From: Candidatus Latescibacterota bacterium | Lineage (GTDB): Bacteria > Latescibacterota > UBA2968 > UBA8231 | Assembly (NCBI GenBank): GCA_965261395.1 | Contig: OZ253462.1 | Location: 2,912,001-2,976,000, forward strand | Reading direction: 5' to 3' | DNA: 64,000 nt | Shown here: piece after piece, positions 1 to 64,000 of the stretch | Layout: the number at the start of each line of letters is the position of its first letter | Position numbering within the stretch: position 1 is the stretch's first letter | The notes under the pieces: generated by a model | Seen by the model: the letters and a program-made list of their open reading frames with translations, nothing else | What the model was told of the DNA's origin: nothing | Database searches by the model: none | Translations under genes and position numbers: made by a program

Positions 1-128
1 ATAAGGCACCTTTTTGGACCCTCTGTCAAGGCGCTGAGCGCATGCAAGGGTCAGGTAAGATTCAACGAGTGGGCAGGGGCTGTGGGGGAGGGGAATGACC
101 GTTATTGGGATTTCGTAAATAGCTTCTG

Positions 129-1520
129 TCACAGCGACTGCAAAAAGGCCACGAGCGCGTCCCGATCGTTGCGGTCTAGTTGGCGCACAAATTCCCGCGC
201 TGTTTCCGCCTCGCCGCCGTGGAACATGATGGCTTCCATCAGCGTGCGCGCCCGTCCATCGTGCAGATACGCTGGAATGCCATTGACCGTTGCCGTCAGG
301 CCAATGCCCCACAGCGGCGGCGTGCGCCATTCGCGGCCATCGGCCTCAAAGTCGGGACGGTCGTCGGCCAACTCTTCTCCCATGTCGTGCAGCAGCAGAT
401 CCGTGTAGGGATGAATGGTCTGCTTGGCTAGGGCCGCAATCTCGTGGTGGCCCGTCCGCAAGGTGGGGATATGGCACCCCGAGCATTGGGCCGTCGCAAA
501 GAGTTCTTCGCCGCGCAACGCCTGCGGATCGTCGATGTTGCGGCGGGCGGGCACCGCTAGGGTGCGCACGTAAAAGGTGTTGATATCCAGCGTCTCCTGG
601 CCGATTTCAGGGTCGTCTTGGTGGCTGTCTATTTGCGGCTGGTCGGCGGTGGATTCCTCGGGGAAATAAGGGCTGGTGATGCCCATGTCTTGGTGGTAGG
701 CCCCGGCGACCTGCTGCAACAGGTCGGGATTGTTGGCCTTGAGGCCAAAGCGGCCCAATTCGGTCTGTTGCGTGCGGAAGTTGTACACCCGGTTGGGACG
801 GCCGGATATGCCGTCGCCATTGCTGTCACCGGGGTCGGCCAGCGCCAGAATAGCCTCTTCGGGGATGGCTTCGAGTAGGCCGCGGCCAAAAACCGGCGGG
901 GCCATGCGCGGCGAGAACAGGGCGTCCGCCGGCAGTGGTTGATAGGCTTCCACTATGTCGTAAACCGGAAAGCGCAAAGAGTACGCTGCACCGTCGGCAA
1001 AATGGCGGGTCTCCTCAAAGTAGGTGACGTCGATCCGCGCTTCGGGTGCGACCCCGAAAACGGCGCGATCCCCAATCTGTTCGCCAAAGCCCGGCACCGG
1101 CTGCGGTCCCCCAGGCACTGCGGGATTGGTGCCGGGCAGGCTGACCCGCATGAGCATGGAGCCGATAAAAGGGGAGACATCGCCAAACCCTTCGCGCCCC
1201 CGGCCATCGCGGGCGTGACAGCCGACGCACGAGGTTTGATTAAAAACCGGTCCTAGGCCATGCCCCACTGCGGCTGGCGCGGTGACAAAGACCTGTTCAA
1301 AGGTCGCGTCCCCGGCCAAGAAGCGGTCCAGTTCCATCCCGTTCAAAGAGGGGATGGGGTTTTCAAACGCCAGACTGCTGGCGTCAAAGACCGTCGCCGC
1401 CCCGCCGGATAGTGCGCGGTCGTCCTCCACGGGAGTCGGTCCTAACCCACGGTCGTCGCCGCACTGGGTGAGCGTAGCTAGAAGGCCCATGTAGAGTATG
1501 GACTTACAGGTAATGATCAT
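129..1520 (-). CDS. Di-haem oxidoreductase (DHOR) family lipoprotein
   Basis: Two CxxCH motifs (CVGCH, CSGCH), WRTPPLWGIG and YLHDGRARTL motifs; downstream of imelysin gene. Confidence 0.9.
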   Translation of the reverse strand: MIITCKSILYMGLLATLTQCGDDRGLGPTPVEDDRALSGGAATVFDASSLAFENPIPSLNGMELDRFLAGDATFEQVFVTAPAAVGHGLGPVFNQTSCVGCHARDGRGREGFGDVSPFIGSMLMRVSLPGTNPAVPGGPQPVPGFGEQIGDRAVFGVAPEARIDVTYFEETRHFADGAAYSLRFPVYDIVEAYQPLPADALFSPRMAPPVFGRGLLEAIPEEAILALADPGDSNGDGISGRPNRVYNFRTQQTELGRFGLKANNPDLLQQVAGAYHQDMGITSPYFPEESTADQPQIDSHQDDPEIGQETLDINTFYVRTLAVPARRNIDDPQALRGEELFATAQCSGCHIPTLRTGHHEIAALAKQTIHPYTDLLLHDMGEELADDRPDFEADGREWRTPPLWGIGLTATVNGIPAYLHDGRARTLMEAIMFHGGEAETAREFVRQLDRNDRDALVAFLQSL

Positions 1521-1534
1521 TGCGAGCAGTGAAT

Positions 1535-2611
1535 TTAATTACCTAAAACCAGCGGCAGGATATCTTTCTCCAAGGTTTGCTGGACTTTGGCCACTGCGGC
1601 CTGTGCCTTTTCGATTTGGTCCCGATCCGAGGCAATGGCGTCGCGGAAGGGCTGCTGGATGCGGCCGATCTCGGCGATGGCCGTCTGGATTTCCCGTTTG
1701 AGCCGCTGATCTAGGTCGGCGTCGGCTTGGCGGATGAATTCGTCCAAGCCCTCGCCGGTGCCCGCGTAGTCGCCGGTATAGACGTGCTGGACGCTGCGGA
1801 GGTTGTTCTGGAAGTCGGCGATGGAATTGAAGCTGAATTGGGATTCGACGAGGCGGGGATCGTTCTCGACGAAGGGGTCGGCGATTTTGCCGTTGGCCAC
1901 TTCGTCGCAGATGCCGATCATGCCGTTGACCATTTCCTGGACTGCCGACTGGGCGGACGGATACGCGTCGCTGCCATTGCCGGCGTCGCGGACCTTTTGG
2001 CCAAAGTTGCCGCCGCTGGGGATCCAGCTATTGTGCAGGGCACTGGCCGTGGCCCACAGATCTTGGGTCGTGGCGATCAGATAGGCGAACTCACGCTCGG
2101 TGAAGTCGGCCGTGGTCTTGCTGCCTCCTTCGTCAAAGAGCAGGTACTCGATGGTGTGGAAGCCCTTGAGGGTTCCGTCTAGCCCGCCCACGTACGCGGT
2201 CGTCAAGTCGTTGTCGCTGGCCAACACTCCGTCCAAGTCCGTGCGGTTGACCGGCCAACTGTCGAGCGACGGATCGTAGCCGTTGAAGTCCACCGGCCCA
2301 AAGAGAAATCCCTCGCTGGCTTCCCAGGGGATGCGCGTGGCCACCCAAGCGTCCCGGGCAGCACGGAGGTTTGCAGCCGTAGGATCGCCGCGCAGGGCCT
2401 CGATCGCGGCGAGCAGGTCGCTGGCCCGCTCGTCTAAGTCCGCGTACGTGGCAATGACGACGTTGTCGGTGAAGTTGCTCAAGATGGGCGCAAAGTCGAA
2501 CTCGGCCGCGGCTGGCCCGGTGGGCGCGTCGCTGTCGTCGCCGCAGCCGGCAATTAGCAGCAGGCTGCAAGCGGCTAGTCCGATCCCCAATCGCAAGAAC
2601 ATGGCTTTCAT
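1535..2611 (-). CDS. Imelysin-family iron-regulated lipoprotein
   Basis: Lipobox IAGC, DSWP and KGFHTIEYLLF (GxHxxE) motifs; start at MKAMF with AAGGAG RBS. Confidence 0.9.
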   Translation of the reverse strand: MKAMFLRLGIGLAACSLLLIAGCGDDSDAPTGPAAAEFDFAPILSNFTDNVVIATYADLDERASDLLAAIEALRGDPTAANLRAARDAWVATRIPWEASEGFLFGPVDFNGYDPSLDSWPVNRTDLDGVLASDNDLTTAYVGGLDGTLKGFHTIEYLLFDEGGSKTTADFTEREFAYLIATTQDLWATASALHNSWIPSGGNFGQKVRDAGNGSDAYPSAQSAVQEMVNGMIGICDEVANGKIADPFVENDPRLVESQFSFNSIADFQNNLRSVQHVYTGDYAGTGEGLDEFIRQADADLDQRLKREIQTAIAEIGRIQQPFRDAIASDRDQIEKAQAAVAKVQQTLEKDILPLVLGN

Positions 2612-2697
2612 AAGGGTAGCTCCTTTTCGTCCGAATTGAAATCCAGCGCACAGGCGACTTCCACTAGTGCCTGGTTTCACAGTGGATGGCTCTTTTT

Positions 2698-3954
2698 TTA
2701 GAACTGAAACCCCAGCCCCAGGCTCAGGGTGTTTTCAGGGTTAAAGCGGGCGGCACCGAGTCGCCGCATGGCGTAATCGGCCTTGAGCACCACGGTATCT
2801 TCCATGTTGTAGTTTGCGCCCAGGGTATAGACCCGGCGCGCAAAGCGCGGATTGTCAAAGGTTTGGTCCGGGACCGCAGCCATACTGTCGTACGAGTCTA
2901 AGCGGATGAACAGGTCCAAGCGGTCGGGCGAGGGAGCGGCCAGCCAAGGCAGTACGTCGTAGCCGACCTCGGCCCAGGCCGCGTACGCCGCCTGGGCCAC
3001 TGGCGAGCGCAAGACATTGAGATTGTTCGACAGGGTGCGGTTGCGGGCGCTGACGAGGGCGGCATTTTGCAGGTGCCCATAGAGGTATAGCCCGCGCGCG
3101 CGGACCCGCCCCCAGTCGAAGCTGCCGTGTACATCGACGATGGAGACGTGCGCGTCAATTCCTTCCATATCGGGCTTGGGGCGGTTGTCGGCGCTGTCGC
3201 CGCGATAGCCAGAAATACCCAGCGCACAGTGCGGCGCGAACTGATAATCGAGGCGGGCGACCCAAGCCATATTGGTCGCCTGAATCGTCTCAAAGCGCTT
3301 TTGGTGGCCGCCGACAATCCAGTTTTGCGAGCTGAAACCGGTCGCGTCCAAGCCGTTGACTAGCTGTAGCTGGTAGCGCCAGTCCCGGTAGGCTCCGGAG
3401 ACTTCCACGCCGGTCTCGTGCCAGAGGGCCGGGATGATGGAAGTCTCGGCTTCCGAGCGCCGAGTGCCGAAGAAATCGGCGGGATGGAAATGATCGCTCA
3501 AGTGGCCCACGGCGACGTAGAAATGCCCCAAGCGGACGCGGAAGGCATCGCTGAAGGTCCGCTCGACGGCCAGCTCCTCGACTATGACTTCGCCGCCTTT
3601 TTCGATTTCCTGCTCGAACTCGCCGAATTCCTCAAACTCCAATTCCAGCGCGGCACCAGCACCGCCGTGCTCAAATTCCACCTCGGCTGCCAACTCCGTA
3701 TCTTTGAGCAACTCGACTTCCAGTTCGAGCGCGAGGCGGGTGATGTCGATGATGGCGCGGCTGTCCGGGGGGGAACCATTGGGGCCGCTTTTTTGGTCGG
3801 GGCCGAAATCGAAGTGGGAATAGAGCAGTTCGCCGTAGCCTTCTAGATGGAAGGACAGCCTTGCAGACGCATTCGCACCTTGCACGGGCAGGAAGGCAAG
3901 GAGGATAAATAGCTGAAAAATATGGATATAAGACTTATTGGGTACGCGTCGCAT
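2698..3954 (-). CDS. Outer-membrane beta-barrel/porin associated with imelysin operon
   Basis: Signal peptide, EVEFEHGG motif, C-terminal LGLGFQF aromatic end. Confidence 0.75.
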   Translation of the reverse strand: MRRVPNKSYIHIFQLFILLAFLPVQGANASARLSFHLEGYGELLYSHFDFGPDQKSGPNGSPPDSRAIIDITRLALELEVELLKDTELAAEVEFEHGGAGAALELEFEEFGEFEQEIEKGGEVIVEELAVERTFSDAFRVRLGHFYVAVGHLSDHFHPADFFGTRRSEAETSIIPALWHETGVEVSGAYRDWRYQLQLVNGLDATGFSSQNWIVGGHQKRFETIQATNMAWVARLDYQFAPHCALGISGYRGDSADNRPKPDMEGIDAHVSIVDVHGSFDWGRVRARGLYLYGHLQNAALVSARNRTLSNNLNVLRSPVAQAAYAAWAEVGYDVLPWLAAPSPDRLDLFIRLDSYDSMAAVPDQTFDNPRFARRVYTLGANYNMEDTVVLKADYAMRRLGAARFNPENTLSLGLGFQF

Positions 3955-4048
3955 GGGTCGGATGAGGAATCATCGTATCGCTATTACATAGTTTCTGCAA
4001 ACAGAACCAATGTTTATTTTAACGCCTTTTTGTTTTATATACCAAACA

Positions 4049-4077
4049 AAAGTATGAGTAGTATTCCTATTAGTCAA
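4049..4077 (-). promoter_or_regulatory. Putative sigma70 promoter (TTGACT-17-TACTTT) with Fur-box-like sequence between the hexamers
   Basis: AT-rich intergenic region upstream of an iron-uptake operon; TGAGTAG-T-ATTCCTA partly matches the 7-1-7 Fur consensus. Confidence 0.35.
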
Positions 4078-4167
4078 GGACATTATTTCAGTTAAGTCGC
4101 TCAACTCGCAGGGCTTTTTTGCACTCAACTTCGCAGTATATTTATTGGTCTTGGATTGGAAAAAGCT

Positions 4168-6768
4168 ATGGGATTTGTAGAAACATTTGCCGACTCGCTA
4201 AAAGAGATGCCCCCCGCGCCGATGGGGGAGGCTCTGCGGCCGCTGTGGCACGAGGCCCTCGCGGACATCAAAGCCGAGCACGAGGCCGGAGCCGACGGGC
4301 AGGTCGTGGCCCGGCGGATCACCGAGGCCATGGACGCCGTGGTACTGTCTATCTACCAAAGCGCCATGCCCCAAACGTCCGGCCCCCACGCGCTGGTGGC
4401 GCTGGGTGGATACGGCCGCTGCGAAATGGCGCCGCATTCCGATGTTGACTTGCTGTTCCTGTTCGCCAAGAGCCAAGACAAGGTCCCCGAAGTTGTCGCT
4501 GGCGTATTCAATCCGCTCTGGGACTTGGGGTTTGAGGTAGGGCATAGCAGTCGCACGTTGGACGAGGTGGTCCGGGCGGTGCGCGAAGATTTGGAATCGC
4601 GCACCGCGATGATGGATGGCCGCCTGCTGGCCGGCGACGCCGCGCTTTTCGCCCAGTTCCAACAGCGGCTCTACAAGCGCGTGCCCAAGCGCACGATCAC
4701 CGAGCTGAATCGGCTGCGCCAGCAGCAGCTCGAAGCGCGGCAATCGGTCCAGCTTTTGGAGCCGAATGTCAAGGAAAGCCCCGGGGGTCTGCGCGAGATA
4801 CAGATGTTCGAGTGGGCGCTCAAGGCCAAGGCCAAAGCGCCCGAGTGCGGCGATTTGTGCGTGCAGTATCTCGATGGCGGCAGTGAGAGTCTCGCCAAGA
4901 GCCGCGCCTTCCTCTGGCGAGTGCGGCACGCGCTCCACTTTGCCGTGGGCCGCAAGCGCGATGTGCTAGAGCACGATATCAAGCCGCAGATCGCGGCCGC
5001 CTTGGGCTATGAGGACCAGGGACACGAGTTGGCGGCCGAGTGCTTTATGCGCGATTACTACCTCCATGCGCGGACTGTGTACCATCTAGTAGAGCGGGCC
5101 TTCCAGCGGTTGACGCGCAAGCCGCGCAACAGCAGCCGCAGCATGTATATAGAGCGCGGCGTAGCTGCGGTGGAAGGGGAGATCGTCCTCACCGATGACG
5201 AGGCGTACTTTGCCGCCGACCCCCTGCGCCTGCTAAAGATTTTCCTCACGGCTCAGACCAAGAACTTGAAGCTGAGCGATCAGGTGCAGTGTGCGGTGCG
5301 CGCCAATCTGCCGCTGATCGACGACGAATTCAGACGCCTGCCGGCGGCCCGCGACTTGTTCTTCAAAATACTCAAGCGCAAATACCGCACGGCGCTAACG
5401 CTCCGGCGCATGCACGACCTAGGAGTCTTGGGCGCGTATTTGCCCGAGTTCGGGCGGTTGACCTGCTTGGTCCAGTACGACATTTACCACATCTACACGG
5501 TCGATGAGCACACGCTGGTCGCGCTGGAAAACTTGGAAGCCCTCGGTCAGAAGGAGGGGAGCATGTCGGCGATCCTCGCCCAATGCACGCGCCGCGATCT
5601 GCTGTTCTTCGCCGTGCTCTTGCACGACGTGGGCAAGTGGAAGCGCAACGATCATATCGCGCGCGGCATTGAGATGACCGAGGAGTTGAGCGAGCGAATG
5701 GGGCTGGACCAAGAGGAGCGGTCCATGCTGCGCTTCCTCGTGAAGCACCACCAAGACATGGTGCTGATTTCCAGGCGGCGCAATCTCGACGACTACGAGA
5801 TGATCGCCGAGTTCGCCGGTTTGTTCGCCAGCGAGGAATGGCTGCGCGCGCTCTACTTGGTTTCGTACGCCGACCTGTCGGCCGTTGCACCCGATGTGTG
5901 GACCGACTGGCAAGGGGCCTTGCTGTGGGAATTGTACTACAAGACGGCCGAGCAATTGCACTCGGACATGCAGGCTTTAGAGGCCAAACAACGCGCTCGC
6001 CAGAAGCTCAACGAGCACCTCGATCACATCGAGGGCCGCTGGTCGGCCCAGCGGGTCGTCCAGTTCCAAGAGCACATTGAGCAGTTATCCCCCAGCTACT
6101 TGGTGGCCTACAACCGCGAGCAAATCAAGGTGCATCTGGAGATGATCGCCCGCCTGGGCCGCGAGCAGCCTTTTGTCTTGGAATTCATCGAGCACGAAGG
6201 GCACACCGAGGTCGTCGTCTGCACCCGCGACCAGCGCCAGATCATCGCCAAGATCTGCGGCGCTTTGGCCGTCAACGACATCAACATCCTCCGCGCGGAT
6301 GTCAATACCCGCGCCGACGATGTCGTGCTCGACATTTTCCAAGTGACCGACATCGACGACAGCCCGGTGCTGCCCGACTGGAAGAAGGAGCGCATGCGCG
6401 AGCGGGTGGCCGAGGTCATTTCGCTACAGCTAAAGGCCCGCGACTTGATAGCGCGCTACAGCAGCAGTTGGGATCGCCGCCGTCGGCAGCGGCAGTACGA
6501 CCAGCCGCCTCGCATTGCGTTCGACAATCAGATTTCGGCCCGCTACACAGTCGTCGATATCGAAGCCCAAGACACCGTGGGTCTGCTCTACAGAATCGCG
6601 TACCTGTTGGACGAGTTGGATCTCAACATCCACCGCGCCATTATCAACACGGTGGCGGCGCGGGCGCAAGACGCCTTCTACATCGTCGATGCCGAGGGGC
6701 AGAAGATCGCCAGCTACGAAGAGCTCGACCGGATAGAGCAGTACCTGCTCGACGGGCTGGCGTCTTGA
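4168..6768 (+). CDS. glnD: [Protein-PII] uridylyltransferase/uridylyl-removing enzyme
   Basis: ALGGYGR..PHSDVDL NTase motif, EPNVKESPGGLR, YHIYTVDEH, LLHDVGK HD domain, two ACT domains. Confidence 0.97.
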   Translation: MGFVETFADSLKEMPPAPMGEALRPLWHEALADIKAEHEAGADGQVVARRITEAMDAVVLSIYQSAMPQTSGPHALVALGGYGRCEMAPHSDVDLLFLFAKSQDKVPEVVAGVFNPLWDLGFEVGHSSRTLDEVVRAVREDLESRTAMMDGRLLAGDAALFAQFQQRLYKRVPKRTITELNRLRQQQLEARQSVQLLEPNVKESPGGLREIQMFEWALKAKAKAPECGDLCVQYLDGGSESLAKSRAFLWRVRHALHFAVGRKRDVLEHDIKPQIAAALGYEDQGHELAAECFMRDYYLHARTVYHLVERAFQRLTRKPRNSSRSMYIERGVAAVEGEIVLTDDEAYFAADPLRLLKIFLTAQTKNLKLSDQVQCAVRANLPLIDDEFRRLPAARDLFFKILKRKYRTALTLRRMHDLGVLGAYLPEFGRLTCLVQYDIYHIYTVDEHTLVALENLEALGQKEGSMSAILAQCTRRDLLFFAVLLHDVGKWKRNDHIARGIEMTEELSERMGLDQEERSMLRFLVKHHQDMVLISRRRNLDDYEMIAEFAGLFASEEWLRALYLVSYADLSAVAPDVWTDWQGALLWELYYKTAEQLHSDMQALEAKQRARQKLNEHLDHIEGRWSAQRVVQFQEHIEQLSPSYLVAYNREQIKVHLEMIARLGREQPFVLEFIEHEGHTEVVVCTRDQRQIIAKICGALAVNDINILRADVNTRADDVVLDIFQVTDIDDSPVLPDWKKERMRERVAEVISLQLKARDLIARYSSSWDRRRRQRQYDQPPRIAFDNQISARYTVVDIEAQDTVGLLYRIAYLLDELDLNIHRAIINTVAARAQDAFYIVDAEGQKIASYEELDRIEQYLLDGLAS

Positions 6769-6791
6769 GCTACCTCGTTGGTGAGAGCTAA

Positions 6792-7543
6792 ACCCGTGCC
6801 CGACGAAGACCCGGCAGACCTGATCCGAGAGGTGGAGGAATGACACAAGTTACCGACGAGCTCCTCGACCAGATGGTCCAGGCCATTGTCGAAGAGGTTG
6901 ATCCCGAACAGGTGATCCTCTTCGGCTCTCGCGCTCGCGGCGACGCGCGGGAAGATTCGGATGTCGATCTGGTGGTGGTGGTGGCCGAGCCGTTTGGACA
7001 AGACCGGAGCCGGTACCAAGAGGCGGTCCGACTGTACAAGGTGCTCGCCGGATCGGGCGTTTCAAAGGACATCCTCGTTTATAGCCGCGACGACGTCGAG
7101 TACTGGCGCGACTCCCTCAACCACGTCTTGGCGCGGGCGTTGCGGGAGGGGAGGGTGCTCTATGAGCGACCTTAAATGTGTGCGCGTGCTGTTGGCCGCC
7201 GCAGACCGCGACATCGAGATACTGCAACTCATGCACGATTCCACCGGCGGCCCCGATGAGATTTTCGGCTTCCACGCGCAACAAGCCGCCGAGAAGTCGC
7301 TCAAGGCGTGGCTTGCTCTCCTTGGAGAGGTGTACCCGTTGACGCATGATCTCGATGCCCTCATCGAGAGGCTCTCCGGGAGAAATGCCGATGTAGGCAG
7401 GTATCGGGGGTTGACGGTCTACAGTGCATTCGCCGTTCAGTTTCGATACGAGGGAATGACCGAGGGGATCTCCATTGATCGCGAACACGCTCTGCATCTT
7501 GTGAGTGCCCTTCTGCAACAGGTCCGGCGGATGGCGGAGGTGG
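6792..7543 (+). repeat. ~750 bp near-identical direct repeat, copy 1 (copy 2 at 14264-15015): hsdM-like tail + MNT + HEPN
   Basis: Copies differ by only a handful of SNPs by eye. Confidence 0.95.
6840..7175 (+). CDS. Minimal nucleotidyltransferase (MNT) antitoxin
   Basis: LFGSRARGD..DSDVDL motif. Confidence 0.9.
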   Translation: MTQVTDELLDQMVQAIVEEVDPEQVILFGSRARGDAREDSDVDLVVVVAEPFGQDRSRYQEAVRLYKVLAGSGVSKDILVYSRDDVEYWRDSLNHVLARALREGRVLYERP

Positions 7544-7551
7544 AGGAATGA
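7162..7551 (+). CDS. HEPN-domain toxin partner
   Basis: FHAQQAAEKSLKA, THDL, FRY motifs; overlaps MNT stop. Confidence 0.88.
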   Translation: MSDLKCVRVLLAAADRDIEILQLMHDSTGGPDEIFGFHAQQAAEKSLKAWLALLGEVYPLTHDLDALIERLSGRNADVGRYRGLTVYSAFAVQFRYEGMTEGISIDREHALHLVSALLQQVRRMAEVEE

Positions 7552-7883
7552 CACAAGTTACCGACGCGCTCCTCGACCGGATGGTCCAAGCCATAGTCGC
7601 TGAGGTTGGTCCCGAGCAGGTGATCCTCTTCGGGTCTCGCGCTCGTGGCGATGCACGAGAAGATTCGGATGTCGATCTCATTGTGGTGGAGGCCGAGCCG
7701 TTTGGGGAGACTCGGAGCCGACGTTTAGAGGCCGCCCGCGTTTACGAGGCGGTGGCCGGTTTCGACGCTTTGACGGACATCTTGCTTTATAGCCGCGACG
7801 AGGTCGAGCACTGGCGCGACTCAGTCAACCATGTCCTTGCCCGTGCATTACGAGAGGGAACGGTGCTATATGATCGACCTTGA
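7548..7883 (+). CDS. MNT nucleotidyltransferase (second paralogue), followed by a short HEPN stub at 7870-7910
   Basis: GSRARGD/DSDVDL motif; stub MIDLDEARALIQA resembles the HEPN N-terminus. Confidence 0.85.
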   Translation: MTQVTDALLDRMVQAIVAEVGPEQVILFGSRARGDAREDSDVDLIVVEAEPFGETRSRRLEAARVYEAVAGFDALTDILLYSRDEVEHWRDSVNHVLARALREGTVLYDRP

Positions 7884-8045
7884 TGAAGCGCGTGCGCTCA
7901 TTCAAGCTAGCCCTTTTCCGTAGATTATTCCGCATAACTCAACAGCTTCTTAAGCCTCACCTAGCGCATGTGTGTGCCTCGATACGCTCGCTCGCTAGCT
8001 GCCACTCGGAGAGTGGGTGCGGCTCTTTCTTTGGAGGGATTCACC

Positions 8046-8648
8046 ATGCACAAAGTAACCATAGCCCTTGCCACTTTCGCCGTTTTCTTGGGCTGTGAAG
8101 TAGGTAGTCCTACTTCGCCTAGCGCAGCCAAGAGTACCAAGGCTGCGGCCGAACAATGTCCGATGCCGATTTTGGGCATAGTGGGAACATGGGCGGGGCA
8201 GGGTTCTACTATCTTGGAGAACATCAACACCGCCGACACGTTGTGGATAGAGTTTGCTCCCGATCCGAACCCAGCGGGCGAACCGGGCGTAACGTATTAC
8301 GACTACACGCTGCTTTCGTACTATTCCCCGTCTGATGGGGATGATCTAATACTTGCCGAACTTGCCGACATGCTAGGGCTTACCGACTTGGGCTTGCCCA
8401 GCCTTTTAGAGGAGCGACGCGGTAAAATGGGCGTGTACTATGCGGACGGTGGTAAGTGGGCGTTCAACCATACTGTAACCTATATCCGAAGTTGGAACCT
8501 AGAAGAGTATGAAGAGTGGGGGGGGCGGTCTGAGCCGAGTTGGGGCCATGAGATAAAGATGTTTGATGGGTGGCTTGTTTTACAGAGGACGTGGTATGAC
8601 ATATGGGACGAGGACTATGAGTATGAGTATGAGCGCGTTGACGAATGA
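8046..8648 (+). CDS. Hypothetical lipoprotein
   Basis: GGAGG RBS, MHK + hydrophobic stretch + LGC lipobox. Confidence 0.65.
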   Translation: MHKVTIALATFAVFLGCEVGSPTSPSAAKSTKAAAEQCPMPILGIVGTWAGQGSTILENINTADTLWIEFAPDPNPAGEPGVTYYDYTLLSYYSPSDGDDLILAELADMLGLTDLGLPSLLEERRGKMGVYYADGGKWAFNHTVTYIRSWNLEEYEEWGGRSEPSWGHEIKMFDGWLVLQRTWYDIWDEDYEYEYERVDE

Positions 8649-8761
8649 CTGACCGCTTGCCCATACACGTTGATTCGCGGCTAAGGAACTGCTCCAAAGG
8701 ATGTAGCGGCAGGCGAAGGTGCTCTCTCACGTAGAGACGAAACCGAGGTAATTTCAGTAAT

Positions 8762-11700
8762 ATGTCCTTGAGCACAACAAAGCTGGACAACCAAGAAAAA
8801 CTCAAGCGAGAGCTACATAACGCCCCAAAAGCGTCTAAGCTTGAACATCTCGCGGCGGCTCTGATTGGTCGTCTTCTCGATGTGCCGATTGCGGTTGCCA
8901 AGTCTGGCTTTCAACATGGCGCAGATGCTGGTCCGGCTGGACAGCAAGGGCGACGATTTCGGGTGGAATGCAAGAAGTATAGTGATAACAGTAGCTTGAG
9001 TGAACGAGAGCTATTGGGGGAGATCGACCAAGCACTAGCGCGGGATGAGGCCCTTGAAGCTTGGGTGCTGGTTGCAACTTGTAGCGTTTCAGAACAGCTC
9101 CGGCAATCGCTTAATCAGCATGGAGAACGGCTAGGCGTTCCTGTCCTGATTATCGATTGGATAGATCACGAAGTGGCACCGCTTGCAGCATTGTGTGCAT
9201 TCGCTCCTGATTTGGTCGAGAAAGAATTCTCAAAGGAAGCTGGCGCGGCGGCTTGCACTCTTCAACCCATATCAGAGCAGGCAATCGAAAGGTTACGACG
9301 CGACCTGCAATCTTGGTGCTTGGGGTTTGAAGCAATACGGACACGCTCTCACGATAAGCTCAATAAGATTTGGAACTTGCCGCAAGAATCGAAGGCTGCA
9401 ATCGGACAAGACGCGGCTGGGGGCGCTCAAAATAAGAAGGTCAAACGCAGCGCAGTGCATGAGGCACTGAATGCGTGGTGGCAAAGACCGGCTCAGGATG
9501 GTGCCCCGGCTGCTGTAGTCGGATTGGAAGGGAGTGGCAAGACATGGGCGACTTTCCACTGGTTGATCGACAGTAAGGACACGCAACCAATTGTTCTGAT
9601 AACTCCATCCTCTGCGGTAGCCGCCATTGGTAATGTCTCCGAAACCATCGTGAAGCAACTCCTAGCGGATAGCCTTCACGAGATGAGCGGGATACGGAAT
9701 CGGGAGCACTGGCTCCGTCGGCTCGATTATCTGCTTAAACGTCCGGTCTGTGAAGGACCAGTCCTGACCATATTCTTCGATGGCCTGAACCAAGAGCCTT
9801 CCGTTCAATGGCTACGACTCTTGCAAGTTTTGCAAGGTGAGACGTTTGCGGAACGAGTACGGGTAATTGTCAGCACTCGCAATCATCATTTTGAAGAAAA
9901 GTTGTCGGAGCTTCGTGGCCTCTCTGTGCTAGCCAAGCGGGTTGACGTAGATCTCTATAATACAGCACCGGGGAGCGAACTCGACCAAATGCTTGAGTTC
10001 GAGAATCTCACGCAGGCCGACTTGCATCCTGATGTGATTGAGTTGGCGCGTAACCCCCGCCTTTTCAAGCTAGTAGTACGTTTCCGAGAAAGGCTGGTCG
10101 AGGCGGGTCAAATAACGGTACATCGGCTGCTTTGGGAGTATGGACGTGACACTTTCGGAGAGCGGACCGGCGAGTCGTTCAGCGAAAACGAGTGGAGGGA
10201 CTGGCTGAAAGAAATTGCTCAGAAACGTCGGAACGGTATCAAAGAATACTCAGAAAGGTCGATCGGCAAGATGGTGAATCGCCCAGACCTCACTAAAAAC
10301 GAAGTGTATGCACGGTTCAGCGACATTATTGACGGTCGGTTCGCTACACGCGATCCATCAGGCGATCTACAACTCACTCCTGCGGTTATTGCACATGCCC
10401 TCGGCGTTGCGCTTCTGAATCATCTTGATCAAGTAACTTCTCCAAAATTCGACAATTTGAATGCCGAGTTGACGAAATGGCTTGATCCCATCGCGGGTCT
10501 TGATGAACAAACGGAAATCCTGCGTGCGGCGGTGTCAATTTTGGTAGAGCAGGGATGTGCGGCAAAAGCACCCGTCCCCGGAGTGCTCGTCACGGCATGG
10601 CTACAAAGCCAGAATATACCGGACGAGCATCGCCAAGAACTTGTCGATCTTGCTCCGCAACTTCCGAATGCTCTACTCGACGCGGTTGAGCATTCGGACA
10701 GTCACGCTCACGATTCCGCTAGATTTTGGGCCGTGAACGCGCTGAGTACAATCCCGCGAGACGATAGCACAGTCCTTGATATGATTGTCAAACGATCCTG
10801 CGGCTGGCTGAGCATTGTCTCTTGGGACGGTGATAGGCAGTCGGATAGGCTTAAACGCCTGATTGGTAGCGATACCTTGGGTCCGATTACGGTCGTCGGC
10901 GTAGAACTCGAACTAGTTGATCAGTCCTCTGGCTTTCTGAAAGATGTGGTCCCGTCAATTGTCGAAGGTTTTCCATTGGCTAATGCCCTGCCGATTTTCG
11001 AGACAGCGACCGTTGCGTTGGAGGTGGAAGATAGTATCTATCGCTGGGATGGCCTGACGTGGCTCTGCTTACTCAATGAAGTTGACCCCGACGAAACGGC
11101 GACGGCTTTACGTGCCTTGTCAGAAGAAATCAGTTGCCGCCAGCCGGAACAGGGTGTACATCCGGATCTTCCGAAGCGTATCGCTGCACTGCTGCTTCGG
11201 CTGACAGGTCAGGAGGGGGACGAGGACGCCGCTGTGTCTATGGATCCCGGCATTGACCGTCCACCCACTTATGAGGAAGACTACCTTCCTCAGCCCGGCC
11301 GAAGCTGGTTTCCGCTGGAGCGGCGACATGCACAGAGCGTCCTCGCCGACACGGAACTGTCTCTGCATTCCCGCATACAGCGGACCGCAGAACTATGGCT
11401 TGATCCGAATTTTGAACCGCCAGCGAGCTTTGTTGCAGAAGTTCGCGCCGCAGCGACCCACATTGATGTTGGGAAGCTGAACCGACACAGCATACTCACC
11501 CCTGAAGATCATGACTTTGAAAGACTGGAACCGGTGCTGGCTCGATGTGCGCCGGACCTGCTTGCGGATCTAATCCGCCGCAAGATGCGGAGTATGGCTA
11601 CCTGTCCGCCGGAGTCCCGGTACCGGAGTGCTATCCATGCGACCGGGTATCTGGTGCTAGCAGGCGAGGATGAGGCGGTGGCAGCGAGAGCGTTACGGCT

Positions 11701-13318
11701 CAGAAACTGCCTGAAAATCCTTGGCGGCCTTCGCACGGCTGCAAAAGCGGTGGGCTGCTTCGCTCGCCTTGTCCGCTACTTTTTCTCTCGTGCTCAGGGC
11801 ACACCCGGAATTTTCAGACAGCTTTTCAGCGGCGGCAAAGACGGAGACGATGATGCCTCTGCCGCCAATGATCTCCTATTGGTGGAGATACGAGATCTGG
11901 ATGCGCAGGCCCAATTCGACGAATTGATCCATGCGGACTTGCAGTCCATCTCGGACAACGCTGAGATCCTCGCTATGATCCTGCGTCCCCCGACATCGGC
12001 TGATGTCGATGTCCTGATCGCTCGCCATGCCGATGGCTCACTCAAACAGCAACGCGATCTGCTCACCTTATTGTCGATCCTCCCGGTTGAACTCACGGAC
12101 ACGGCTTGGTCATGGGTTGAAAGATGTGCGAAATGTCAAGACAATGATTCTCGCGGATTTGCATTCCGTATTCTAACCCATGCTGACCCAGTGCGGTTCG
12201 GTCAAATGCTTGAGACTGACGGTTGGTCTTGGAGTCAGGACGAGCATGACTGGGTCAACTATTACGGAATGGACGCTCTTATCAAGGCCACGCTGGCCCT
12301 TCCTTTCGATCAGTTAGCACCACGGCTTGCACCTTGGCGGCTATTGCAAGCTGCTCGGACGCGTGGTCCCGACCCTACCGAGGTACGACTGGCGGCTGAA
12401 CGCTTCGGTCAATTACTCGATGGGAGGCATCGCTCGAAAGCTATCTCCTACTGCGCGGAAGATTTCGTACCTGTTCTGCAACATACACCGGATATCGTCG
12501 AACAGTGGCTTGAGGGCTTTTGCGAGCCTACGGCTGATTTCCAGCGTCGTGTTCTTTTTGCTGAAAAGGCTTTTCTTGCACTCTGCGAGGCTCTCCTTGT
12601 ACACGACCCCGAGCGAGGCGTACAGTTGTGGAAAACCTTATGGAAAACCCTGAGCGTCACCATGGTACCGCGATACATCAGCACCGCAGACCTCTTACAC
12701 ATAATCTTTCGCGTTCCAGATTCACCGGCAGTAACGGTACTCCGAGACGAACTAGCTGGGCTAGAACATTGCCATACTGATCAGGCACTATTCAATCTGG
12801 CAATTGTTGCGTCCTGTAACGGTAAGGACGATTGGCTCGCCACTCTCATTAAGCAAGATCAAACATCGAAATTCGCTTGGCGACGGAAACGCGCCATAGT
12901 CCTCGCGGGCTTTACCGTGAACAATACGCTACCGGTTGAGGATGCTTGGCCTAGTGGAGAAATCAAAACAGGCTACGCCAATCTTGCTCAGAAAGCAGCT
13001 CGTTATAGGTGGGCCGAGGGATGTGCCCGCCACTGGTGGCGAGCCTACCTTGCGTCCTCTGATCCGACTAAGGCTTATGCCGCTTGGGTTTTGTTTTTGC
13101 GCTCGGCGGATCGTCGTTGTTGGGTATGGATGAACCAAGATATTGAAGCCGCACAAGAATCGGACGACTTCTTCAAGCTCAAGGTGATCCATGCTGGACT
13201 TAATCAAGGAAAGCTAGAGAATGCTTTGAAGAAGCGCGAGGACAAGCTCGACAAGAACTTTTTAGACCGTCGGATTTTTGCGGGTGTAGGTCCTTGGCCA
13301 AAATACGTACCGCGTTAG
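8762..13318 (+). CDS. Avs-like antiviral STAND NTPase with N-terminal PD-(D/E)xK nuclease and long helical sensor region
   Basis: GADAG..VECKKY nuclease motif, Walker A GLEGSGKT, Walker B IFFDGLN, VSTR and NPRL (GxP-like); 1518 aa; defence island context. Confidence 0.75.
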   Translation: MSLSTTKLDNQEKLKRELHNAPKASKLEHLAAALIGRLLDVPIAVAKSGFQHGADAGPAGQQGRRFRVECKKYSDNSSLSERELLGEIDQALARDEALEAWVLVATCSVSEQLRQSLNQHGERLGVPVLIIDWIDHEVAPLAALCAFAPDLVEKEFSKEAGAAACTLQPISEQAIERLRRDLQSWCLGFEAIRTRSHDKLNKIWNLPQESKAAIGQDAAGGAQNKKVKRSAVHEALNAWWQRPAQDGAPAAVVGLEGSGKTWATFHWLIDSKDTQPIVLITPSSAVAAIGNVSETIVKQLLADSLHEMSGIRNREHWLRRLDYLLKRPVCEGPVLTIFFDGLNQEPSVQWLRLLQVLQGETFAERVRVIVSTRNHHFEEKLSELRGLSVLAKRVDVDLYNTAPGSELDQMLEFENLTQADLHPDVIELARNPRLFKLVVRFRERLVEAGQITVHRLLWEYGRDTFGERTGESFSENEWRDWLKEIAQKRRNGIKEYSERSIGKMVNRPDLTKNEVYARFSDIIDGRFATRDPSGDLQLTPAVIAHALGVALLNHLDQVTSPKFDNLNAELTKWLDPIAGLDEQTEILRAAVSILVEQGCAAKAPVPGVLVTAWLQSQNIPDEHRQELVDLAPQLPNALLDAVEHSDSHAHDSARFWAVNALSTIPRDDSTVLDMIVKRSCGWLSIVSWDGDRQSDRLKRLIGSDTLGPITVVGVELELVDQSSGFLKDVVPSIVEGFPLANALPIFETATVALEVEDSIYRWDGLTWLCLLNEVDPDETATALRALSEEISCRQPEQGVHPDLPKRIAALLLRLTGQEGDEDAAVSMDPGIDRPPTYEEDYLPQPGRSWFPLERRHAQSVLADTELSLHSRIQRTAELWLDPNFEPPASFVAEVRAAATHIDVGKLNRHSILTPEDHDFERLEPVLARCAPDLLADLIRRKMRSMATCPPESRYRSAIHATGYLVLAGEDEAVAARALRLRNCLKILGGLRTAAKAVGCFARLVRYFFSRAQGTPGIFRQLFSGGKDGDDDASAANDLLLVEIRDLDAQAQFDELIHADLQSISDNAEILAMILRPPTSADVDVLIARHADGSLKQQRDLLTLLSILPVELTDTAWSWVERCAKCQDNDSRGFAFRILTHADPVRFGQMLETDGWSWSQDEHDWVNYYGMDALIKATLALPFDQLAPRLAPWRLLQAARTRGPDPTEVRLAAERFGQLLDGRHRSKAISYCAEDFVPVLQHTPDIVEQWLEGFCEPTADFQRRVLFAEKAFLALCEALLVHDPERGVQLWKTLWKTLSVTMVPRYISTADLLHIIFRVPDSPAVTVLRDELAGLEHCHTDQALFNLAIVASCNGKDDWLATLIKQDQTSKFAWRRKRAIVLAGFTVNNTLPVEDAWPSGEIKTGYANLAQKAARYRWAEGCARHWWRAYLASSDPTKAYAAWVLFLRSADRRCWVWMNQDIEAAQESDDFFKLKVIHAGLNQGKLENALKKREDKLDKNFLDRRIFAGVGPWPKYVPR
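11703..11825. mobile_element. 123 bp MITE related to the IS5/IS1031 element, inserted in frame in the Avs-like gene
   Basis: TIRs GAAACTGCCTGAAAATCC / AAAGCTGTCTGAAAATTCC resemble IS TIR GAAGCCGTCTGAAAAC; flanked by TCA duplication. Confidence 0.8.
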
Positions 13319-13536
13319 AGGGATTAAAGCGTTCTTGCCTTGCTACAAGACCACGAGGACCGCTAAGTTCAACTGCCAAACCCTAGCGCGAAAAGAGCAG
13401 TGTGCTCGTCCGTACTGTCTATTACCTGAGTGTGGACATGCCTAGGAGATAGCACTAGATTGAGATGGCTCGCAAACCAAGCGATAACGGCCTCGATCTC
13501 GCCCCAAATTTGGACTAGGAACGCCGGAGGTATAAG

Positions 13537-13845
13537 ATGACTAATGTTGACAAAAACGTCGAAATTAACTTGCCCCTCGAAAACCTCATTGACACCCTCT
13601 GCAAACTGCCTCCTGACACTCTGAGGGAAGTCAAACAAAGGATTGAAAGGCAACTCCAAGAACCTGATCAGTCTCAGGAGCCGTTGGATGACCTCCATGA
13701 GGACGACTTGTGGGGCTTGGGAGGGAATCGAGAAAGTGCCGACGGTGCGGATTCTCCGGCCTCGATAGAGGAGGTGCTCAGAATCACATCTAAGTTCAAA
13801 GGATCCATGGCAAAGATCGTGAGCGAAGAACGAGATGAACGATAA
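13537..13845 (+). CDS. Putative antitoxin (VapB-like)
   Basis: Small ORF translationally coupled to a PIN gene; C-terminus SMAKIVSEERDER. Confidence 0.6.
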   Translation: MTNVDKNVEINLPLENLIDTLCKLPPDTLREVKQRIERQLQEPDQSQEPLDDLHEDDLWGLGGNRESADGADSPASIEEVLRITSKFKGSMAKIVSEERDER

Positions 13846-14315
13846 TGGCTTTCTGTTTTTTTGACACGAGTGCTCTGATTAAATACTACCACGACGAGTT
13901 GGGAAGGCAGAAAGTCGTCGATCTCGTTGATAATCCAAACAATCGCATTTTTATTTCGCGGCTTGGACTGATAGAATGGCATTCGGCTTTCTTCCGTCTC
14001 ATGCGCATGAATACGTTTACCCAAGACGAGTTTCAGACGATACGGACTCGATTTCTTGCAGATATTCGGCAGCGGAAATTTCTTATTCAGCCTTTTGAAC
14101 TCACACACCAAAACCAAGCTGTTCGCCTGCTCGCCCGTTATTCTTTCACCGAAAGGTTACGGACCTTAGACGCTCTTCAGCTTGCCGTTGCTCTTCATGT
14201 AAACAGCCATACACCTCTCGATTATTTTGTTTGTGCTGATAGCCCCTTCTGTCAGATAGCCGCACCCGTGCCCGACGAAGACCCGGCAGACCTGATCCGA
14301 GAGGTGGAGGAATGA
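13845..14315 (+). CDS. vapC: VapC PIN-domain toxin; C-terminus replaced by the 750 bp duplicated segment from 14264
   Basis: FFDTSALIKYY, LRTLDALQLA, FVCAD motifs. Confidence 0.85.
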   Translation: MAFCFFDTSALIKYYHDELGRQKVVDLVDNPNNRIFISRLGLIEWHSAFFRLMRMNTFTQDEFQTIRTRFLADIRQRKFLIQPFELTHQNQAVRLLARYSFTERLRTLDALQLAVALHVNSHTPLDYFVCADSPFCQIAAPVPDEDPADLIREVEE

Positions 14316-14647
14316 CACAAGTTACCGACGAGCTCCTCGACCAGATGGTCCAGGCCATTGTCGAAGAGGTTGATCCCGAACAGGTGATCCTCTTCGGCTC
14401 TCGCGCTCGCGGCGACGCGCGGGAAGATTCGGATGTCGATCTGGTGGTGGTGGAGGCCGAGCCGTTTGGACAAGACCGGAGCCGGCACCAAGAGGCGGTC
14501 CGACTGTACAAGGTGCTCGCCGGATCGGGCGTTTCAAAGGACATCCTCGTTTATAGCCGCGACGACGTCGAGTACTGGCGCGACTCCCTCAACCACGTCT
14601 TGGCGCGGGCGTTGCGGGAGGGGAGGGTGCTCTATGAGCGACCTTAA
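14312..14647 (+). CDS. MNT antitoxin (duplicate copy)
   Basis: Near-identical to 6840-7175. Confidence 0.9.
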   Translation: MTQVTDELLDQMVQAIVEEVDPEQVILFGSRARGDAREDSDVDLVVVEAEPFGQDRSRHQEAVRLYKVLAGSGVSKDILVYSRDDVEYWRDSLNHVLARALREGRVLYERP

Positions 14648-15026
14648 ATGTGTGCGCGTGCTGTTGGCCGCCGCAGACCGCGACATCGAGATACTGCAAC
14701 TCATGCACGATTCCACCGGCGGCCCCGATGAGATTTTCGGCTTCCACGCGCAACAAGCCGCCGAGAAGTCGCTCAAGGCGTGGCTTGCTCTCCTTGGAGA
14801 GGTGTACCCGTTGACGCATGATCTCGATGCCCTCATCGAGAGGCTCTCCGGGAGAAATGCCGATGTAGGCAGGTATCGGGGGTTGGCGGTCTACAGTGCA
14901 TTCGCCGTTCAGTTTCGATACGAGGGAATGACCGAGGGAATCTCCATTGATCGCGAACACGCTCTGCATCTTGTGAGTGCCCTTCTGCAACAGGTCCGGC
15001 GGATGGCGGAGGTGGCGGAGGCGTGA
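14634..15026 (+). CDS. HEPN toxin (duplicate copy)
   Basis: Near-identical to 7162-7551. Confidence 0.88.
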   Translation: MSDLKCVRVLLAAADRDIEILQLMHDSTGGPDEIFGFHAQQAAEKSLKAWLALLGEVYPLTHDLDALIERLSGRNADVGRYRGLAVYSAFAVQFRYEGMTEGISIDREHALHLVSALLQQVRRMAEVAEA

Positions 15027-15100
15027 TGGAGTGGCCTGTGGCCCAGCTTGGAGACGTTGTCCAAGCGTTCATCAGCGGCGGTGCTCCGACCACCAAGGTT
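15023..15100 (+). pseudogene. N-terminal stub of a type I RM specificity subunit (hsdS-like)
   Basis: MEWPVAQLGDVVQAFISGGAPTTK resembles HsdS start W...LGD..SG.TP; related stub at 17122-17180 (LADVAQEFISGS). Confidence 0.55.
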
Positions 15101-15284
15101 GGCGCGCCAGCCTTTAAGCCGTAAGCCCCAAGCGTTCACGCTTGAGCTTTACATCAAATTCTGTGATAAGCCTAAAGCATTTCAATACCGAAGCGGAAGA
15201 AATAGGCGTGGGTGATGGGCAGGTTGATGCCAGCGGTGCGCGTTTTGACCTAGGTAAGAACTGGATCCACTGAGGTAGATCGCC

Positions 15285-15851
15285 ATGCTCAAAGAAGGTC
15301 AACTCGTCAAAGCCATTCCCCTAGAAGGAAGACAGGTGCTATGCCGCTATCCGCGCTGGCAGGACATACCCTCGTACGTCGAAATGTGCCAGATTCTGCA
15401 CCGCGAGCGGGTGCGGGCCTATCACGCTGATACGGATTTCGCCCTGGGCTGCCAACGCTTGGCCCAGATCATGGTCGAAGTCGAGACAGGTCAGGCCTCC
15501 CACCTTTTGCTGGAGGTGGATGGACGCATTATCGGCGAGGGCCGCATGGCCCCCCACAACCGGGTCATGGGGATTTTGGGAATCAAAATCATCGGCGAGT
15601 ACCAGGGTCGGCACCTGGGCACGGCGCTGATGGGAGTTTTGGAGGAAGAGGCGCGCAAAATGGAGCTGCAGCAGATTTACCTGACTGTATTCGCCAATAA
15701 CACCCCTGCCCGCCGTTTGTACGAAAAGGTCGGTTACCGGCAAGTGGGGCGCATTGCCGAATGGTTCAGTGAAGAGGACGAAGACGGTCCTATTGCACTG
15801 GTGGACAGAATAGATATGATGAAACACATAGAGCCGGAGACTCGAGAATGA
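15285..15851 (+). CDS. GNAT family N-acetyltransferase
   Basis: YQGRHLG motif A, NTPARRLYEKVGY. Confidence 0.85.
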   Translation: MLKEGQLVKAIPLEGRQVLCRYPRWQDIPSYVEMCQILHRERVRAYHADTDFALGCQRLAQIMVEVETGQASHLLLEVDGRIIGEGRMAPHNRVMGILGIKIIGEYQGRHLGTALMGVLEEEARKMELQQIYLTVFANNTPARRLYEKVGYRQVGRIAEWFSEEDEDGPIALVDRIDMMKHIEPETRE

Positions 15852-15920
15852 AGACACCTGCGATCATTTTCACCGACGACGGCTGGCGTCTTAGATCTGT
15901 AAATTCATAGAGGAGACCAA

Positions 15921-16331
15921 ATGTCAGAGCATCCCAAGCCAACCTGTAAAGTGGTTCGTGGCGGAGAAACCTACGAAGGCAAACAGGCACTCACCTATAT
16001 TTCGGGGATCGCCGCCGAGACCACCGGCTCGCAGAGAATTTGCATGCACCTGCTGAACATGCCTCCTAAAGGACGAGCCAAGGCATACCTGCACGAAAAC
16101 CACGAGACAGCTATTTATGTCATCAGCGGCCAAGCTGGAATGTGGTATGGCGAGCGGCTGGAGGAGCATGAATCCATCAACAGCGGCGACTTTATTTACA
16201 TCCCCGCCGGCGTCCCTCACCTTCCCTACAATCCCAGCGAGACTGAAACCTGTACTGCTGTGATCGCCCGGACGGACCCCAACGAACAAGAGAGCGTTAA
16301 ACTCTTACCCGAACTGGACGAGATACACTAA
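15921..16331 (+). CDS. Cupin domain protein
   Basis: HENHETAIY..G, GDFIYIPAGVPH. Confidence 0.9.
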   Translation: MSEHPKPTCKVVRGGETYEGKQALTYISGIAAETTGSQRICMHLLNMPPKGRAKAYLHENHETAIYVISGQAGMWYGERLEEHESINSGDFIYIPAGVPHLPYNPSETETCTAVIARTDPNEQESVKLLPELDEIH

Positions 16332-16373
16332 AACATCTACTCAACCTTTTTCTCTACTCGCCGGACGCTTCCA

Positions 16374-16748
16374 ATGACACCCAATGAGCCAAAAGCCCCC
16401 ACCGCCAGAGGAATGGCACCCGTCACCGACGCGCTTCTCGACCAGATGGTTCAGGCCATCGTCGCCGAGGTCGATCCCGAGCAGGTGATCCTCTTCGGCT
16501 CTCGCGCCCGTGGCGACGCGCGGGAAGATTCGGATGTCGATCTGGTGGTGGTGGAGGCCGAGCCGTTTGGGAAGACTCGGAGTCGACGTTTAGAGGCCGT
16601 GCGCCTGTGGAAATCTCTATCGGGTTTTATCGTCCCGAAAGACATCCTCGTCTATAGCCGCGACGAAGTCGATTACTGGCGAGACTCCGGCAGCCATGTT
16701 CTAGCGCGTGCATTGCGGGAAGGGCGGGTGCTCTATGAGCGACCTTGA
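16374..16748 (+). CDS. MNT antitoxin (diverged paralogue)
   Basis: GSRARGD/DSDVDL motif. Confidence 0.88.
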   Translation: MTPNEPKAPTARGMAPVTDALLDQMVQAIVAEVDPEQVILFGSRARGDAREDSDVDLVVVEAEPFGKTRSRRLEAVRLWKSLSGFIVPKDILVYSRDEVDYWRDSGSHVLARALREGRVLYERP

Positions 16749-17125
16749 TAAGGCCCGTACCCTGCTAGAGGCGGCTGAGCGTGACCTCCGCGCCCTTCGA
16801 GGCATGAGCGACCCAATGGTCTTCGCTGACGAGATCGTCGGGTTCCACGCTCAACAGGCCGCTGAGAAATTACTCAAGGCTTGCCTTGCTAGGGGAGCCG
16901 TTCCCGTTCACTCACGATATAGATTACTTGCTACGGCTTGTAGAAAAACGCGGGCTCGGAGTGGAGCGATTTGAAGAGCTGATCGAGTACAACCCGTATG
17001 CTGTGCAATTTCGCTACGAATCCTACGACTCGGACGCCGAGCCAATCGACCGGGAAGAAGCCGTCCAGCGTTTGGAAGCGTTACGTCAGCAGGTCCGACG
17101 GCTGGCAGAGGTGGAGGGGGAGTGA
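16735..17125 (+). pseudogene. Frameshifted HEPN toxin
   Basis: FHAQQAAEKLLKA in one frame, FPFTHDI..VQFRY in another; shift near 16885. Confidence 0.8.
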
Positions 17126-20100
17126 TAGACCGGCTGGCAGACGTAGCCCAAGAGTTCATCAGTGGTAGCGCTTCGATCCTCGAAATTCCCCCTCTTTCAT
17201 TTTTAATTAAACAGAAATTTGCAGACTGAAATGCGCTTCCTTCCAAACGGACTGAACATTCCAGACGAACTGCTTGAAGCACGCGACCAAGGGAACGTCG
17301 TGTTCCTGTGCGGGGCAGGCGTTTCCTATCCCGCCGGAATGCCAAATTTCTTGGAATTGGCAAAGTATGTGGTCGAAGAACTGGGGGCACCACAAGACGC
17401 GCCCTCGCGTAAGATGCTGTCGATGTGGGACAACGAGGATATACCAGAAGACGCACGTCCTTCGCTCGATCAGATATTCAACCTCCTTCAACAGAAAGAA
17501 TACGCGCCGGGCGAAATTATTGACTACCTAATTGCGAAGCGGCTGAGAACTAAGCCTAGGGCTTGCGTCTCGACACACGAGACGATCTTACGCCTGTCTA
17601 AGGGTGCTGACGGCAAGCCTCAGATTGTCACGACGAACTTCGATCTTCTCTTCGAGCGAGCCGCTAACCAAAAATTGAAAACCTATGTTCCGCCAACGCT
17701 GCCCGATTTGGCCAATGGACAGCCGTTAAATGGACTTGTCTATCTCCACGGTCGGATTAATTCTAGGATCAAACGAGGTGAAGGTCGACAGGGATTAGTC
17801 GTAAGTAGTTCGGATTTCGGGCGGGCCTACTTAGCAGAGGGCTGGGCGACGCGCTTCATTCGCTACCTCCTCGATCAGTACACCGTTATTCTGCTTGGAT
17901 ATTCCGCAAACGATCCACCCGTCAGATACTTGCTTCAGGGTCTGCACTCCCAGCGACGTGGGAGTCGGGCGAAGCTCTTCGCGTTCGACCGTGGGACTGA
18001 AGAAGAAATCCAGCCACGTTGGCGAGATAGCGGAGTTCGGGTGCTCGCTTATCCTGCGACAGACGATTCCCACTCTGCCTTATGGGACACCCTCTCAGCG
18101 TGGGCAGATCGCGCAGACGACCCCTTGGCGTGGCGGCAACGAATCGTTGATCTAGCTAGAAAAGGACCGAGAAATCTTGAGCCATACGAACGCGGTCAGG
18201 TCGCATCGCTCGTCAGAACCGAAGTCGGTACAAAGCTGTTCGCGGATGCCGATCCGCCTCCGCCCGGAGAATGGTTGTGCGTGTTCGACCGTAATTTTCG
18301 GTATGGGGAGGTTGGTATTCAATCAGATGATTCACAGCCCGCCTTTGATCCGTTTATTGAATACAGCTTGGACGATGATCCTCCTCGTCCATCAGAGAAT
18401 CGGCTTCAGGCTGATCCGCTGGGTGACGATCTTTTATCGCTGAAACCTACGGATCGCCGCATCAATGATGATACAAGACTGGCAAAGAATGGCCGCCATT
18501 GGACCGAGCCTTTATCGTTCAGATTGCTTCACCTTGCTCGATGGATCGCAAAGATAGCACACGAGCCGGTCGTGCCGTGGTGGTCAGCGCAGTACTCGAG
18601 CCTTCATCCCAAGTTGCTTGACGAGATTGAACGGCGTGTCGAACGCGCTGTTGACGAGCTACCAAGTTTGGCCCGATTGACTTGGAGATTGTTGATCGAA
18701 AAATTCCACACGGCCCCCGATGATCCCTATGGACTTAGAGTGTATTGGGACAAAATGCGCCAACGGATTGAGACCGAGGGTTGGACTAACAGTTTCCTCC
18801 GAGAATTCGAGCGAAACGTAATGCCCTATATAGAGACTGAGGCACCTTCACGCCTTGATGTCTCTCGCCCCCCAGATAGAGATTGGTCGCAGCTTCGTCT
18901 GAACTACATTGCGAGATTCAAGGTCGCGTTCCCGACCCCCATCGGACAACGACCCGAAATCCCCAATGATGTTCTACCGAAGATTTATCAGATTGTCCGC
19001 AGGCACTTGGAATTGGCGACGGGACTGCTGGCGGATATCGGAACTAGCTACTGGAAAACCTCGACTTTCTACCCGGAAGACAGGACCGGAGAGAACTATA
19101 TCAGCGGCGAGAGCCCTTGCGCTTATCTCTTTTGGTTCCGCGTCTTGTTCGACCAGATGGTTAAAGCACATCCAGAGTTGGTTAGGGCCGACATGGCTCT
19201 CTGGCCAAAGGAAGATCCCTTTTTCTTTAACAAACTCCACCTATACGCCGGGACCTTCGATGTCCTTTTCTCTGGAGATGCAGTTGGGGATGGACTCCTA
19301 TCGCTTTCTGATAAGGGATTCTGGGAAAAGGATTACCGCCGGGAGTTGCTTCATCTCTTAAAGCGTCGCTGGCATGAGTTGCCTTCGGACAAGCGCGAAC
19401 TGGTGGAACGGCGCTTGATCGATGGCCGAGCAAGATACGACAGTGAATCGGAAGAGGACTTTGAGCAAAGGTGTTCAACCGAGTCTGCTATAGTCTTGGA
19501 TTGGCTTATAAACCAAGGCTGCGAGCTTGGCAGGGAAGCACGTTCAGTCCTGCCTAGTCTCCGCAGTGCTGATCCACGTTGGCGTCCAGAATGGGCCGAA
19601 ATTGCTGATGAAAGTCGTGAGGGTAGAGTAGTATCTATTGAAACAGACTCCGATCCATCTCTCATTATTGACGCTCCGATTAGTCAGATTATTCCATTGG
19701 CTAGACAGCATACAGGACGTGCGTTCCCTGAACCTACTGTTTATAGCCCCTTTGATGGGTTAGTCGAACAACATCCTGTCAGAGCCGTTGCCGCCCTGAC
19801 GCACGCAGCGCGACGAGGCGACTATCCGGCGGAATTTTGGTGCTCTGCACTTCAAGAGTGGCCGGATGAAGCGCGACATCGCCTTAGCTGGCTGTTCGGT
19901 GCGAGGCTGGCACGGCTCCCCTCGAAAACTGTAGTCGAATTGCGAGACGATGTGTTTGGCTGGTTGCGGAAGCATTTGCCGAAGCTGGCCGCACAGGATC
20001 AACCTCGCGCCCTGAGCATATTCGATGTACTGCTCGAAAAGCTATTCACAGGTGAGGAAGAGGTGGAGCAGAGCGGAGAGCATCAAGATCGATCGCGTAG

Positions 20101-20365
20101 GACACACAACTACGTAGTAAGCGCACCCGTCGACAAGGCGACCGTATTGCTTCTCGAGCTTTTGAATTCACAAGGCCCTAGAGTAGGATCGAGCATTCCG
20201 CCAGAAATCAAATCGAGGCTCGAACGCCTATTCGACGCTCCCGGCGAAGGCGCTGATCACGCGGTTTACGTCGTTGCTAGTCAACTCAGGTGGCTCAATG
20301 ATATTGACCCGGAATGGGTTCGTGCTACAATTGTGCCTTGGTTCGACTTGGAGCATCCGGTGTCA

Positions 20366-21295
20366 GAAGCCGTCTGAAAACTCTAATTTTCATTTGATTC
20401 GTTTAAGTAGCAAGTGGATCATGGCAATCTGGATCAAGGCTTCACTATGGCGGGTCAAGACCTCATAATCTCTCGCATGTCGGCGAAAATTCATCAACCA
20501 CGCCAAGGTGCGCTCGACGACCCACCGGCGTTTAACTAGGGTAAATCCGGAGCCTTGTTTGGCGACGACTTCCAAGTCTATTTTGTGCGTCTTTTTTTGG
20601 TTGGCCACCCACGTTCGGATGGCCTCGCCTTGGTAGCCGCCATCAACCCACAGCTTGCGTAACCGAGCCACTCCGGCGGCCTTCAAGCGGGTCAACACCT
20701 GCTTCAAACCCTCTCGATCATCGACATCGGCGGCGGTGACCACCACCTGTCGAAGCAAACCCGACGTGTCCACCAACAAATGCCGTTTGCGGCCTTTGAT
20801 CTTTTTACCGGCGTCATACCCGGTTGTTTTACCATGCGTTGCGGTCTTAATCGTCTGACTATCGACGCAGCCAGCCGACGGCATCGCCGCCCGGCCGCTC
20901 TGGCGGCGTTCCCGCTTGGTCAACCGATCCAACACCGGCGGCCAGACCCCTTGCAGGCTCCAGCGACGAAAGTAATCATACCCCGTTTTCCACGGCCCAA
21001 AACAAGCAGGCAACAAAGCCCAAGGACACCCCGTCTTGTTCAAATATAAAAGGCCGTTGACGATTTGGCGTCGATCCCGCGGCGGCCGACCCGGACCGTG
21101 AAGCCGCCAGCGCGGCGCGGGCAGCAACGGTTCGATCCGCTGCCATTGTCCATCGGTTAGATCGGTGGCATATTGCCTACGCGGCGTACTCATTATACAA
21201 GCCTTTCTGTTCAGATTTTGTGGTGAAACCTGAATATGGCTCGATGAGTACGCCCTTTCAAATTCGGCTACATCAGAGGGTTTTCAGACGGCTTC
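20366..21295 (-). mobile_element. IS5 family (IS1031-like) insertion sequence
   Basis: TIRs GAAGCCGTCTGAAAAC at both ends, 3 bp TCA target duplication. Confidence 0.93.
20390..21193 (-). CDS. IS5 family transposase
   Basis: YATDLTDGQW, DSQT, GKKIKGRKRH, DGGY, RWVVERT motifs. Confidence 0.95.
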   Translation of the reverse strand: MSTPRRQYATDLTDGQWQRIEPLLPAPRWRLHGPGRPPRDRRQIVNGLLYLNKTGCPWALLPACFGPWKTGYDYFRRWSLQGVWPPVLDRLTKRERRQSGRAAMPSAGCVDSQTIKTATHGKTTGYDAGKKIKGRKRHLLVDTSGLLRQVVVTAADVDDREGLKQVLTRLKAAGVARLRKLWVDGGYQGEAIRTWVANQKKTHKIDLEVVAKQGSGFTLVKRRWVVERTLAWLMNFRRHARDYEVLTRHSEALIQIAMIHLLLKRIK

Positions 21296-22009
21296 TCAGA
21301 ATCCGCATGGAACGGCTTCTCGGACGATTGGCTACCAAAACCGGAACTATTCTCGCTGATCAAATCCGACTTCTTGAACGCGATTGTTCATGCAGCGAGG
21401 TGGAACTGGGACGATCATTCTCTTCAAAAACTGCATGAATTTCTAGTTCTCGGCTGCTTCTGGCACCAAGACTATGGTCCCTATATCACCTTTGAGGAGA
21501 CCCGCCAAGTCCTACAGAATACCAACGACAGTGGCCGCGCTCATAGCCTCTGGTTTTTCACCCGAATCATCGATAAAAACCACGCTTGGCGACGCTTTGG
21601 CAAGCCCTTCTTGGAAAGGGCTTGGCCGAGGGAGACTCGTTTCCAGACGGAGGAGACATCGCAGCATCTTGTAGCGTTAGCAAAAGGGGCTGGCGACTTC
21701 TTCCCCGAGGTGGTCCAAACTATTCTTCCCTATCTGGTTCCAATGTCCCGGAACGTCGGCTTCGTGTCTTCCCTAGCTCGGCAGAGTGATGAAGAGACGG
21801 GTGGATTGCAAACGCGGTTTCCAGATGCTACGCTGATGCTCATCAATAAGATAATTCCAGACGATCCTGACCAAGTGCCATACGACTTGGATTCGTTGAT
21901 TGAGATGATTGCAGAAGCCAAGCCAGGCCTTCGCCAAGATAGCCGATGGCGGCGGTTGAAGGCCCTCACACTCCGCGAGTAAATCGCACCAAATTCTATG
22001 ACACGACCG

Positions 22010-22316
22010 AAATTTGGACTAGGAACGCCGGAGGTATAAGATGACTAATGTTGACAAAAACGTCGAAATTAACTTGCCCCTCGAAAACCTCATTGACACC
22101 CTCTGCAAACTGCCTCCTGACACTCTGGTGGTATGGCGAGCGGCTGGAGGAGCATGAAGACATCAACAGCGGCGACTTTATTTATATCCCCGCCGGCATC
22201 CCTCACCTTCCCTACAATCCCAGCGAGACGGAAACCTGCACTGCTGTGATCGCCCGGACGGACCCCAACGAACAAGAGAGCGTTAAACTCTTACCCGAAC
22301 TAGACGGGATACACTG
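22010..22316 (+). repeat. Chimeric relic: copy of 13506-13623 (vapB 5' end) fused to copy of 16142-16329 (cupin 3' end)
   Basis: Near-exact identity to both sources, junction at 22127/22128. Confidence 0.9.
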
Positions 22317-22348
22317 CGGAGCCATCATTTCGAGATAGGGGTTTCCCA

Positions 22349-22528
22349 ATGATTATTCGCTGTATCCTCCCACTTTTGTTTGTATTCTCTTGTCTGCACT
22401 CCGCAATCGCTCAGGAACGCTACAAATTTGCTTTTGGCACGCATGGTGGGCCGGGAAATCCATTCTGGAATGTGGTGATTAAGGGCATGGAAGATGCGGC
22501 CAAACGCTATGATGTCGATGTGCAGTAA
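22349..22528 (+). pseudogene. Truncated sugar ABC transporter substrate-binding protein
   Basis: Signal peptide + THGGPGNPFWNVVIKGMEDAA then stop at 59 aa. Confidence 0.7.
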
Positions 22529-22725
22529 TAGAATCCGCTCGTGCAGCGCATTCTCTGTACGACGGCCGCCGCAGCCGCAGTCCGAGTTCGCCGCCTGACC
22601 TGCCTTCTCGACCCGCCTCCGGGGCCGGCTCTACCGGGCGGGCCTTTCCGTGCCTCGTCGACTCGAGGCGAAGCTACGCTGGAATCCAGTCAACCAGGGG
22701 TGTGTTTCGCTCCCAGCGCCGCCGA

Positions 22726-25455
22726 TCAATCCGGCTCATTGGACCCCATGGCCCGCTGAAGGGCCTGGTAGTTCTCGTTCGCCCGTTGGAAGTGCGGGTG
22801 CTCGTGCCCGGTCTGGCGACGAAAGGTGTCGAAGATTTCCAGAGATCGCCGCATCAACGGCTCGGCTTCCTCGCTCCGGTGAGTGACCTGTAGCAGCGTC
22901 GCCAAGTTGTTCAAGCGGGTCGCCACAGTTGGGTGTTGCTCGCCGAAGGCGGCCACGTCAATCTCCAGCGCACGTCGCATCAGCGGTTCGGCTTCCTCGA
23001 TCCGGTTGGTGGCCAGCAGCAGTTGCACCAGATTGTTCAAGCGGGTCGCCACGTTCGGGTGCTGCTCGCCGAGGGCGGCCACGTCGATCTCCAGCGCACG
23101 CCGCATCAGCGGCTCGGCCTCTCCGAGTCGGTTGGTGCGCTTTAGCAGTTGCGCCAAATTGTTCAAACGAGTCGCCACGTTCGGGTGCTGCTCGCTGAAG
23201 GAGGCCACGTCGATTTCCAGCGCACGTCGCATCAGTGGTTCGGCTTCCTCGATCCGGTTGGTGTCCAGCAGCAGAGTTGCCAAATTGTTCAAGCGGATCG
23301 CCACGGTTGGGTGCTGCTCGCCGAAGGAGGCCACGTCGATCTCCAGCGCACGTCGCATCAGCGGCTCGGCTTCCTCGATCCGGTTGGTGTCCAGCAGCAG
23401 AGTTGCCAAATTGTTCAAGCAGACCGCCACGTTCGGGTGCTGCTCGCCGAGGGCGGCCACGTCGATTTCCAGCGCACGTCGCATCAACGGCTCCGCTTCC
23501 TCGATGCGGTTGGTGTCCAGCAGCAGAATCGCCAAGTTGTTCAAACGAGTCGCCACGTCCGGGTGCTGCTCGCCGAGGGCGGCCACGCCGATTTCCAGCG
23601 CACGCCGCATCAGCAGTTCGGCCTCTCCGAGTCGGTTGGTGCGCTTTAGCAGTTGCGCCAGTTCGTTCGAAGCCCATGCGACAAGCTTCGCATTGGCGAT
23701 TGCCGTTGCCTCCGCAAGCGCATGGCGCTGCTGCTCCTCGGACTCCTCCCAGCGTGCGATTTCCATCAGCACCGCCGCAATTTTCAGGCGCTGCGCGATT
23801 CGCGCCTCGGAACTGCCCACGCTTTCCAGGGTATCTCGCAGAAAAGCCAGTCTGGCCTCGGAGAACGTACGCAGAGTCAGCTTTTCCCCCATCTCCGCGA
23901 GCCGGTGTGCAAACTCCTCGAGCTCGCCGCTTCGGTGCATCTCCCAGCACGCGATCATTTCCTCGATTTCGGAGAGATAGTCGGGAGCGGAAAAAGTGCT
24001 GTTGACAATGCGGGCAATCGACCGGCTCACGCCGTCTCCGGCCAGGGGCGCGGCTTCCAGCACGTAGCTCACCGTCTGCTCGACATCTCCACGGCGGGCA
24101 TAGATTCTGGCCATGTCGAACTTCGCGATCGCTCGCTCCCCTACGTCGCCGACTTCACTCAGGTAGTCGAGGGTCCTTTCCGCGTCGACACTGCCTTTTT
24201 CGACAAGTTTCTTGCGCAAAATGCGGCGTTTCTCTTCGCGGGCATCGATGCTCGGGTAGAAGAGACTGAAGAATTCCAGCAGGAACGGCAGGCGTTTGCG
24301 TGCGCCGCGGGAAAGATTCATCGCGAGCCAGATATCGAAGAATCCCTCGCGAATCGTGTAGAGGCGCGAACGCCGGTCTTGCGGGTGCCGGTCTGCGCGG
24401 AGGTAGTGGGCATCGGTGAGACGCTTGAGCAGCGACGACGTCTCCTGCTGGCTCATCCGGATTCGCGCGGCAATGGCGGCCGGGGTTTTTTCCTGGTCGC
24501 GCATGCTCGCCAGACATTCCAGCAGCGCGCGTTGGCCGGGAGGCAGATCGTTCAACCGGCCCTGATAGAACGGCGAGATCCGGTCGAGCAGCAGTTGGAA
24601 CTGATCCTGCACCCGGGTGATCGACTCGTGCGCGATCAACTCGTAGAGCATCATTGTCAGGCGCGGGTTTCCACCCGTCATGCGGTAGAGGGCCTGCAGG
24701 CGAGGACGCATGCCCTCGAAGTTTTCGAGAATGTCCTCGTGTTTTTCCCAACGGAGGTTGAGCCGGATGACTTCAACCGTTTCCTCGAAACTCAGGTTCT
24801 CCAGGATCTGAATGTCGAAGAAATCGTAGAATGGCTGCCCGACATCGGTGATGGCGTCGAAGTGTAGCGGCGCGGTGGCCAGCAGCAGGCAGCCGTTGTC
24901 GGCCATGAAGAACTTGCGCAGCGAGCCGAGGTCGTTCTTGTCACGGATTTGCCGGGTAAAGATCTCGCCGAGGTTCTCGAGCATGATGAGCAGTGTGCGA
25001 TTGCGCTGGCGATTCTGTTCGCGGATCGCGGGCGCCAGGATATCGACAACCCGGGCGTTGTCTTCCTCGGTCTGCACCCTGGCGAACAACTCCGCCCACA
25101 GCGGTTCGTCTTCGACGACATCTTTCAGGATTTCGCAGACGCCGATAAGGAAATCGGCGAAGGACAATGTCCGATTCGATTCTTCCGGGAACCGGACAAC
25201 AACGACGCTCGCACTGAGCGTTTCATCCGATTGGACGGTATCTTCAATACATGAGAGCAGGTGGGTTTTGCCGATTCCGCGCGGCCCGATAAACAGCAGA
25301 TGGTGTTTCGATTTTCTGCCCACGGAACCCCGTAAGGATTCGATGGCATTGTCGACGATATGTTCACGCGCGACGCTCGTATCGCGCAGGCGCTCGGGGC
25401 TGGTTACTCCGGAGCGATACAGTCCGATGTTCGAATCGAGGGCCGGTTCAGGCAT
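22726..25455 (-). CDS. STAND/AAA ATPase + winged HTH + kinesin-light-chain-type TPR repeats
   Basis: GPRGIGKT, LLIMLEN, TGGNPR, wHTH TPAAIAARIRMSQQETSSLL, 42-aa repeats GEQHPxVAxxLNNLA. Confidence 0.85.
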   Translation of the reverse strand: MPEPALDSNIGLYRSGVTSPERLRDTSVAREHIVDNAIESLRGSVGRKSKHHLLFIGPRGIGKTHLLSCIEDTVQSDETLSASVVVVRFPEESNRTLSFADFLIGVCEILKDVVEDEPLWAELFARVQTEEDNARVVDILAPAIREQNRQRNRTLLIMLENLGEIFTRQIRDKNDLGSLRKFFMADNGCLLLATAPLHFDAITDVGQPFYDFFDIQILENLSFEETVEVIRLNLRWEKHEDILENFEGMRPRLQALYRMTGGNPRLTMMLYELIAHESITRVQDQFQLLLDRISPFYQGRLNDLPPGQRALLECLASMRDQEKTPAAIAARIRMSQQETSSLLKRLTDAHYLRADRHPQDRRSRLYTIREGFFDIWLAMNLSRGARKRLPFLLEFFSLFYPSIDAREEKRRILRKKLVEKGSVDAERTLDYLSEVGDVGERAIAKFDMARIYARRGDVEQTVSYVLEAAPLAGDGVSRSIARIVNSTFSAPDYLSEIEEMIACWEMHRSGELEEFAHRLAEMGEKLTLRTFSEARLAFLRDTLESVGSSEARIAQRLKIAAVLMEIARWEESEEQQRHALAEATAIANAKLVAWASNELAQLLKRTNRLGEAELLMRRALEIGVAALGEQHPDVATRLNNLAILLLDTNRIEEAEPLMRRALEIDVAALGEQHPNVAVCLNNLATLLLDTNRIEEAEPLMRRALEIDVASFGEQHPTVAIRLNNLATLLLDTNRIEEAEPLMRRALEIDVASFSEQHPNVATRLNNLAQLLKRTNRLGEAEPLMRRALEIDVAALGEQHPNVATRLNNLVQLLLATNRIEEAEPLMRRALEIDVAAFGEQHPTVATRLNNLATLLQVTHRSEEAEPLMRRSLEIFDTFRRQTGHEHPHFQRANENYQALQRAMGSNEPD
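22860..23680 (-). repeat. Tandem 126 bp TPR-coding repeats (about 6-7 units)
   Basis: Near-identical nucleotide repeats. Confidence 0.9.
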
Positions 25456-26677
25456 AGTATTTCCTCCACCACAGTTTCAGCACACCGCTCGCGAAGTCGT
25501 AGATCCCCTCTTCGACTTCGACGATGTAGAAATCGTTCTCTAGGTCGAGCAATATTTGATTGAATAATTGTTTGCGCTCATGCGCCGGAAGTTCGATGCC
25601 GCTGTCCACCAACAAGCGATCCGTTTCTTGCAACAGGGATGCACGCTTCAGCCCGGATTCGCTCACACTGATTTGCCCCAACAAGGCGTAGGCGATCGAG
25701 CGTTTGGGATCCGTATAGTATTGCTGGATTCGCGAATAGTAGTGTTGCAACCGTGTGCGCGCACCTGAACTGACAATCAACGCGTCGAAGATGGCATCGA
25801 CATCCGCCGCGAAGATTTTACGTTGCTCCTTTTTCCATAACCTGTAGAGATCCTGGGTTGCCATCTGCATGAAGAGCGGGATCGGACGACCCAGTCGAAC
25901 GCTCATCTGCCGCGGAACCGCCTCATCGTATGGGACGCCTCGCCCGCTAAGCATTTCGTTCACGAAAACCTCAATGTCACCGTCAGTAAGTTGAGGCAGG
26001 GGCACGTCTTCAAGGTCGTTGATGAGATCCACCTGTCCGAGCGCGTCCAGGGTTCCTGCGAGATTGACGGAGCCGCCAACCAACCAGCGGATCGCATCTT
26101 TTGCGGGTGCTGGATTTAATCGCTGGGTGCGAAACCAGGCGAGAAACTCACGCAGCAACACGGCATCCTTCCGGGACAAGTTGAGCAGCATGTCAGGCAA
26201 CTCGTCGACGATGAATAGAATTGGAATATTCATGTTGCGAGCCTGTTGGAGAAACGTGTCGCCATGCTGCCGCCAGTTTTCGCGCCAGTTGGGATCGCTT
26301 TCGCGTAGCGCGAGTTTGAATTCACCGACACCGATCTCCGCGACCAGCCCCAGCGCGCCAGTTACAAGCTTCCAGCCAGCGGCAAGTTGGTCCCGCACTA
26401 AAGCCGGATGCGCATCATGGAAAGCGTCGAGCAGCACCTGGAAGAAATCGGCTGGATGGGTCAAGTCCTGGACGTTGATTGAAACCACCGAGAAATTGTT
26501 CCGGGGATGGTCGCGCAAGTGATCCATGACGCTGGTCTTGCCTGTTCGTCGAGCAGCCGTGAGCACCAGATGCCTCGTGCGCAATGTTTCCCAAAGCTCC
26601 GTGAGAAACTCCTCGCGAAATCGCAAGTCCACTGGGTCGACGGGAGCGCCGGTGTAGAATTCGGGGGTGCTTTTCAT
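25448..26677 (-). CDS. AAA+/STAND-type ATPase coupled to the ATPase-TPR gene
   Basis: AARRTGKTS Walker A, LFIVDE Walker B, C-terminal wHTH-like region; 8 bp overlap with downstream gene. Confidence 0.85.
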   Translation of the reverse strand: MKSTPEFYTGAPVDPVDLRFREEFLTELWETLRTRHLVLTAARRTGKTSVMDHLRDHPRNNFSVVSINVQDLTHPADFFQVLLDAFHDAHPALVRDQLAAGWKLVTGALGLVAEIGVGEFKLALRESDPNWRENWRQHGDTFLQQARNMNIPILFIVDELPDMLLNLSRKDAVLLREFLAWFRTQRLNPAPAKDAIRWLVGGSVNLAGTLDALGQVDLINDLEDVPLPQLTDGDIEVFVNEMLSGRGVPYDEAVPRQMSVRLGRPIPLFMQMATQDLYRLWKKEQRKIFAADVDAIFDALIVSSGARTRLQHYYSRIQQYYTDPKRSIAYALLGQISVSESGLKRASLLQETDRLLVDSGIELPAHERKQLFNQILLDLENDFYIVEVEEGIYDFASGVLKLWWRKYYA

Positions 26678-26884
26678 TTTAACATCACTTCGGTTGTAAA
26701 ACAGAATCGTTTTGTAAATAAAATACGACGGTATTGATGTATGTCAAATTCGTTTTAGGGATGTGCAGAGGCACGTCCCGTGCCCTGCCGTCCCTCGACG
26801 CGCCGGCCACGCCGGAGGCGATCCTGCGCGCGGCGGACGCGATGCGGGTCTGCGGCTCCTGACCCTGATGCAGTCCGGACGGTG

Positions 26885-27093
26885 GGAGGAGCATGAAGAC
26901 ATCAACAGCGGCGACTTTGTTTACATCCCCGCCGGCATCCCTCACCTTCCCTACAATCCCAGCGAGACGGAAACCTGCACTGCTGTGATCGCTCGGACGG
27001 ACCCCAACGAACAAGAGAGCGTTAAACTCTTACCCGAACTAGACGGGATACACTGCTAGACAAAGGCGGGAAGGGAAGGTGCTCTATGAGCGC
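26885..27093 (+). pseudogene. Third cupin 3' fragment plus MNT tail remnant
   Basis: Identity to the cupin 3' end; GCGGGAAGGGAAGGTGCTCTATGAGCG matches MNT end. Confidence 0.8.
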
Positions 27094-27186
27094 AGTCGAA
27101 TGCTAGCGGACAGGTAATCTTTTTTCATTTTGACCTTCAAGTACATCCCTCAAATCGTCCAGATTGTACGCCGACCTGCGCCACCC

Positions 27187-29043
27187 CTAGCGCAAAAAGA
27201 GCAACTTGCGCGTCAATTCCACTCCTTCGGTTTCTAAACGATAAAGATACACGCCGCTGGCCACGACTTGGCCGCTGTGGTCGCGGCCATCCCAAGCGAC
27301 TTCGCCGTATCCGGCTGCGACCGGGCCGATGGTGAGGGTGCGTACCTTCTGTCCGTGGAGATTGTAGATGTGTAGGGCGGCGGGCGCGGAGTCGGGCGCG
27401 ATAAAGGGCAAGATCGTGCCCGCATTGAAGGGGTTGGGGTAGTTGGGCAAGAGGGACCAGCTAGCCGGAGTGGGGCCGGCGGTAGCTTCTATGGCCGTGG
27501 GGAGGGAGCGGATGACCTGCGGCGGGCCGGAGGTGGTTAGCTGCTCGACGACCGCGGCGGCTGGCACACCGACGGGCACGCGGCGCGGGTCGCCAAACGC
27601 GGTAAACGGAAGCGTGCGGAATTCGCGGTCGTCGGCCAACGTGAGGACTAACTCCCATTCTTCGAGCGGAGTCGTCTCCGGGTCGGCGCAATCCCAATAG
27701 GCGTCAGCAGAATGGACGTTGCTCACTTCGGGCAGGTCGGGATTGTAGGCGAACATGGGGTCGAGGGTCATCTCGTCGGCTGAGAGCGTGGTATAGAGCC
27801 GGGTGAGGTACGGCTTTGCTGCGAATACCTCCTGCACCTGTGTCAACGGCTCGACCACGATGCGCTGCAAGTCGTCGGCAAAGGCATTGGCGTCAAAGGC
27901 GAGGTCCGTGAGATAGCTTTCGTAGGTGCGCATGTTGCTGTAGAAAGAGCTTTCGGCTGTGTTTTGGAGCCAGCCTCCCTCCCGCGCTTGCTCATAGGCT
28001 TCGCGGTCGCCGGCAAACACCACTTCGAGCACGCCTTCTGTGAGCACGGCCGGCGGCATGGGGATGTGGCGGCGGATCAGGGTTTGCATCTGTGCGTCGT
28101 TGGGGAAACCCTGCGCTCGGGTGGCGGCGAGGAAGTCGGCGGGGTGATCCTGCTGGCGCAATTTATCTATATCAAAGGTAGCAAAGAAAAAGTTGCCGAC
28201 GACTTCGCTGGAGCCGGCGTACTCCGTGACAAAGGCTTGGCCCCCGGCCTCGTTGGCCGCCTGCGTGACGACACTTTGGTAGTTGAAGCCGCCGAAGAAC
28301 CAATTGATGGCTGCTTTGTTGATCTGCACGTGCCGGTAGTTGGTGGGGACGGCGCGGTGCTCGCCCAAGATGTATGTGAGGATGCCTAGGTCCGGCTCGG
28401 TGGCTACGGCGGTGAGGCGAATGGGGATGCCGGGCACTTCGGCCGCATAGGTTAGGGCGATGGGTTGCAGGTCGCCGACATCGCGGTCTGGCGCGAGTTT
28501 AAGTGCCAAGAAGTAGAAGCCCTCTTCCACATAGGGCGTCAAAAGCTCGACTCCGAGATCGCCGAGCTGGTAGCCGTTGTCCACGAGCCAAGAGATGACG
28601 GCTTTGGCATCGTCAGAGGAAATGACTGCGGTGTCGTAGGGGCCGACGCGCTCCTCGGAGGCGATATCCACATTATATCTAGGGCCCACTGAGGGTCCTT
28701 CGGTGGTAAACGCAATGGGTGGGAACCCACAGCTAACGTCCTCTTGGAAATTTAACTGGAACGAGAGCTGAGTCGCACGCTGCAACTGGGTGAAAATCTG
28801 GTTGTGGCTGACGGCGAGTTCGGGCACCGTCGGCACTGGAAGTATCCACGCAAAGTCCGCGGCCGTGCCGCTGTACAGGATCTGGACGTGGGTAGTGACC
28901 GTGCCTTCCCCTTGGATGAAGAGGATGTTTTCGGCGACTTGATTCATGGGAACCGTGGTGCAGAAGAAGCCGCCGCAGGCGCGGGCCGCTGGGATACTGA
29001 GCGCGAGGGAGCAGAACGTGGCAAGTAGTAGTTTAGCGGTCAT
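27187..29043 (-). CDS. DUF2330 protein with C-terminal FlgD-Ig/T9SS-like domain
   Basis: ACGGFFC, FAWILPVP, IPIRLT; C-terminal NYPNPFN...WDGRD..G..VASGVYLYRL. Confidence 0.85.
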   Translation of the reverse strand: MTAKLLLATFCSLALSIPAARACGGFFCTTVPMNQVAENILFIQGEGTVTTHVQILYSGTAADFAWILPVPTVPELAVSHNQIFTQLQRATQLSFQLNFQEDVSCGFPPIAFTTEGPSVGPRYNVDIASEERVGPYDTAVISSDDAKAVISWLVDNGYQLGDLGVELLTPYVEEGFYFLALKLAPDRDVGDLQPIALTYAAEVPGIPIRLTAVATEPDLGILTYILGEHRAVPTNYRHVQINKAAINWFFGGFNYQSVVTQAANEAGGQAFVTEYAGSSEVVGNFFFATFDIDKLRQQDHPADFLAATRAQGFPNDAQMQTLIRRHIPMPPAVLTEGVLEVVFAGDREAYEQAREGGWLQNTAESSFYSNMRTYESYLTDLAFDANAFADDLQRIVVEPLTQVQEVFAAKPYLTRLYTTLSADEMTLDPMFAYNPDLPEVSNVHSADAYWDCADPETTPLEEWELVLTLADDREFRTLPFTAFGDPRRVPVGVPAAAVVEQLTTSGPPQVIRSLPTAIEATAGPTPASWSLLPNYPNPFNAGTILPFIAPDSAPAALHIYNLHGQKVRTLTIGPVAAGYGEVAWDGRDHSGQVVASGVYLYRLETEGVELTRKLLFLR

Positions 29044-29127
29044 GTTGGCTCTCCTTGGGTGAATGGGGATTGGGGCCCCTTGTCGAGAAGGGTAACGAAT
29101 ACCCTTTCAGGTACAACGTGCGCCGGC

Positions 29128-30816
29128 CTAATACGACCGCGTCGTCCGCCCCAACTCCTCGGCCTCAATCCACTTCCGCAATACAGCACCAGAGCGCGCC
29201 AGCAACGCTCGATAGGGTCGCCCCAACGCCTTGTTTTTTGGGTTTCTTCCCGACTGCCGTGGCACGGCGTTGAACCGTCCCCGCACTTCGACGATGTTGC
29301 GGCTCGGATTGTGCATGGCGATCGTCAATACCCGGGCGCTGTGACCCTCCGCATCGACCTGCATGGACCACACCGACTTGCTGCCCCGTCGGCAGTTGGA
29401 CACATAGGAGGCGACGCAGTGGTTCATCGCCCGTCCCTCGAGCGTGAGCTCTTTCTTGGAATTAAGCTCGCGGATGGTCCAGCGCAGCCCTTCTTCTTTG
29501 TCGTCCAGCCACTCAAAGTTAGCTATGCCCGACCCTTCCCAACTCCCTGAGGGCTGGCGGTTATCGCGGGCTAAGCGCTCGTGCCACTCCTCAACTTGGC
29601 GCAGGAGCTTAACCGCGCTGCGGCCCTTCATGGTGTAGCTGGGTTGCGGCGGCTCGCCCTCCTCTGTGGGGACGTACTTCTGGTGGTTTATATAATCGAC
29701 GATGGGCCCCACCATATCCGGGTCGAGCATGGGGTTTTCCACGAAAAAGAATACGACCGTGCTCCAGAAGGATTCATCGGCAAAACTGCGCCCCAATTCC
29801 GTGGCTATCACGGCCTGGGCTAGCACCTCGCTGCCTTCCTGACCCACCACTTGCGCCCAGCGCAGGGCTTCGGTCGCCGTTAGGTCGCCCGGTGCCTCGG
29901 TAAAGACGTGCGCCATGCGCTTGGAGAGCACCAGCGGCAGGTCTGCCGTGCGGATGTTTTGTCCGCTGCCCACGTGGATGAACCACCCTTGCTGACGTTG
30001 GGCTTCTGGCTCCCAGCCGCCGAACCACACCGAATCCAAGCAGGCCGGCACGTCGTAGCGGGCCAATAAAAACCGCGTCAGCGAGGCGAATTGCCGCCGG
30101 GGGTTGCGGCTGTCTGGCTTCCACTCGGCCGGTGACTGCTGCCAAGCGTTGCTGTGTCGCGCCAACGCGCCGAGGGCCTCGACGAAGGTATTGCCCTCCA
30201 CCCGCCCCAAGCGCTGGAGGGTTGGCCGCGCGTCGAGCAGGTCGGGTGCCCGCTTCTCTACGTGCAGGAGCAAATCCCGTAGCTGTGCCCGCTGGTCGCC
30301 CGCCAATCCGGCAAAGGCCCGATGGATCAGGCGCAAAACCTCGGTGCGCAGCTCTTCCTCGGCGATGGCTCCGGCCCAGAGCTGGTGGACGATGTCTTTG
30401 GTGCGCCGGCTGTGCTTGCGGCCCGCGTGCAGGACTTGGGTGCTCTGGATCTGCTGGTGGAGCTTGAGTTCCTTGCTGCGCTGAGCGTCGCTTTTGTGGA
30501 TGGCGTCGCCGAGTCCCTGTTGCCGACACCATGTCTGATATGCGGCCATCCCGTCTAACCCTAGTTGCGCGACGTGTTGCTGAAAGGCACCTTCGGCTTG
30601 GGCGGCTTGTTGGTCGCGCTGGTGCGCCGCGCGCTCTTGTCGCCGCTCTTGCCAAGTCTTGCTCAGGGCCGCGCTAAATCCGTGTTGGCGGCACCAGACC
30701 TTATAGGCTTCAATGGCCTCTAGGCCCAGCGATTCCATGTGCGCGCCCAACTCGGCATTGGCGCGCGCGGTGGCACCCCGGCGTCGGCTCTTTTTGCGCT
30801 TGAGTTGTTTAGCCAT
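29128..30816 (-). CDS. PcfJ domain-containing protein
   Basis: C-terminal EL..EGRAMNHCVASY and VEVRGRFN. Confidence 0.8.
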   Translation of the reverse strand: MAKQLKRKKSRRRGATARANAELGAHMESLGLEAIEAYKVWCRQHGFSAALSKTWQERRQERAAHQRDQQAAQAEGAFQQHVAQLGLDGMAAYQTWCRQQGLGDAIHKSDAQRSKELKLHQQIQSTQVLHAGRKHSRRTKDIVHQLWAGAIAEEELRTEVLRLIHRAFAGLAGDQRAQLRDLLLHVEKRAPDLLDARPTLQRLGRVEGNTFVEALGALARHSNAWQQSPAEWKPDSRNPRRQFASLTRFLLARYDVPACLDSVWFGGWEPEAQRQQGWFIHVGSGQNIRTADLPLVLSKRMAHVFTEAPGDLTATEALRWAQVVGQEGSEVLAQAVIATELGRSFADESFWSTVVFFFVENPMLDPDMVGPIVDYINHQKYVPTEEGEPPQPSYTMKGRSAVKLLRQVEEWHERLARDNRQPSGSWEGSGIANFEWLDDKEEGLRWTIRELNSKKELTLEGRAMNHCVASYVSNCRRGSKSVWSMQVDAEGHSARVLTIAMHNPSRNIVEVRGRFNAVPRQSGRNPKNKALGRPYRALLARSGAVLRKWIEAEELGRTTRSY

Positions 30817-31780
30817 TTTGCAAAATCCGCGCCAAGTGATCGGCGGGTGCGTTTCCGCCGCTGAGGATGCCAACTACTTTCTTGCCGGCCAAGGACTCGC
30901 GAATCTTCAGGGCCGCGGCTAATGATGCGGCTCCGGCTCCTTCGGCCACTAGCTTGGCCTCGCGTGCCAACAGGCCAATAGCCGCGTCGATCTCTTCGTC
31001 CGTCACTAGTTCAAACCGATCTACCAACTCCCACATCATGCGCGTGGGCATCTCAAAGGTCACCCGCGTCGCCAGCCCTTCGTGTTGAGTAGTCATCGGT
31101 GCGACTACATCGAGCCGCCGCTGTTGCCAAGCCTGGTAGCAGGCCGGGGCACCCTCTGTCTGCACGCCGATGATCTCGACGGCCGGGTTCAAGTGGCGCG
31201 CGACGAGCGCGTTGCCGCAAATCCCGCTGCCAGCGCCCACGGGCACGATCAGCGCTTCTACGTCGGGCAGAGCGGCAAAAGTCTCCAAGCCCATGGTGCC
31301 TACGCCAGCGATAAGCAACGGCTCGTTGGCTGAATGCACGTAGCGGTAGCCTTCGCCCTGCGCCACGCGCTCGACTTCCTCTCTCGCCTCGTCGAAGTCG
31401 CGGCCGAAGAGCCGGACTTCGGCACCGAGGGCGCGCATGGCCGCGACTTTGGCCGGGTTGCTGGCACGTTCCGGCCCGTAGATAACCACCGGCACGCCAA
31501 AGATCCTGCCGGCGTAGGCCAGCGACTGGCCGTGATTGCCGGTGCTGGCGCTGATGACGCCTCGCTGTCGCTCCGAGGCGTCTAAACGCCCGAGCAGATT
31601 GACGCCGCCGCGGACCTTAAAGGCCCCGGTAGGCTGCAAGTTTTCGCACTTGGCATAGTACTGGCAGCCCAGCAGTTGCGACAACTTCCAGCAATGGACC
31701 AGCGGCGTCGGCGCGAGATGCGCTCCGACTAGGCCTTGTGCCGCTTCTACGTCGGCGAACGCAGGTAGATTTGCAGTCAT
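30809..31780 (-). CDS. PLP-dependent threonine/serine dehydratase
   Basis: KCENLQPTGAFKVRGG, STGNHG, SGGN. Confidence 0.92.
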   Translation of the reverse strand: MTANLPAFADVEAAQGLVGAHLAPTPLVHCWKLSQLLGCQYYAKCENLQPTGAFKVRGGVNLLGRLDASERQRGVISASTGNHGQSLAYAGRIFGVPVVIYGPERASNPAKVAAMRALGAEVRLFGRDFDEAREEVERVAQGEGYRYVHSANEPLLIAGVGTMGLETFAALPDVEALIVPVGAGSGICGNALVARHLNPAVEIIGVQTEGAPACYQAWQQRRLDVVAPMTTQHEGLATRVTFEMPTRMMWELVDRFELVTDEEIDAAIGLLAREAKLVAEGAGAASLAAALKIRESLAGKKVVGILSGGNAPADHLARILQNG

Positions 31781-31923
31781 AATCGCTCCTAGGGTAAAAA
31801 AACCTAGCCCGCAAGCTACACTGTAGCAAGTAGAGGCCGCCCTATACAGGCATAGCAACTAGTTGCCCTAATCCTGCTCTCTTGCTATGCTCCCCACACT
31901 TGCTACGAAGGGAGGGGTAGCGC

Positions 31924-32772
31924 GTGAGCAACGAAGTTTGGGGGCTGGTATTGACGGCGGCAGTCGGGCACGCCTTGTGGAACTTTGCCGCCCGCAAAGC
32001 CGCTGGCGATGCGGCAGTAATTTGGCTCTCCGTAGCTGTTGGTACGCTAGTCGCTGTCCTGCTTTGCGCGTACACTTGGTGGCAGGGCACACCGCCGACT
32101 CTGTCGTGGCCAGGCGGCCTTTGCCTCGTGGCCACGGGCATTATTCACGGGCTGTACTTCACCCTGCTGGCCGAGGCTTACGAGCACGGCGAAATCTCCC
32201 TCGTCTATCCGGTCGCACGTGGGTCGGGCGTGGGGCTAACGGCCCTAGCTGCGTGGCTGGCCTTGGGCGAAGACATTTCGCTGTTGGGTGCCAGCGGCAT
32301 CGCCTTGGTCTTGGCGGGGATTTTCTGCTTGGGTGCCCCAGCCCTCAAGCACCAGACACGCGGCTTGCAGCTCGCCTTGGGCGTGGGGCTGACGATTACC
32401 TGCTACTCGCTGGTGGATAAAATAGGCGTCGGCTATGTGCAACCGCTCCACTACATCACCGGCATGTGGCTGATCAGCACCCTCGTGTGCTCGCCTTGGG
32501 TCGTGCGCCGGTACGGGGCAGGGTTGCTGACGACGGCCCGCGTCCGTTGGCAGACTATCGCCTTGATCGGCGTCGCCTCGTTGGGCACTTATTTCCTGAT
32601 TCTCTACGCCTACACCCAAGGCCCAGTTGGCTACATCGTCGCTGTGCGCGAGTCCTCGGTGGTACTCGGGGCACTCCTTGGTTGGGTCTTTCTGCAAGAA
32701 CGGCTCACTCTGCTCAAGGCGACCGGCATCCTCGCCATCGTCGGGGGTTTGGTGCTTATTAAGGCCAGTTGA
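31924..32772 (+). CDS. EamA/DMT family transporter
   Basis: About 10 hydrophobic helices, SLVYPVARG, AVRESSV. Confidence 0.88.
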   Translation: MSNEVWGLVLTAAVGHALWNFAARKAAGDAAVIWLSVAVGTLVAVLLCAYTWWQGTPPTLSWPGGLCLVATGIIHGLYFTLLAEAYEHGEISLVYPVARGSGVGLTALAAWLALGEDISLLGASGIALVLAGIFCLGAPALKHQTRGLQLALGVGLTITCYSLVDKIGVGYVQPLHYITGMWLISTLVCSPWVVRRYGAGLLTTARVRWQTIALIGVASLGTYFLILYAYTQGPVGYIVAVRESSVVLGALLGWVFLQERLTLLKATGILAIVGGLVLIKAS

Positions 32773-32773
32773 C

Positions 32774-33346
32774 ATGGAACCGCGCATTTTCCCCATCCAC
32801 CCGCCATCCGCTGCCCTGTTCGGCAAAGTGCTGGCCGCATCTTTTGCTGTGATTACCGCCTTTTTCGCCGTGCTGACCCTCGCGCTCTACGCGGCCATTG
32901 ACCCGGACGGCCCGGTCGCCCGCATCGCCGCGCCCGTGGCCTTGGGTTCGTCTTACACGCTGATGCTGTTCATATTTTTCTCGGTTTTCACTTGGTTTTA
33001 CTTGAGCGCCCGCCGCACGGATTTCGTCTTGATAGAGGGGCATCTGCTCATCCGCAACAGCGCCCACGGCAAGCACTTCACCTATGACGAGCTAAAGGTG
33101 GAGGAGGCCCGCGTCGTCGATTTGCCGGCCGCGCCCCAATACCGGCCTGGGACCAAAATTTTTGCCATCAGCGCGTTCTTTTTTTACGGCGGGGCGTTTT
33201 ATCTGCGGAGTGGGGAGAAGGGGCACGTGTTCTATACGGGTGCGCCGCGCGCTGTGTACATTCCAACGCACGGCTCCCATGCCCTCTTGCTCGGCCCAGC
33301 CGATCCAGCCGTCTTTTTGCACGCTTTGCAAGAAGCGGCGCAGTAG
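32774..33346 (+). CDS. Membrane protein with bacterial PH-like domain
   Basis: Two TM helices followed by G.F.LRSGEK..VYIPT...LLG pattern. Confidence 0.55.
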   Translation: MEPRIFPIHPPSAALFGKVLAASFAVITAFFAVLTLALYAAIDPDGPVARIAAPVALGSSYTLMLFIFFSVFTWFYLSARRTDFVLIEGHLLIRNSAHGKHFTYDELKVEEARVVDLPAAPQYRPGTKIFAISAFFFYGGAFYLRSGEKGHVFYTGAPRAVYIPTHGSHALLLGPADPAVFLHALQEAAQ

Positions 33347-33370
33347 GGGCGACCGGCCGGTCGCCCCTAC
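33343..33370. repeat. GTAG-type REP palindrome
   Basis: Perfect palindrome GTAGGGGCGACCGGCCGGTCGCCCCTAC; partial arm at 34412. Confidence 0.75.
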
Positions 33371-33398
33371 CTTCTAACACCTTTTGGAGGAGATTTTC

Positions 33399-34415
33399 AT
33401 GGCCTATCACGTATATGTTTCAAACTCGGGCAGCAACTTTTTATCGCATTTCCTGATGGACGAAGACACCGGCGCGTTAGAGCCGCAGCCCAATGTCGAG
33501 TTGGAGGACTCCCCTGGGGCGGTGGCCACGCGCCCAGACGGGACTCAGATGTTCGTGGCCCTGCGCTCGGCCCAAAAACTGGCTAGCTATGCGGTTGATG
33601 GGGAGAAGGGGACGCTGGTCAAGCTGGCGGAGACGAGCCTAGAAGAAGGCCCGCCCTATCTGTTTTTGGACAACACCGGTGCCTTTTTGTTGTCGTCCTA
33701 TTATGGGTCAGGTCAGGTCGCCGTGCACGGCGTGGCTGCGGACGGCGCACTCTCGGCCGAGCCGCTGCAAACGATCCCCACCGCAGTACGCGCCCACAGC
33801 ATTCAAACCGACCGTGCGAACCGCTTTGCCTTTGTGCCGCACACCAACCCATCCAACGCGATATTTCAGTTTCGCTTTGACGAGCAAACCGGGCGGCTGA
33901 CGCCCAACGATCCGCCCAAGATACAACCAGCCACGCCCGAAGGCCCGCGCCACTTTGCCTTCCACCCGACCCGCGACCTGCTCTATTCAATCAACGAAAA
34001 CGGCAGCACGGCTTCGGCCCACCACTTCGACCCGGAGGCCGGGACGCTGTCGTCGTTTCAGGTTATCTCGACCTTGCCGGAGGGGTTTGACCGCGAGGAC
34101 AACACGACAGCGGAAATAAAGATCACGCCCGACGGCCAGTTTCTCTACGGGTCCAATCGCGGCCACGATTCCTTGGCCCTCTTTGCCATTGGCGACGATG
34201 GGCGGCTGACGGCCAAAGGACACTACCCGACTGAGGCCACGCCCCGCTTTTTCGAGCTGGATCCGAGTGGCCGCTTTGTCTGTTCGGCTGGTCAGGGATC
34301 GGGACGGATGACCTCGTACCGCATTGACGCCACTACTGGTGCGCTAACGCCCTTAGAGCAACATGACGTAGGCGACACCCCGCTGTGGATCACCTTCGTC
34401 AAACAGGGATCGTAG
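33399..34415 (+). CDS. 6-phosphogluconolactonase-like lactonase (beta-propeller)
   Basis: GPRHFAFHP, YGSNRGHDS, TPRFF. Confidence 0.9.
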   Translation: MAYHVYVSNSGSNFLSHFLMDEDTGALEPQPNVELEDSPGAVATRPDGTQMFVALRSAQKLASYAVDGEKGTLVKLAETSLEEGPPYLFLDNTGAFLLSSYYGSGQVAVHGVAADGALSAEPLQTIPTAVRAHSIQTDRANRFAFVPHTNPSNAIFQFRFDEQTGRLTPNDPPKIQPATPEGPRHFAFHPTRDLLYSINENGSTASAHHFDPEAGTLSSFQVISTLPEGFDREDNTTAEIKITPDGQFLYGSNRGHDSLALFAIGDDGRLTAKGHYPTEATPRFFELDPSGRFVCSAGQGSGRMTSYRIDATTGALTPLEQHDVGDTPLWITFVKQGS

Positions 34416-34518
34416 GGGCGAGAGGAAGGCGACTGGGTAGAACAAGGCGATACACTAGTAGAGTTGTAAGATGGTCGCGGATTCCGAAAGATAGATTAGG
34501 GTACTGAGCCATCAATGC

Positions 34519-34558
34519 TTGCGAGTCGTCCAAGCAATGTTATCTTTACTAGTAAAGA
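34519..34558 (+). promoter_or_regulatory. TA promoter (TTGCGA..TGnTATCTT) with palindromic operator TCTTTACTAGTAAAGA
   Basis: 16 bp perfect palindrome at 34543-34558 overlapping the -10, upstream of AbrB antitoxin. Confidence 0.6.
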
Positions 34559-34605
34559 ATGTAAAGACCTTTGCTCTCCTTACCTCTACCCAAGCCAATC
34601 CACTT

Positions 34606-34827
34606 ATGGACCCGATCCGAATCAGCACGATCTCATCCAAAGGCCAAACCACGGTGCCCGTGGCCATTCGCCGTTCGCTGGATCTACATCCGGGGGACGC
34701 CATCGCCTATCGAGTAGAAGGCGATAAGGTCAGCATCCACAAAGCCGCAAAAATCGACTTAGAGTGGGTCAAGGCTCTCGAACAAACCCTGGCGGAGTGG
34801 CAGGACGAGGAAGACGATGATCTGTAG
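34606..34827 (+). CDS. AbrB/MazE-type antitoxin
   Basis: SSKGQTTVPVAIR..L.L.PGD. Confidence 0.88.
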   Translation: MDPIRISTISSKGQTTVPVAIRRSLDLHPGDAIAYRVEGDKVSIHKAAKIDLEWVKALEQTLAEWQDEEDDDL

Positions 34828-35152
34828 CCGCTTTGACATCGTTGATGTGCCTTTCCCGTTCAGCGATGTGCCCTACGCCAAACGCCGCAAGGCCCTGGTA
34901 CTGTCCGACGCTGTTTTTAACCAGAAAAACGCCTCCAGCCTGCTTATGATGCTCACCAGCGCCGCCCGCAGTGCTTGGCATCTCGATGTGTCGCTCGAGC
35001 AGTGGAACCAAGCCGGCTTGCGCAAACCCTGTCTCGCCCGGATGAAGCTGTTCACGTTGGACAACGGACTCATTCTCGGTACGGTGGGGCGCTTGACAGC
35101 GGAAGACCAGCGGAGGGTAACTCAGGCACTGCGAGCGGCACTGCCCTGCTGA
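34817..35152 (+). CDS. PemK/MazF family toxin
   Basis: FDIVDVPFPFSD...KRRKALVLS. Confidence 0.88.
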   Translation: MICSRFDIVDVPFPFSDVPYAKRRKALVLSDAVFNQKNASSLLMMLTSAARSAWHLDVSLEQWNQAGLRKPCLARMKLFTLDNGLILGTVGRLTAEDQRRVTQALRAALPC

Positions 35153-35287
35153 CTTAGACCCCAGACCACCCAACCGCAGCGCCTTTTGCGGATTTGTTAA
35201 TCCTTTACGCCGGGTTTCAGCACCAATCCCATCTCGTGTCAGACGGCTGTCCGCACCGATGCTCACCCGGTGTCAGCCGGTCGCAGA

Positions 35288-35782
35288 TTATTGGTCCGCT
35301 AAAGGGCCGAGCAATTCGTCTAGTTTGGCCTTGAGCTTTTTCTCGTCGCCGGGCCGATATCCTTGGTGCTTGTACCACACCGTCCCGTCGGCTGCAATAA
35401 TCAGGGTCGCCGGGACGCCCGCTAGGTGGAACTGCTTGAGCACCTCGTTGGTCTTGTCGAGCAAGACCGGCAATTTGAGCTTGTGGCGCTGCATAAAGGG
35501 CCGCACCTTGGGCAGGTTTCTGGGGCCATCGACATTGATCGTCAGTACTTGGACGCCGCGCTTGGCGTATTCTTCGGATAGGGATTGGAGCTTGGGTAGG
35601 CTCTTGATACAGGGCTTGCACCAAGTCGCCCAGAAGTCGAAGACCACCGGCCCTTTTTTGAGCGTTTCCACCAGCGAAAAGGTTGAGCCGTCGAGATTTT
35701 CCAACACGAGTTGCGGTGCCTTTTCGGCGCGAGCCGCGCCGCCGAGTAGCAAGCAGGTTGCCAATGCGAAAATTGGTTTCAT
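35288..35782 (-). CDS. TlpA-family thiol-disulfide oxidoreductase
   Basis: DFWATWCKPC, signal peptide. Confidence 0.92.
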   Translation of the reverse strand: MKPIFALATCLLLGGAARAEKAPQLVLENLDGSTFSLVETLKKGPVVFDFWATWCKPCIKSLPKLQSLSEEYAKRGVQVLTINVDGPRNLPKVRPFMQRHKLKLPVLLDKTNEVLKQFHLAGVPATLIIAADGTVWYKHQGYRPGDEKKLKAKLDELLGPLADQ

Positions 35783-35817
35783 TTTAAGGCTCCGTTCTCA
35801 GCTATAGGATCCAAGCC

Positions 35818-37341
35818 ATGCGTTCAGTTTTTGCATTTGTACTGCTGCTAGCAGCCCCCCTCCAAGCCGAGTTGCGTCTTTCGACCCTGACCGAAGCCCA
35901 AGTCGGCAATCTGCCCGGCGCACAGCCCAGCGATTTGCGGACGATCTACCATCAGTTCAGCCTCGACTATGCAGTCGCCGATCTCCAGTTCGGAGTTCGC
36001 GGCGAGACCTTCGGCGCTAGCGCCTCCAGCCGCAACTATGGCGAGCTTCTCCAGCGCTCCGCTGTCTATCGCCGGAGTGGCTTCGAGGCCACCGTCGGGA
36101 ATTTCTACACCATCGTCGGCAGCGGCCTGCTCCTCCACGCCTTTGAACTGCCCGGCGTCATCACCGAGGAGCGGGGTCGCCGTCGCCGCTACCAGATCGT
36201 GCGCGACCTCGATGGCGTTCAGGTGCGCTACCGCGCCAAGCGGGCCGAAGTGTTGCTGTTGCGCGGTGCGCCGATCAACAGTGCCCTGCCGCCCGGATTG
36301 GAGGGGATTGACCGTCGGCCGGACGCGCTCCACGCTGGCTCGCTCCAGCTCAAGCCGCACCCGCATTTCGACGTTGGTGTTAGCGCCATCCGCTACCCAG
36401 CCGGCAGGCGGCAAGAAACGAGCGCGGCCTTCAATGCCCGCTGGCGACTCGCGTCTGTGCTGGCTCGCCTCGGCCTCGCCGGAGTCTATGCCGATGTCCA
36501 AGGCGAGTACGCTCAGCGCGATGTGGCGCTCAAGCGCTTCTTTTCGCTCGACCGCAGTTTGGGCCGCGCCCTGTATCTGGCGGTCACCTTGGCATCTGGG
36601 CCGTGGGGATTGAGCTTGGAATACAAAGACTACGAGGATTTTGCCCTCGAACACATCAACAATCCGCCGCCCCTGATCCGCGAACACTCGGCCTATCTCC
36701 TCAACCGCATCACGCACGATGTGCTCGCCGACGACGAGCAGGGCTACCAAGCCGAACTGAGTTACGCCCTACCTAGCGGCCAAACCCTCACCACCAATGC
36801 GACTCGCGCCACGCGCCGCGGCGACCCAGGCGCAGCCGACGACAATATCCTGCGCGAATTCTTTGTGGAGGTGGAGTCGCCCTTGGGGCAACGCGCCGAT
36901 GTGCAGCTTTTTGCCGACTTTAGCCACAATCAGATTCTCCTCGACGACAAGAGCCGCCTCTTGGGCACGCACTGGGAGTGGTTTCCAGACGGGTCCTACA
37001 CCTTCGAGTTCGACGCCCAGTTCCAAGACGTCGATCGGCGGTTCGGCGACCTCGCGCTTCCTTACACCAATCACTACTATGCGCTAGCAGTCCACCGCGC
37101 CCCCAGTCTCTCCGCCGCCGTGCAGATTCAGCGCACCTCCGACGAATTGGAAACCGGGGCCGATCCCTCTGGCATCACTTGGTGGCGGGGCCTCAACATC
37201 GGTGCCGACATTGGCGAGGGCCACATCATCAATGTTTTCGCCGGCCAGCGCCGCTCGGGGCTAGCCTGCACGGCGGGTATCTGCTATGAGGTGCTAGGGT
37301 TCAAGGGCGTCGAAGTCCGGCTGCTCAACCGCTTCTTCTGA
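35818..37341 (+). CDS. DUF6029-like outer membrane protein
   Basis: Signal peptide, GNFY..VGSGLLL, EYKDY, C-terminal GLACTAGIC. Confidence 0.7.
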   Translation: MRSVFAFVLLLAAPLQAELRLSTLTEAQVGNLPGAQPSDLRTIYHQFSLDYAVADLQFGVRGETFGASASSRNYGELLQRSAVYRRSGFEATVGNFYTIVGSGLLLHAFELPGVITEERGRRRRYQIVRDLDGVQVRYRAKRAEVLLLRGAPINSALPPGLEGIDRRPDALHAGSLQLKPHPHFDVGVSAIRYPAGRRQETSAAFNARWRLASVLARLGLAGVYADVQGEYAQRDVALKRFFSLDRSLGRALYLAVTLASGPWGLSLEYKDYEDFALEHINNPPPLIREHSAYLLNRITHDVLADDEQGYQAELSYALPSGQTLTTNATRATRRGDPGAADDNILREFFVEVESPLGQRADVQLFADFSHNQILLDDKSRLLGTHWEWFPDGSYTFEFDAQFQDVDRRFGDLALPYTNHYYALAVHRAPSLSAAVQIQRTSDELETGADPSGITWWRGLNIGADIGEGHIINVFAGQRRSGLACTAGICYEVLGFKGVEVRLLNRFF

Positions 37342-37343
37342 TC

Positions 37344-38186
37344 TCACTGGAGCAGCAGCAGTTTGCGGACCTCTGTGTACTCGCCGGCTCGCAACTGGTA
37401 GAGGTACACTCCGCTGGTCACTGCTCGCCCTGTTTGGTCGCGGCCGTCCCAGCGCACGGAGAACGTCCCGGCCGCGCGAGGCCCCTGTACGAGCACGGCC
37501 ACCGGCTGGCCGAGCAAATTGTAGATCGTCAGCTCGACTTGGCTCGGCTGCGGCAGCGCGAAGCGGATCACCGTATTGCTGTTGAACGGATTGGGCGCGT
37601 TTTGCGCTAGCGAAAAGGCTTGGGGGACGGATGCCTGATTAGACGTCTCCACCGCCGTTTCCACCGTTTCCACCACTTCCTCCTCGATGGGAGGCAGATC
37701 GGCCAGCGCCAGCACCACCTCTTCGCGGAGTTCGTCCATGGGGATCAGGAAATTGGTTTTGAAGCGGATGAAACCCTCGTGGTCGATGATGGCAAAGGTC
37801 TGATAGGCTTGCCCATAGGCGTTTGCCATCTGGCTGGCGTTGAGCAGGAAGGGCATGGTCGCGCCCTTGCCTAAGCGCCAGCGGGTGTGGACCTGTTCAG
37901 CGGTGCCGTCCCACACATCCGCTCCCAAGGCGACAAAGCGCTCGTCGGCAAATTCCTGCCAAAGTTCTTCGAAGCTCTCGGCACGCGAGAGACAAACCCC
38001 TCAGCTATAGCCAAGAAAGAAAATCAGCACGACTTGACCCTCGAAGTCGCTCAAGGTCGCCTGGCCGCCGTCGAGCCGATCTAAGCGGAAATCTGGGGCC
38101 GAATCTCCTATTCGCGACGCTTGGGCATTTATAGCTGAAGCCCCCAACACCGCTAAAGTTGCCAAATGCAATAAAGGTTTGTTCAT
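37344..38186 (-). CDS. Selenocysteine-containing AhpC/TSA-like redoxin (UxxC) with C-terminal FlgD-Ig/T9SS-like domain
   Basis: In-frame TGA at 38003-38001 gives FFLGYS-U-GVC and joins the two ORF-track fragments; hairpin CTCTCG-CGTGC-CGAGAG follows the UGA. Confidence 0.85.
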
Positions 38187-38197
38187 CACTAACCTCC

Positions 38198-39058
38198 TTA
38201 GTTTTGCCGCACGAATTTCTGAATGCGATGATCGGTTTGCACTTCCCCAACGTAGAGGTCGCCTCTTGAGTCCATCCAAATGCCGTGGGGGCAGCCGAGG
38301 AATTCCCCTGGTTGGTCAATGCGCTCGCCCGATCCCCACTGGGCGAGCCATTCGCCGTCGAGGTTGAGAATGCTCACTCGCTGGTCGAGTTCCGCAACAT
38401 AGACCGTATCTCCGTCGAGGAAAATGGTATCGGGATGGTGGAAGCCGCCCCACTCCTCTAGGTAGTTGCCGTCGAGGTCGAAGAACTGGATGCGGTTGTT
38501 GGCGCGGTCGGCCACCATCAGCCGTCCGCGCTGGTCCACGCGCACGCAGTGGGGCAGATCGAACTCCCCCGGGCCGGTGCCCGGACGGCCCCACGTCTTG
38601 ATGAATTCGCCGTCGGGTGAATACTTGTGGATACAGGCGTTGCCGTAGCCGTCAGACACGTAGATACAGCCATCGGCGTCGAGCGCCAAGTCGGTAGGTA
38701 GCCGGAAGGGCTGGCCCTCCGCGCCCTCTTGGTCTGGCGTTCCCAAGGTCATCAGCAGTTCGCCGTCGCGGGTGAACTGGCGCACGCAGTGGGTTTCGCG
38801 CTCGACGCACCAGATTTGGTCGCGGTCGTCGATAAAGATGCCGTGAGCGTCCTTCAGCACCTCTTCGCCCCACGAGGCGATGAAGCGCCCCTCGCGGTCG
38901 AAGACGACCATGGGATGCTCGCTGCGGCTGTACACATAGACCCGATCTGCGGAGTCGCAGGCCACGGCCGGAATCCAGCCAAAGTTCCAGCCCTCTGGCA
39001 ACTCAAACCAGTCTTGCTGTACTGCATAGGTGAATGCTCCGCTACCTACTAATGTCAT
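38198..39058 (-). CDS. NHL-repeat peptidyl-alpha-hydroxyglycine amidating lyase family protein
   Basis: HGIFID, YVSDGYGN, PGEFDLPH, DRANNRIQ. Confidence 0.88.
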   Translation of the reverse strand: MTLVGSGAFTYAVQQDWFELPEGWNFGWIPAVACDSADRVYVYSRSEHPMVVFDREGRFIASWGEEVLKDAHGIFIDDRDQIWCVERETHCVRQFTRDGELLMTLGTPDQEGAEGQPFRLPTDLALDADGCIYVSDGYGNACIHKYSPDGEFIKTWGRPGTGPGEFDLPHCVRVDQRGRLMVADRANNRIQFFDLDGNYLEEWGGFHHPDTIFLDGDTVYVAELDQRVSILNLDGEWLAQWGSGERIDQPGEFLGCPHGIWMDSRGDLYVGEVQTDHRIQKFVRQN

Positions 39059-39104
39059 GGGACTCTCCTCGTTACAATGGTCTGTGTGCTTCTGTTTAGA
39101 TAAC

Positions 39105-40028
39105 TCAAACCGCCCGCAACCTCTCCATTTCGTCGGCGGACAAAAGCCGCGCTCCGGCTGCGGCGTTGGCGCGGGCTTGGGCCGCCGACTTGGCACCGGG
39201 GATGGCCACGGGTGCGGCCGGTTGGGAAATGATGTACTGGAGGGCTTTTTCCACCATGGCCTCTCCGGGCGCGACGACCTCGGCGAGGCGCTCGACTTGC
39301 GCTAGCTTGGCCTCGAATGCGGCTCGTTGCGCTGCGCCCGCGTTGAAGGATTGTCGTATTTCGTCGGTAAAAACCGACTCCTTGGTGTAGCGCCCAGACA
39401 AAAGCCCCTTGGCCAGCGGCCCTCGCACCAGTACGGCAATGCCGTGCTCTTGGCAATAGGGCAAAAGCTCGGCTTCGGACTGGAGGTTGACCAGCGAATA
39501 GTCTATCTCCACCACTGAGCAGTCACCCCGGGCGTTGAAGCGCTGGAGCACTTCTAGGCTGTCAGTCGAAATGCCAAAGGCCCGCAGCCGCCCCTCCTCA
39601 ACGAGCGCGGCAAAGGCGTCCAAGTAGATCGATGGATCGGCGATGTTGCCTTCGTGGCACAGCAGTACGTCGTGCCAGTCCGTGCGCAGCCGGTGCAGGG
39701 ACGCGTGGGCGCACAGGCGGATCATATCGACCGTGGTTTTGGGCACGCCCTGCCCGGTGCGCGCCCCCCAATTGCCGATTTTGCTGACCACAAAAACTTG
39801 GTGCCGGATGCCGGCCAAGGCGCGCCCCAACCGCTCCTCCGACAGCCCGTTGGGCGTGCCGTAGGACTCAGCCGCGTCAAAGAGGTTGACGCCGCAATCA
39901 AAGGCTGTGTTCACGGTGTCCCAAGCTGTGGCTTCGTCTATGGCTCCCCATTGGTTGCCAATGTTCCAGGTTCCCAAACCGATGGCCGAGACCTGCCAGC
40001 CGGTCCGGCCAAATGCTCTGTACAACAT
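39105..40028 (-). CDS. Aldo/keto reductase
   Basis: SAIGLGTW, FDAAESYG, IPGAK. Confidence 0.92.
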   Translation of the reverse strand: MLYRAFGRTGWQVSAIGLGTWNIGNQWGAIDEATAWDTVNTAFDCGVNLFDAAESYGTPNGLSEERLGRALAGIRHQVFVVSKIGNWGARTGQGVPKTTVDMIRLCAHASLHRLRTDWHDVLLCHEGNIADPSIYLDAFAALVEEGRLRAFGISTDSLEVLQRFNARGDCSVVEIDYSLVNLQSEAELLPYCQEHGIAVLVRGPLAKGLLSGRYTKESVFTDEIRQSFNAGAAQRAAFEAKLAQVERLAEVVAPGEAMVEKALQYIISQPAAPVAIPGAKSAAQARANAAAGARLLSADEMERLRAV

Positions 40029-40140
40029 GTGTTGTCTCCTTTCTGCGTTTCAAGGTAAGCGACTGCCTGCGTTGGTCAAGCGGTGCGCGTTGCTGGGGAT
40101 AGCCGAGGTTCCTACCTTAAATACATTAATGGAGGCTGCT

Positions 40141-40341
40141 ATGGAATATTTTGGCAAAGGGCTGTACCTAGTTTTCTTCGCGCTAATTTTCTGGTTCGTC
40201 CACCGGGCTCACGGTCGCGGCCTCGGCCGCCTTGTCGAGGACAACCACCGGGCACACGAGCGGGTCCACCACACCCTAAAAGAGCACCCGGAAGGCGGCA
40301 CGTGGCCCCAATACAAGCAATGGATGGAGGAGGCAGCATGA
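40141..40341 (+). CDS. Small hypothetical membrane protein coupled to msrA
   Basis: GGAGG RBS, one TM helix, ATGA overlap with msrA. Confidence 0.5.
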   Translation: MEYFGKGLYLVFFALIFWFVHRAHGRGLGRLVEDNHRAHERVHHTLKEHPEGGTWPQYKQWMEEAA

Positions 40342-40880
40342 CTTTGGAAACTACTACTTTGGGCGCGGGTTGCTTCTGGTGCGTCGAAGCCGTGTATCAA
40401 GACCTGCGGGGGGTCGCCAGCGCGGTCTCCGGCTATATGGGCGGTCCGTCGGAAAAACCCACGTACCAGGCCGTTTGCAGCGGCCAGACCGGCCACGCCG
40501 AGGTCTTACAACTGCAATTCGACCCCGAGGCCATTAGCTTTGATGACGTGCTCTATATCTTCTGGCGCACGCACGACCCCACCACGCTCAACCGCCAGGG
40601 CGCGGACTCCGGCACCCAGTACCGCTCGGTGATTTTCTACCACAGCCCCAAGCAGCAAGCGGCGGCTATCGCCTCTAGGGCCGCCACGGACGCGAGCGAT
40701 CTTTGGGCCGATCCGATTGTGACCGAGATCGCGCCCGCCAGCGCCTTTTGGCCGGCCGAGTCGTACCACCAAAACTACTACCGGCTCAATTCCAACCAGC
40801 CCTACTGCGCGATAGTTATCGATCCCAAGATGCGCAAGTTCCGCCGGGAGTTTGCCGACCGCCTCCAGCCGACTGCCTAG
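40338..40880 (+). CDS. msrA: Peptide-methionine (S)-S-oxide reductase
   Basis: GCFWC, GHAE, HDPTTLNRQG, AESYHQNYY. Confidence 0.96.
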   Translation: MTLETTTLGAGCFWCVEAVYQDLRGVASAVSGYMGGPSEKPTYQAVCSGQTGHAEVLQLQFDPEAISFDDVLYIFWRTHDPTTLNRQGADSGTQYRSVIFYHSPKQQAAAIASRAATDASDLWADPIVTEIAPASAFWPAESYHQNYYRLNSNQPYCAIVIDPKMRKFRREFADRLQPTA

Positions 40881-40885
40881 GCGTC

Positions 40886-42037
40886 GTGTCCACTGCCATC
40901 AGCCGGCTGCACGCCGCAGACTTTGAAGAGGCCCTCGACGTCCTCAACCTCGCCTTTGGCAAAGCGCCGCCCCGGGATTTTGAGGCCATTTTGCCGGCTC
41001 TGTACCGGTGTGGGGAAGAGGAGATGAACTGGAACTTTGCCTTGCGCGAAAGCGGTCGCATCCGCGCCGTCGTCGGGCTGTTCCCCCTCGCTTACCGATG
41101 GGGAGGTGCGACTCTGCGCGTGGCTGGTATCGGCGGCGTTTCCTGCCATCCGCACGCCCGCGGCCGGGGCTACATGCAGCAGCTCATGGCCCATTGCGTC
41201 CAAGCCGCGCCCGCAGAGGGTTTTCACCTGTCTTGGCTGGGCGGACAGCGCCAGCGCTACGGCTATTTCGGCTACGAGAAGTGCGGCGTTTACTACCGGC
41301 TGACGCTGAGCCAAACCAATGTGCGCCACGTCTTGGGGGCCGCCGATTTTGGGATCGACTTTCACCCGCTCGCGCGCGAGGACCGCACGCACCTGCAAGG
41401 CGCGATTGGCCTGCACGACGCCCAGCCGTTTCGCGGGGTGCGCGATCCTCACCGCTTCTACGACCTGCTCTTGAGCTGGGGGCACCGACCCTATGTGGCC
41501 CGCTCGCGCGATGGCCGCATGATCGGCTACCTCGTGGCCCAAGCTGACCGGACGTGCGTCACCGAACTGTTAGCTGTCAATGAGGGCGAGCCTGAGTTGG
41601 ATATAGCCGCTGCTTGGGTGCAGCGCCACGGGAATACCTGCTTCGAGCTGCCGCCTTGGAGCCGCCTCCTGCCCAAGCTGGCTCAGCTCTGCGAAGGCGC
41701 GAGCGCGTCGAGTTCGGGCAACTGGCAGATTTTCGATTGGGCGACGACGCTCGACGCCTTGCTCAAGACGCGCGCCGCGCTAGTGCCGCTAATGGACGGC
41801 GCGGTCGTCGTGGAGATTGCGGGATACGGCCGGGTGGTGCTGGAGGTGCGAGGCAACGCCGCGCAGTGCGTCCGCACCGAGGCCGCGCCCGCGCTACAGA
41901 TGGATGCCTTCGCGGCCATGCGCCTGCTCTGCGGCCCCCTGCCGCCCTCGCTCGTGTTGCCCCTGCCTGCTGCGGCCGCCCCCCTCGAACAGTGGTGCCC
42001 CCTGCCGCTTTTTTTAGGCCGCCAAGACGCGGTCTAA
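40886..42037 (+). CDS. Eis-like GNAT acetyltransferase
   Basis: GIGGVSCHPHARGRGYM, RYGYFGYE, SCP2-like C-terminus. Confidence 0.8.
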   Translation: MSTAISRLHAADFEEALDVLNLAFGKAPPRDFEAILPALYRCGEEEMNWNFALRESGRIRAVVGLFPLAYRWGGATLRVAGIGGVSCHPHARGRGYMQQLMAHCVQAAPAEGFHLSWLGGQRQRYGYFGYEKCGVYYRLTLSQTNVRHVLGAADFGIDFHPLAREDRTHLQGAIGLHDAQPFRGVRDPHRFYDLLLSWGHRPYVARSRDGRMIGYLVAQADRTCVTELLAVNEGEPELDIAAAWVQRHGNTCFELPPWSRLLPKLAQLCEGASASSSGNWQIFDWATTLDALLKTRAALVPLMDGAVVVEIAGYGRVVLEVRGNAAQCVRTEAAPALQMDAFAAMRLLCGPLPPSLVLPLPAAAAPLEQWCPLPLFLGRQDAV

Positions 42038-42969
42038 TCCTGTAATACCCGCTCGGTGAATAGTTCGAGAAAACGCGCCTGATCCACGTCTATCGCACAG
42101 GCTACGGGCTGCCCTAGCCGCTCTTGGTCGCTTGCCAAGGTGCGCTGGTCAACTACCACCTGCCCGGCGGTTAGCTCGCCGGTGGTTTCCACATCCACCC
42201 ATAGTTGCTGCGTGCGAAAGAGCTGCGGCCACAGGGCCGCTCCCAAGGCCACGGGATCGTGCACGTGCATTCCGGCAAACCCGTAGTGCGCGGACTCAAA
42301 GGCGATCACCGGCTCACACGCTGCTTGGCAAAACGCAGCGCGCGTCCCTGTGCAAGCTTGCAAGGTGGCCTGCTTTAACCAGACCTGCTCAGTGCCGTCT
42401 AGCCCTACTAACACCAGCTCGGCCTCGGACGCGAGGACTTGGCGCGCTGCGTGCGGGTCGGCGTAGAAATTGAACTCGGCCGTTGGCGTGACATTGCCCG
42501 ACACTCGCATGGCTCCGCCCATGATCACCACTTGACGCGCCCGCCGCAGCACGCCCGGCACCTGCGCCTCGGCCTGCGCCAAGTTGGTCAACGGCCCGGT
42601 GGCGACGAGAGTCACCTCGCCGGGCCGCGCCTGCAAGGTACTCAGCAGAAATCCCACCCCATCGCCCGCTGGTGAGGTGCGCGCCTCGGGTAGTTGGGCC
42701 GCGCCTAGTCCCGTCACGCCGTGTACGTCGGCTGCGGCGACCGCGTCTCGCACCAAGGGCCGCTCTGCACCGACGTACACGGAAACGTCGGCCCGGCCCG
42801 CCCACTGCAACAGGCGCAGTGTGTTGTCGGTAGTCCGCAGTAGCGGCACATTGCCGGCCACTGTAGAGACGCCCACTAGCTCTACCTCGGGCGAGGACAG
42901 GGCCAAAAGCAGGGCGAGGGCATCGTCAACGCCCGTGTCGACGTCCATAATCAGGGGAGTTGCAGGCAA
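42034..42969 (-). CDS. Inosine-uridine-preferring nucleoside hydrolase
   Basis: DVDTGVDDA, TGPLTN, AEFNFYADP, HDP. Confidence 0.93.
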   Translation of the reverse strand: MPATPLIMDVDTGVDDALALLLALSSPEVELVGVSTVAGNVPLLRTTDNTLRLLQWAGRADVSVYVGAERPLVRDAVAAADVHGVTGLGAAQLPEARTSPAGDGVGFLLSTLQARPGEVTLVATGPLTNLAQAEAQVPGVLRRARQVVIMGGAMRVSGNVTPTAEFNFYADPHAARQVLASEAELVLVGLDGTEQVWLKQATLQACTGTRAAFCQAACEPVIAFESAHYGFAGMHVHDPVALGAALWPQLFRTQQLWVDVETTGELTAGQVVVDQRTLASDQERLGQPVACAIDVDQARFLELFTERVLQD

Positions 42970-42972
42970 CGC

Positions 42973-43338
42973 CTACTCTGCGACTTGGGCGCTGATGATC
43001 AAGTGCTCGACCCAGTCGTCCCCCGTGTTGGAAAGCTGGTGCTTGACCCTCGGCGGGATGTGTACCGCGTCGCCCTCGCGCACCTCGTACATCTCCCCGT
43101 CGATCTTCATCCGCCCCTGGCCGCTGAGGAAGTAGTACACTTGCTCGGTGGCCTCGTGTTCGTGGTAATCCCCATCCAGCCCCCCTTGTAGGCGATGGAG
43201 CGTCAGCCCGGAAAACCCTAGGAGTACTGACTCGTTATCGTCCAACCCCTCGGCGCTCTGAGCGCGGAAGATCGACCAGATCAGCTTGGATTCATGCCCG
43301 ACGACGGGCGTGACGTTGCGCCAATTGCGAATGACCAA
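42973..43338 (-). CDS. Cupin domain protein
   Basis: HEH..EQVYY..G, GDAVHIPP..H. Confidence 0.85.
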   Translation of the reverse strand: MVIRNWRNVTPVVGHESKLIWSIFRAQSAEGLDDNESVLLGFSGLTLHRLQGGLDGDYHEHEATEQVYYFLSGQGRMKIDGEMYEVREGDAVHIPPRVKHQLSNTGDDWVEHLIISAQVAE

Positions 43339-43492
43339 AATGTCCTCCTCGCGTTTTAAATCGTGTGGGTGAAATTCGTCGGCTTAACATACCAAACGGT
43401 AGGACGCGGGCAAAGCGCGCCCTGTTGCCAGCACACTGTTTGGTTAGATTTGTCCCGAACTTCTCGCACCCCAACCGAGGGAGTAGCTATTT

Positions 43493-44386
43493 ATGACTAC
43501 CGCCTCTATCGACACAGCCCCTCTGCCGCAAGCCACCTTCGGCAAGACCGGCGCACACGTTCCTTTGCTCGGCTTGGGCACGGCCCCCGGAGGCTTTGGC
43601 CTAGCAGACGCGGATGCCATCGCGCTTTTTGAACGGGCCATTGACCTCGGCGTTACCTACATCGACACAGCCCCTGGCTACGAGCGCGCCCAGAGCCAGC
43701 TCGCGCAGATTGTCCCTCATTGTCGGCGCGAGTTGTTCTTGGTTAGCAAAGCCCACACGGCCCACTACCAAGAGGCGCTCGATATCGTCGAAAAGAATTT
43801 GGACGCCTTGGGCACCGACCATTTGGATCTGATGTACGTCCACTCGCTGGGGCACTTAGACGTAGAACAAGTACTGGCCAAAGACGGTGCTCTCGCCGGC
43901 TTGCGCGAAGCGCAGCGTCGCGGTTGGACCCGCTATATCGGCATCACCGCTCACCACGCGCCCTGGAAATCCGCCAAGGTCCTGCGCGAGGTCGAGATCG
44001 ACGCCTGCATGTTCGCCCTCAACTTCGTCGACTGTCACGTTTACAACTTCGAGGAGGTGGTCCTGCCCTTGGCTCGCGCCCAGAACGCTGCCGTCGCTGC
44101 GATGAAGGTGTACGGTGGGGCCATCGACATGGAGTACGACAAGCCCCGGCCCTCGGAGCTGACCAACAGCGGCTTTGACGATCACGAGCGGGCGCTGCGC
44201 TACGCCTTGGGATTGCCGGGGGTGAGCTTGGCGGTCATTGGAGTGTATAACGAGGAAGAGCTGGTGCAGAATATCGAATGGGTGCGGCGCTACGCGGCGT
44301 TGGATGCTGGTGAACAGCAGGGACTGCTAGCGCAGGGACGGGATATGGCGCGTCAATGGGGGCCGCACTACGGGTCGGTGGAGTGA
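43493..44386 (+). CDS. Aldo/keto reductase
   Basis: LGLGT, YIDTAPGY, AMKVYGG. Confidence 0.9.
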   Translation: MTTASIDTAPLPQATFGKTGAHVPLLGLGTAPGGFGLADADAIALFERAIDLGVTYIDTAPGYERAQSQLAQIVPHCRRELFLVSKAHTAHYQEALDIVEKNLDALGTDHLDLMYVHSLGHLDVEQVLAKDGALAGLREAQRRGWTRYIGITAHHAPWKSAKVLREVEIDACMFALNFVDCHVYNFEEVVLPLARAQNAAVAAMKVYGGAIDMEYDKPRPSELTNSGFDDHERALRYALGLPGVSLAVIGVYNEEELVQNIEWVRRYAALDAGEQQGLLAQGRDMARQWGPHYGSVE

Positions 44387-44419
44387 GCCTCCGCAATACA
44401 AAATATTAATGGGGAATTT

Positions 44420-45553
44420 ATGAAAATCACCAAGGTCAAAGCCCTTGTTTCATCAAGCGGCCATTTTTTCGTGAAGGTAGAAACCGATGCTGGCATCTAC
44501 GGTCTCGGTGAAGGTGGCGTAAGACGACGTGCCCTCGCTCTAGCCGAAGTCGTTCGCTCTTTTGAACCGTTTCTCATTGGTGCAGACCCGTTCCAAATTG
44601 AACATCTGTGGCAAGTGATGTTCCGCGGTGGCTTCTTCCCCGGCGGGGTCGTCCAATCCGCCGCAGTGAGTGCCGTCGATATCGCACTTTGGGACATCAA
44701 AGGGAAAGCACTCAATGTTCCTGTGTACGAACTTTTAGGCGGACGCACGAGGGACAAAGTCGTCTGCTATCCGCACAACGGTGGCGGCACAATTGATGCC
44801 CTCGTTGAGAGTTGTCGAAAGACCCATGAAGCCGGTTGGAAATTCGTCCGCTGGGGCTTGGCTGATGGTGCAGACAAAGGGACGTTTGAACCCAGACGCG
44901 CTATTCAGCACGGTGTTGAGCAGGTGCAGGCCGTTCGCAATGCATTGGGCGATCAGGTCCACATATTAGTTGACGTGCATACCCGTCTCGATCCGGCGGA
45001 TAGCCTCGATTTCTGCAACAAGGTTGCTCCCTACAATCCGTTTTTCATTGAAGATCCGCTGCGGAGTGAAAACCCAGCCAGTCTCCGGCGGCTCCGCCAA
45101 CAGACCTCCGTCCCGCTCGCTGTCGGTGAACAATTTGACAGCAAGTGGACCTTCAGAGAAGTCATTGAGGAGGATCTGATGGATTACTGCCGCGTTGACG
45201 TGTGCATAGCCGGTGGATTGACAGAGGCGCGTAAAATTGCCGGGTGGTGCGAAACGCATTACATCCATCTGGCACCGCACAACCCGCTCGGTCCGGTTTC
45301 CACCGCCGCCTGTCTGCATCTCTGTTTAGCATCCTCACTCGTGGGTGTTCAGGAGCTTCCACGGGCACCGATGTCTTCACTGACCGATGAGTTTCCGGTG
45401 CAGGTGCCGTTTGAATCTGGTTACCTCTTACCTCCCGCAGCCCCCGGCCTCGGTATTGAATTCAACGAGGCAGCATTCACCAACGTGTCAACACAGGACT
45501 ACGGACCACCCGCCGGCTATCAGCGCGATGACGGGTCCTATACAAATTGGTAG
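44420..45553 (+). CDS. Mandelate racemase/galactonate dehydratase family enolase
   Basis: DIALWDIKGK, DVH, EDP, GEQ, HNPLGP. Confidence 0.9.
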   Translation: MKITKVKALVSSSGHFFVKVETDAGIYGLGEGGVRRRALALAEVVRSFEPFLIGADPFQIEHLWQVMFRGGFFPGGVVQSAAVSAVDIALWDIKGKALNVPVYELLGGRTRDKVVCYPHNGGGTIDALVESCRKTHEAGWKFVRWGLADGADKGTFEPRRAIQHGVEQVQAVRNALGDQVHILVDVHTRLDPADSLDFCNKVAPYNPFFIEDPLRSENPASLRRLRQQTSVPLAVGEQFDSKWTFREVIEEDLMDYCRVDVCIAGGLTEARKIAGWCETHYIHLAPHNPLGPVSTAACLHLCLASSLVGVQELPRAPMSSLTDEFPVQVPFESGYLLPPAAPGLGIEFNEAAFTNVSTQDYGPPAGYQRDDGSYTNW

Positions 45554-45620
45554 GGATTAAAGAATGGGGGCGCGCTACGGGCCGGTGGAGTGAGCCTTTT
45601 ATCCTTGAGGAGGCGATATA

Positions 45621-45923
45621 ATGGTAAGCCAAGATGTAGATTTACCTATAGAGTCAATCAATATATTATGTCGGCGCTATCAGGTGCGAGAGCTTGCACT
45701 TTTCGGATCGGCTCTCGGGGATAGTTTTGGGCCGGACAGTGATCTCGATTTTCTGGTGGAGTTTCAACCAGAAGCACAGGTAGGCTTTATGAAGCTGGCT
45801 AGGATGCAGAGAGAATTTTCGGCTATACTTAATCGCAAGGTAGATTTAGTACCCAAGGGAGGACTGAAGCCAAAAATACGCCAAGCAATACTTTCCGGTG
45901 CAGAAGTACTCTATGCGTCGTGA
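45621..45923 (+). CDS. MntA-type nucleotidyltransferase antitoxin
   Basis: LFGSAL..SDLDFLVEF, RKVDLV. Confidence 0.88.
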   Translation: MVSQDVDLPIESINILCRRYQVRELALFGSALGDSFGPDSDLDFLVEFQPEAQVGFMKLARMQREFSAILNRKVDLVPKGGLKPKIRQAILSGAEVLYAS

Positions 45924-46060
45924 AGAACTATATCTTACCGACATGGTAGAGGCTGCAGATGCCATAGGTCAATTTCTCCTTGGTGTCGAGCAGGATGCCT
46001 TTTTTCAGAACGACCTCGTACGTAGTGCTGTCCTACAAAAGTTAATAATCATTGGTGAAG
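45913..46060 (+). pseudogene. Truncated HepT/DUF86 toxin
   Basis: MRREELYLTDM...SAVLQKLIIIGE then runs into a repeat; RxxxxH motif missing. Confidence 0.8.
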
Positions 46061-46092
46061 GGGCCGCACTACGGGCCGATGGAGTGAGCCTT

Positions 46093-46473
46093 TTATTCTT
46101 CGTCCAGAGCGATAGGCAAAGGCCGAACGCGTATTCGGTCTTCCTCCAGAATCACAATACTGCCCTGTACAAGCGCCTCCTTAAAGCGATCCATATTGTT
46201 GAGTAGAAGCAGAAGCTGCTGTTCTGGTCGGCGGGTCGTATTTCGGCGGAATAAGATGACAGAAGGTTGGGCTGCACGGCGCATAGCTAGTAGGGTGCCA
46301 AAGTCCGTATCAGCCGAGATCACGACTTGCCCCTCCCGAGCTGCACAATCGAAGATGGCGGTATCGGCGGCATCCTTTAGGCCCCGGTCGCGTACATGTT
46401 CGGCCCGATAGCCGGCCTGCCGCAGTCCCTCTGCTAGTCCAGGCGATAGGGCGTTATCCACCAGGAATTTCAT
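46093..46473 (-). CDS. DUF5615 PIN-like toxin (VapC45-like)
   Basis: [18 protein letters not shown]. Confidence 0.88.
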
Positions 46474-46700
46474 CCTGTGCCTGTCAAAGGCAGCACCTGC
46501 TCGCGTAGCGCTTCCGCCGCATAGTGCAGCGCTTCGCGGATATCTTCCGGTTCAAGGTCGGGATAGGCTTGGAGGATCTCCTGCTGGCTCATGTCTTCGG
46601 CGACCATCCCCACAATGGTTGCCACCGGGATACGCATCCCCCGAATGCAGGGAGTGCCTCCCATTTGAGCTGGGTCTACTGTAATGCGTCTATATCTCAT
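46470..46700 (-). CDS. DUF433 antitoxin
   Basis: [26 protein letters not shown]. Confidence 0.9.
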
Positions 46701-46788
46701 AAAATGAAAGATGTCGAAGAGGCGATGTAATGACAAACCGCAATATAAATACCCCTATAGAGCCAATCAATGTATTATGTCGGTGCTA

Positions 46789-47676
46789 TCAGGTGCGAGC
46801 CTTCGTCCCCCTTTGCTGGTAGAGCAGGCCGGCGACGATGAGCACAAGTCCCGCTAAGGTCGCCCAGCGAATCGCCTCTCCCAGCGCGAAGTGAATCAGC
46901 ACTAGGGAGCAGAACGGGGAAATAAAGATTAGGTTGCCGACCTTGGCGGTATTTTCCGCGTAGCGCAGCGCCCATTGCCACAGGACATACGCAATCCCCA
47001 TTTCGAAAAGGCCGATGTACACCGCCCCCAACAAACCCGGCCAAGCAGGTGCCCGCCACTGGCCCATCAGCAGGACACAGCCGAACGCCAGCGGCAGCGA
47101 CAGAGCGAAATTGAGGAAGAGCCGCACCACGGGATCGCGCTCGTCGCGGGTATTGTAGATCCAATAAAAGGCCCATACCACTGTGCTACCCAGCGCCAGA
47201 GCCACTCCGAGCGGATCGGAAAAGCGCAAGGTCCAGATTTCGCCGCGAGTGGAGATGACCAGTACGCCCGCATAACAAATCAAGCCTGCGGCCAGATCGC
47301 GTCGGCCAATCCGCTGTCCCAAGAGCGGGATCGAGAGCCAAGTCAGGGTGAGAGCCCAAGTATAATTGAGTGCCTGCGCCTCTTGGGCGGGCAGAAGCTG
47401 GTAGGCTTTGAAGAGGATCAGATAGTAGAGCAGGGGATTTAACGCCCCTAGCGTCAGCGAGCGGGCGTAATCAGTCGGCCGGCTGCTGAGTACTTGTCCC
47501 ACCTTCCCCTGCGCGACGACCAGCACCCCCAGCGCCCCGGTCGAAGCGCAGCTAGCCCAGAACAGCAGCTCGGCGTAGTCCATATAGCGGAGGGTGATCT
47601 TGAACGCCGACGCCACGGTGGACCACAGCAACACCGCGGCCAACCCGCAGAGATAAGCCCTTTTTCGATTGTGCAT
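46789..47676 (-). CDS. EamA/DMT family transporter
   Basis: LWSTVASAFK, AQALNYTW, about 10 TMs. Confidence 0.88.
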   Translation of the reverse strand: MHNRKRAYLCGLAAVLLWSTVASAFKITLRYMDYAELLFWASCASTGALGVLVVAQGKVGQVLSSRPTDYARSLTLGALNPLLYYLILFKAYQLLPAQEAQALNYTWALTLTWLSIPLLGQRIGRRDLAAGLICYAGVLVISTRGEIWTLRFSDPLGVALALGSTVVWAFYWIYNTRDERDPVVRLFLNFALSLPLAFGCVLLMGQWRAPAWPGLLGAVYIGLFEMGIAYVLWQWALRYAENTAKVGNLIFISPFCSLVLIHFALGEAIRWATLAGLVLIVAGLLYQQRGTKART

Positions 47677-47690
47677 AAGAAAAATGTATC

Positions 47691-47716
47691 CGCAGATGAA
47701 CGCAGATGAACGCAGA
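47691..47716 (+). repeat. Short tandem decamer (CGCAGATGAA)x2.6 intergenic repeat
   Basis: Directly visible. Confidence 0.6.
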
Positions 47717-47759
47717 GGCGGGGAATGTTAAGACGGCCTCTATGGCAACCGCCACCCCG

Positions 47760-49145
47760 CTAAAACTGCGTAACCTGCTTGGGGCCAATGTCCACGGCTT
47801 GGGCCAGCGCGTCGAAGTTCTGTTTCAGCAGCGCGAAGCGCACGTCTGCGTAGGCGGGGTCGTCCCAGCGGTTGTCGAACTCGCTTGGGTCTTCCTCTAG
47901 GTCAAATAGCTCTCCCAAGGCGCGGTCGTGGTAGCAGACTAGTTTGTAGCGCTGGTCGCGGATCATCGTGCCGTAGGTGCCTTGGAGATGCTCCCGACCC
48001 GGCGCGTCTGGGTTTAAGGCGCGGTAGTACTCGCTGCGGACGTAGGCGCGGTGCGTCTGGGCTTGGCCGGTTAGCAGCGGCCACAGCGAGCGCCCCTGCA
48101 TCCTCTCGGGCGCGGCGACCCCAGCTAGTTCCAGCAAGGTCGGGGCAATGTCCATCAGCTCGACCAGCGCATCGCAGACGCTTCCTTCGCGCACGTGCCC
48201 CGGCCAGGAGCAAATCAAGGGCACCCGCACTAAGCACTCGTAAAATCGGCACCCCTTGCCCACGAGCTGGTGATCGCCCAACAGCTCGCCGTGATCCGAA
48301 GTGAAAATCACTAGGGTATTCTCGCGCTGGCCGCTTTCTTCTAGGGCTTGGATCATGCGCCCTACATTGTCGTCGATCAATTCGATCATCGCGTAGTACG
48401 CCGCCATAACTTCCTTGGCATGAGCCAAGCCAATGGACGCGGCTCCGTCCACCGGCCCCAGCTTCGCATGGGCTTGGGGGTCCTTTGCGCTCCACAGCGG
48501 ATCGGGTAATGCTGCCGGATCGTAGCGGTCTAAGTACTCTTGCGGCGGATCGAAGGGCGCGTGCGGGTCGAACATGTTGACGCTCATCAGCCAAGGCGTG
48601 GTGCGCTCCTCGCGCATAAATTCGATGGCCTTGTCCGCACACCAAGTCGTCTGGTGCAGCGCGGGCGGCATCTGGGCTGGGTCCTCGCGTAGCTCGGCTA
48701 AGGTGCGGCCCTGGGAGCGGATCCAATCGGCGTACGCGTGGCCTGCGGGCCACTGGTCGCGCGAGTCGTGGCTCCAGTGGAAGACGCGATAGCCGTCGTC
48801 GCCGCGCGGCTCGATCCGGCCATGGGCACCGGCTAGGTGCAGCTTGCCGGCCAATCCGCAGTCGTAAGATGCGGCGTCGGTTAGCAGCTTGGTGACCAGC
48901 GGGGCCGCGCCCGACCAGTGGGCATTGCCATTGGTGCAGCCGTGGACGCTGCTCGGGTACATGCCGGTGAGGAAGCTGGCGCGGCTGGGGGTGCAGATCG
49001 GGCTTTGGCAAAAGGTGTGGGTAAACGCGGTGCCCTCGCCGGCTAGGCGGTCGATGTGCGGGGTGCGGATGTGCTCGTTGCCCAGCGCGCCAATTGTATC
49101 GTAGCGCTGTTGATCGGTGCAGATCCAGAGAATGTTCGGACGCAT
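47760..49145 (-). CDS. Sulfatase (formylglycine-dependent)
   Basis: PNILWICTDQQR, CTPSRAS, GKLH, SDHG. Confidence 0.93.
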   Translation of the reverse strand: MRPNILWICTDQQRYDTIGALGNEHIRTPHIDRLAGEGTAFTHTFCQSPICTPSRASFLTGMYPSSVHGCTNGNAHWSGAAPLVTKLLTDAASYDCGLAGKLHLAGAHGRIEPRGDDGYRVFHWSHDSRDQWPAGHAYADWIRSQGRTLAELREDPAQMPPALHQTTWCADKAIEFMREERTTPWLMSVNMFDPHAPFDPPQEYLDRYDPAALPDPLWSAKDPQAHAKLGPVDGAASIGLAHAKEVMAAYYAMIELIDDNVGRMIQALEESGQRENTLVIFTSDHGELLGDHQLVGKGCRFYECLVRVPLICSWPGHVREGSVCDALVELMDIAPTLLELAGVAAPERMQGRSLWPLLTGQAQTHRAYVRSEYYRALNPDAPGREHLQGTYGTMIRDQRYKLVCYHDRALGELFDLEEDPSEFDNRWDDPAYADVRFALLKQNFDALAQAVDIGPKQVTQF

Positions 49146-49195
49146 GGTTGGGTCTCCCATCGTGTCTAGGCGTGGTTGCGTATATTTACCCTATT

Positions 49196-50191
49196 ATGCC
49201 CAATGCTATCAACGCCCTTGTGCTCGCCCTTGTGCTCGCCGGATCGACCTTGGCCGACGACGCCGAGGTCCGCGGCATCACCATTTCCACCCACGGCATC
49301 GGCCGCGACTGGGGCACCGACGCCATCGTGCCGACGCTAGAGGATATTCGCGCCGTCGGTGCCAACTGGGTGGCGATCCATCCCTACGCCAGAATCAGTG
49401 CCGACGGCACACTCCGGTGGTCGGACATCGATCCGGCCGATCCGCCAGCCCATATCGTCCGCCCCATTCGCGAGGCTCACCGCTTGGGATTGCGCATCTA
49501 TATCAAGCCCCATATTGCCTATTGGCGCTCGCCCTTCTCCTGGCGGGGCGAGATCGCCTTTACACGCGATGAGGATTGGCAGCGGTTTTGGCGGGACTAT
49601 CGGGAGTGGATCGCGCTGTTGGCCACTGTCTGCCGGGAGGCCGATGGCTTCGTCGTCGGCACGGAGCTCGACCGCATGTTGGCCTTTGAGGAAGAATGGC
49701 GCGCACTCATCGCCGAGGTGCGCCAGCGCACCGACGCGCCCCTGACCTATGCGGCCAATTGGACCGATTATCGCCAAGTGCCCTTCTGGGACGCTCTCGA
49801 CGTCATCGGCATCCAGGCCTATTTCCCCCTCACCGATGATCCCGCGTACGACGAGGAAGACATCCGCGCTGGTTGGGCGGAGCGCATGAGGGAACTGCGG
49901 GCCTTTGGCGAGCAACACAACCGCAATATCCTCTTCACTGAACTGGGCTACAACCAGTCGCACCAAGCGCCGATCGCGCCGTGGACGTATCCGGTGGATG
50001 GCGAGGATGCGCTCCCCGTTCAGGTGGCCTGTCTGCGCACTGCGCTCGACGCCATCTCCAAGGAGCCGCGCGTCGTTGGTGCCTTGCTGTGGAAGTGGTT
50101 CCCGCATCCGCGCCCGGTCGGTCGCAACTTTCAGCTGGCGATCCCGCCGATCAAGCGCGTCATTGCCGAGGCATGGCTTAGCCCGCAATAA
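49196..50191 (+). CDS. Glycoside hydrolase family 113-like protein
   Basis: IKPH, WRGEI, GTEL, TYAANW, AYFPL, FTELGY. Confidence 0.8.
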   Translation: MPNAINALVLALVLAGSTLADDAEVRGITISTHGIGRDWGTDAIVPTLEDIRAVGANWVAIHPYARISADGTLRWSDIDPADPPAHIVRPIREAHRLGLRIYIKPHIAYWRSPFSWRGEIAFTRDEDWQRFWRDYREWIALLATVCREADGFVVGTELDRMLAFEEEWRALIAEVRQRTDAPLTYAANWTDYRQVPFWDALDVIGIQAYFPLTDDPAYDEEDIRAGWAERMRELRAFGEQHNRNILFTELGYNQSHQAPIAPWTYPVDGEDALPVQVACLRTALDAISKEPRVVGALLWKWFPHPRPVGRNFQLAIPPIKRVIAEAWLSPQ

Positions 50192-51173
50192 GCCCGGTCC
50201 CGCGCAGCAAGGTTTCCTGCACTAAAAGCTCGTGGTCGAGTGAGCGGTCTGGCCCGTGCTCGCCCTTGAGCACTCGTACAAGGGACGCCAATTCGAGTTC
50301 GTAGAGTCCCTGCCGCGAAATTCCTTCAAAAGGCACCATTTGCATGCCTTCTGCATAGCCGTCGGCTGCCTCGGTCAGGCAGAGCCGGATGGTGTGGCCC
50401 GGCTCAAAAGGCTCTAGCAAAATCGCGCTGCCGCGCTCGCCATAGACTTCAAAGCGCCGGGCCATCGGCTGTGGCTCCATCGCCGCAATATCGACCCAGG
50501 CCATGGCCCGCTCGTATTCAAAAACGCCGAGCGTGTTGTCTTGAAACGCAGGCACGATTCCGGTGTCGTTGCGCAGGAAGGTCGTCACCTTGTCCGGCCG
50601 CCCCAGAATCCACACCACTTGGTCGAGCATGTGCCCGGCCAGATCGTAGAAGATGCCGCCGTGGTGACCGGCGGCGATTACTTCGCGCCCGGCTGTGGTA
50701 ATGTTGGTGGACATGTGGGCGCGCACCGAATAGACATTGCCCAAAACCCCCGACCGCGCCCACGCCGCGATCTGGCTGAAGCCAGGATGGTAGCGCAGCA
50801 TAAAGCCCATTTGCACTTGTAGATCGGCGGCCTGCGCCTCCGCTACGACCCGCTGCCACTGCGCCCAATCGTCCCCGGCGGGCTTGTCGTACCACACGTG
50901 CTTGCCGGCTTGGACGATGCGCCCGGTTTGGTCCAGGCTCTCGTCGTTGCGGCCCTCGGAGGCGACGGCGACAATGGAGCTATCGCCGAGCAGCTCTTCT
51001 TCACTGTCCAAGAAGCGGACCTGTCGATAGGGTTCGTCGTCGGCAACTTGTCGGCGGCGCTCGTCGTCGGGTTCGTACAGGCCGACGACTTCGACTTCGG
51101 GGTTGTCGAGCATTGCCTTGAGTTTGCCGGCGGCGTGCCCGTGCTTGGTGCCGTATTGCGCCATGCGGATCAT
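50178..51173 (-). CDS. Gfo/Idh/MocA oxidoreductase
   Basis: AGKHVWYDKP, GFMLRY, DLAGHMLD. Confidence 0.88.
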   Translation of the reverse strand: MIRMAQYGTKHGHAAGKLKAMLDNPEVEVVGLYEPDDERRRQVADDEPYRQVRFLDSEEELLGDSSIVAVASEGRNDESLDQTGRIVQAGKHVWYDKPAGDDWAQWQRVVAEAQAADLQVQMGFMLRYHPGFSQIAAWARSGVLGNVYSVRAHMSTNITTAGREVIAAGHHGGIFYDLAGHMLDQVVWILGRPDKVTTFLRNDTGIVPAFQDNTLGVFEYERAMAWVDIAAMEPQPMARRFEVYGERGSAILLEPFEPGHTIRLCLTEAADGYAEGMQMVPFEGISRQGLYELELASLVRVLKGEHGPDRSLDHELLVQETLLRGTGLIAG

Positions 51174-51200
51174 GGGATCTCCTCGTTGTAAAGGGGGAAG

Positions 51201-51327
51201 CAAAACCCGAGCAAACGTTGAAAATTGTCGTAAGATACTGTTTTTACAAGATATTTTAACATCCGAGACATCCGCTTATCGCCCAAAATCAAAACCCGAT
51301 CAAACGTTGGCCTCTCACGCCCAAAAC
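51201..51327. repeat. ~127 bp direct repeat, copy 1 (copy 2 at 52867-52993), flanking the AlbA_2 gene
   Basis: High identity by eye; each copy contains two CAAAACCCGATCAAACGTTG-like 20-mers. Confidence 0.9.
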
Positions 51328-52778
51328 GGCACGTAGCCCGATTGCGGACGCTCGGGGTCGGCGACTTTGATGAGTTGCCGGTCTCGCGCTCGTCGGATCA
51401 CCTGCGACACTTGTGCGGCATTTCGCGTATCTATACCTAAACGTGCTCGCAGGCTGCTGTTTTTCATCAATTCTCCATTCACGAACTTCAATACGGCGTG
51501 CTGATAGCACGCCCGGATGCGCTCTTCGACCGTCATCGCGGCAAATCGGCGCGGCGCAAAAAGAACCGCACAAGTCGCCTCTATCCCGCCTTCCTGGACG
51601 CGAAAATCCGGTGGCGGCAACTGATAGAGCTCCACAGCCGCCACGACCTTGTCGATACCTGTACCTTGCTCCTCGCACAACTTCATGCGCCGCATGAAAG
51701 CGGCAAGTGCTTCGTTTCTCGAGCGCGGCGGGGAGTCGATAAACCGATTGGGGCTGATCAGAGGCTTGCCCGGATTGGTGACCTCCAGCCGATTGCTGAA
51801 GAGTTCAATCGACGGTCCGGCTCCGGTAATAGTCATGTCTTGGTGAATAAGCGCATTGGCGATCAACTCGCGGAGGGCAATCGGCGGGAACAGCGGCTGC
51901 TCGATTCGGAAAACTTGGTCAATTTGCTCGTTCCTCGGTAACAGCCGGTCGATAAACTCAACAAGCTTGGCAAAGCCAACGGCATAACCGCGTGGTTCGT
52001 CGTGCCGGTGGGTTACCACATCCGCGCGTCCCATTCCATTGTAGGCCGTGAAGCGCACCGCCTTACGCGCAATCCGCGAGTCGAACTCATCGAGGCGATT
52101 GGCAAACAGAATCGCGCCCAGATTGGTGATATTCCAGCGGCCACCGACATCCGGGGTGATGATTCGGTCTTGGTTCAATCGCTCCAAGATTGCTTGCGGA
52201 TTGGCCATCAGTGATTGGTCCATAAGCGCGAAATAGCTCGCATAGTCAATGCGGGCCAGTACGTCATCGTCTGTGAGGAACTGTGCGGCGATGCCGCTTT
52301 CCCAGAGGTATGGCTGGAGTTTGTTCCAGAGAGTTTTCTGACGGTCAGGATAATCGGATAAGCGCGGTGTCGCCGAACCGATTCGGCAATATGCAGTGCG
52401 CTCAAACTCCACCGGACTTGTGGTTGCGGAGGGAATCTCAAGCAGAACCAGCCTTCCCTCTGGATGCGCCACAATCTGAAATGTGAAGGCGACATCTGGG
52501 CTGAGCCGCTGCGCCAGCCAAAACGCCAGCGGCTGGCCATGGCGTTTGACGGCATCCGGATCAAAGTGCGTCCCGGTTATGGCGCGATCAGAATCCCGCA
52601 CCCCCCAAAGCAGATAGGCGAAATCTCGCTCTGCCAGCGCAGCGGCATTGGAAAGAGCCGAGATGTATTTGCCGATCACGGGGGGCGCAAAGTTGTTTTC
52701 CTTGAACTCAACACAGGTGGTTTCGGCAGACGCCGCCAGCAAATCGTCGATCAGCGCGAGGGTGCGGGTGTCGTTCAT
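51315..52778 (-). CDS. Schlafen/AlbA_2 + HATPase_c_4 + HTH protein
   Basis: VEFKEN, SALSN, LRELIANALIHQD, NPG, EEQGTGIDK. Confidence 0.88.
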   Translation of the reverse strand: MNDTRTLALIDDLLAASAETTCVEFKENNFAPPVIGKYISALSNAAALAERDFAYLLWGVRDSDRAITGTHFDPDAVKRHGQPLAFWLAQRLSPDVAFTFQIVAHPEGRLVLLEIPSATTSPVEFERTAYCRIGSATPRLSDYPDRQKTLWNKLQPYLWESGIAAQFLTDDDVLARIDYASYFALMDQSLMANPQAILERLNQDRIITPDVGGRWNITNLGAILFANRLDEFDSRIARKAVRFTAYNGMGRADVVTHRHDEPRGYAVGFAKLVEFIDRLLPRNEQIDQVFRIEQPLFPPIALRELIANALIHQDMTITGAGPSIELFSNRLEVTNPGKPLISPNRFIDSPPRSRNEALAAFMRRMKLCEEQGTGIDKVVAAVELYQLPPPDFRVQEGGIEATCAVLFAPRRFAAMTVEERIRACYQHAVLKFVNGELMKNSSLRARLGIDTRNAAQVSQVIRRARDRQLIKVADPERPQSGYVPFWA

Positions 52779-52993
52779 GCGTTCATCCCCCTGCGGTCCC
52801 GTCTAGTCGGCAGTGCGCCGTGCTTGGTGCCGCTTTGCGCCATACGGTCTCGCGGAAAGGTGGAATCAAAACCTGATCAAACGTTGAAAATCGTCGTAAG
52901 ATACTGTTTTTACAAGAGACTTTAACATCCGAGACATCGGCTTTGCGCCCAAAATCAAAACCCGATCAAACGTTGGCCTTTCACGCCCAAAAC

Positions 52994-53084
52994 ATTGGTG
53001 AATCGGTTTGGGGCGGGTCGTCGTTTCCTCGGACAGGCGCGTATCCAAGCCGCCCGCGGGAATCAGGGCCTTCGTAATATGCAC
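52994..53084 (-). pseudogene. N-terminal stub of a sugar-1-phosphate nucleotidyltransferase (GalU/RfbF-like)
   Basis: KALIPAGGLDTRLSEET..RPKP signature then truncation at the repeat. Confidence 0.7.
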
Positions 53085-53316
53085 TTACTTTTAAATAAAC
53101 AAATCATTGTTTTTTAAGGACATTTGCCTTCGTTGAGCGGCGGGATGCACGTTGCAATAAAATAAAGTTTGCGCCAAAAGTCCAAATCGCCCTGCCGGTA
53201 GCCGAGCGTTTTGTGGATGGCTGCGGCTTGGCACGACAACTCGGATCACACTGCGACCAAGCCGTTATAAAATGCGGAGAAAATCAATTGTCAAACGAAA
53301 GAATGATTTTGCCACC

Positions 53317-56300
53317 CGGCTCATCCCCGCGTGTGCGGGAACATATTGCAGAGAGTCGCGGCGTAACAACTTCACCCGGCTCATCCCCGCGTGTGCGGGG
53401 AACATTTAATAGTTTGCCACATAATGTGGTTAACTAGCGGCTCATCCCCGCGTGTGCGGGGAACATACAATGTGAAATCTACGCTGGGGCACCGCATCCG
53501 GTTCATCCCCGCGTGTGCGGGGAACATCACCATTCGCAGATCGTAGTCGTTCACGCTAACGGTTCATCCCCGCGTGTGCGGGGAACATCAGGTTCATCGG
53601 ATATAGAGCGCCAGCGGCGACGGTTCATCCCCGCGTGTGCGGGGAACATTTGGTAGGCAACCCCCCATCATTGGACCAGGCCGGTTCATCCCCGCGTGTG
53701 CGGGGAACATATGCTGATGCTGGCGAGGGCGAAGGGGTTCATCCCCGCGTGTGCGGGGAACATCTCGACAAGGCCCGCGACCGGTCAGCCAAGACCGGTT
53801 CATCCCCGCGTGTGCGGGGAACATATGGTGGAGGTCATAGTCACCCTCTCCAAGCTCGGTTCATCCCCGCGTGTGCGGGGAACATTTGCAGATGTTGACG
53901 GGTGCATAATGCGTATCCGGTTCATCCCCGCGTGTGCGGGGAACATGATGTAAATTTCCTGTGTCGCGCGCCGTCTGCCGGTTCATCCCCGCGTGTGCGG
54001 GGAACATTTCACGCAGGCGGCCAAAGAAGGCAACGTCCGCGGTTCATCCCCGCGTGTGCGGGGAACATTCCCTGGTCTGCCGAACCGAATCGCTAAAATC
54101 CGGTTCATCCCCGCGTGTGCGGGGAACATATTAACGCTCATAGCATCCAGCCCCACCACGCCGGTTCATCCCCGCGTGTGCGGGGAACATGGGGTCAGAA
54201 TACCCATCAGGATATTTCCTTTCGGTTCATCCCCGCGTGTGCGGGGAACATCGCCCCAAGTGGTGCATCATGCACACCAAGGTCGGTTCATCCCCGCGTG
54301 TGCGGGGAACATTGCTCAATCCAAGTCGAACCCGATCTTTCGAGCGGTTCATCCCCGCGTGTGCGGGGAACATCGGCCTCAGTCCCTCTACAATAACATG
54401 ACCATCGGTTCATCCCCGCGTGTGCGGGGAACATCAACAGCTCGAAGACCTCATCGTCAGACAACTCGGTTCATCCCCGCGTGTGCGGGGAACATTGGTG
54501 GTGGTGGCCCTCCGCCGCCGATGTAAACGGTTCATCCCCGCGTGTGCGGGGAACATAGATTATGTATATATCGGCGCAACATCTACGCCGGTTCATCCCC
54601 GCGTGTGCGGGGAACATACCATGGCAACGCAAAACGTATTTCAGATCATCGGTTCATCCCCGCGTGTGCGGGGAACATCCACTTCGGTTTTTTTGAACGC
54701 GAAGGCTTCCCGGTTCATCCCCGCGTGTGCGGGGAACATCCACTTCGGTTTCTTCGAACGCGAGGGTTTTCCGGTTCATCCCCGCGTGTGCGGGGAACAT
54801 ACGACCTAGGATACAATTACAACTCAGCCGGCCGGTTCATCCCCGCGTGTGCGGGGAACATCAAGTCTCAGCCGAGCCCCATTTCTTCTCAGACGGTTCA
54901 TCCCCGCGTGTGCGGGGAACATAAAAACTCGCCTTTTTTGATCGCGTTGAACGCCGGTTCATCCCCGCGTGTGCGGGGAACATAAGCTCGGCCCCATGAC
55001 GTTGCGGTACTCTAACGGTTCATCCCCGCGTGTGCGGGGAACATCTGGGGCTTGAGCCTATGTCGGGGTCGCTTATCGGTTCATCCCCGCGTGTGCGGGG
55101 AACATTCGCAATGCCTTATTGCTTTGCGCGTCAACGTCGGTTCATCCCCGCGTGTGCGGGGAACATCTCCCTGTCGTCAAGGTGAAACAAGGTGCGACCG
55201 GTTCATCCCCGCGTGTGCGGGGAACATTTCGCGCAAGCCCTTTGCCGCTTCTGCGATCTCGGTTCATCCCCGCGTGTGCGGGGAACATTTCGTCAAAGCC
55301 TTTATGCTCGCCCGCAAAGCCGGTTCATCCCCGCGTGTGCGGGGAACATATGCTTGTAACCTTCTGAATGAGGTTGCAAGGCGGTTCATCCCCGCGTGTG
55401 CGGGGAACATTTCCCTATCGAGCAACAGCAGAGAATCAAAGTCGGTTCATCCCCGCGTGTGCGGGGAACATATCTCCTTCTTGACCGCGCTCGCGTCGAT
55501 GTCCGGTTCATCCCCGCGTGTGCGGGGAACATTTCGCATCTGAGCGCGTCCAGCACAAATTTCCCGGTTCATCCCCGCGTGTGCGGGGAACATTTTCGTC
55601 AAAGCCTTTATGCTCGCGTCGATGTCCGGTTCATCCCCGCGTGTGCGGGGAACATATGCAAGCAACCTGCTGAATGAGGTTGCAAGGCGGTTCATCCCCG
55701 CGTGTGCGGGGAACATCTATTGTATTGATTGTATTGAAACGCGAAACACGGTTCATCCCCGCGTGTGCGGGGAACATTAGGGTCAGTATCCTGCGAAGCG
55801 ATGCAATCCTGGTTCATCCCCGCGTGTGCGGGGAACATAAGCAACTGACGTATTGTATTGACGCGAAACACGGTTCATCCCCGCGTGTGCGGGGAACATT
55901 GTAAAGGAATCGCTCGCCGACTCGCTGCCGACGGTTCATCCCCGCGTGTGCGGGGAACATATCGCCAGTCAATGCAGTCCGGTAGAGTCAAGCGGTTCAT
56001 CCCCGCGTGTGCGGGGAACATACGGCGAAACTGCTCGACACCTATGTCGATAGCGGTTCATCCCCGCGTGTGCGGGGAACATACGCCGGGACAATCCGGC
56101 AAAACGCTTTACCACGGTTCATCCCCGCGTGTGCGGGGAACATATACAGATCAGATCAGATCAGATCAGATCAGCCGGTTCATCCCCGCGTGTGCGGGGA
56201 ACATTTTAAAATAGTGGTGGAAAGTGCTTGACAATGCGGTTCATCCCCGCGTGTGCGGGGAACATAAAAGGCCAGCGGTTAAAATTTAACTATTGACCGG

Positions 56301-57424
56301 TTCATCCCCGCGTGTGCGGGGAACATGTTTAACTCCCCTCACGGGAGGAGCCTATCACCGGTTCATCCCCGCGTGTGCGGGGAACATGCGCGCTCGGGGC
56401 TTTTCTCGATGCGCGTTTTCGGTTCATCCCCGCGTGTGCGGGGAACATAGGTAGGCCGTGTACGGCCCGGTTGCCGATACCGGTTCATCCCCGCGTGTGC
56501 GGGGAACATCGGTTTAACTGCCATTGCTGGCAGCCCATCACCGGTTCATCCCCGCGTGTGCGGGGAACATTGCGATAGGGAGCGCGTTTATTGTGCGTGT
56601 TACGGTTCATCCCCGCGTGTGCGGGGAACATTCTCAATTATTGCTTGTGTTGGTATCGGCTACCGGTTCATCCCCGCGTGTGCGGGGAACATCGGTTTAA
56701 CTCCCGTCGCCGGGAGCCCATCACCGGTTCATCCCCGCGTGTGCGGGGAACATTTCTGCAAAGCCTTTATGCTCGTCCTCAGGGCCGGTTCATCCCCGCG
56801 TGTGCGGGGAACATTGTAAAGGAAACGCCCGCCGGCTCGTCGCCGACGGTTCATCCCCGCGTGTGCGGGGAACATTCCGGTTGGAACAAGGTAGGTTTTT
56901 CCTGCTACGGTTCATCCCCGCGTGTGCGGGGAACATGTGTGGGCTGAACTTTGGATCAGCCCGTGCGGCGGTTCATCCCCGCGTGTGCGGGGAACATCCT
57001 TGTGAGTGTGCTGCGTTTCCTGGGCTGAGCGGTTCATCCCCGCGTGTGCGGGGAACATAATATCGGCCAGCTTGGCCGATACAATGTTCGCGGTTCATCC
57101 CCGCGTGTGCGGGGAACATTGAGCAACTTCGGCAATCAGCAAGGCAAGGGCCGGTTCATCCCCGCGTGTGCGGGGAACATCCTCTATCGTCAAGTATCTC
57201 TGGGTGCTGCGTCGGTTCATCCCCGCGTGTGCGGGGAACATCGGGTGCTAATGGCGTTGAATAGTGCGAGTAGCGGTTCATCCCCGCGTGTGCGGGGAAC
57301 ATCTGGTATTCTTCGTCCAGGTGTTTGCGAGCATCGGTTCATCCCCGCGTGTGCGGGGAACATAATACCCGCACTCACATGAGGTAAATTTCAATCGGTT
57401 CATCCCCGCGTGTGCGGGGAACAT
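53317..57424 (-). CRISPR. Type I-E CRISPR array, 68 repeats/67 spacers, repeat ATGTTCCCCGCACACGCGGGGATGAACCG
   Basis: 29 bp repeat, 61 bp period, mostly 32 bp spacers; degenerate repeats at the 53317 end, leader next to cas2; counted by eye. Confidence 0.98.
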
Positions 57425-57529
57425 ACTTAATCGTAACTGCTTGCTACAGTTTAGGTTATATGCCATGCAAAATAGCTACCGACTATTTGACCCCCGATTC
57501 ACCCACTCCACATATGCCGAGAACATACT
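57425..57529 (-). promoter_or_regulatory. CRISPR leader
   Basis: AT-richer non-coding segment between cas2 stop and first repeat. Confidence 0.75.
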
Positions 57530-57808
57530 TCACTCAGGCAAAAAAGATACGAGTCGAAGACCGTCAAAATCCACAGGTATCCGGCGGTTTGTGCCAAAGG
57601 TTTCAAACTCAAACCCCGCGTCATTGGGGGCGGCCCAAGCAATCACAGCATCACCGTCGCCGATGAGCTCGCACACATTGTCGCGGATCATAGCGCGGGT
57701 CTTTGCCGAGTAGTTGCCGATATAGACACCGGCTCGAAGTTCCAGAAGCCAAACCGCGAGCCGGCCCCGCAGGCGCGGCGGCACATTATTAGTCACCACT
57801 ATCATCAT
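57530..57808 (-). CDS. cas2: Type I-E Cas2
   Basis: VPPRLRGRLAVWLLELRAGVYIG, PVDFDGLRLVSF. Confidence 0.96.
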   Translation of the reverse strand: MMIVVTNNVPPRLRGRLAVWLLELRAGVYIGNYSAKTRAMIRDNVCELIGDGDAVIAWAAPNDAGFEFETFGTNRRIPVDFDGLRLVSFLPE

Positions 57809-58752
57809 CCTCGATGGCCCTCATCTCCGCTTGAAGGTGGATCGGCAAAGGCCGGGCCTACCGCATCATCTGGCATTTTCGGCGGCGGCAACTCGCCCGC
57901 TGCGAGCACTTCTCCGATGGTTGGAATCAGTCGCCTGAGCAGCTTGGTTCTGCGGAACGTGTCCCGACACGCCAAGCGCACTTCGCGCACAGGCTCGGCA
58001 GAACGCCCCTTCGCGTGCTGTCCCGCAATGCGAAACGCTGTCGGCACCGCCGTCTCAAATTTGAATAAATCGGCAATGTCGTACACAAAGGAGAGGGGTT
58101 TACCAGTATGCAAGAAGCCGACTGCTGGGGCATATCCAGCCGCGAGCACGGCGGCTTCCGTAATGCCGTAGAGGCAGGCAGTTGCTGCCGAGAGGCAGCG
58201 GTTGGGCACATCGGAGAAGTTCCAATCCGAAGGATCGTAGCTGCGCCTTTTCCACTGTACTCCAAACTGCCGCGCCAAATTCTCATAAAGCGCACGTACA
58301 CGCGCCCCCTCAATTCCGCGAAGCTGTTCGACAGAACGGCGTTGCGGCGCTCGCTCGTCAAATCGGATTTGATACATCCGCCGCACGATCTTCAGCCGAG
58401 CGTCGGGGTCAAGCGCGAGGCGGCACTGCCACAGAAGCCTGTCGGACCGGGCACCTCCCGGCTGACCAGCCGCGTATAGGCGCACCCCGGCTTCACCGAC
58501 CCATATCAGCAAAGTACCGACCCGTGCGGCGAGTGCCACTGCAGCATGACTGACCCGCGCACCAGGTTCGAGCATGATGCAAGCCAACCCGCCAACGGGG
58601 ATGTGCGTCCGCACCCCCTTTACATCTACGAGCACAAAAGCTCCATCGAGTACGTCGAGTTGGCCCTTCTCCACAAAAACGATAGAGGTGCGGTCCTTTA
58701 TGGGGATCGGCTTGGGGGGCGGAGCACCCGGCATTCTGTCAGGGCTAGCCAT
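57805..58752 (-). CDS. cas1: Type I-E Cas1
   Basis: MLEPGARVSHAA, GEAGVRLY, LRGIEG, GFLHTGKPLSFVYDIAD. Confidence 0.97.
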   Translation of the reverse strand: MASPDRMPGAPPPKPIPIKDRTSIVFVEKGQLDVLDGAFVLVDVKGVRTHIPVGGLACIMLEPGARVSHAAVALAARVGTLLIWVGEAGVRLYAAGQPGGARSDRLLWQCRLALDPDARLKIVRRMYQIRFDERAPQRRSVEQLRGIEGARVRALYENLARQFGVQWKRRSYDPSDWNFSDVPNRCLSAATACLYGITEAAVLAAGYAPAVGFLHTGKPLSFVYDIADLFKFETAVPTAFRIAGQHAKGRSAEPVREVRLACRDTFRRTKLLRRLIPTIGEVLAAGELPPPKMPDDAVGPAFADPPSSGDEGHRG

Positions 58753-58775
58753 CAAGCGATCCTGCGTATAAGCGA

Positions 58776-58865
58776 TGGTTCATCCCCGCATGTGCGGGGA
58801 ACACAGAGGTAGTCATCAGGCGATCCTGCGCATGAGTGGGTCATCCTCGCGTGTGCGGGGAACAT
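58776..58865 (-). CRISPR. Mini-array (2 repeats, 32 nt spacer) at the cas6e/cas1 junction
   Basis: Repeats at 58776-58804 and 58837-58865; flanked by duplicated CTGCGTATAAGC. Confidence 0.92.
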
Positions 58866-59608
58866 CTGCGTATAAGCATCAGGCCGCAGCCAAATGCCTT
58901 GCCGCGCCCGAATCCCTGCCGAAGGCGGGCGAGAAACGAGTTAGGCTCGGTTATGGTCAAAGCACCTTTGAGGTCGAATATGCCCAAAGTGCCGAATTTC
59001 CCACCGCGCCGTGCGAAACGCTCGGCTCGATAGCCTTCGAGCATCAGTGCGTCAAGGCAGAATCCGTATGCTTCGGCCCGCGCCGCTAGCCAGTCGTAGG
59101 CCGCCTTTTTGGCAAACTGCATCCGATACTTGGCGCGGTTGAGGGATTCATCCCCGCGTGTGCGGGGAACATTCTTGAGCAAGTCCATGGCCACATCGCA
59201 GCGTTGCCGTATGGCCGGTTCATTCCCGTGTGTGCGAGAAACTTTCCGATCGACCGTGGCGTTAAGGCGCAGATCGAACGCCAGCCGGTCTCCTGGCGAG
59301 AGTGTCGGCTCGAAGGGCTTCGTCTCGATAGCGAAGAAGGGAGAGTCTTCCAAAGGCTTGGGGCCGAGAAGATAGTACCGCCCGCGCTGGCGGTCGGCCC
59401 GCCAAAGAAACGCGGATTTCGGCGTACCGGCAGTCCGGCTCTGCTCTACCTCAGTACGCACATTTGGCGGGATGACCGTCCAGATCAGCCGGTGATCTAC
59501 CGCGAGGCGGTCAGACGACTTTGATGGCTGAAGGACCTGTAGCAGGGGAGCTATGTCTGCGGCGTCGCGCCGGAGCGTAAGACGCGAAAAGTGGAGTGGC
59601 TCACTCAT
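58841..59608 (-). CDS. cas6e: Cas6e (Cse3) crRNA endoribonuclease
   Basis: HRLIW, LAFDLRLNAT, C-terminal GFGRGKAFGCGL G-loop. Confidence 0.95.
   Translation of the reverse strand: MSEPLHFSRLTLRRDAADIAPLLQVLQPSKSSDRLAVDHRLIWTVIPPNVRTEVEQSRTAGTPKSAFLWRADRQRGRYYLLGPKPLEDSPFFAIETKPFEPTLSPGDRLAFDLRLNATVDRKVSRTHGNEPAIRQRCDVAMDLLKNVPRTRGDESLNRAKYRMQFAKKAAYDWLAARAEAYGFCLDALMLEGYRAERFARRGGKFGTLGIFDLKGALTITEPNSFLARLRQGFGRGKAFGCGLMLIRRCSPHTRG
59144..59244 (-). CRISPR. Two CRISPR repeats embedded in frame within cas6e
   Basis: 59144-59172 matches consensus 27/29, 59216-59244 matches 24/29. Confidence 0.88.
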
Positions 59609-60321
59609 TGCGAAGCCTCCTCTTGGTCAGTGGGAACGTATTCGTATTCGCGCCGTTGCCCGAACTGCCAGCTCGTGCGGTCGCCCGGCTCGTCCATCCG
59701 CAGTCGCATCCGCAAGGAAGCATCGAGAGGACCGAGGTCCGCCCGATCCTCCACGGCGATTAGGCCATTCGGCCCATCGCTATGGCGCTTGAACGCATCA
59801 ACGACCGTTTGTGCTTCAATGATCTCCGGCGCGAGTGGGTGGGACAGTGGGCAGGACTTGCGCCCTAAATACAATGTATAAGCTGGCTTCTCAAACCCAG
59901 CTTTGAGGTCCCGCAACGAGTATCGTCCGCCCGATATGGCTCGGTAAGCCGCCTGATAGCGCACATCTGTGCGGTACTCTCGGTGGGTGATACTCGTCGC
60001 AAGGTCCAAGGGATGGGAAAGTGCCTCCGCTCTAGTTCGGGGATGTCCCTTGGCCGAAGGCAGCGACTGGTAAGTGTGAAAATCCGTCACCAACGTCCCG
60101 GCGCACAGGGTGCGAGTAGCGACGCGGAAAGAGGCAGCAAGCGCCCGCTGCCCTTCCGCATCGGCGCGATCAATACCCAGCGCCGCGCCCGCCATCCCCA
60201 AAAGGGCAGATCGCGTTGGACGGTCGGCCGTGCCACGCCGCACATTGCCTGCCTCTTCGCCGAAGCTGGCAAAGGGTGCGGCCAAGGTAATAATTAACCA
60301 TTTCCTCGGTTCACCATTCAT
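59605..60321 (-). CDS. cas5e: Cas5e
   Basis: APFASFG, PTRSALLGMAGAALG, DFHT, LYLGRKSCP. Confidence 0.95.
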   Translation of the reverse strand: MNGEPRKWLIITLAAPFASFGEEAGNVRRGTADRPTRSALLGMAGAALGIDRADAEGQRALAASFRVATRTLCAGTLVTDFHTYQSLPSAKGHPRTRAEALSHPLDLATSITHREYRTDVRYQAAYRAISGGRYSLRDLKAGFEKPAYTLYLGRKSCPLSHPLAPEIIEAQTVVDAFKRHSDGPNGLIAVEDRADLGPLDASLRMRLRMDEPGDRTSWQFGQRREYEYVPTDQEEASQ

Positions 60322-60353
60322 TTTAGTCCCTTCGGGAATATATGTGGTTCGTG

Positions 60354-60443
60354 CGGTTCGTCCCCGCGGATACGGGGAACATCCTACGTGTAGTTGGATG
60401 TCGTCGCTTCAATCCGGTTCATCCCCGCAGGTGCGGGGAACGT
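60354..60443 (-). CRISPR. Mini-array (2 diverged repeats, 32 nt spacer) between cas7 and cas5
   Basis: Repeats at 60354-60382 and 60415-60443 with intact stems. Confidence 0.9.
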
Positions 60444-60462
60444 TTTGCCAAATAGCAAATTG

Positions 60463-61521
60463 CTACAGTTCCTCCGCTGCGAAGGCGGCTAGCTCCTCCA
60501 ACATGGCACTATCCTCTTCACCTACATGGAGTTCGCTGGCTTCCCAATCGTCGTCGTAGGTCTTCGCAAAGGCGGTACGCTGCTTCTTGAGTACCTTTAC
60601 GGACTCCCCGAGTTGGTCTTCCGATTTTACCGGCTTGGTGAAGGCACTAGCCAAGCTGCGAGGTTGGCTATCCCCGCGCTCTAACAACATGTATTCGGCG
60701 CGTACGTGATTGGCGAAGCTGTTTTTCTTACCGGAAGGCGATGCGGTCGCCGCAGCGCGTACTAGCGCGGAGAGCGCACGGCCTGCCAGTTCTGTATCGC
60801 TCGCAAGATTTTCCAGCAGCAGGACCCTATTTACGCAGATGTAGAGATAGAAGACGCCAGCGCCGAAACCCGCCTCTCCGATGAAACCCGCGCCCGCATC
60901 CTCTTCTGGGGTCTTCAGATCGTCAACAGCCGTGTAGTAGTCATCTTCAATATCGACTCGGTTGGTGGTAAAGGCATGAGCCACTTGCACGGCGGCATCG
61001 CGGTTGAAGTCGGGGTTGTCAGCCAACATGCGCCCGAACATAGCAATGTCCACGGCACCGTCGGCAGTGCTTAGGACCTGTTTCGCCAGTTCCTTTTCCT
61101 TCGGTAAGGTTTCCCCGCTCAGTGCCTTTTCTGCCAAATCGAATGCAGCAGCGCGTTCCTCCGGCGAGATGAAGGCTAGCTGTTCGGTATAGGCCGGATT
61201 TGGGTCTTTCTCATTCTTTACTTTACCGAACAGAGCAGCGATGGTCCGGGCGATTTCGAGCGCCTTGTCCTCCGAAGCACCCTTTTCTAGCAGATGCTCT
61301 CGCACCTTGTCGCCCATACGCTGCGTGCGCTCGCCTAGCTTTCCCGTTAGGGCGGACCGGAAAGCGTCGTCCGTGCGGATGGCGCGTTTGAGGGCTTGGC
61401 TGGAAATGCGCATCCGCGACACACCGCCGATGAAAGCGGTCTTGGGACGGCCGAGGTCGTCTCGGTTGGGGTTAGACGGTGGATAGGCTGTCAGAACGTG
61501 CATTTGCACAAAGCGGCTCAT
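60463..61521 (-). CDS. cas7: Cas7 (Cse4)
   Basis: PSNPNRDDLGRPK, RISSQALKR, DIAMFGRMLA, DYYTAVDD. Confidence 0.97.
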   Translation of the reverse strand: MSRFVQMHVLTAYPPSNPNRDDLGRPKTAFIGGVSRMRISSQALKRAIRTDDAFRSALTGKLGERTQRMGDKVREHLLEKGASEDKALEIARTIAALFGKVKNEKDPNPAYTEQLAFISPEERAAAFDLAEKALSGETLPKEKELAKQVLSTADGAVDIAMFGRMLADNPDFNRDAAVQVAHAFTTNRVDIEDDYYTAVDDLKTPEEDAGAGFIGEAGFGAGVFYLYICVNRVLLLENLASDTELAGRALSALVRAAATASPSGKKNSFANHVRAEYMLLERGDSQPRSLASAFTKPVKSEDQLGESVKVLKKQRTAFAKTYDDDWEASELHVGEEDSAMLEELAAFAAEEL

Positions 61522-62090
61522 AGTTGAGTCTCCTCTTGGGGTTGGGTGTTCTCTGCGGCATCGGTCCGCCGCGTGTGATAGTAATCAAAGGTCCATTTCT
61601 GCCGAGTCTGGTCGTTAAAGAAAAGCACATCGCCGATAAAGCGAGGAACGTCGAATGGCGCATCGCCCAAAATAGCAAGGGTCCGGCGCAGTGCCCGTGC
61701 GAACATGTCCACATCAGTGCCATCCTTGAGCAGGTTGCTGAAGCGCATGGGCGACAGGCGTGGACGGGCGTCGCCTTTGGGGATGGAACCATCCCACGTG
61801 AGGCCCAAGGCGTCAGCGAAGGGGGGGAGATGGGCGGTCCTCTCGGAGGGTTTAACCCGCGCAAGGGCCATAGCCAGCACGGCGAGGCGCTGCTCAAGCG
61901 CGTGGCCGGCGGTAGCCTTTTCATGCACACTGGCGATCAACCTGTGGGTTTCTGGCTCTAAGAGGGCGTCGAATACGCTTTCGCAGCGCTTCAGCCGCGC
62001 CCGTGCACCCCGGTCTCCGTGGTCCGCGTGAAGCGATACCCACCAGTTCACCACTGCATTGACGGTAGGGTTATTTCGGTTGAGCTGCAT
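61518..62090 (-). CDS. cse2: Cas11 (Cse2) small subunit
   Basis: DRGARARLKR, LSPMRF, W..DYY; position in operon. Confidence 0.9.
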   Translation of the reverse strand: MQLNRNNPTVNAVVNWWVSLHADHGDRGARARLKRCESVFDALLEPETHRLIASVHEKATAGHALEQRLAVLAMALARVKPSERTAHLPPFADALGLTWDGSIPKGDARPRLSPMRFSNLLKDGTDVDMFARALRRTLAILGDAPFDVPRFIGDVLFFNDQTRQKWTFDYYHTRRTDAAENTQPQEETQL

Positions 62091-63748
62091 TAAGCGGTCT
62101 CCTTTTTGGTTTTGGATTTTTTCTCTGGCAAAGGAAGTTCGAGCTTGTCGTAAAGCGACTTGCTCTGCTTGGTCCAGCCAGCAAAGGTTGCGTTCAAGAT
62201 GCCGTAGGCATTGACGATTGTCTTGGCCTTCTCGGCGTCTTGCAAGGGCACGGGTGCCAGTCGGTCAAAAGTCGCAAGGGCTGCGCGGCGCATGATACCT
62301 AGCCAGTGCCGTGCGAGAGCGGTCTGGTCGAAGCCCCCATCTTCGGGCATTTCTTGGAGCAGATCGTCGAGCAGGTGGTGGAATTGGTCCTCGGTTGCGT
62401 CGAAGAAATCAGCCCGCGCTTGGTCGAGAATCCCCTTATCGTTTGAGGCATTCTTCTGGCCGCTGAAAAGTGCCTTTTTCAAGGCTGTTAACAACTGAGA
62501 AACCGCTTGATCGGCGGCTTCGGAGAAATGTCGGGCGAGATCGTCGAGAGCCTGTTGTTGATCGGATGTATTCGCCAGATGCAAAGGCTCCTCGGCGATG
62601 AGATAGGCGATTGCTTCCATGTTGTTCATGGCCCAACCGCCAACGCGGATGCGAGCATCGGCCGCTTGTTTATTCTGGCTAAGGGAATGGGAGCGATTAT
62701 TCTTGGAGAGCTTGATATTTGTGGGCTGTTCAGCCAGCTTGCCATCCTTGCTCCCTACCGTGACGGCAACCCAGTCTCGATAGCCAAAGCGTCCTGATTT
62801 TGGCTTGGCCGAATACGGCTCCCCTGCCTCTTTCAGGCGGCGGTAGGGCGTCAGCGGATGCTGCCATAGCCCATAATTTGTGCCGTAGGGCCTCTGGATA
62901 AATCCGGTGACCAGCGGTTCTTTTCTGCCGGTCATGGAGCAGATGCCCGGCTCGCTGGAAAAGACTAGCTGGATGCGGCGCGGCATACCGAAATACGCCT
63001 GCAAGGGGTGGGCGTCTGCTAGAGATACAGTACGACTTTTTTCCGATGTGAGTGTCGGGGCCATCCAAGGCAGGGCCTTGGGCAACTCATCTATTGGGAG
63101 TCGTTTATCGCAAGGCACCACATTGGCGAAAATTTTGTGCCACAAAGGCACGGGCGTTGCATCGTCATTAGTCGCCGGAACGACCAGTGCCGTCAAAGGC
63201 CCGCCTCCACGCATGGAAGTGCGGTTCCCGGCACCGCCGGCCGGCGCGTAGGCTTGCAGGGTGTACAGCGTCATGGCCGCAGCCGGTAGGCCAAGGGCAG
63301 CATAGCGGTTGCGGTGAGTCAATAGGTCCGAGTTTTTGCGCTGGCCGTTTTGCCCTGGTGTGTCGATGAGCAGTAGTTCAATAGGAGTTTCGTTGCCTTG
63401 CAGGGGCTCATAGTCCTGTAGGAAGCGCGGCCCTTCGCCGTTGAGATAGAAGGCAGAAACAAGAGGGGCGAGCTTTTCGGCGAGCGCGTCTCTATCCGGC
63501 GGATTGGTCCAAAAAGGACGCCAGTCGTCCTCTTCGCGGATATCGAAGGCCAACGAAATCACGCCGATGCAGAACTCGAAGCTCGCCATGTTGAAATCCG
63601 GGCGCGGCCAGTTAAACTCGACCGGGTAGTCTTCATCCAAGCCGTTGCTTTTGGGTCCAGCCACTAGTTCGGGAAAGGCAAGCCATCTCTGTGCTCCAGA
63701 TCGCATGACGACCGGGAGAAAGGGATCACTGAGCAGATTAAAAGTCAT
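62090..63748 (-). CDS. cas8e: Cas8e (Cse1) large subunit
   Basis: FNLLSDPFLPV, PRPDF, F.L.GEGPRFLQD, APAGGAG..MRGGGP, MPRRI, HPLTPY. Confidence 0.95.
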   Translation of the reverse strand: MTFNLLSDPFLPVVMRSGAQRWLAFPELVAGPKSNGLDEDYPVEFNWPRPDFNMASFEFCIGVISLAFDIREEDDWRPFWTNPPDRDALAEKLAPLVSAFYLNGEGPRFLQDYEPLQGNETPIELLLIDTPGQNGQRKNSDLLTHRNRYAALGLPAAAMTLYTLQAYAPAGGAGNRTSMRGGGPLTALVVPATNDDATPVPLWHKIFANVVPCDKRLPIDELPKALPWMAPTLTSEKSRTVSLADAHPLQAYFGMPRRIQLVFSSEPGICSMTGRKEPLVTGFIQRPYGTNYGLWQHPLTPYRRLKEAGEPYSAKPKSGRFGYRDWVAVTVGSKDGKLAEQPTNIKLSKNNRSHSLSQNKQAADARIRVGGWAMNNMEAIAYLIAEEPLHLANTSDQQQALDDLARHFSEAADQAVSQLLTALKKALFSGQKNASNDKGILDQARADFFDATEDQFHHLLDDLLQEMPEDGGFDQTALARHWLGIMRRAALATFDRLAPVPLQDAEKAKTIVNAYGILNATFAGWTKQSKSLYDKLELPLPEKKSKTKKETA

Positions 63749-63792
63749 TGATATCTCCTTAAAATATATAACTAACCAACAGCTTACTACAT

Positions 63793-63821
63793 ACTCTAAA
63801 GAGGCAATCGTACCTTGTCAA
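63793..63821 (-). promoter_or_regulatory. Predicted cascade operon promoter TTGACA-17-TAGAGT
   Basis: Consensus -35 at 63821-63816, -10 at 63798-63793, AAGGAG RBS at 63760-63755. Confidence 0.75.
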
Positions 63822-63842
63822 GGGCAAGTTGCGGTCCATCAT

Positions 63843-63919
63843 TAATTAATCCCCGTGTGTACGGGGAACACGTTAGCCGACAGCATACTACGGCTCATTC
63901 CCGCGTCTGCGGGACAACA
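63843..63919 (-). ncRNA. crRNA-like regulatory RNA (CreR-type mini-array) with 19 nt spacer targeting the cas8e promoter
   Basis: Two diverged repeats with compensatory stems; spacer matches 63771-63789 with ATG PAM. Confidence 0.85.
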
Positions 63920-64000
63920 AATCTAAAGCCCAGTCGGGCACAGTACATAAAATAACCGTCATCCTTCGCCCCTTCCAATCGCACCCTACTGCCCCCTTCT

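What the first reader, a model, noticed from the sequence alone, without database searches (positions are those of the whole stretch)
59144..59244. CRISPR repeats written in frame inside the cas6e gene: Cas6 may cut its own mRNA
Seen: the cas6e ORF contains ATGTTCCCCGCACACGCGGGGATGAATCC (27/29 to the array repeat, stem intact, translated as NVPRTRGDES). It also contains AAGTTTCTCGCACACACGGGAATGAACCG (24/29, with a compensatory T-A pair and a G-U pair, translated as KVSRTHGNEP). Both are in the same sense as pre-crRNA and flank the RCDVAMDLL segment without breaking the frame. Established: Cas6e cleaves at the 3' base of the repeat hairpin. Inference: Cas6e destroys its own transcript when free enzyme exceeds pre-crRNA, giving post-transcriptional negative feedback that also affects downstream cas1-cas2. 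The cuts could also release a 43-nt-spacer crRNA-like fragment. I know of intergenic crRNA-like regulators but not of repeats encoded within the cas6 CDS.
Basis: partly seen in the sequence, partly recalled or inferred. Interest (0 to 1): 0.9.

Follow-up and report, generated by a model that had tools for sequence, protein, structure and literature searches.

The report
CRISPR repeats inside the cas6e gene
Two copies of the CRISPR repeat lie in frame inside the gene for the enzyme that cuts that repeat, so the enzyme probably cuts its own message, but relatives suggest these copies are tolerated leftovers rather than a tuned switch.

Summary
cas6e (58841-59608, minus strand) holds two sense-strand copies of the array repeat. 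R1 (59144-59172) matches 27/29 and has the full hairpin. R2 (59216-59244) matches 24/29 and has a weakened hairpin. Both are read in the same frame and flank 43 nt of native cas6e. Contigs from three other public runs bridge both copies, so this is not an assembly chimera.

Each copy replaces a length-variable surface loop, and the Cas6e fold and conserved residues are kept.

They belong to a set of eight extra repeat copies, all in the cas operon and all in sense. These include a classical CreR-type mini-array at the cse1 promoter, a conserved cas7-cas5 mini-array and a cas6e-cas1 mini-array.

The cas6e copies predate the split from a relative (L001). There they have decayed at a third-codon-position-like rate, so there is no sign of selection on the RNA.

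R1 should still be a Cas6e substrate, so self-cleavage of the operon mRNA is likely. That it is adaptive is unproven, and no RNA data exist.

I rate it a new variant of a known kind, of moderate interest.

The parts
58841..59608 (-). cas6e CDS, 255 aa. It is 12 aa longer than the ~243-aa relatives: +1 codon at R2, +6 at R1, +5 in the C-terminal tail.
   Evidence: PF08798; alignment A1; model pLDDT 89; best Foldseek hits T. thermophilus Cse3 and E. coli CasE
59216..59244 (-). R2: repeat copy, 24/29, weakened hairpin (-5.3 kcal/mol). Its last 8 nt (ATGAACCG) equal the canonical 5' handle. Encodes VSRTHGNEP, the turn between strands 118-124 and 133-138.
   Evidence: replaces the native loop VGVDSQGK of relatives
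59173..59215 (-). 43 nt of native cas6e sequence (AIRQRCDVAMDLLK) between the two repeats. Conserved in relatives that lack the repeats.
59144..59172 (-). R1: repeat copy, 27/29. The first 26 nt are identical to the array repeat and the hairpin is -14.3 kcal/mol. Encodes NVPRTRGDES in the loop 146-157. Expected Cas6e cut between 59152 and 59151.
58837..58865 (-). R4: repeat copy, 26/29, with one stem mismatch. It overlaps the end of cas6e, encodes the tail CSPHTRG and supplies the stop codon (58841-58843).
58805..58836 (-). 32-nt spacer of the cas6e-cas1 mini-array. It is 26/32 to the native junction just downstream and 26/32 to the junction allele of L002.
   Evidence: (D7)
58776..58804 (-). 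R3: repeat copy, 26/29, intact hairpin (-14.4 kcal/mol).
58741..58772 (-). Native cas6e-end/cas1-start sequence, including the ancestral stop/start overlap TGATG (cas1 ATG at 58752). It is a look-alike of the mini-array spacer and is preceded by TCG rather than a PAM.
60354..60443 (-). cas7-cas5 intergenic mini-array: repeat 60415-60443, 32-nt spacer 60383-60414, repeat 60354-60382.
   Evidence: conserved with a 29-30/32 identical spacer in L002, L003 and L007
63843..63919 (-). CreR-type degenerate mini-array: psi-repeat 63891-63919 (contains the cas3 stop codon), 19-nt spacer 63872-63890, psi-repeat 63843-63871.
63771..63821 (-). cse1 promoter-like site (TTGACA-17-TAGAGT, 63821-63793) followed by an ATG PAM and the partial target of the CreR spacer (63789-63771; 14/19, mismatches at 6, 12, 15, 18, 19).
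53316..57424 (-). Main type I-E array: 68 repeats (the terminal one degenerate) and 67 spacers. The leader lies between it and cas2.
57530..58752 (-). cas1 (57805-58752) and cas2 (57530-57808).

Best explanation
The two sequences are genuine copies of this locus's own CRISPR repeat. They were copied from the array into cas6e in an ancestor of a small group of Latescibacterota-type type I-E loci, R2 first and R1 later, probably by illegitimate recombination or gene conversion. Each landed in a length-variable surface loop, in one of the two stop-free frames of the repeat, so Cas6e stays intact and the copies persist as tolerated in-frame scars that drift.

As a consequence, and not demonstrably as a design, the sense-strand operon mRNA of this genome carries a perfect Cas6e site (R1) and a weak one (R2) inside the cas6e reading frame. 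It also carries two intergenic mini-arrays. Cas6e should therefore bind and cut its own polycistronic message after repeat position 21. That would truncate its own template, separate the Cascade genes from cas1-cas2, and consume one Cas6e per site.

Shown: sequence, frame, hairpins, loop location, ancestry, decay in relatives. Inferred: the cleavage itself, its extent in translated RNA, and any feedback.
For: Identity and uniqueness.

Independent assemblies.

Loop location:
- In alignment A1 (30 Cas6e proteins) both sites are indel-rich. Most relatives have VG-VDSQGKA and EEAK--PDRAG there.
- The AF2 model (pLDDT 89) puts residues 125-132 and 146-157 outside secondary structure, with lower confidence of 66-80.
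- The fold matches Cse3/CasE.
- The glycine-rich loop aligns to T. thermophilus Cse3.

This is the only Cas6e in the genome, and it serves a uniform 68-repeat array next to intact cas3 and cas1-2.

Ancestry: this genome's R2 and L001's R2 share 4 derived changes and the two R1 copies share 1 (my hand count). P0002, P0003, P0004, P0037 and P0041 carry repeat-coded peptides at the same sites.

Neutral decay: L001-specific changes in the repeats are 13/58 = 22%, equal to its third-codon-position rate of 20-24%. Changes specific to this genome are 2/58, against 5.5-8% at third positions. Given the unequal branch lengths (18-26 versus 66-77 changes in the rest of the gene), the 2:13 split is not unusual (P = 0.16-0.44).

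Substrate logic: R1 has the same predicted hairpin energy as an array repeat, and both hairpins survive in the 191-nt context fold. Cas6e stays bound to its product with sub-nanomolar or low-nanomolar affinity (review PMC3727216, passage seen).

One transcript: the scan found a single sense-strand promoter-like site, upstream of cse1.
Against: - No RNA data, so cleavage is not shown.
- Ribosomes translating cas6e may keep the hairpin open.
- All 7 mismatches of R1 plus R2 lie in the parts that would be discarded from a crRNA-like product. The 8-nt handle of R2 and the 21-nt hairpin part of R1 are perfect (P about 0.005, a post hoc test). This hints at constraint in this lineage.
- R1 is also near-canonical in P0037 and P0041.
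- The mechanism that copies single repeats into the operon is not identified. There is no target-site duplication at R1 or R2, and microhomology (G[A/G]GGAAG versus GGGGATG) is only suggestive.
- Repeated capture at several operon sites could itself point to selection.
Confidence: 0.55

Rival explanations
1. Selected autoregulation. The in-CDS repeats are kept because Cas6e cutting its own mRNA gives useful negative feedback that senses free Cas6e against pre-crRNA load. It would also tune cas1-cas2.
For: - R1 is a perfect site in sense orientation.
- The operon carries other sense-oriented repeat elements. At least one is a recognisable regulator (CreR at the promoter) and one is conserved (cas7-cas5).
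- The inner halves of R2 and R1 are intact.
- R1 is near-canonical in three alleles (P0001, P0037, P0041).
Against: - In L001 both copies lost their stems and changed at the third-codon-position rate.
- P0003 also has decayed peptides, and P0002 lacks R1.
- Most relatives of this subfamily lack both copies. Of 105 loci with a detectable array, only this genome has repeat copies (up to 22% mismatch) inside cas6e.
- R2 is weak.
- No expression data.
Confidence: 0.2
2. A crRNA-like gene embedded in a CDS. Cas6e cuts at R2 and R1 release a 72-nt RNA with a canonical 8-nt handle, a 43-nt guide and a canonical 21-nt hairpin. This RNA loads into Cascade. The resident copy is protected because it is flanked by repeat sequence (CCG). 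Repeat-free cas6e alleles of related strains carry an AAG PAM at that spot and would be targeted. Alternatively, the RNA merely titrates Cas proteins, as solitary repeat units do.
For: - The inner handle and hairpin parts are perfect.
- The spacing of 43 nt falls within the 15-60 bp mini-array definition of Shmakov et al..
- The native alleles of L002, L005, L008 and L081 have AAG directly before the homologous segment. L008 differs at only 4 of 43 positions (6, 27, 34, 43), with the seed intact.
- The junction mini-array spacer likewise starts right after an ATG in all 10 relatives' junctions (L001-L009, L081).
Against: - R2's hairpin is weak, so 5' processing is doubtful.
- 43 nt is not 32 + 6n.
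- No target other than itself exists in this genome.
- The guide is simply conserved coding sequence, so matches to relatives are expected anyway.
- The PAM set of this system is assumed from E. coli (recalled, not tested).
- The elements decay in L001.
Confidence: 0.1
3. Dead gene or artefact. cas6e is inactivated by the insertions, or the arrangement is a misassembly with array sequence.
For: - P0037, a 97%-identical allele, runs from R1 into about 32 nt of unrelated sequence plus a repeat and stops. This is either a deletion between R1 and an array repeat or an assembly collapse.
- P0041 is frameshifted.
- Short-read contigs break at R1 in run X6.
Against: - The 255-aa frame is open, with a full-length Pfam match and a confident model.
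- All 40 invariant columns of A1 are kept in this protein.
- Contigs of three runs from three studies bridge both repeats with 0-1 differences.
- The same insertions appear in independent assemblies (L001, P0002-P0004).
- This is the sole Cas6e beside a homogeneous 68-repeat array.
Confidence: 0.05

Closest known systems
CreR / CreA degenerate mini-CRISPRs and 'mini-arrays' in cas loci (Liu et al. 2023 bioRxiv 10.1101/2023.03.10.532045; Shmakov et al. 2023 bioRxiv 10.1101/2023.03.03.530964; Cheng et al. 2021 PMC8501985). I saw passages of the first two and the abstract of the third.
   Same: Repeat-like pairs inside a cas locus, in sense orientation, 15-60 bp apart, with handle-forming parts kept. 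This locus also has a textbook example: the mini-array upstream of cse1, whose spacer partly matches the promoter region next to an ATG PAM.
   Different: Those elements are intergenic and act through Cascade binding to promoters. Here the pair lies inside a CDS and is translated. Its 'spacer' is native coding sequence with no separate target, and the proposed action is RNA cleavage by Cas6e. Shmakov's pipeline excluded ORF-overlapping hits.
Solitary repeat units / RNA anti-CRISPRs of phages (Camara-Wilpert et al. 2023, PMC10651486; abstract seen in listing)
   Same: Single repeat copies outside arrays that are bound by Cas6 and other Cas proteins and so divert them.
   Different: Those are viral, non-coding and act against the host system. 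Here the copies are in the host's own cas6e gene.
Ribonucleases that cut their own mRNA (RNase III rnc leader, RNase E rne 5' UTR) and engineered Cas6f/Csy4 hairpins used to cut mRNAs. Recalled; no paper read here.
   Same: The enzyme's recognition hairpin lies in its own transcript, giving potential negative feedback.
   Different: The known sites are in untranslated leaders and were shown experimentally. Here the site is inside the reading frame and untested.
Canonical Cas6e (T. thermophilus Cse3, E. coli CasE)
   Same: Pfam family, two-domain fold and glycine-rich loop.
   Different: Two loops and the C-terminal tail are encoded by copies of its own substrate.

Membership tests
Cas6e / Cse3 / CasE (PF08798) | Profile match above the curated cut-off over the full length | tested here: met
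   117.2 bits against a cut-off of 25, profile positions 2-223 of 223
Cas6e / Cse3 / CasE (PF08798) | Double ferredoxin-like fold resembling solved Cas6e structures | tested here: met
   AF2 pLDDT 89. Foldseek top hits 3qrp, 2y9h, 2y8w (Cse3) and 5cd4, 4tvx (CasE), probability 1.00, target-normalised TM 0.67-0.76
Cas6e / Cse3 / CasE (PF08798) | Glycine-rich loop near the C-terminus | tested here: met
   GFGRGKAFGCGL aligns to GVGPGKALGLGL of 1wj9/2y8w and is invariant in A1
Cas6e / Cse3 / CasE (PF08798) | Catalytic histidine in the N-terminal domain | tested here: inconclusive
   H39 is invariant in 30 of 30 homologues. Its equivalence to the catalytic His of E. coli or T. thermophilus rests on recall, because the PDB alignments did not cover this part.
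Copy of the locus's own type I-E CRISPR repeat | Near-identity to the array repeat, same strand as pre-crRNA | tested here: met
   R1 27/29 and R2 24/29, both sense; none expected by chance
Copy of the locus's own type I-E CRISPR repeat | Repeat hairpin retained | tested here: met
   R1: -14.3 kcal/mol, the same as the array repeat. R2: only -5.3 kcal/mol, with 24 of 200 shuffles folding as well, so this feature is met for R1 and marginal for R2.
CreR/CreA-type regulatory mini-array | Two repeat-like sequences 15-60 bp apart with handle-forming parts kept | tested here: met
   43-nt gap. The R2 handle is 8/8 and the R1 hairpin part is 21/21 (definition seen).
CreR/CreA-type regulatory mini-array | Intergenic, non-coding location | tested here: not met
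   Both repeats and the gap are translated as part of Cas6e
CreR/CreA-type regulatory mini-array | Spacer partly complementary to a promoter-proximal target next to a PAM | tested here: not met
   Only self-matches and chance-level seed hits for the 43-nt segment. By contrast, the upstream-cse1 mini-array meets this feature.
Cas6e-processed RNA site in vivo | 5'-OH / 2',3'-cyclic phosphate ends at repeat position 21/22 | not testable with these tools
   No RNA run holds the stretch

The most novel reading that the evidence does not exclude
The cas6e-internal pair is a working crRNA-like gene hidden inside a protein-coding frame. Cas6e excises a 72-nt RNA with perfect handles from its own mRNA. 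This throttles Cas6e and uncouples cas1-cas2. It also arms Cascade with a guide that spares the resident, repeat-flanked copy but hits repeat-free cas6e alleles (AAG PAM) of related strains. The locus would then defend itself against replacement by rival type I-E loci. The cas6e-cas1 mini-array, whose spacer copies an allelic junction that follows an ATG PAM, would do the same.
Probability: 0.08. Interest if true: 0.85.

Novelty: new variant of a known kind. Interest (0 to 1): 0.55.

Why it matters
Repeat-like elements in cas loci are now recognised regulators, but surveys looked only between genes. This locus shows that a CRISPR repeat can be carried, translated and tolerated inside the gene of the nuclease that recognises it. 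It also shows that repeats can supply the stop codons of cas3 and cas6e.

If Cas6e cuts there, the whole cas operon mRNA is a Cas6e substrate at up to six sites. That would be a post-transcriptional layer linking crRNA load, Cascade supply and the adaptation genes.

The locus also gives a natural series: intact, decaying and absent copies at the same sites in relatives. This series can be used to study how arrays seed repeats elsewhere, and the recombination hazard that this creates.

Tried and rejected
**Rfam.** A scan of 57300-64000 at E up to 1 gave no CRISPR-repeat family, only one chance lncRNA hit. It is uninformative.

**Expression.** No RNA holder is listed for the stretch, so nothing can be said on expression.

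**Read laying.** The depth spikes over R3 and R1, and the 'joints' linking 58799-58864 to 59140-59151 with 28-40 other letters between, are array contigs of this or other organisms landing on repeat sequence. I do not read them as deletions.

**Metagenome scan.** It added only one close locus (L081), which has no cas6e repeats.

**Origin models considered and not supported:**
- Off-target Cas1-Cas2 integration with target duplication. There is no duplication at R1 or R2, and the loops are replaced rather than inserted.
- A self-targeting spacer still present in the array. No array spacer matches the genome beyond chance-level short hits.
- Microhomology between the leader end and the junction. 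None was seen.

**Mismatch pattern of the junction spacer.** Positions 3, 6, 18, 24, 28 and 30 looked like Cascade's every-sixth-position rule. The pattern is equally explained by codon third positions and allelic differences, so I draw nothing from it.

**Rate asymmetry.** The 2-versus-13 split of lineage-specific changes looked like constraint (P = 0.004 under equal rates). It vanishes once L001's longer branch is allowed for (P = 0.16-0.44).

**Not seen.** Supplements of Shmakov et al. and Liu et al. could not be opened. They may list loci of this clade or ORF-overlapping hits. The claim 'not in print' rests only on searches of the held library.

**Unused.** I did not use complex prediction, the protein-atlas search or the search of protein representatives.

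Full report
**Locus.** The window ends in a complete type I-E system on the minus strand.
- cas3 ends at 63895. It is 927 aa with HD and helicase domains and extends beyond the window.
- cse1 is 62090-63748, cse2 61518-62090, cas7 60463-61521 and cas5 59605-60321.
- cas6e is 58841-59608, cas1 57805-58752 and cas2 57530-57808.
- A leader follows, then an array of 68 repeats and 67 spacers reaching down to about 53316.
- The array is transcribed on the minus strand. In sense, the repeat is ATGTTCCCCGCACACGCGGGGATGAACCG.
- The closest genomes are MAGs labelled Candidatus Latescibacterota.

R1 (59144-59172) is 27/29 to the repeat and R2 (59216-59244) is 24/29. Both are in sense and both are read in the frame that turns the repeat into VPRTRGDEP. 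They are separated by 43 nt.
- Shuffles expect no such match.
- A scan of the whole 6.55-Mb genome on both strands, at up to 7 mismatches, finds copies outside the array only in the cas operon.
- Contigs from public runs of three different studies cover R1, R2 and their flanks with 0, 0 and 1 differences. In a fourth run the contigs break at R1. One run may be related to the source. An assembly chimera is therefore very unlikely.
- The same insertions, in decayed form, occur in an independently assembled relative (L001) and in several metagenomic proteins.

There are eight extra repeat copies, all in sense.
1. A degenerate pair sits at 63891-63919 and 63843-63871 with a 19-nt spacer.
   - The spacer matches 63789-63771 at 14/19, with mismatches at 6, 12, 15, 18 and 19.
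   - That target follows an ATG and lies right behind the -10 box of the only sense-strand promoter-like site.
   - This is the published CreR type for I-E. It is conserved in L002 and L003, and in altered form in L001.
   - The cas3 stop codon lies inside its first psi-repeat.
2. A mini-array lies between cas7 and cas5 (60354-60443). Its 32-nt spacer is 29-30/32 conserved in L002, L003 and L007. I found no target for it.
3. R2 and R1 lie in cas6e.
4. R4, a 32-nt spacer and R3 (58776-58865) form a 104-nt insertion relative to all relatives, in which the cas6e stop overlaps the cas1 start.
   - R4 now encodes the Cas6e tail CSPHTRG and its stop.
   - The spacer is 26/32 to the resident junction and 26/32 to the L002-type junction.

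**Protein context.** This Cas6e subfamily is about 243 aa long.
- In the 30-sequence alignment, both sites are the indel-rich spots of the region. Most relatives read KVG-VDSQGKA and LLKEEAK--PDRAG there.
- This genome is one codon longer at R2 and six codons longer at R1. The sequence between the two is ordinary conserved cas6e.
- The model (pLDDT 89) places the R2 peptide in the turn between strands 118-124 and 133-138. It places the R1 peptide in the loop between helices 139-145 and 158-178, with locally lower confidence.
- The fold matches Cse3/CasE. All invariant columns are kept. This is the genome's only Cas6e.
- Of the repeat's three frames, two are open (MFPAHAGMN and VPRTRGDEP) and one ends in a stop (CSPHTRG*). 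R1 and R2 use the hydrophilic open frame. R4 and the cas3 psi-repeat use the stop frame at gene ends.

**History.** This genome's R2 and L001's R2 share four derived changes, and the two R1 copies share one. The insertions therefore predate their split, and R2 looks older (my hand count).
- Protein evidence agrees. P0002 has R2 only. P0003 and P0004 (the L001 protein) have both, decayed. P0037 and P0041 have both, near-canonical.
- The repeat-coded tail occurs in P0002, P0005, P0015 and P0037. The strict motif scan found 6 of 121 proteins.
- Since the split, L001 changed 13 of 58 repeat positions (22%), equal to its third-codon-position rate of 20-24%. This genome changed 2 of 58, against 5.5-8% at third positions.
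- L001's branch is three to four times longer over the rest of the gene, so the 2:13 split is not unusual (P = 0.16-0.44).
- There is thus no sign of selection on the RNA in L001, and no resolvable signal in this genome.
- Among 105 loci with a detectable array (of 161 examined), only this genome has recognisable repeat copies inside cas6e.

**Mechanism.** R1 equals an array repeat over its first 26 nt, which covers the hairpin, the scissile site and five nucleotides beyond it. It folds with the same energy, and it keeps the hairpin in context.
- Cas6e binds such hairpins very tightly and stays on the product (PMC3727216, passage seen).
- I therefore consider it likely that Cas6e binds and cuts its own operon mRNA at 59152/59151. 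I estimate roughly 0.7, given expression. Cutting would be weaker, if it occurs at all, at R2 (-5.3 kcal/mol, with a loop-closing C/A mismatch).
- It should also cut at the four intergenic repeats.
- Expected consequences, all inferred: a non-stop 5' cas6e fragment, loss of Cas6e template, one Cas6e sequestered per site, and physical separation of Cascade gene mRNA from cas1-cas2 mRNA. The sign of the effect on cas1-cas2 is open.

**Why I still rank 'tolerated scar' first.** The decay in relatives, the absence of the copies from most of the clade, and the weak R2 argue against a maintained device.

**What keeps the bolder readings alive.** All seven mismatches of R1 plus R2 lie in the parts that a crRNA-like product would lose. 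The R2 handle (8/8) and the R1 hairpin part (21/21) are perfect (P about 0.005, post hoc).
- In the relatives' alleles, the segment homologous to the 43-nt 'spacer' is preceded by AAG in 4 of 10 loci and by AAA in 4 of 10.
- The protospacer of the junction spacer is preceded by ATG in all ten.
- This fits spacers once chosen by the adaptation machinery and then copied back, with their repeats, onto the homologous site. It would also let such guides hit repeat-free alleles of other strains. I could not find a mechanism or a test for this with the tools at hand.

**Cost.** Direct repeats inside the operon invite deletions. P0037, which is 97% identical, runs from R1 into about 32 nt of foreign sequence and a repeat, and stops there. 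A deletion between R1 and an array repeat would produce this, and so would an assembly collapse.

**Comparison and novelty.** Repeat-like regulators in cas loci are known (CreA, CreR, mini-arrays, viral solitary repeats), and this locus contains a standard one. What is new is the coding location inside cas6e and the implied self-cleavage. I found no report of it, and the main survey excluded ORF-overlapping hits. I file it as a new variant of a known kind.

**Limits.** There is no RNA evidence. The PAM set is assumed from E. coli (recalled). The catalytic histidine is assigned by conservation only.

Noticed in passing
window 63771-63919 (minus strand): CreR-type degenerate mini-array between cas3 and cse1. 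Its 19-nt spacer matches the region just after the -10 box of the cse1 promoter-like site, next to an ATG (14/19; mismatches at 6, 12, 15, 18, 19). It is conserved in L002 and L003. L001 instead has three repeats there, with a related 19-nt spacer plus a 32-nt spacer.
   Followed up: partly
window 63895-63919 (minus strand): The cas3 reading frame ends inside the first psi-repeat (tail ...VVPQTRE*). A repeat copy therefore supplies the cas3 stop codon, just as R4 supplies the cas6e stop (tail CSPHTRG*).
   Followed up: partly
window 60354-60443 (minus strand); L002 5175-5264, L003 5175-5264, L007 5142-5231: Mini-array in the 141-nt cas7-cas5 gap, with both hairpins intact and a 32-nt spacer that is 29-30/32 conserved across four loci. 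No target was found in the genome beyond chance-level seed hits. Its function is unknown.
   Followed up: partly
window 58741-58876 (minus strand): A 104-nt insertion (R4, 32-nt spacer, R3, plus a duplicated 11 nt of the junction) separates the cas6e stop from the cas1 start, which overlap in all relatives. The spacer looks like an allelic copy of the junction. The resident look-alike is preceded by TCG and differs at seed position 3. A partial copy with ATG and 11 nt remains upstream of R4.
   Followed up: partly
protein P0037: A 97%-identical Cas6e allele of 173 aa follows R1 with about ten unrelated codons and a repeat-coded CSPHTRG stop. This is either a deletion between the in-gene repeat and an array repeat, or a collapsed assembly.
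   Followed up: no
protein P0041: An allele with frameshifts, in which R1 is read in the third frame (FPAHAGMN) and the right flank is of the repeat-free type. This suggests recombination among alleles or sequencing errors.
   Followed up: no
window 53316-57424, main array: Five pairs of near-duplicate spacers with 4-6 differences (10/25, 11/35, 12/15, 29/34, 44/45, counted from the leader). They suggest repeated acquisition from variants of the same targets. One spacer is only 24 nt long (between the repeats at 53682 and 53735).
   Followed up: no
window 59173-59215 compared with L002, L005, L008, L081: In repeat-free relatives, the codon before the 43-nt segment is AAG (lysine). This is the canonical E. 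coli type I-E PAM, sitting exactly where R2 ends in this genome.
   Followed up: partly

Follow-up and report, generated by a model that had tools for sequence, protein, structure and literature searches.

A candidate CreR-type mini-array between cas3 and cas8e of a type I-E CRISPR-Cas locus in Latescibacterota

What might a pair of degenerate CRISPR repeats around a single short spacer do between cas3 and cas8e of a type I-E locus that also has its own CRISPR array? The locus lies on the minus strand at the end of the window, by which we mean the whole 64,000-nucleotide stretch of DNA analysed here, and belongs to the single-contig 6.55-Mb genome of a Candidatus Latescibacterota bacterium (Table 1). 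It is complete, with a cas3 product that contains the Pfam domains Cas3_HD, DEAD and Cas3-like_C_2, and with genes from cas8e to cas2 that were each assigned by an NCBIfam type I-E model scoring above its own cut-off. The repeat pair sits in the 146 bp that separate cas3 from cas8e, leaving 94 nt between the second repeat and the cas8e start. An earlier reading of the letters alone (the sequence-only reading) took it for a CreR-type mini-array whose spacer targets the cas8e promoter. We think it probable, judging from sequence and comparison, that the element is indeed a crRNA-like regulatory mini-array of the CreR type and acts as an autorepressor of the type I-E system. The main array, downstream of the cas genes, is the source of the crRNAs with which the mini-array guide would compete.

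Table 1. Features of the type I-E locus and of the mini-array within it, in window coordinates.
Feature	Coordinates	Strand	Remarks
cas3, 3' end	63895..64000	-	ORF continues past the window; L002 3678..895, 927 aa; from the ORF list
psiR1, degenerate repeat GTTGTCCCGCAGACGCGGGAATGAGCCG	63891..63918	-	6-bp hairpin; overlaps cas3 stop codon
psiR1 predicted 5' handle, last 8 nt ATGAGCCG	63898-63891	-	7/8 match to ATGAACCG
cas3 stop codon TGA	63897-63895	-	protein tail ...GFRFVVPQTRE, then stop
psiS, 19-nt spacer-like guide TAGTATGCTGTCGGCTAAC	63872..63890	-	flanked by psiR1 and psiR2
psiR2, degenerate repeat GTGTTCCCCGTACACACGGGGATTAATTA	63843..63871	-	first 21 nt = predicted guide 3' hairpin, 7 bp
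Predicted sigma-70 promoter of cas8e	63793..63821	-	consensus scan 10/12
Predicted -35 box TTGACA	63821-63816	-	17-nt gap to -10 box
Predicted -10 box TAGAGT	63798-63793	-
PAM ATG	63790..63792	-	immediately precedes protospacer
Protospacer TAGTAAGCTGTTGGTTAGT	63771..63789	-	14/19 identical to psiS
cas8e	62090..63748	-	SD AAGGAG 63760-63755; start at 63748
cse2	61518-62090	-	NCBIfam type I-E model
cas7	60463-61521	-	NCBIfam type I-E model
cas7-cas5 mini-array	60443-60354		32-nt spacer
cas5	59605-60321	-	NCBIfam type I-E model
cas6e	58841-59608	-	NCBIfam type I-E model
In-frame repeat copy within cas6e	59244-59216		24/29
In-frame repeat copy within cas6e	59172-59144		27/29
Repeat-spacer-repeat insert at cas6e end	58865-58773		93 nt
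cas1	57805-58755	-	NCBIfam type I-E model
cas2	57530-57808	-	NCBIfam type I-E model
Main CRISPR array	53310..57424	-	at least 66 repeats ATGTTCCCCGCACACGCGGGGATGAACCG, 63 spacers of 32-33 nt

psiR1 is identical to the array repeat at 21 of 28 positions when anchored at the 3' end, and the canonical repeat of a sister species (relative L036) ends in the same handle; the outermost stem pair of psiR1 is U-A in place of the C-G of the array repeat. It also lies across the end of cas3, covering the final seven sense codons and the stop codon, so that the protein tail FVVPQTRE is encoded by the repeat. This overlap was beyond the view of the earlier reader. psiR2 matches the array repeat at 22 of 29 positions, with 18 of 21 in the hairpin part and 4 of 8 in the last eight nucleotides, which have decayed to AT-rich sequence. 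An inner stem pair of psiR2 is altered on both arms, from C-G to U-A, with pairing retained, and an unrelated type I-E locus (L085) has this form of the stem in its canonical repeat. Folding predicts a clean hairpin for each repeat, with 6 bp in psiR1 and 7 bp in psiR2, and with stems retained through changes on both arms the pseudo-repeats look, at the level of sequence, as though they have been selected for structure. The element is thus made of two degenerate repeats around one spacer, with the handle conserved in psiR1 and the hairpin in psiR2, an asymmetry described for CreA and CreR by Liu et al. (bioRxiv 10.1101/2023.03.10.532045). The 19-nt guide is one nucleotide short of the 20 nt that are left when two 6-nt Cas7 steps are removed from a 32-nt spacer. 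A search of positions 57300-64000 against Rfam gave no family match except one chance match to a lncRNA.

The spacer pairs with a site in the cas8e promoter, and the alignment proposed by the sequence-only reading was borne out to the base (63890-63872 against 63789-63771, minus strand), as were its mismatches at positions 6, 12, 15, 18 and 19 and its placing of an ATG PAM next to a -10 box. The predicted -10 box ends at 63793, and the PAM therefore begins directly after it. Running from psiR2 to cas8e there are 21 nt, the promoter, ATG, the protospacer and 22 nt that include AAGGAG, and the protospacer is expected to cover the transcription start, predicted at about 63786. The consensus scan found this promoter to be the sole promoter-like site on the minus strand in L002 600-1300, and hence no separate promoter for the guide in that interval. 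Two runs of 24 are on record as RNA (shares 0.10 and 0.07), and neither gave an assembled contig over L250 5679-7014, which holds the mini-array and its target; such contigs show neither ends nor strand.

If every sixth base is ignored, the spacer and target match at 12 consecutive positions from the PAM-proximal end, so that the guide is partly complementary, from its seed end, to a PAM-flanked site in the predicted effector-gene promoter. Shuffling the spacer 200,000 times gave no case of 12 consecutive flip-tolerant matches at any place within the 94-nt region; at least 8 such matches with a type I-E PAM arose in 44 of the shuffles. Elsewhere in the 6.55-Mb genome there are two sites with 12-13 flip-tolerant matches, against a chance expectation for 12-match sites of about 0.8 (1.3e7 positions / 4^12). 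Both lie in GC-rich, coding-looking DNA with no repeat nearby and are preceded by GTG and CTA, and we take them as chance matches and not as targets of the guide. A second PAM-flanked seed match was not found in the locus. The main array does not help to define the PAM, as no protospacers of its spacers were found in the organism's own genome and a PAM is not derivable by that route; ATG is reported as a functional type I-E PAM by Kuznedelov 2016.

We looked for the element in related genomes by several routes. A DNA search of 168 genomes of the phylum gave matches in 11, including the present one, with near full-length matches in five others, and within the same genus 8 of the 30 other genomes have some match to the query. 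A Cas8e-based scan of species-representative genomes recovered 26 loci, and the 330 nt upstream of cas8e were compared in all of them. Spacer and target are both present in seven genomes (G000, which is the present one, G134, G135, G102, G125, G127 and G144). All seven have the ATG PAM and a TTGACA -35 box; in G125 and G127 the PAM forms part of the -10 box. Positions 1-5, 7-8, 10-11, 13-14 and 16-17 are invariant in spacer and target in all seven. The spacer is identical in five of the genomes and varies only at 6, 9, 12 and 19, and the target varies only at 6, 9, 12, 15, 18 and 19. The six variable positions thus take in all three that Cascade flips out, 6, 12 and 18 (hypergeometric P=0.02). 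The six co-linear sequences have a mean column identity of 87% over the whole region, and with relatives this close conservation alone is weak evidence.

The most distant carrier is G144, whose Cas3 is 81% identical to that of the present genome. Position 9 is C in both its spacer and its target, where five of the six other genomes have T in both, a change that reads as compensatory and is one such event only. Spacer and target of G144 also match at position 12. Its flanking intergenic DNA is hardly alignable, and the PAM and target therefore stand out as an island of conservation. The mini-array of G144 is separated from cas3 by 620 nt with an extra small ORF, and its Cas3 ends without a repeat, stopping two residues after the shared FR. 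The remaining genome, G125, has a spacer and target that disagree at position 9 without compensation, which leaves seven consecutive effective matches. Taken with the position in the cas operon, the handle, the hairpin and the pairing of seed and PAM, this conservation in seven of seven carriers supports the reading of the element as a CreR-type mini-array.

Other loci have the element in part or have lost it. The sister locus L006/L237 has a 19-nt spacer and, by eye, no convincing target, and L010 (G138) has only psiR1 left, its cas8e coming straight after, with neither promoter nor psiR2 present; the circuit is therefore dispensable. It is decayed or lost in L007 as well. A pattern scan of all genome contigs returned 85 stretches, five of them with two matches about 100 nt apart, and all five are known relatives (L308 being G144), with no further two-match locus among these contigs. 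L277, from another Latescibacterota MAG, was set aside as a chance pattern match, having no repeats. A scan of metagenomes with the handle and seed pattern gave at least 117 stretches; no downstream target-like motif was seen among the matches listed, and where a spacer in them begins with the seed, its length is in most cases about 32 nt, the size usual in ordinary arrays. Short-spacer mini-arrays in L177, L197 and L116/L220 have no nearby target with at least seven effective matches.

From the sequences, their conservation and the single co-variation we infer how the guide would be transcribed and processed, with what subunit stoichiometry it would be built into a complex, and how that complex would bind, repress and give feedback, as follows. 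Transcripts leaving cas3 would carry psiR1, the 19-nt spacer and psiR2. Type I-E Cas6e cuts pre-crRNA at two points, 8 nt upstream of the spacer and past the hairpin. Cutting at the 3' base of each of the two hairpins would give a guide of about 48 nt, composed of the 8-nt handle AUGAGCCG, the 19-nt spacer and a 21-nt hairpin, and this short guide may assemble a Cascade with about four Cas7 subunits rather than six. The ATG PAM and the intact seed would guide the complex to form a short R-loop, of 12-14 effective bp, directly after the -10 box. As the site begins immediately behind the -10 box and extends over the expected start, a bound Cascade should stop initiation as well as read-through, and would in this way block RNA polymerase at the cas8e promoter, including polymerase that arrives from cas3. 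Pairing of the guide could reach 16 positions at most, and with mismatches at the PAM-distal end Cas3 should not be licensed and the chromosome should stay uncut. Repression needs free Cascade and should therefore relax when crRNAs or anti-CRISPR proteins tie Cascade up. Titration of Cascade could thereby provide negative feedback, an idea that we take over from the work on Salmonella.

Repression by a type I-E CreR has been demonstrated and regulatory mini-arrays have been reported, and the element accordingly belongs to a known kind, of which it is a new member and a new example from Latescibacterota; the caveat of the sequence-only reading that the concept was known is correct. CreR of Salmonella enterica ATCC 51960 is likewise a degenerate mini-CRISPR upstream of casA (cas8e), in which the handle bases of psiR1 (8 in CreR) and the 3'-handle part of psiR2 are kept, pairing runs from the 5' end of the spacer at a site next to a PAM in the casA promoter, and the feedback that has been proposed responds to crRNA load and to anti-CRISPRs; CreR has no toxin gene coupled to it. 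Its spacer shares 15 consecutive nucleotides with a target that has an AAG PAM and lies about 140 bp ahead of casA, and the casA promoter is repressed about 8.6-fold (bioRxiv 10.1101/2023.03.10.532045), in a test driven by a plasmid promoter. Here, by contrast, there are 12 effective consecutive matches and an ATG PAM, and the candidate target adjoins the predicted -10 box, with 22 nt between it and the start codon. Unlike CreR, the present element has a 19-nt spacer and a psiR1 that lies inside the cas3 reading frame. There is also a likeness to CreA of the Haloarcula hispanica type I-B CreTA system, as Liu et al. describe it, a degenerate crRNA that is bound by Cascade and, by partial complementarity, represses a promoter without cleavage. 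CreA also controls the toxin CreT, whereas no toxin gene is discernible in the present locus.

Mini-arrays beside cas3 with targets in the cas8 promoter are reported for about 19% of 3,741 type I-E loci (Shmakov et al. 2023, PMC10120712), and the present element resembles the I-E, I-F1, I-B and I-D regulatory mini-arrays of that survey in its position and in its target. Mismatches at every sixth position are tolerated in both cases; the PAM is canonical there, and the I-F1 mini-array has mismatches at positions 6 and 12 and a shortened spacer. The differences are that the survey pipeline kept only repeat-like matches that do not overlap ORFs, whereas psiR1 overlaps cas3; that the survey stresses cas3-cas8 gaps of more than 200 bp, compared with 146 bp here; and that its E. 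coli mini-array is transcribed opposite to cas3, whereas the present one is co-directional with it. Short spacers are also found in the viral mimics termed Cracr, whose effector complexes, known from solved structures, lack two backbone subunits and still bind promoters (bioRxiv 10.1101/2024.10.29.618823). Cracr are phage-encoded and act against the host, whereas the present element is in the host's own operon. An IMG/VR scan with the degenerate spacer/target pattern gave 12 matches, none of them beside a repeat-like hairpin. Kuznedelov 2016 also reports that crRNA processing is independent of spacer length. E. coli crRNAs with 20-nt spacers are described as being processed and as forming Cascades that lack two Cas7 subunits and make a short R-loop, with very weak interference even when fully matched. 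Interference and priming are reported in separate work to need more than 18 bp, and 5 bp plus a PAM to be sufficient for binding.

The operon contains three further repeat pairs, at the cas7-cas5 junction, within the cas6e ORF and at the cas6e-cas1 junction. The two copies inside cas6e are in frame and encode ...VSRTHGNEP... and ...NVPRTRGDES..., and the insert at the end of cas6e supplies the stop codon of that gene and is flanked by an 11-nt direct duplication. A repeat scan of about 2.5 kb on either side of cas6e in 62 other type I-E loci with an array found additional repeat-like sequence in the interval from cas7 to the array in only four; three of these are the same clade's cas7-cas5 mini-array, and none has copies inside cas6e. 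The spacer of the cas7-cas5 mini-array copies the 3' coding part of cas7, and both this one and that at cas6e-cas1 are self-derived, with protospacers that carry AAG and ATG in related genomes. The corresponding cas7 site has an AAG PAM and is 26-29/32 identical to the spacer in four close relatives without that mini-array. In four carriers of the mini-array it is 20-21/32 identical, with seed positions 7 and 8 broken, and in the present genome the PAM has additionally been lost and 3 nt deleted. This decay has the look of escape from self-targeting. The site in the cas8e promoter has the opposite pattern, with PAM and seed retained and the distal end and non-pairing positions free to change.

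These contrasts bear on whether the element does anything at all. It could be a neutral relic, a self-derived spacer taken from the cas8e promoter region, later shortened and mutated far enough to end autoimmunity and now retained with no part in regulation, and a lineage whose cas7-cas5 and cas6e-cas1 mini-arrays copy nearby cas sequence next to AAG or ATG PAMs does acquire such spacers. The close kinship of the carriers and the decay or loss of the element in L006/L237, L007 and L010 also fit. However, a site that escapes self-targeting normally does so through changes in the PAM or the seed, as at the cas7 protospacer in all four carriers, whereas at the cas8e promoter both are intact in seven of seven genomes and the changes include all three non-pairing positions. 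A relic would also not be expected to change at position 9 on both sides, as in G144, or to retain both hairpins by changes on both arms, and we regard this explanation as unlikely. The hairpins could instead serve mainly as Cas6e sites that separate the cas3 and Cascade messages or stabilise their ends, the promoter match being a by-product. psiR1 lies exactly on the cas3 stop codon, no terminator is present between cas3 and cas8e, G138 has retained psiR1 with cas8e directly behind it and both promoter and psiR2 absent, and there are more repeat pairs at other gene junctions of the operon. Left unexplained are the conserved PAM, seed and spacer, the co-variation of spacer and target, and the location of the target at the -10 box and start site in every genome. 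As the main job of the element, RNA processing therefore seems to us very unlikely; a role in RNA processing and one in DNA binding are compatible and can coexist.

A guide of this architecture might also be the antitoxin of a CreTA-type module, repressing a small toxic RNA or peptide gene and not, or not only, cas8e. CreA elements share the architecture, and Liu et al. describe repression of a toxin and of cas genes by one and the same guide. The gap from psiR2 to cas8e is only 94 nt and is taken up by the promoter, the target and the SD, and the targeted promoter reads straight into the SD and start codon of cas8e, 22 nt past the target. No other PAM-flanked seed match was found in the locus, and the two best matches genome-wide have PAMs that are not of type I-E. 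With no toxin gene found under the targeted promoter, and no room for one before cas8e, we reject this possibility as scarcely credible. Autorepression through the cas8e promoter is the reading that we retain.

A bolder version of autorepression, which we put forward only as a speculation that is probably wrong, is that the guide is cut out of the 3'-terminal part of cas3 mRNA and that the cas operon is wired for feedback by Cas6e at the RNA level. The predicted cut at psiR1 would split the last sense codon of cas3 between its second and third bases (GA/A TGA). Because the cut falls inside this codon, each guide made would leave a cas3 mRNA without a stop codon, and Cas3 output should drop; if this is true, guide maturation would be coupled to nuclease supply. 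Given three more repeat pairs in the operon, Cas6e could cut the polycistronic message at four places, including within its own coding region.

The mini-array extends CreR-type self-regulation of type I-E systems, as we read it, to Latescibacterota, a phylum represented by MAGs only in the collections used. It differs from the known kind in its compactness, and the overlap with cas3 and the repeat-riddled operon raise its interest somewhat. With psiR1 inside the cas3 frame, the cas3 stop codon in the 5' handle of the guide and three more repeat pairs in the operon, the locus is distinctive. Guide, promoter and target lie within 170 bp, which makes it a compact and easily testable example, and the seven natural variants provide a ready mutational series on the number and positions of base pairs needed by a repressing Cascade. 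As one repeat overlaps a reading frame and the published survey kept only repeat matches outside ORFs, forms such as this could escape it, and the reported frequency of such mini-arrays may be an underestimate. The presence of both the cas3 and the cas6e stop codons inside repeats raises the idea that Cas6e may directly tune the cas messages.

Besides the CreR-type mini-array between cas3 and cas8e, a second mini-array lies between cas7 and cas5, and L030, L031 and L035, three loci of close relatives, also carry it. Its 32-nt spacer, GATTGAAGCGACGACATCCAACTACACGTAGG, is a copy of sequence in the 3' coding region of cas7. The corresponding cas7 site in relatives without the mini-array is flanked by AAG and is identical to the spacer at 26–29 of 32 positions; in all four carriers it is heavily mutated, with 20–21 of 32 positions identical, and the site of this genome has also lost its PAM and carries a 3-nt deletion. 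From sequence comparison, these changes in the carriers look like escape from self-targeting. Coordinates of this and the other features are collected in the table.

Repeat-related and neighbouring features, with window coordinates unless a locus or contig is named
Feature	Location	Strand	Details
Second mini-array, cas7/cas5	60354-60443	-	repeat (26/29), 32-nt spacer, repeat (25/29)
Insert of 93 nt, cas6e end/cas1 start	58773-58865	-	repeat, 32-nt spacer, repeat, TCG
Two repeat copies inside the cas6e ORF	59144-59244	-	24/29 and 27/29
Small ORF, G144	L008 2460-2686	+	between cas3 and mini-array
Free-standing two-repeat units	L177 ~4392	+	21-nt spacer; metagenome contig
	L197	-	21-nt spacer; metagenome contig
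24-nt spacer, main array	53711-53734	-	one spacer of the array
Near-duplicate neighbouring spacers and recurring spacer block, main array	54651-54800 and 55288-55716		neighbouring spacers 80% alike
Direct repeats	51139-51327 and 52818-52993		138 nt (92%) and 30 nt (90%)
487-aa ORF between these direct repeats	51315-52778	-	just past the far end of the array

An insert at the junction of cas6e and cas1 is found in this genome only. It is bounded on both sides by an 11-nt direct duplication, CTTATACGCAG, and its first repeat contains the cas6e stop codon. The spacer is a copy of the cas6e/cas1 junction, for which the PAM in relatives is ATG, and it matches the junction copy just downstream, where the PAM is TCG, at 26 of 32 positions. 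The mismatches are at 3, 6, 18, 24, 28 and 30, four of the six falling on every-sixth positions (P=0.002).

Elsewhere in the genome under study, the two sites that match the 19-nt guide best are at G000:C1 288082 (-) and 4858013 (-), with 13 and 12 consecutive effective matches respectively (counted with every sixth position ignored), and the latter is identical to the guide spacer at 14 nt. The PAMs are GTG and CTA respectively, no repeats are present near either site, and the surroundings look coding; we considered both as further targets and take them as chance matches. Among metagenome contigs, short-spacer units were seen on L177 and L197, both with an I-E repeat type different from the one in this genome; their spacers start with TAGTA and the units are preceded by TGgTACAAT-like -10 boxes. 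No nearby target with at least 7 effective matches was found for either unit. The small ORF in G144, the most distant of the seven genomes carrying guide and target, encodes a product whose N-terminal stretch is hydrophobic and which contains a heptad-like repeat (...LEAQIERLDGRIDRIETQMH...), and a sequence resembling it is also present upstream of cas8e in L007, a relative locus in which the element has decayed or been lost.

Within the main array, the repeat preceding the 24-nt spacer ends in CCC rather than CCG. A block of spacers recurs in a differing version at a distance of about 306 nt, pointing either to duplication of a segment or to repeated uptake of spacers from variant forms of a single target. 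The 487-aa ORF has no match among NCBIfam models, and together with its flanking direct repeats it may constitute a mobile element.

The repeat copies inside cas6e are in frame, with 43 nt between them, and encode a loop in the protein. Weak versions (19/29 and 21/29) are present in L029 only, and 18 nt are absent at this position in L030, L031, L032, L033, L035 and L036, the other close relatives in the alignment; a scan of 62 other I-E loci found no repeat copy in any cas6e. At these copies, Cas6e might cut its own message.
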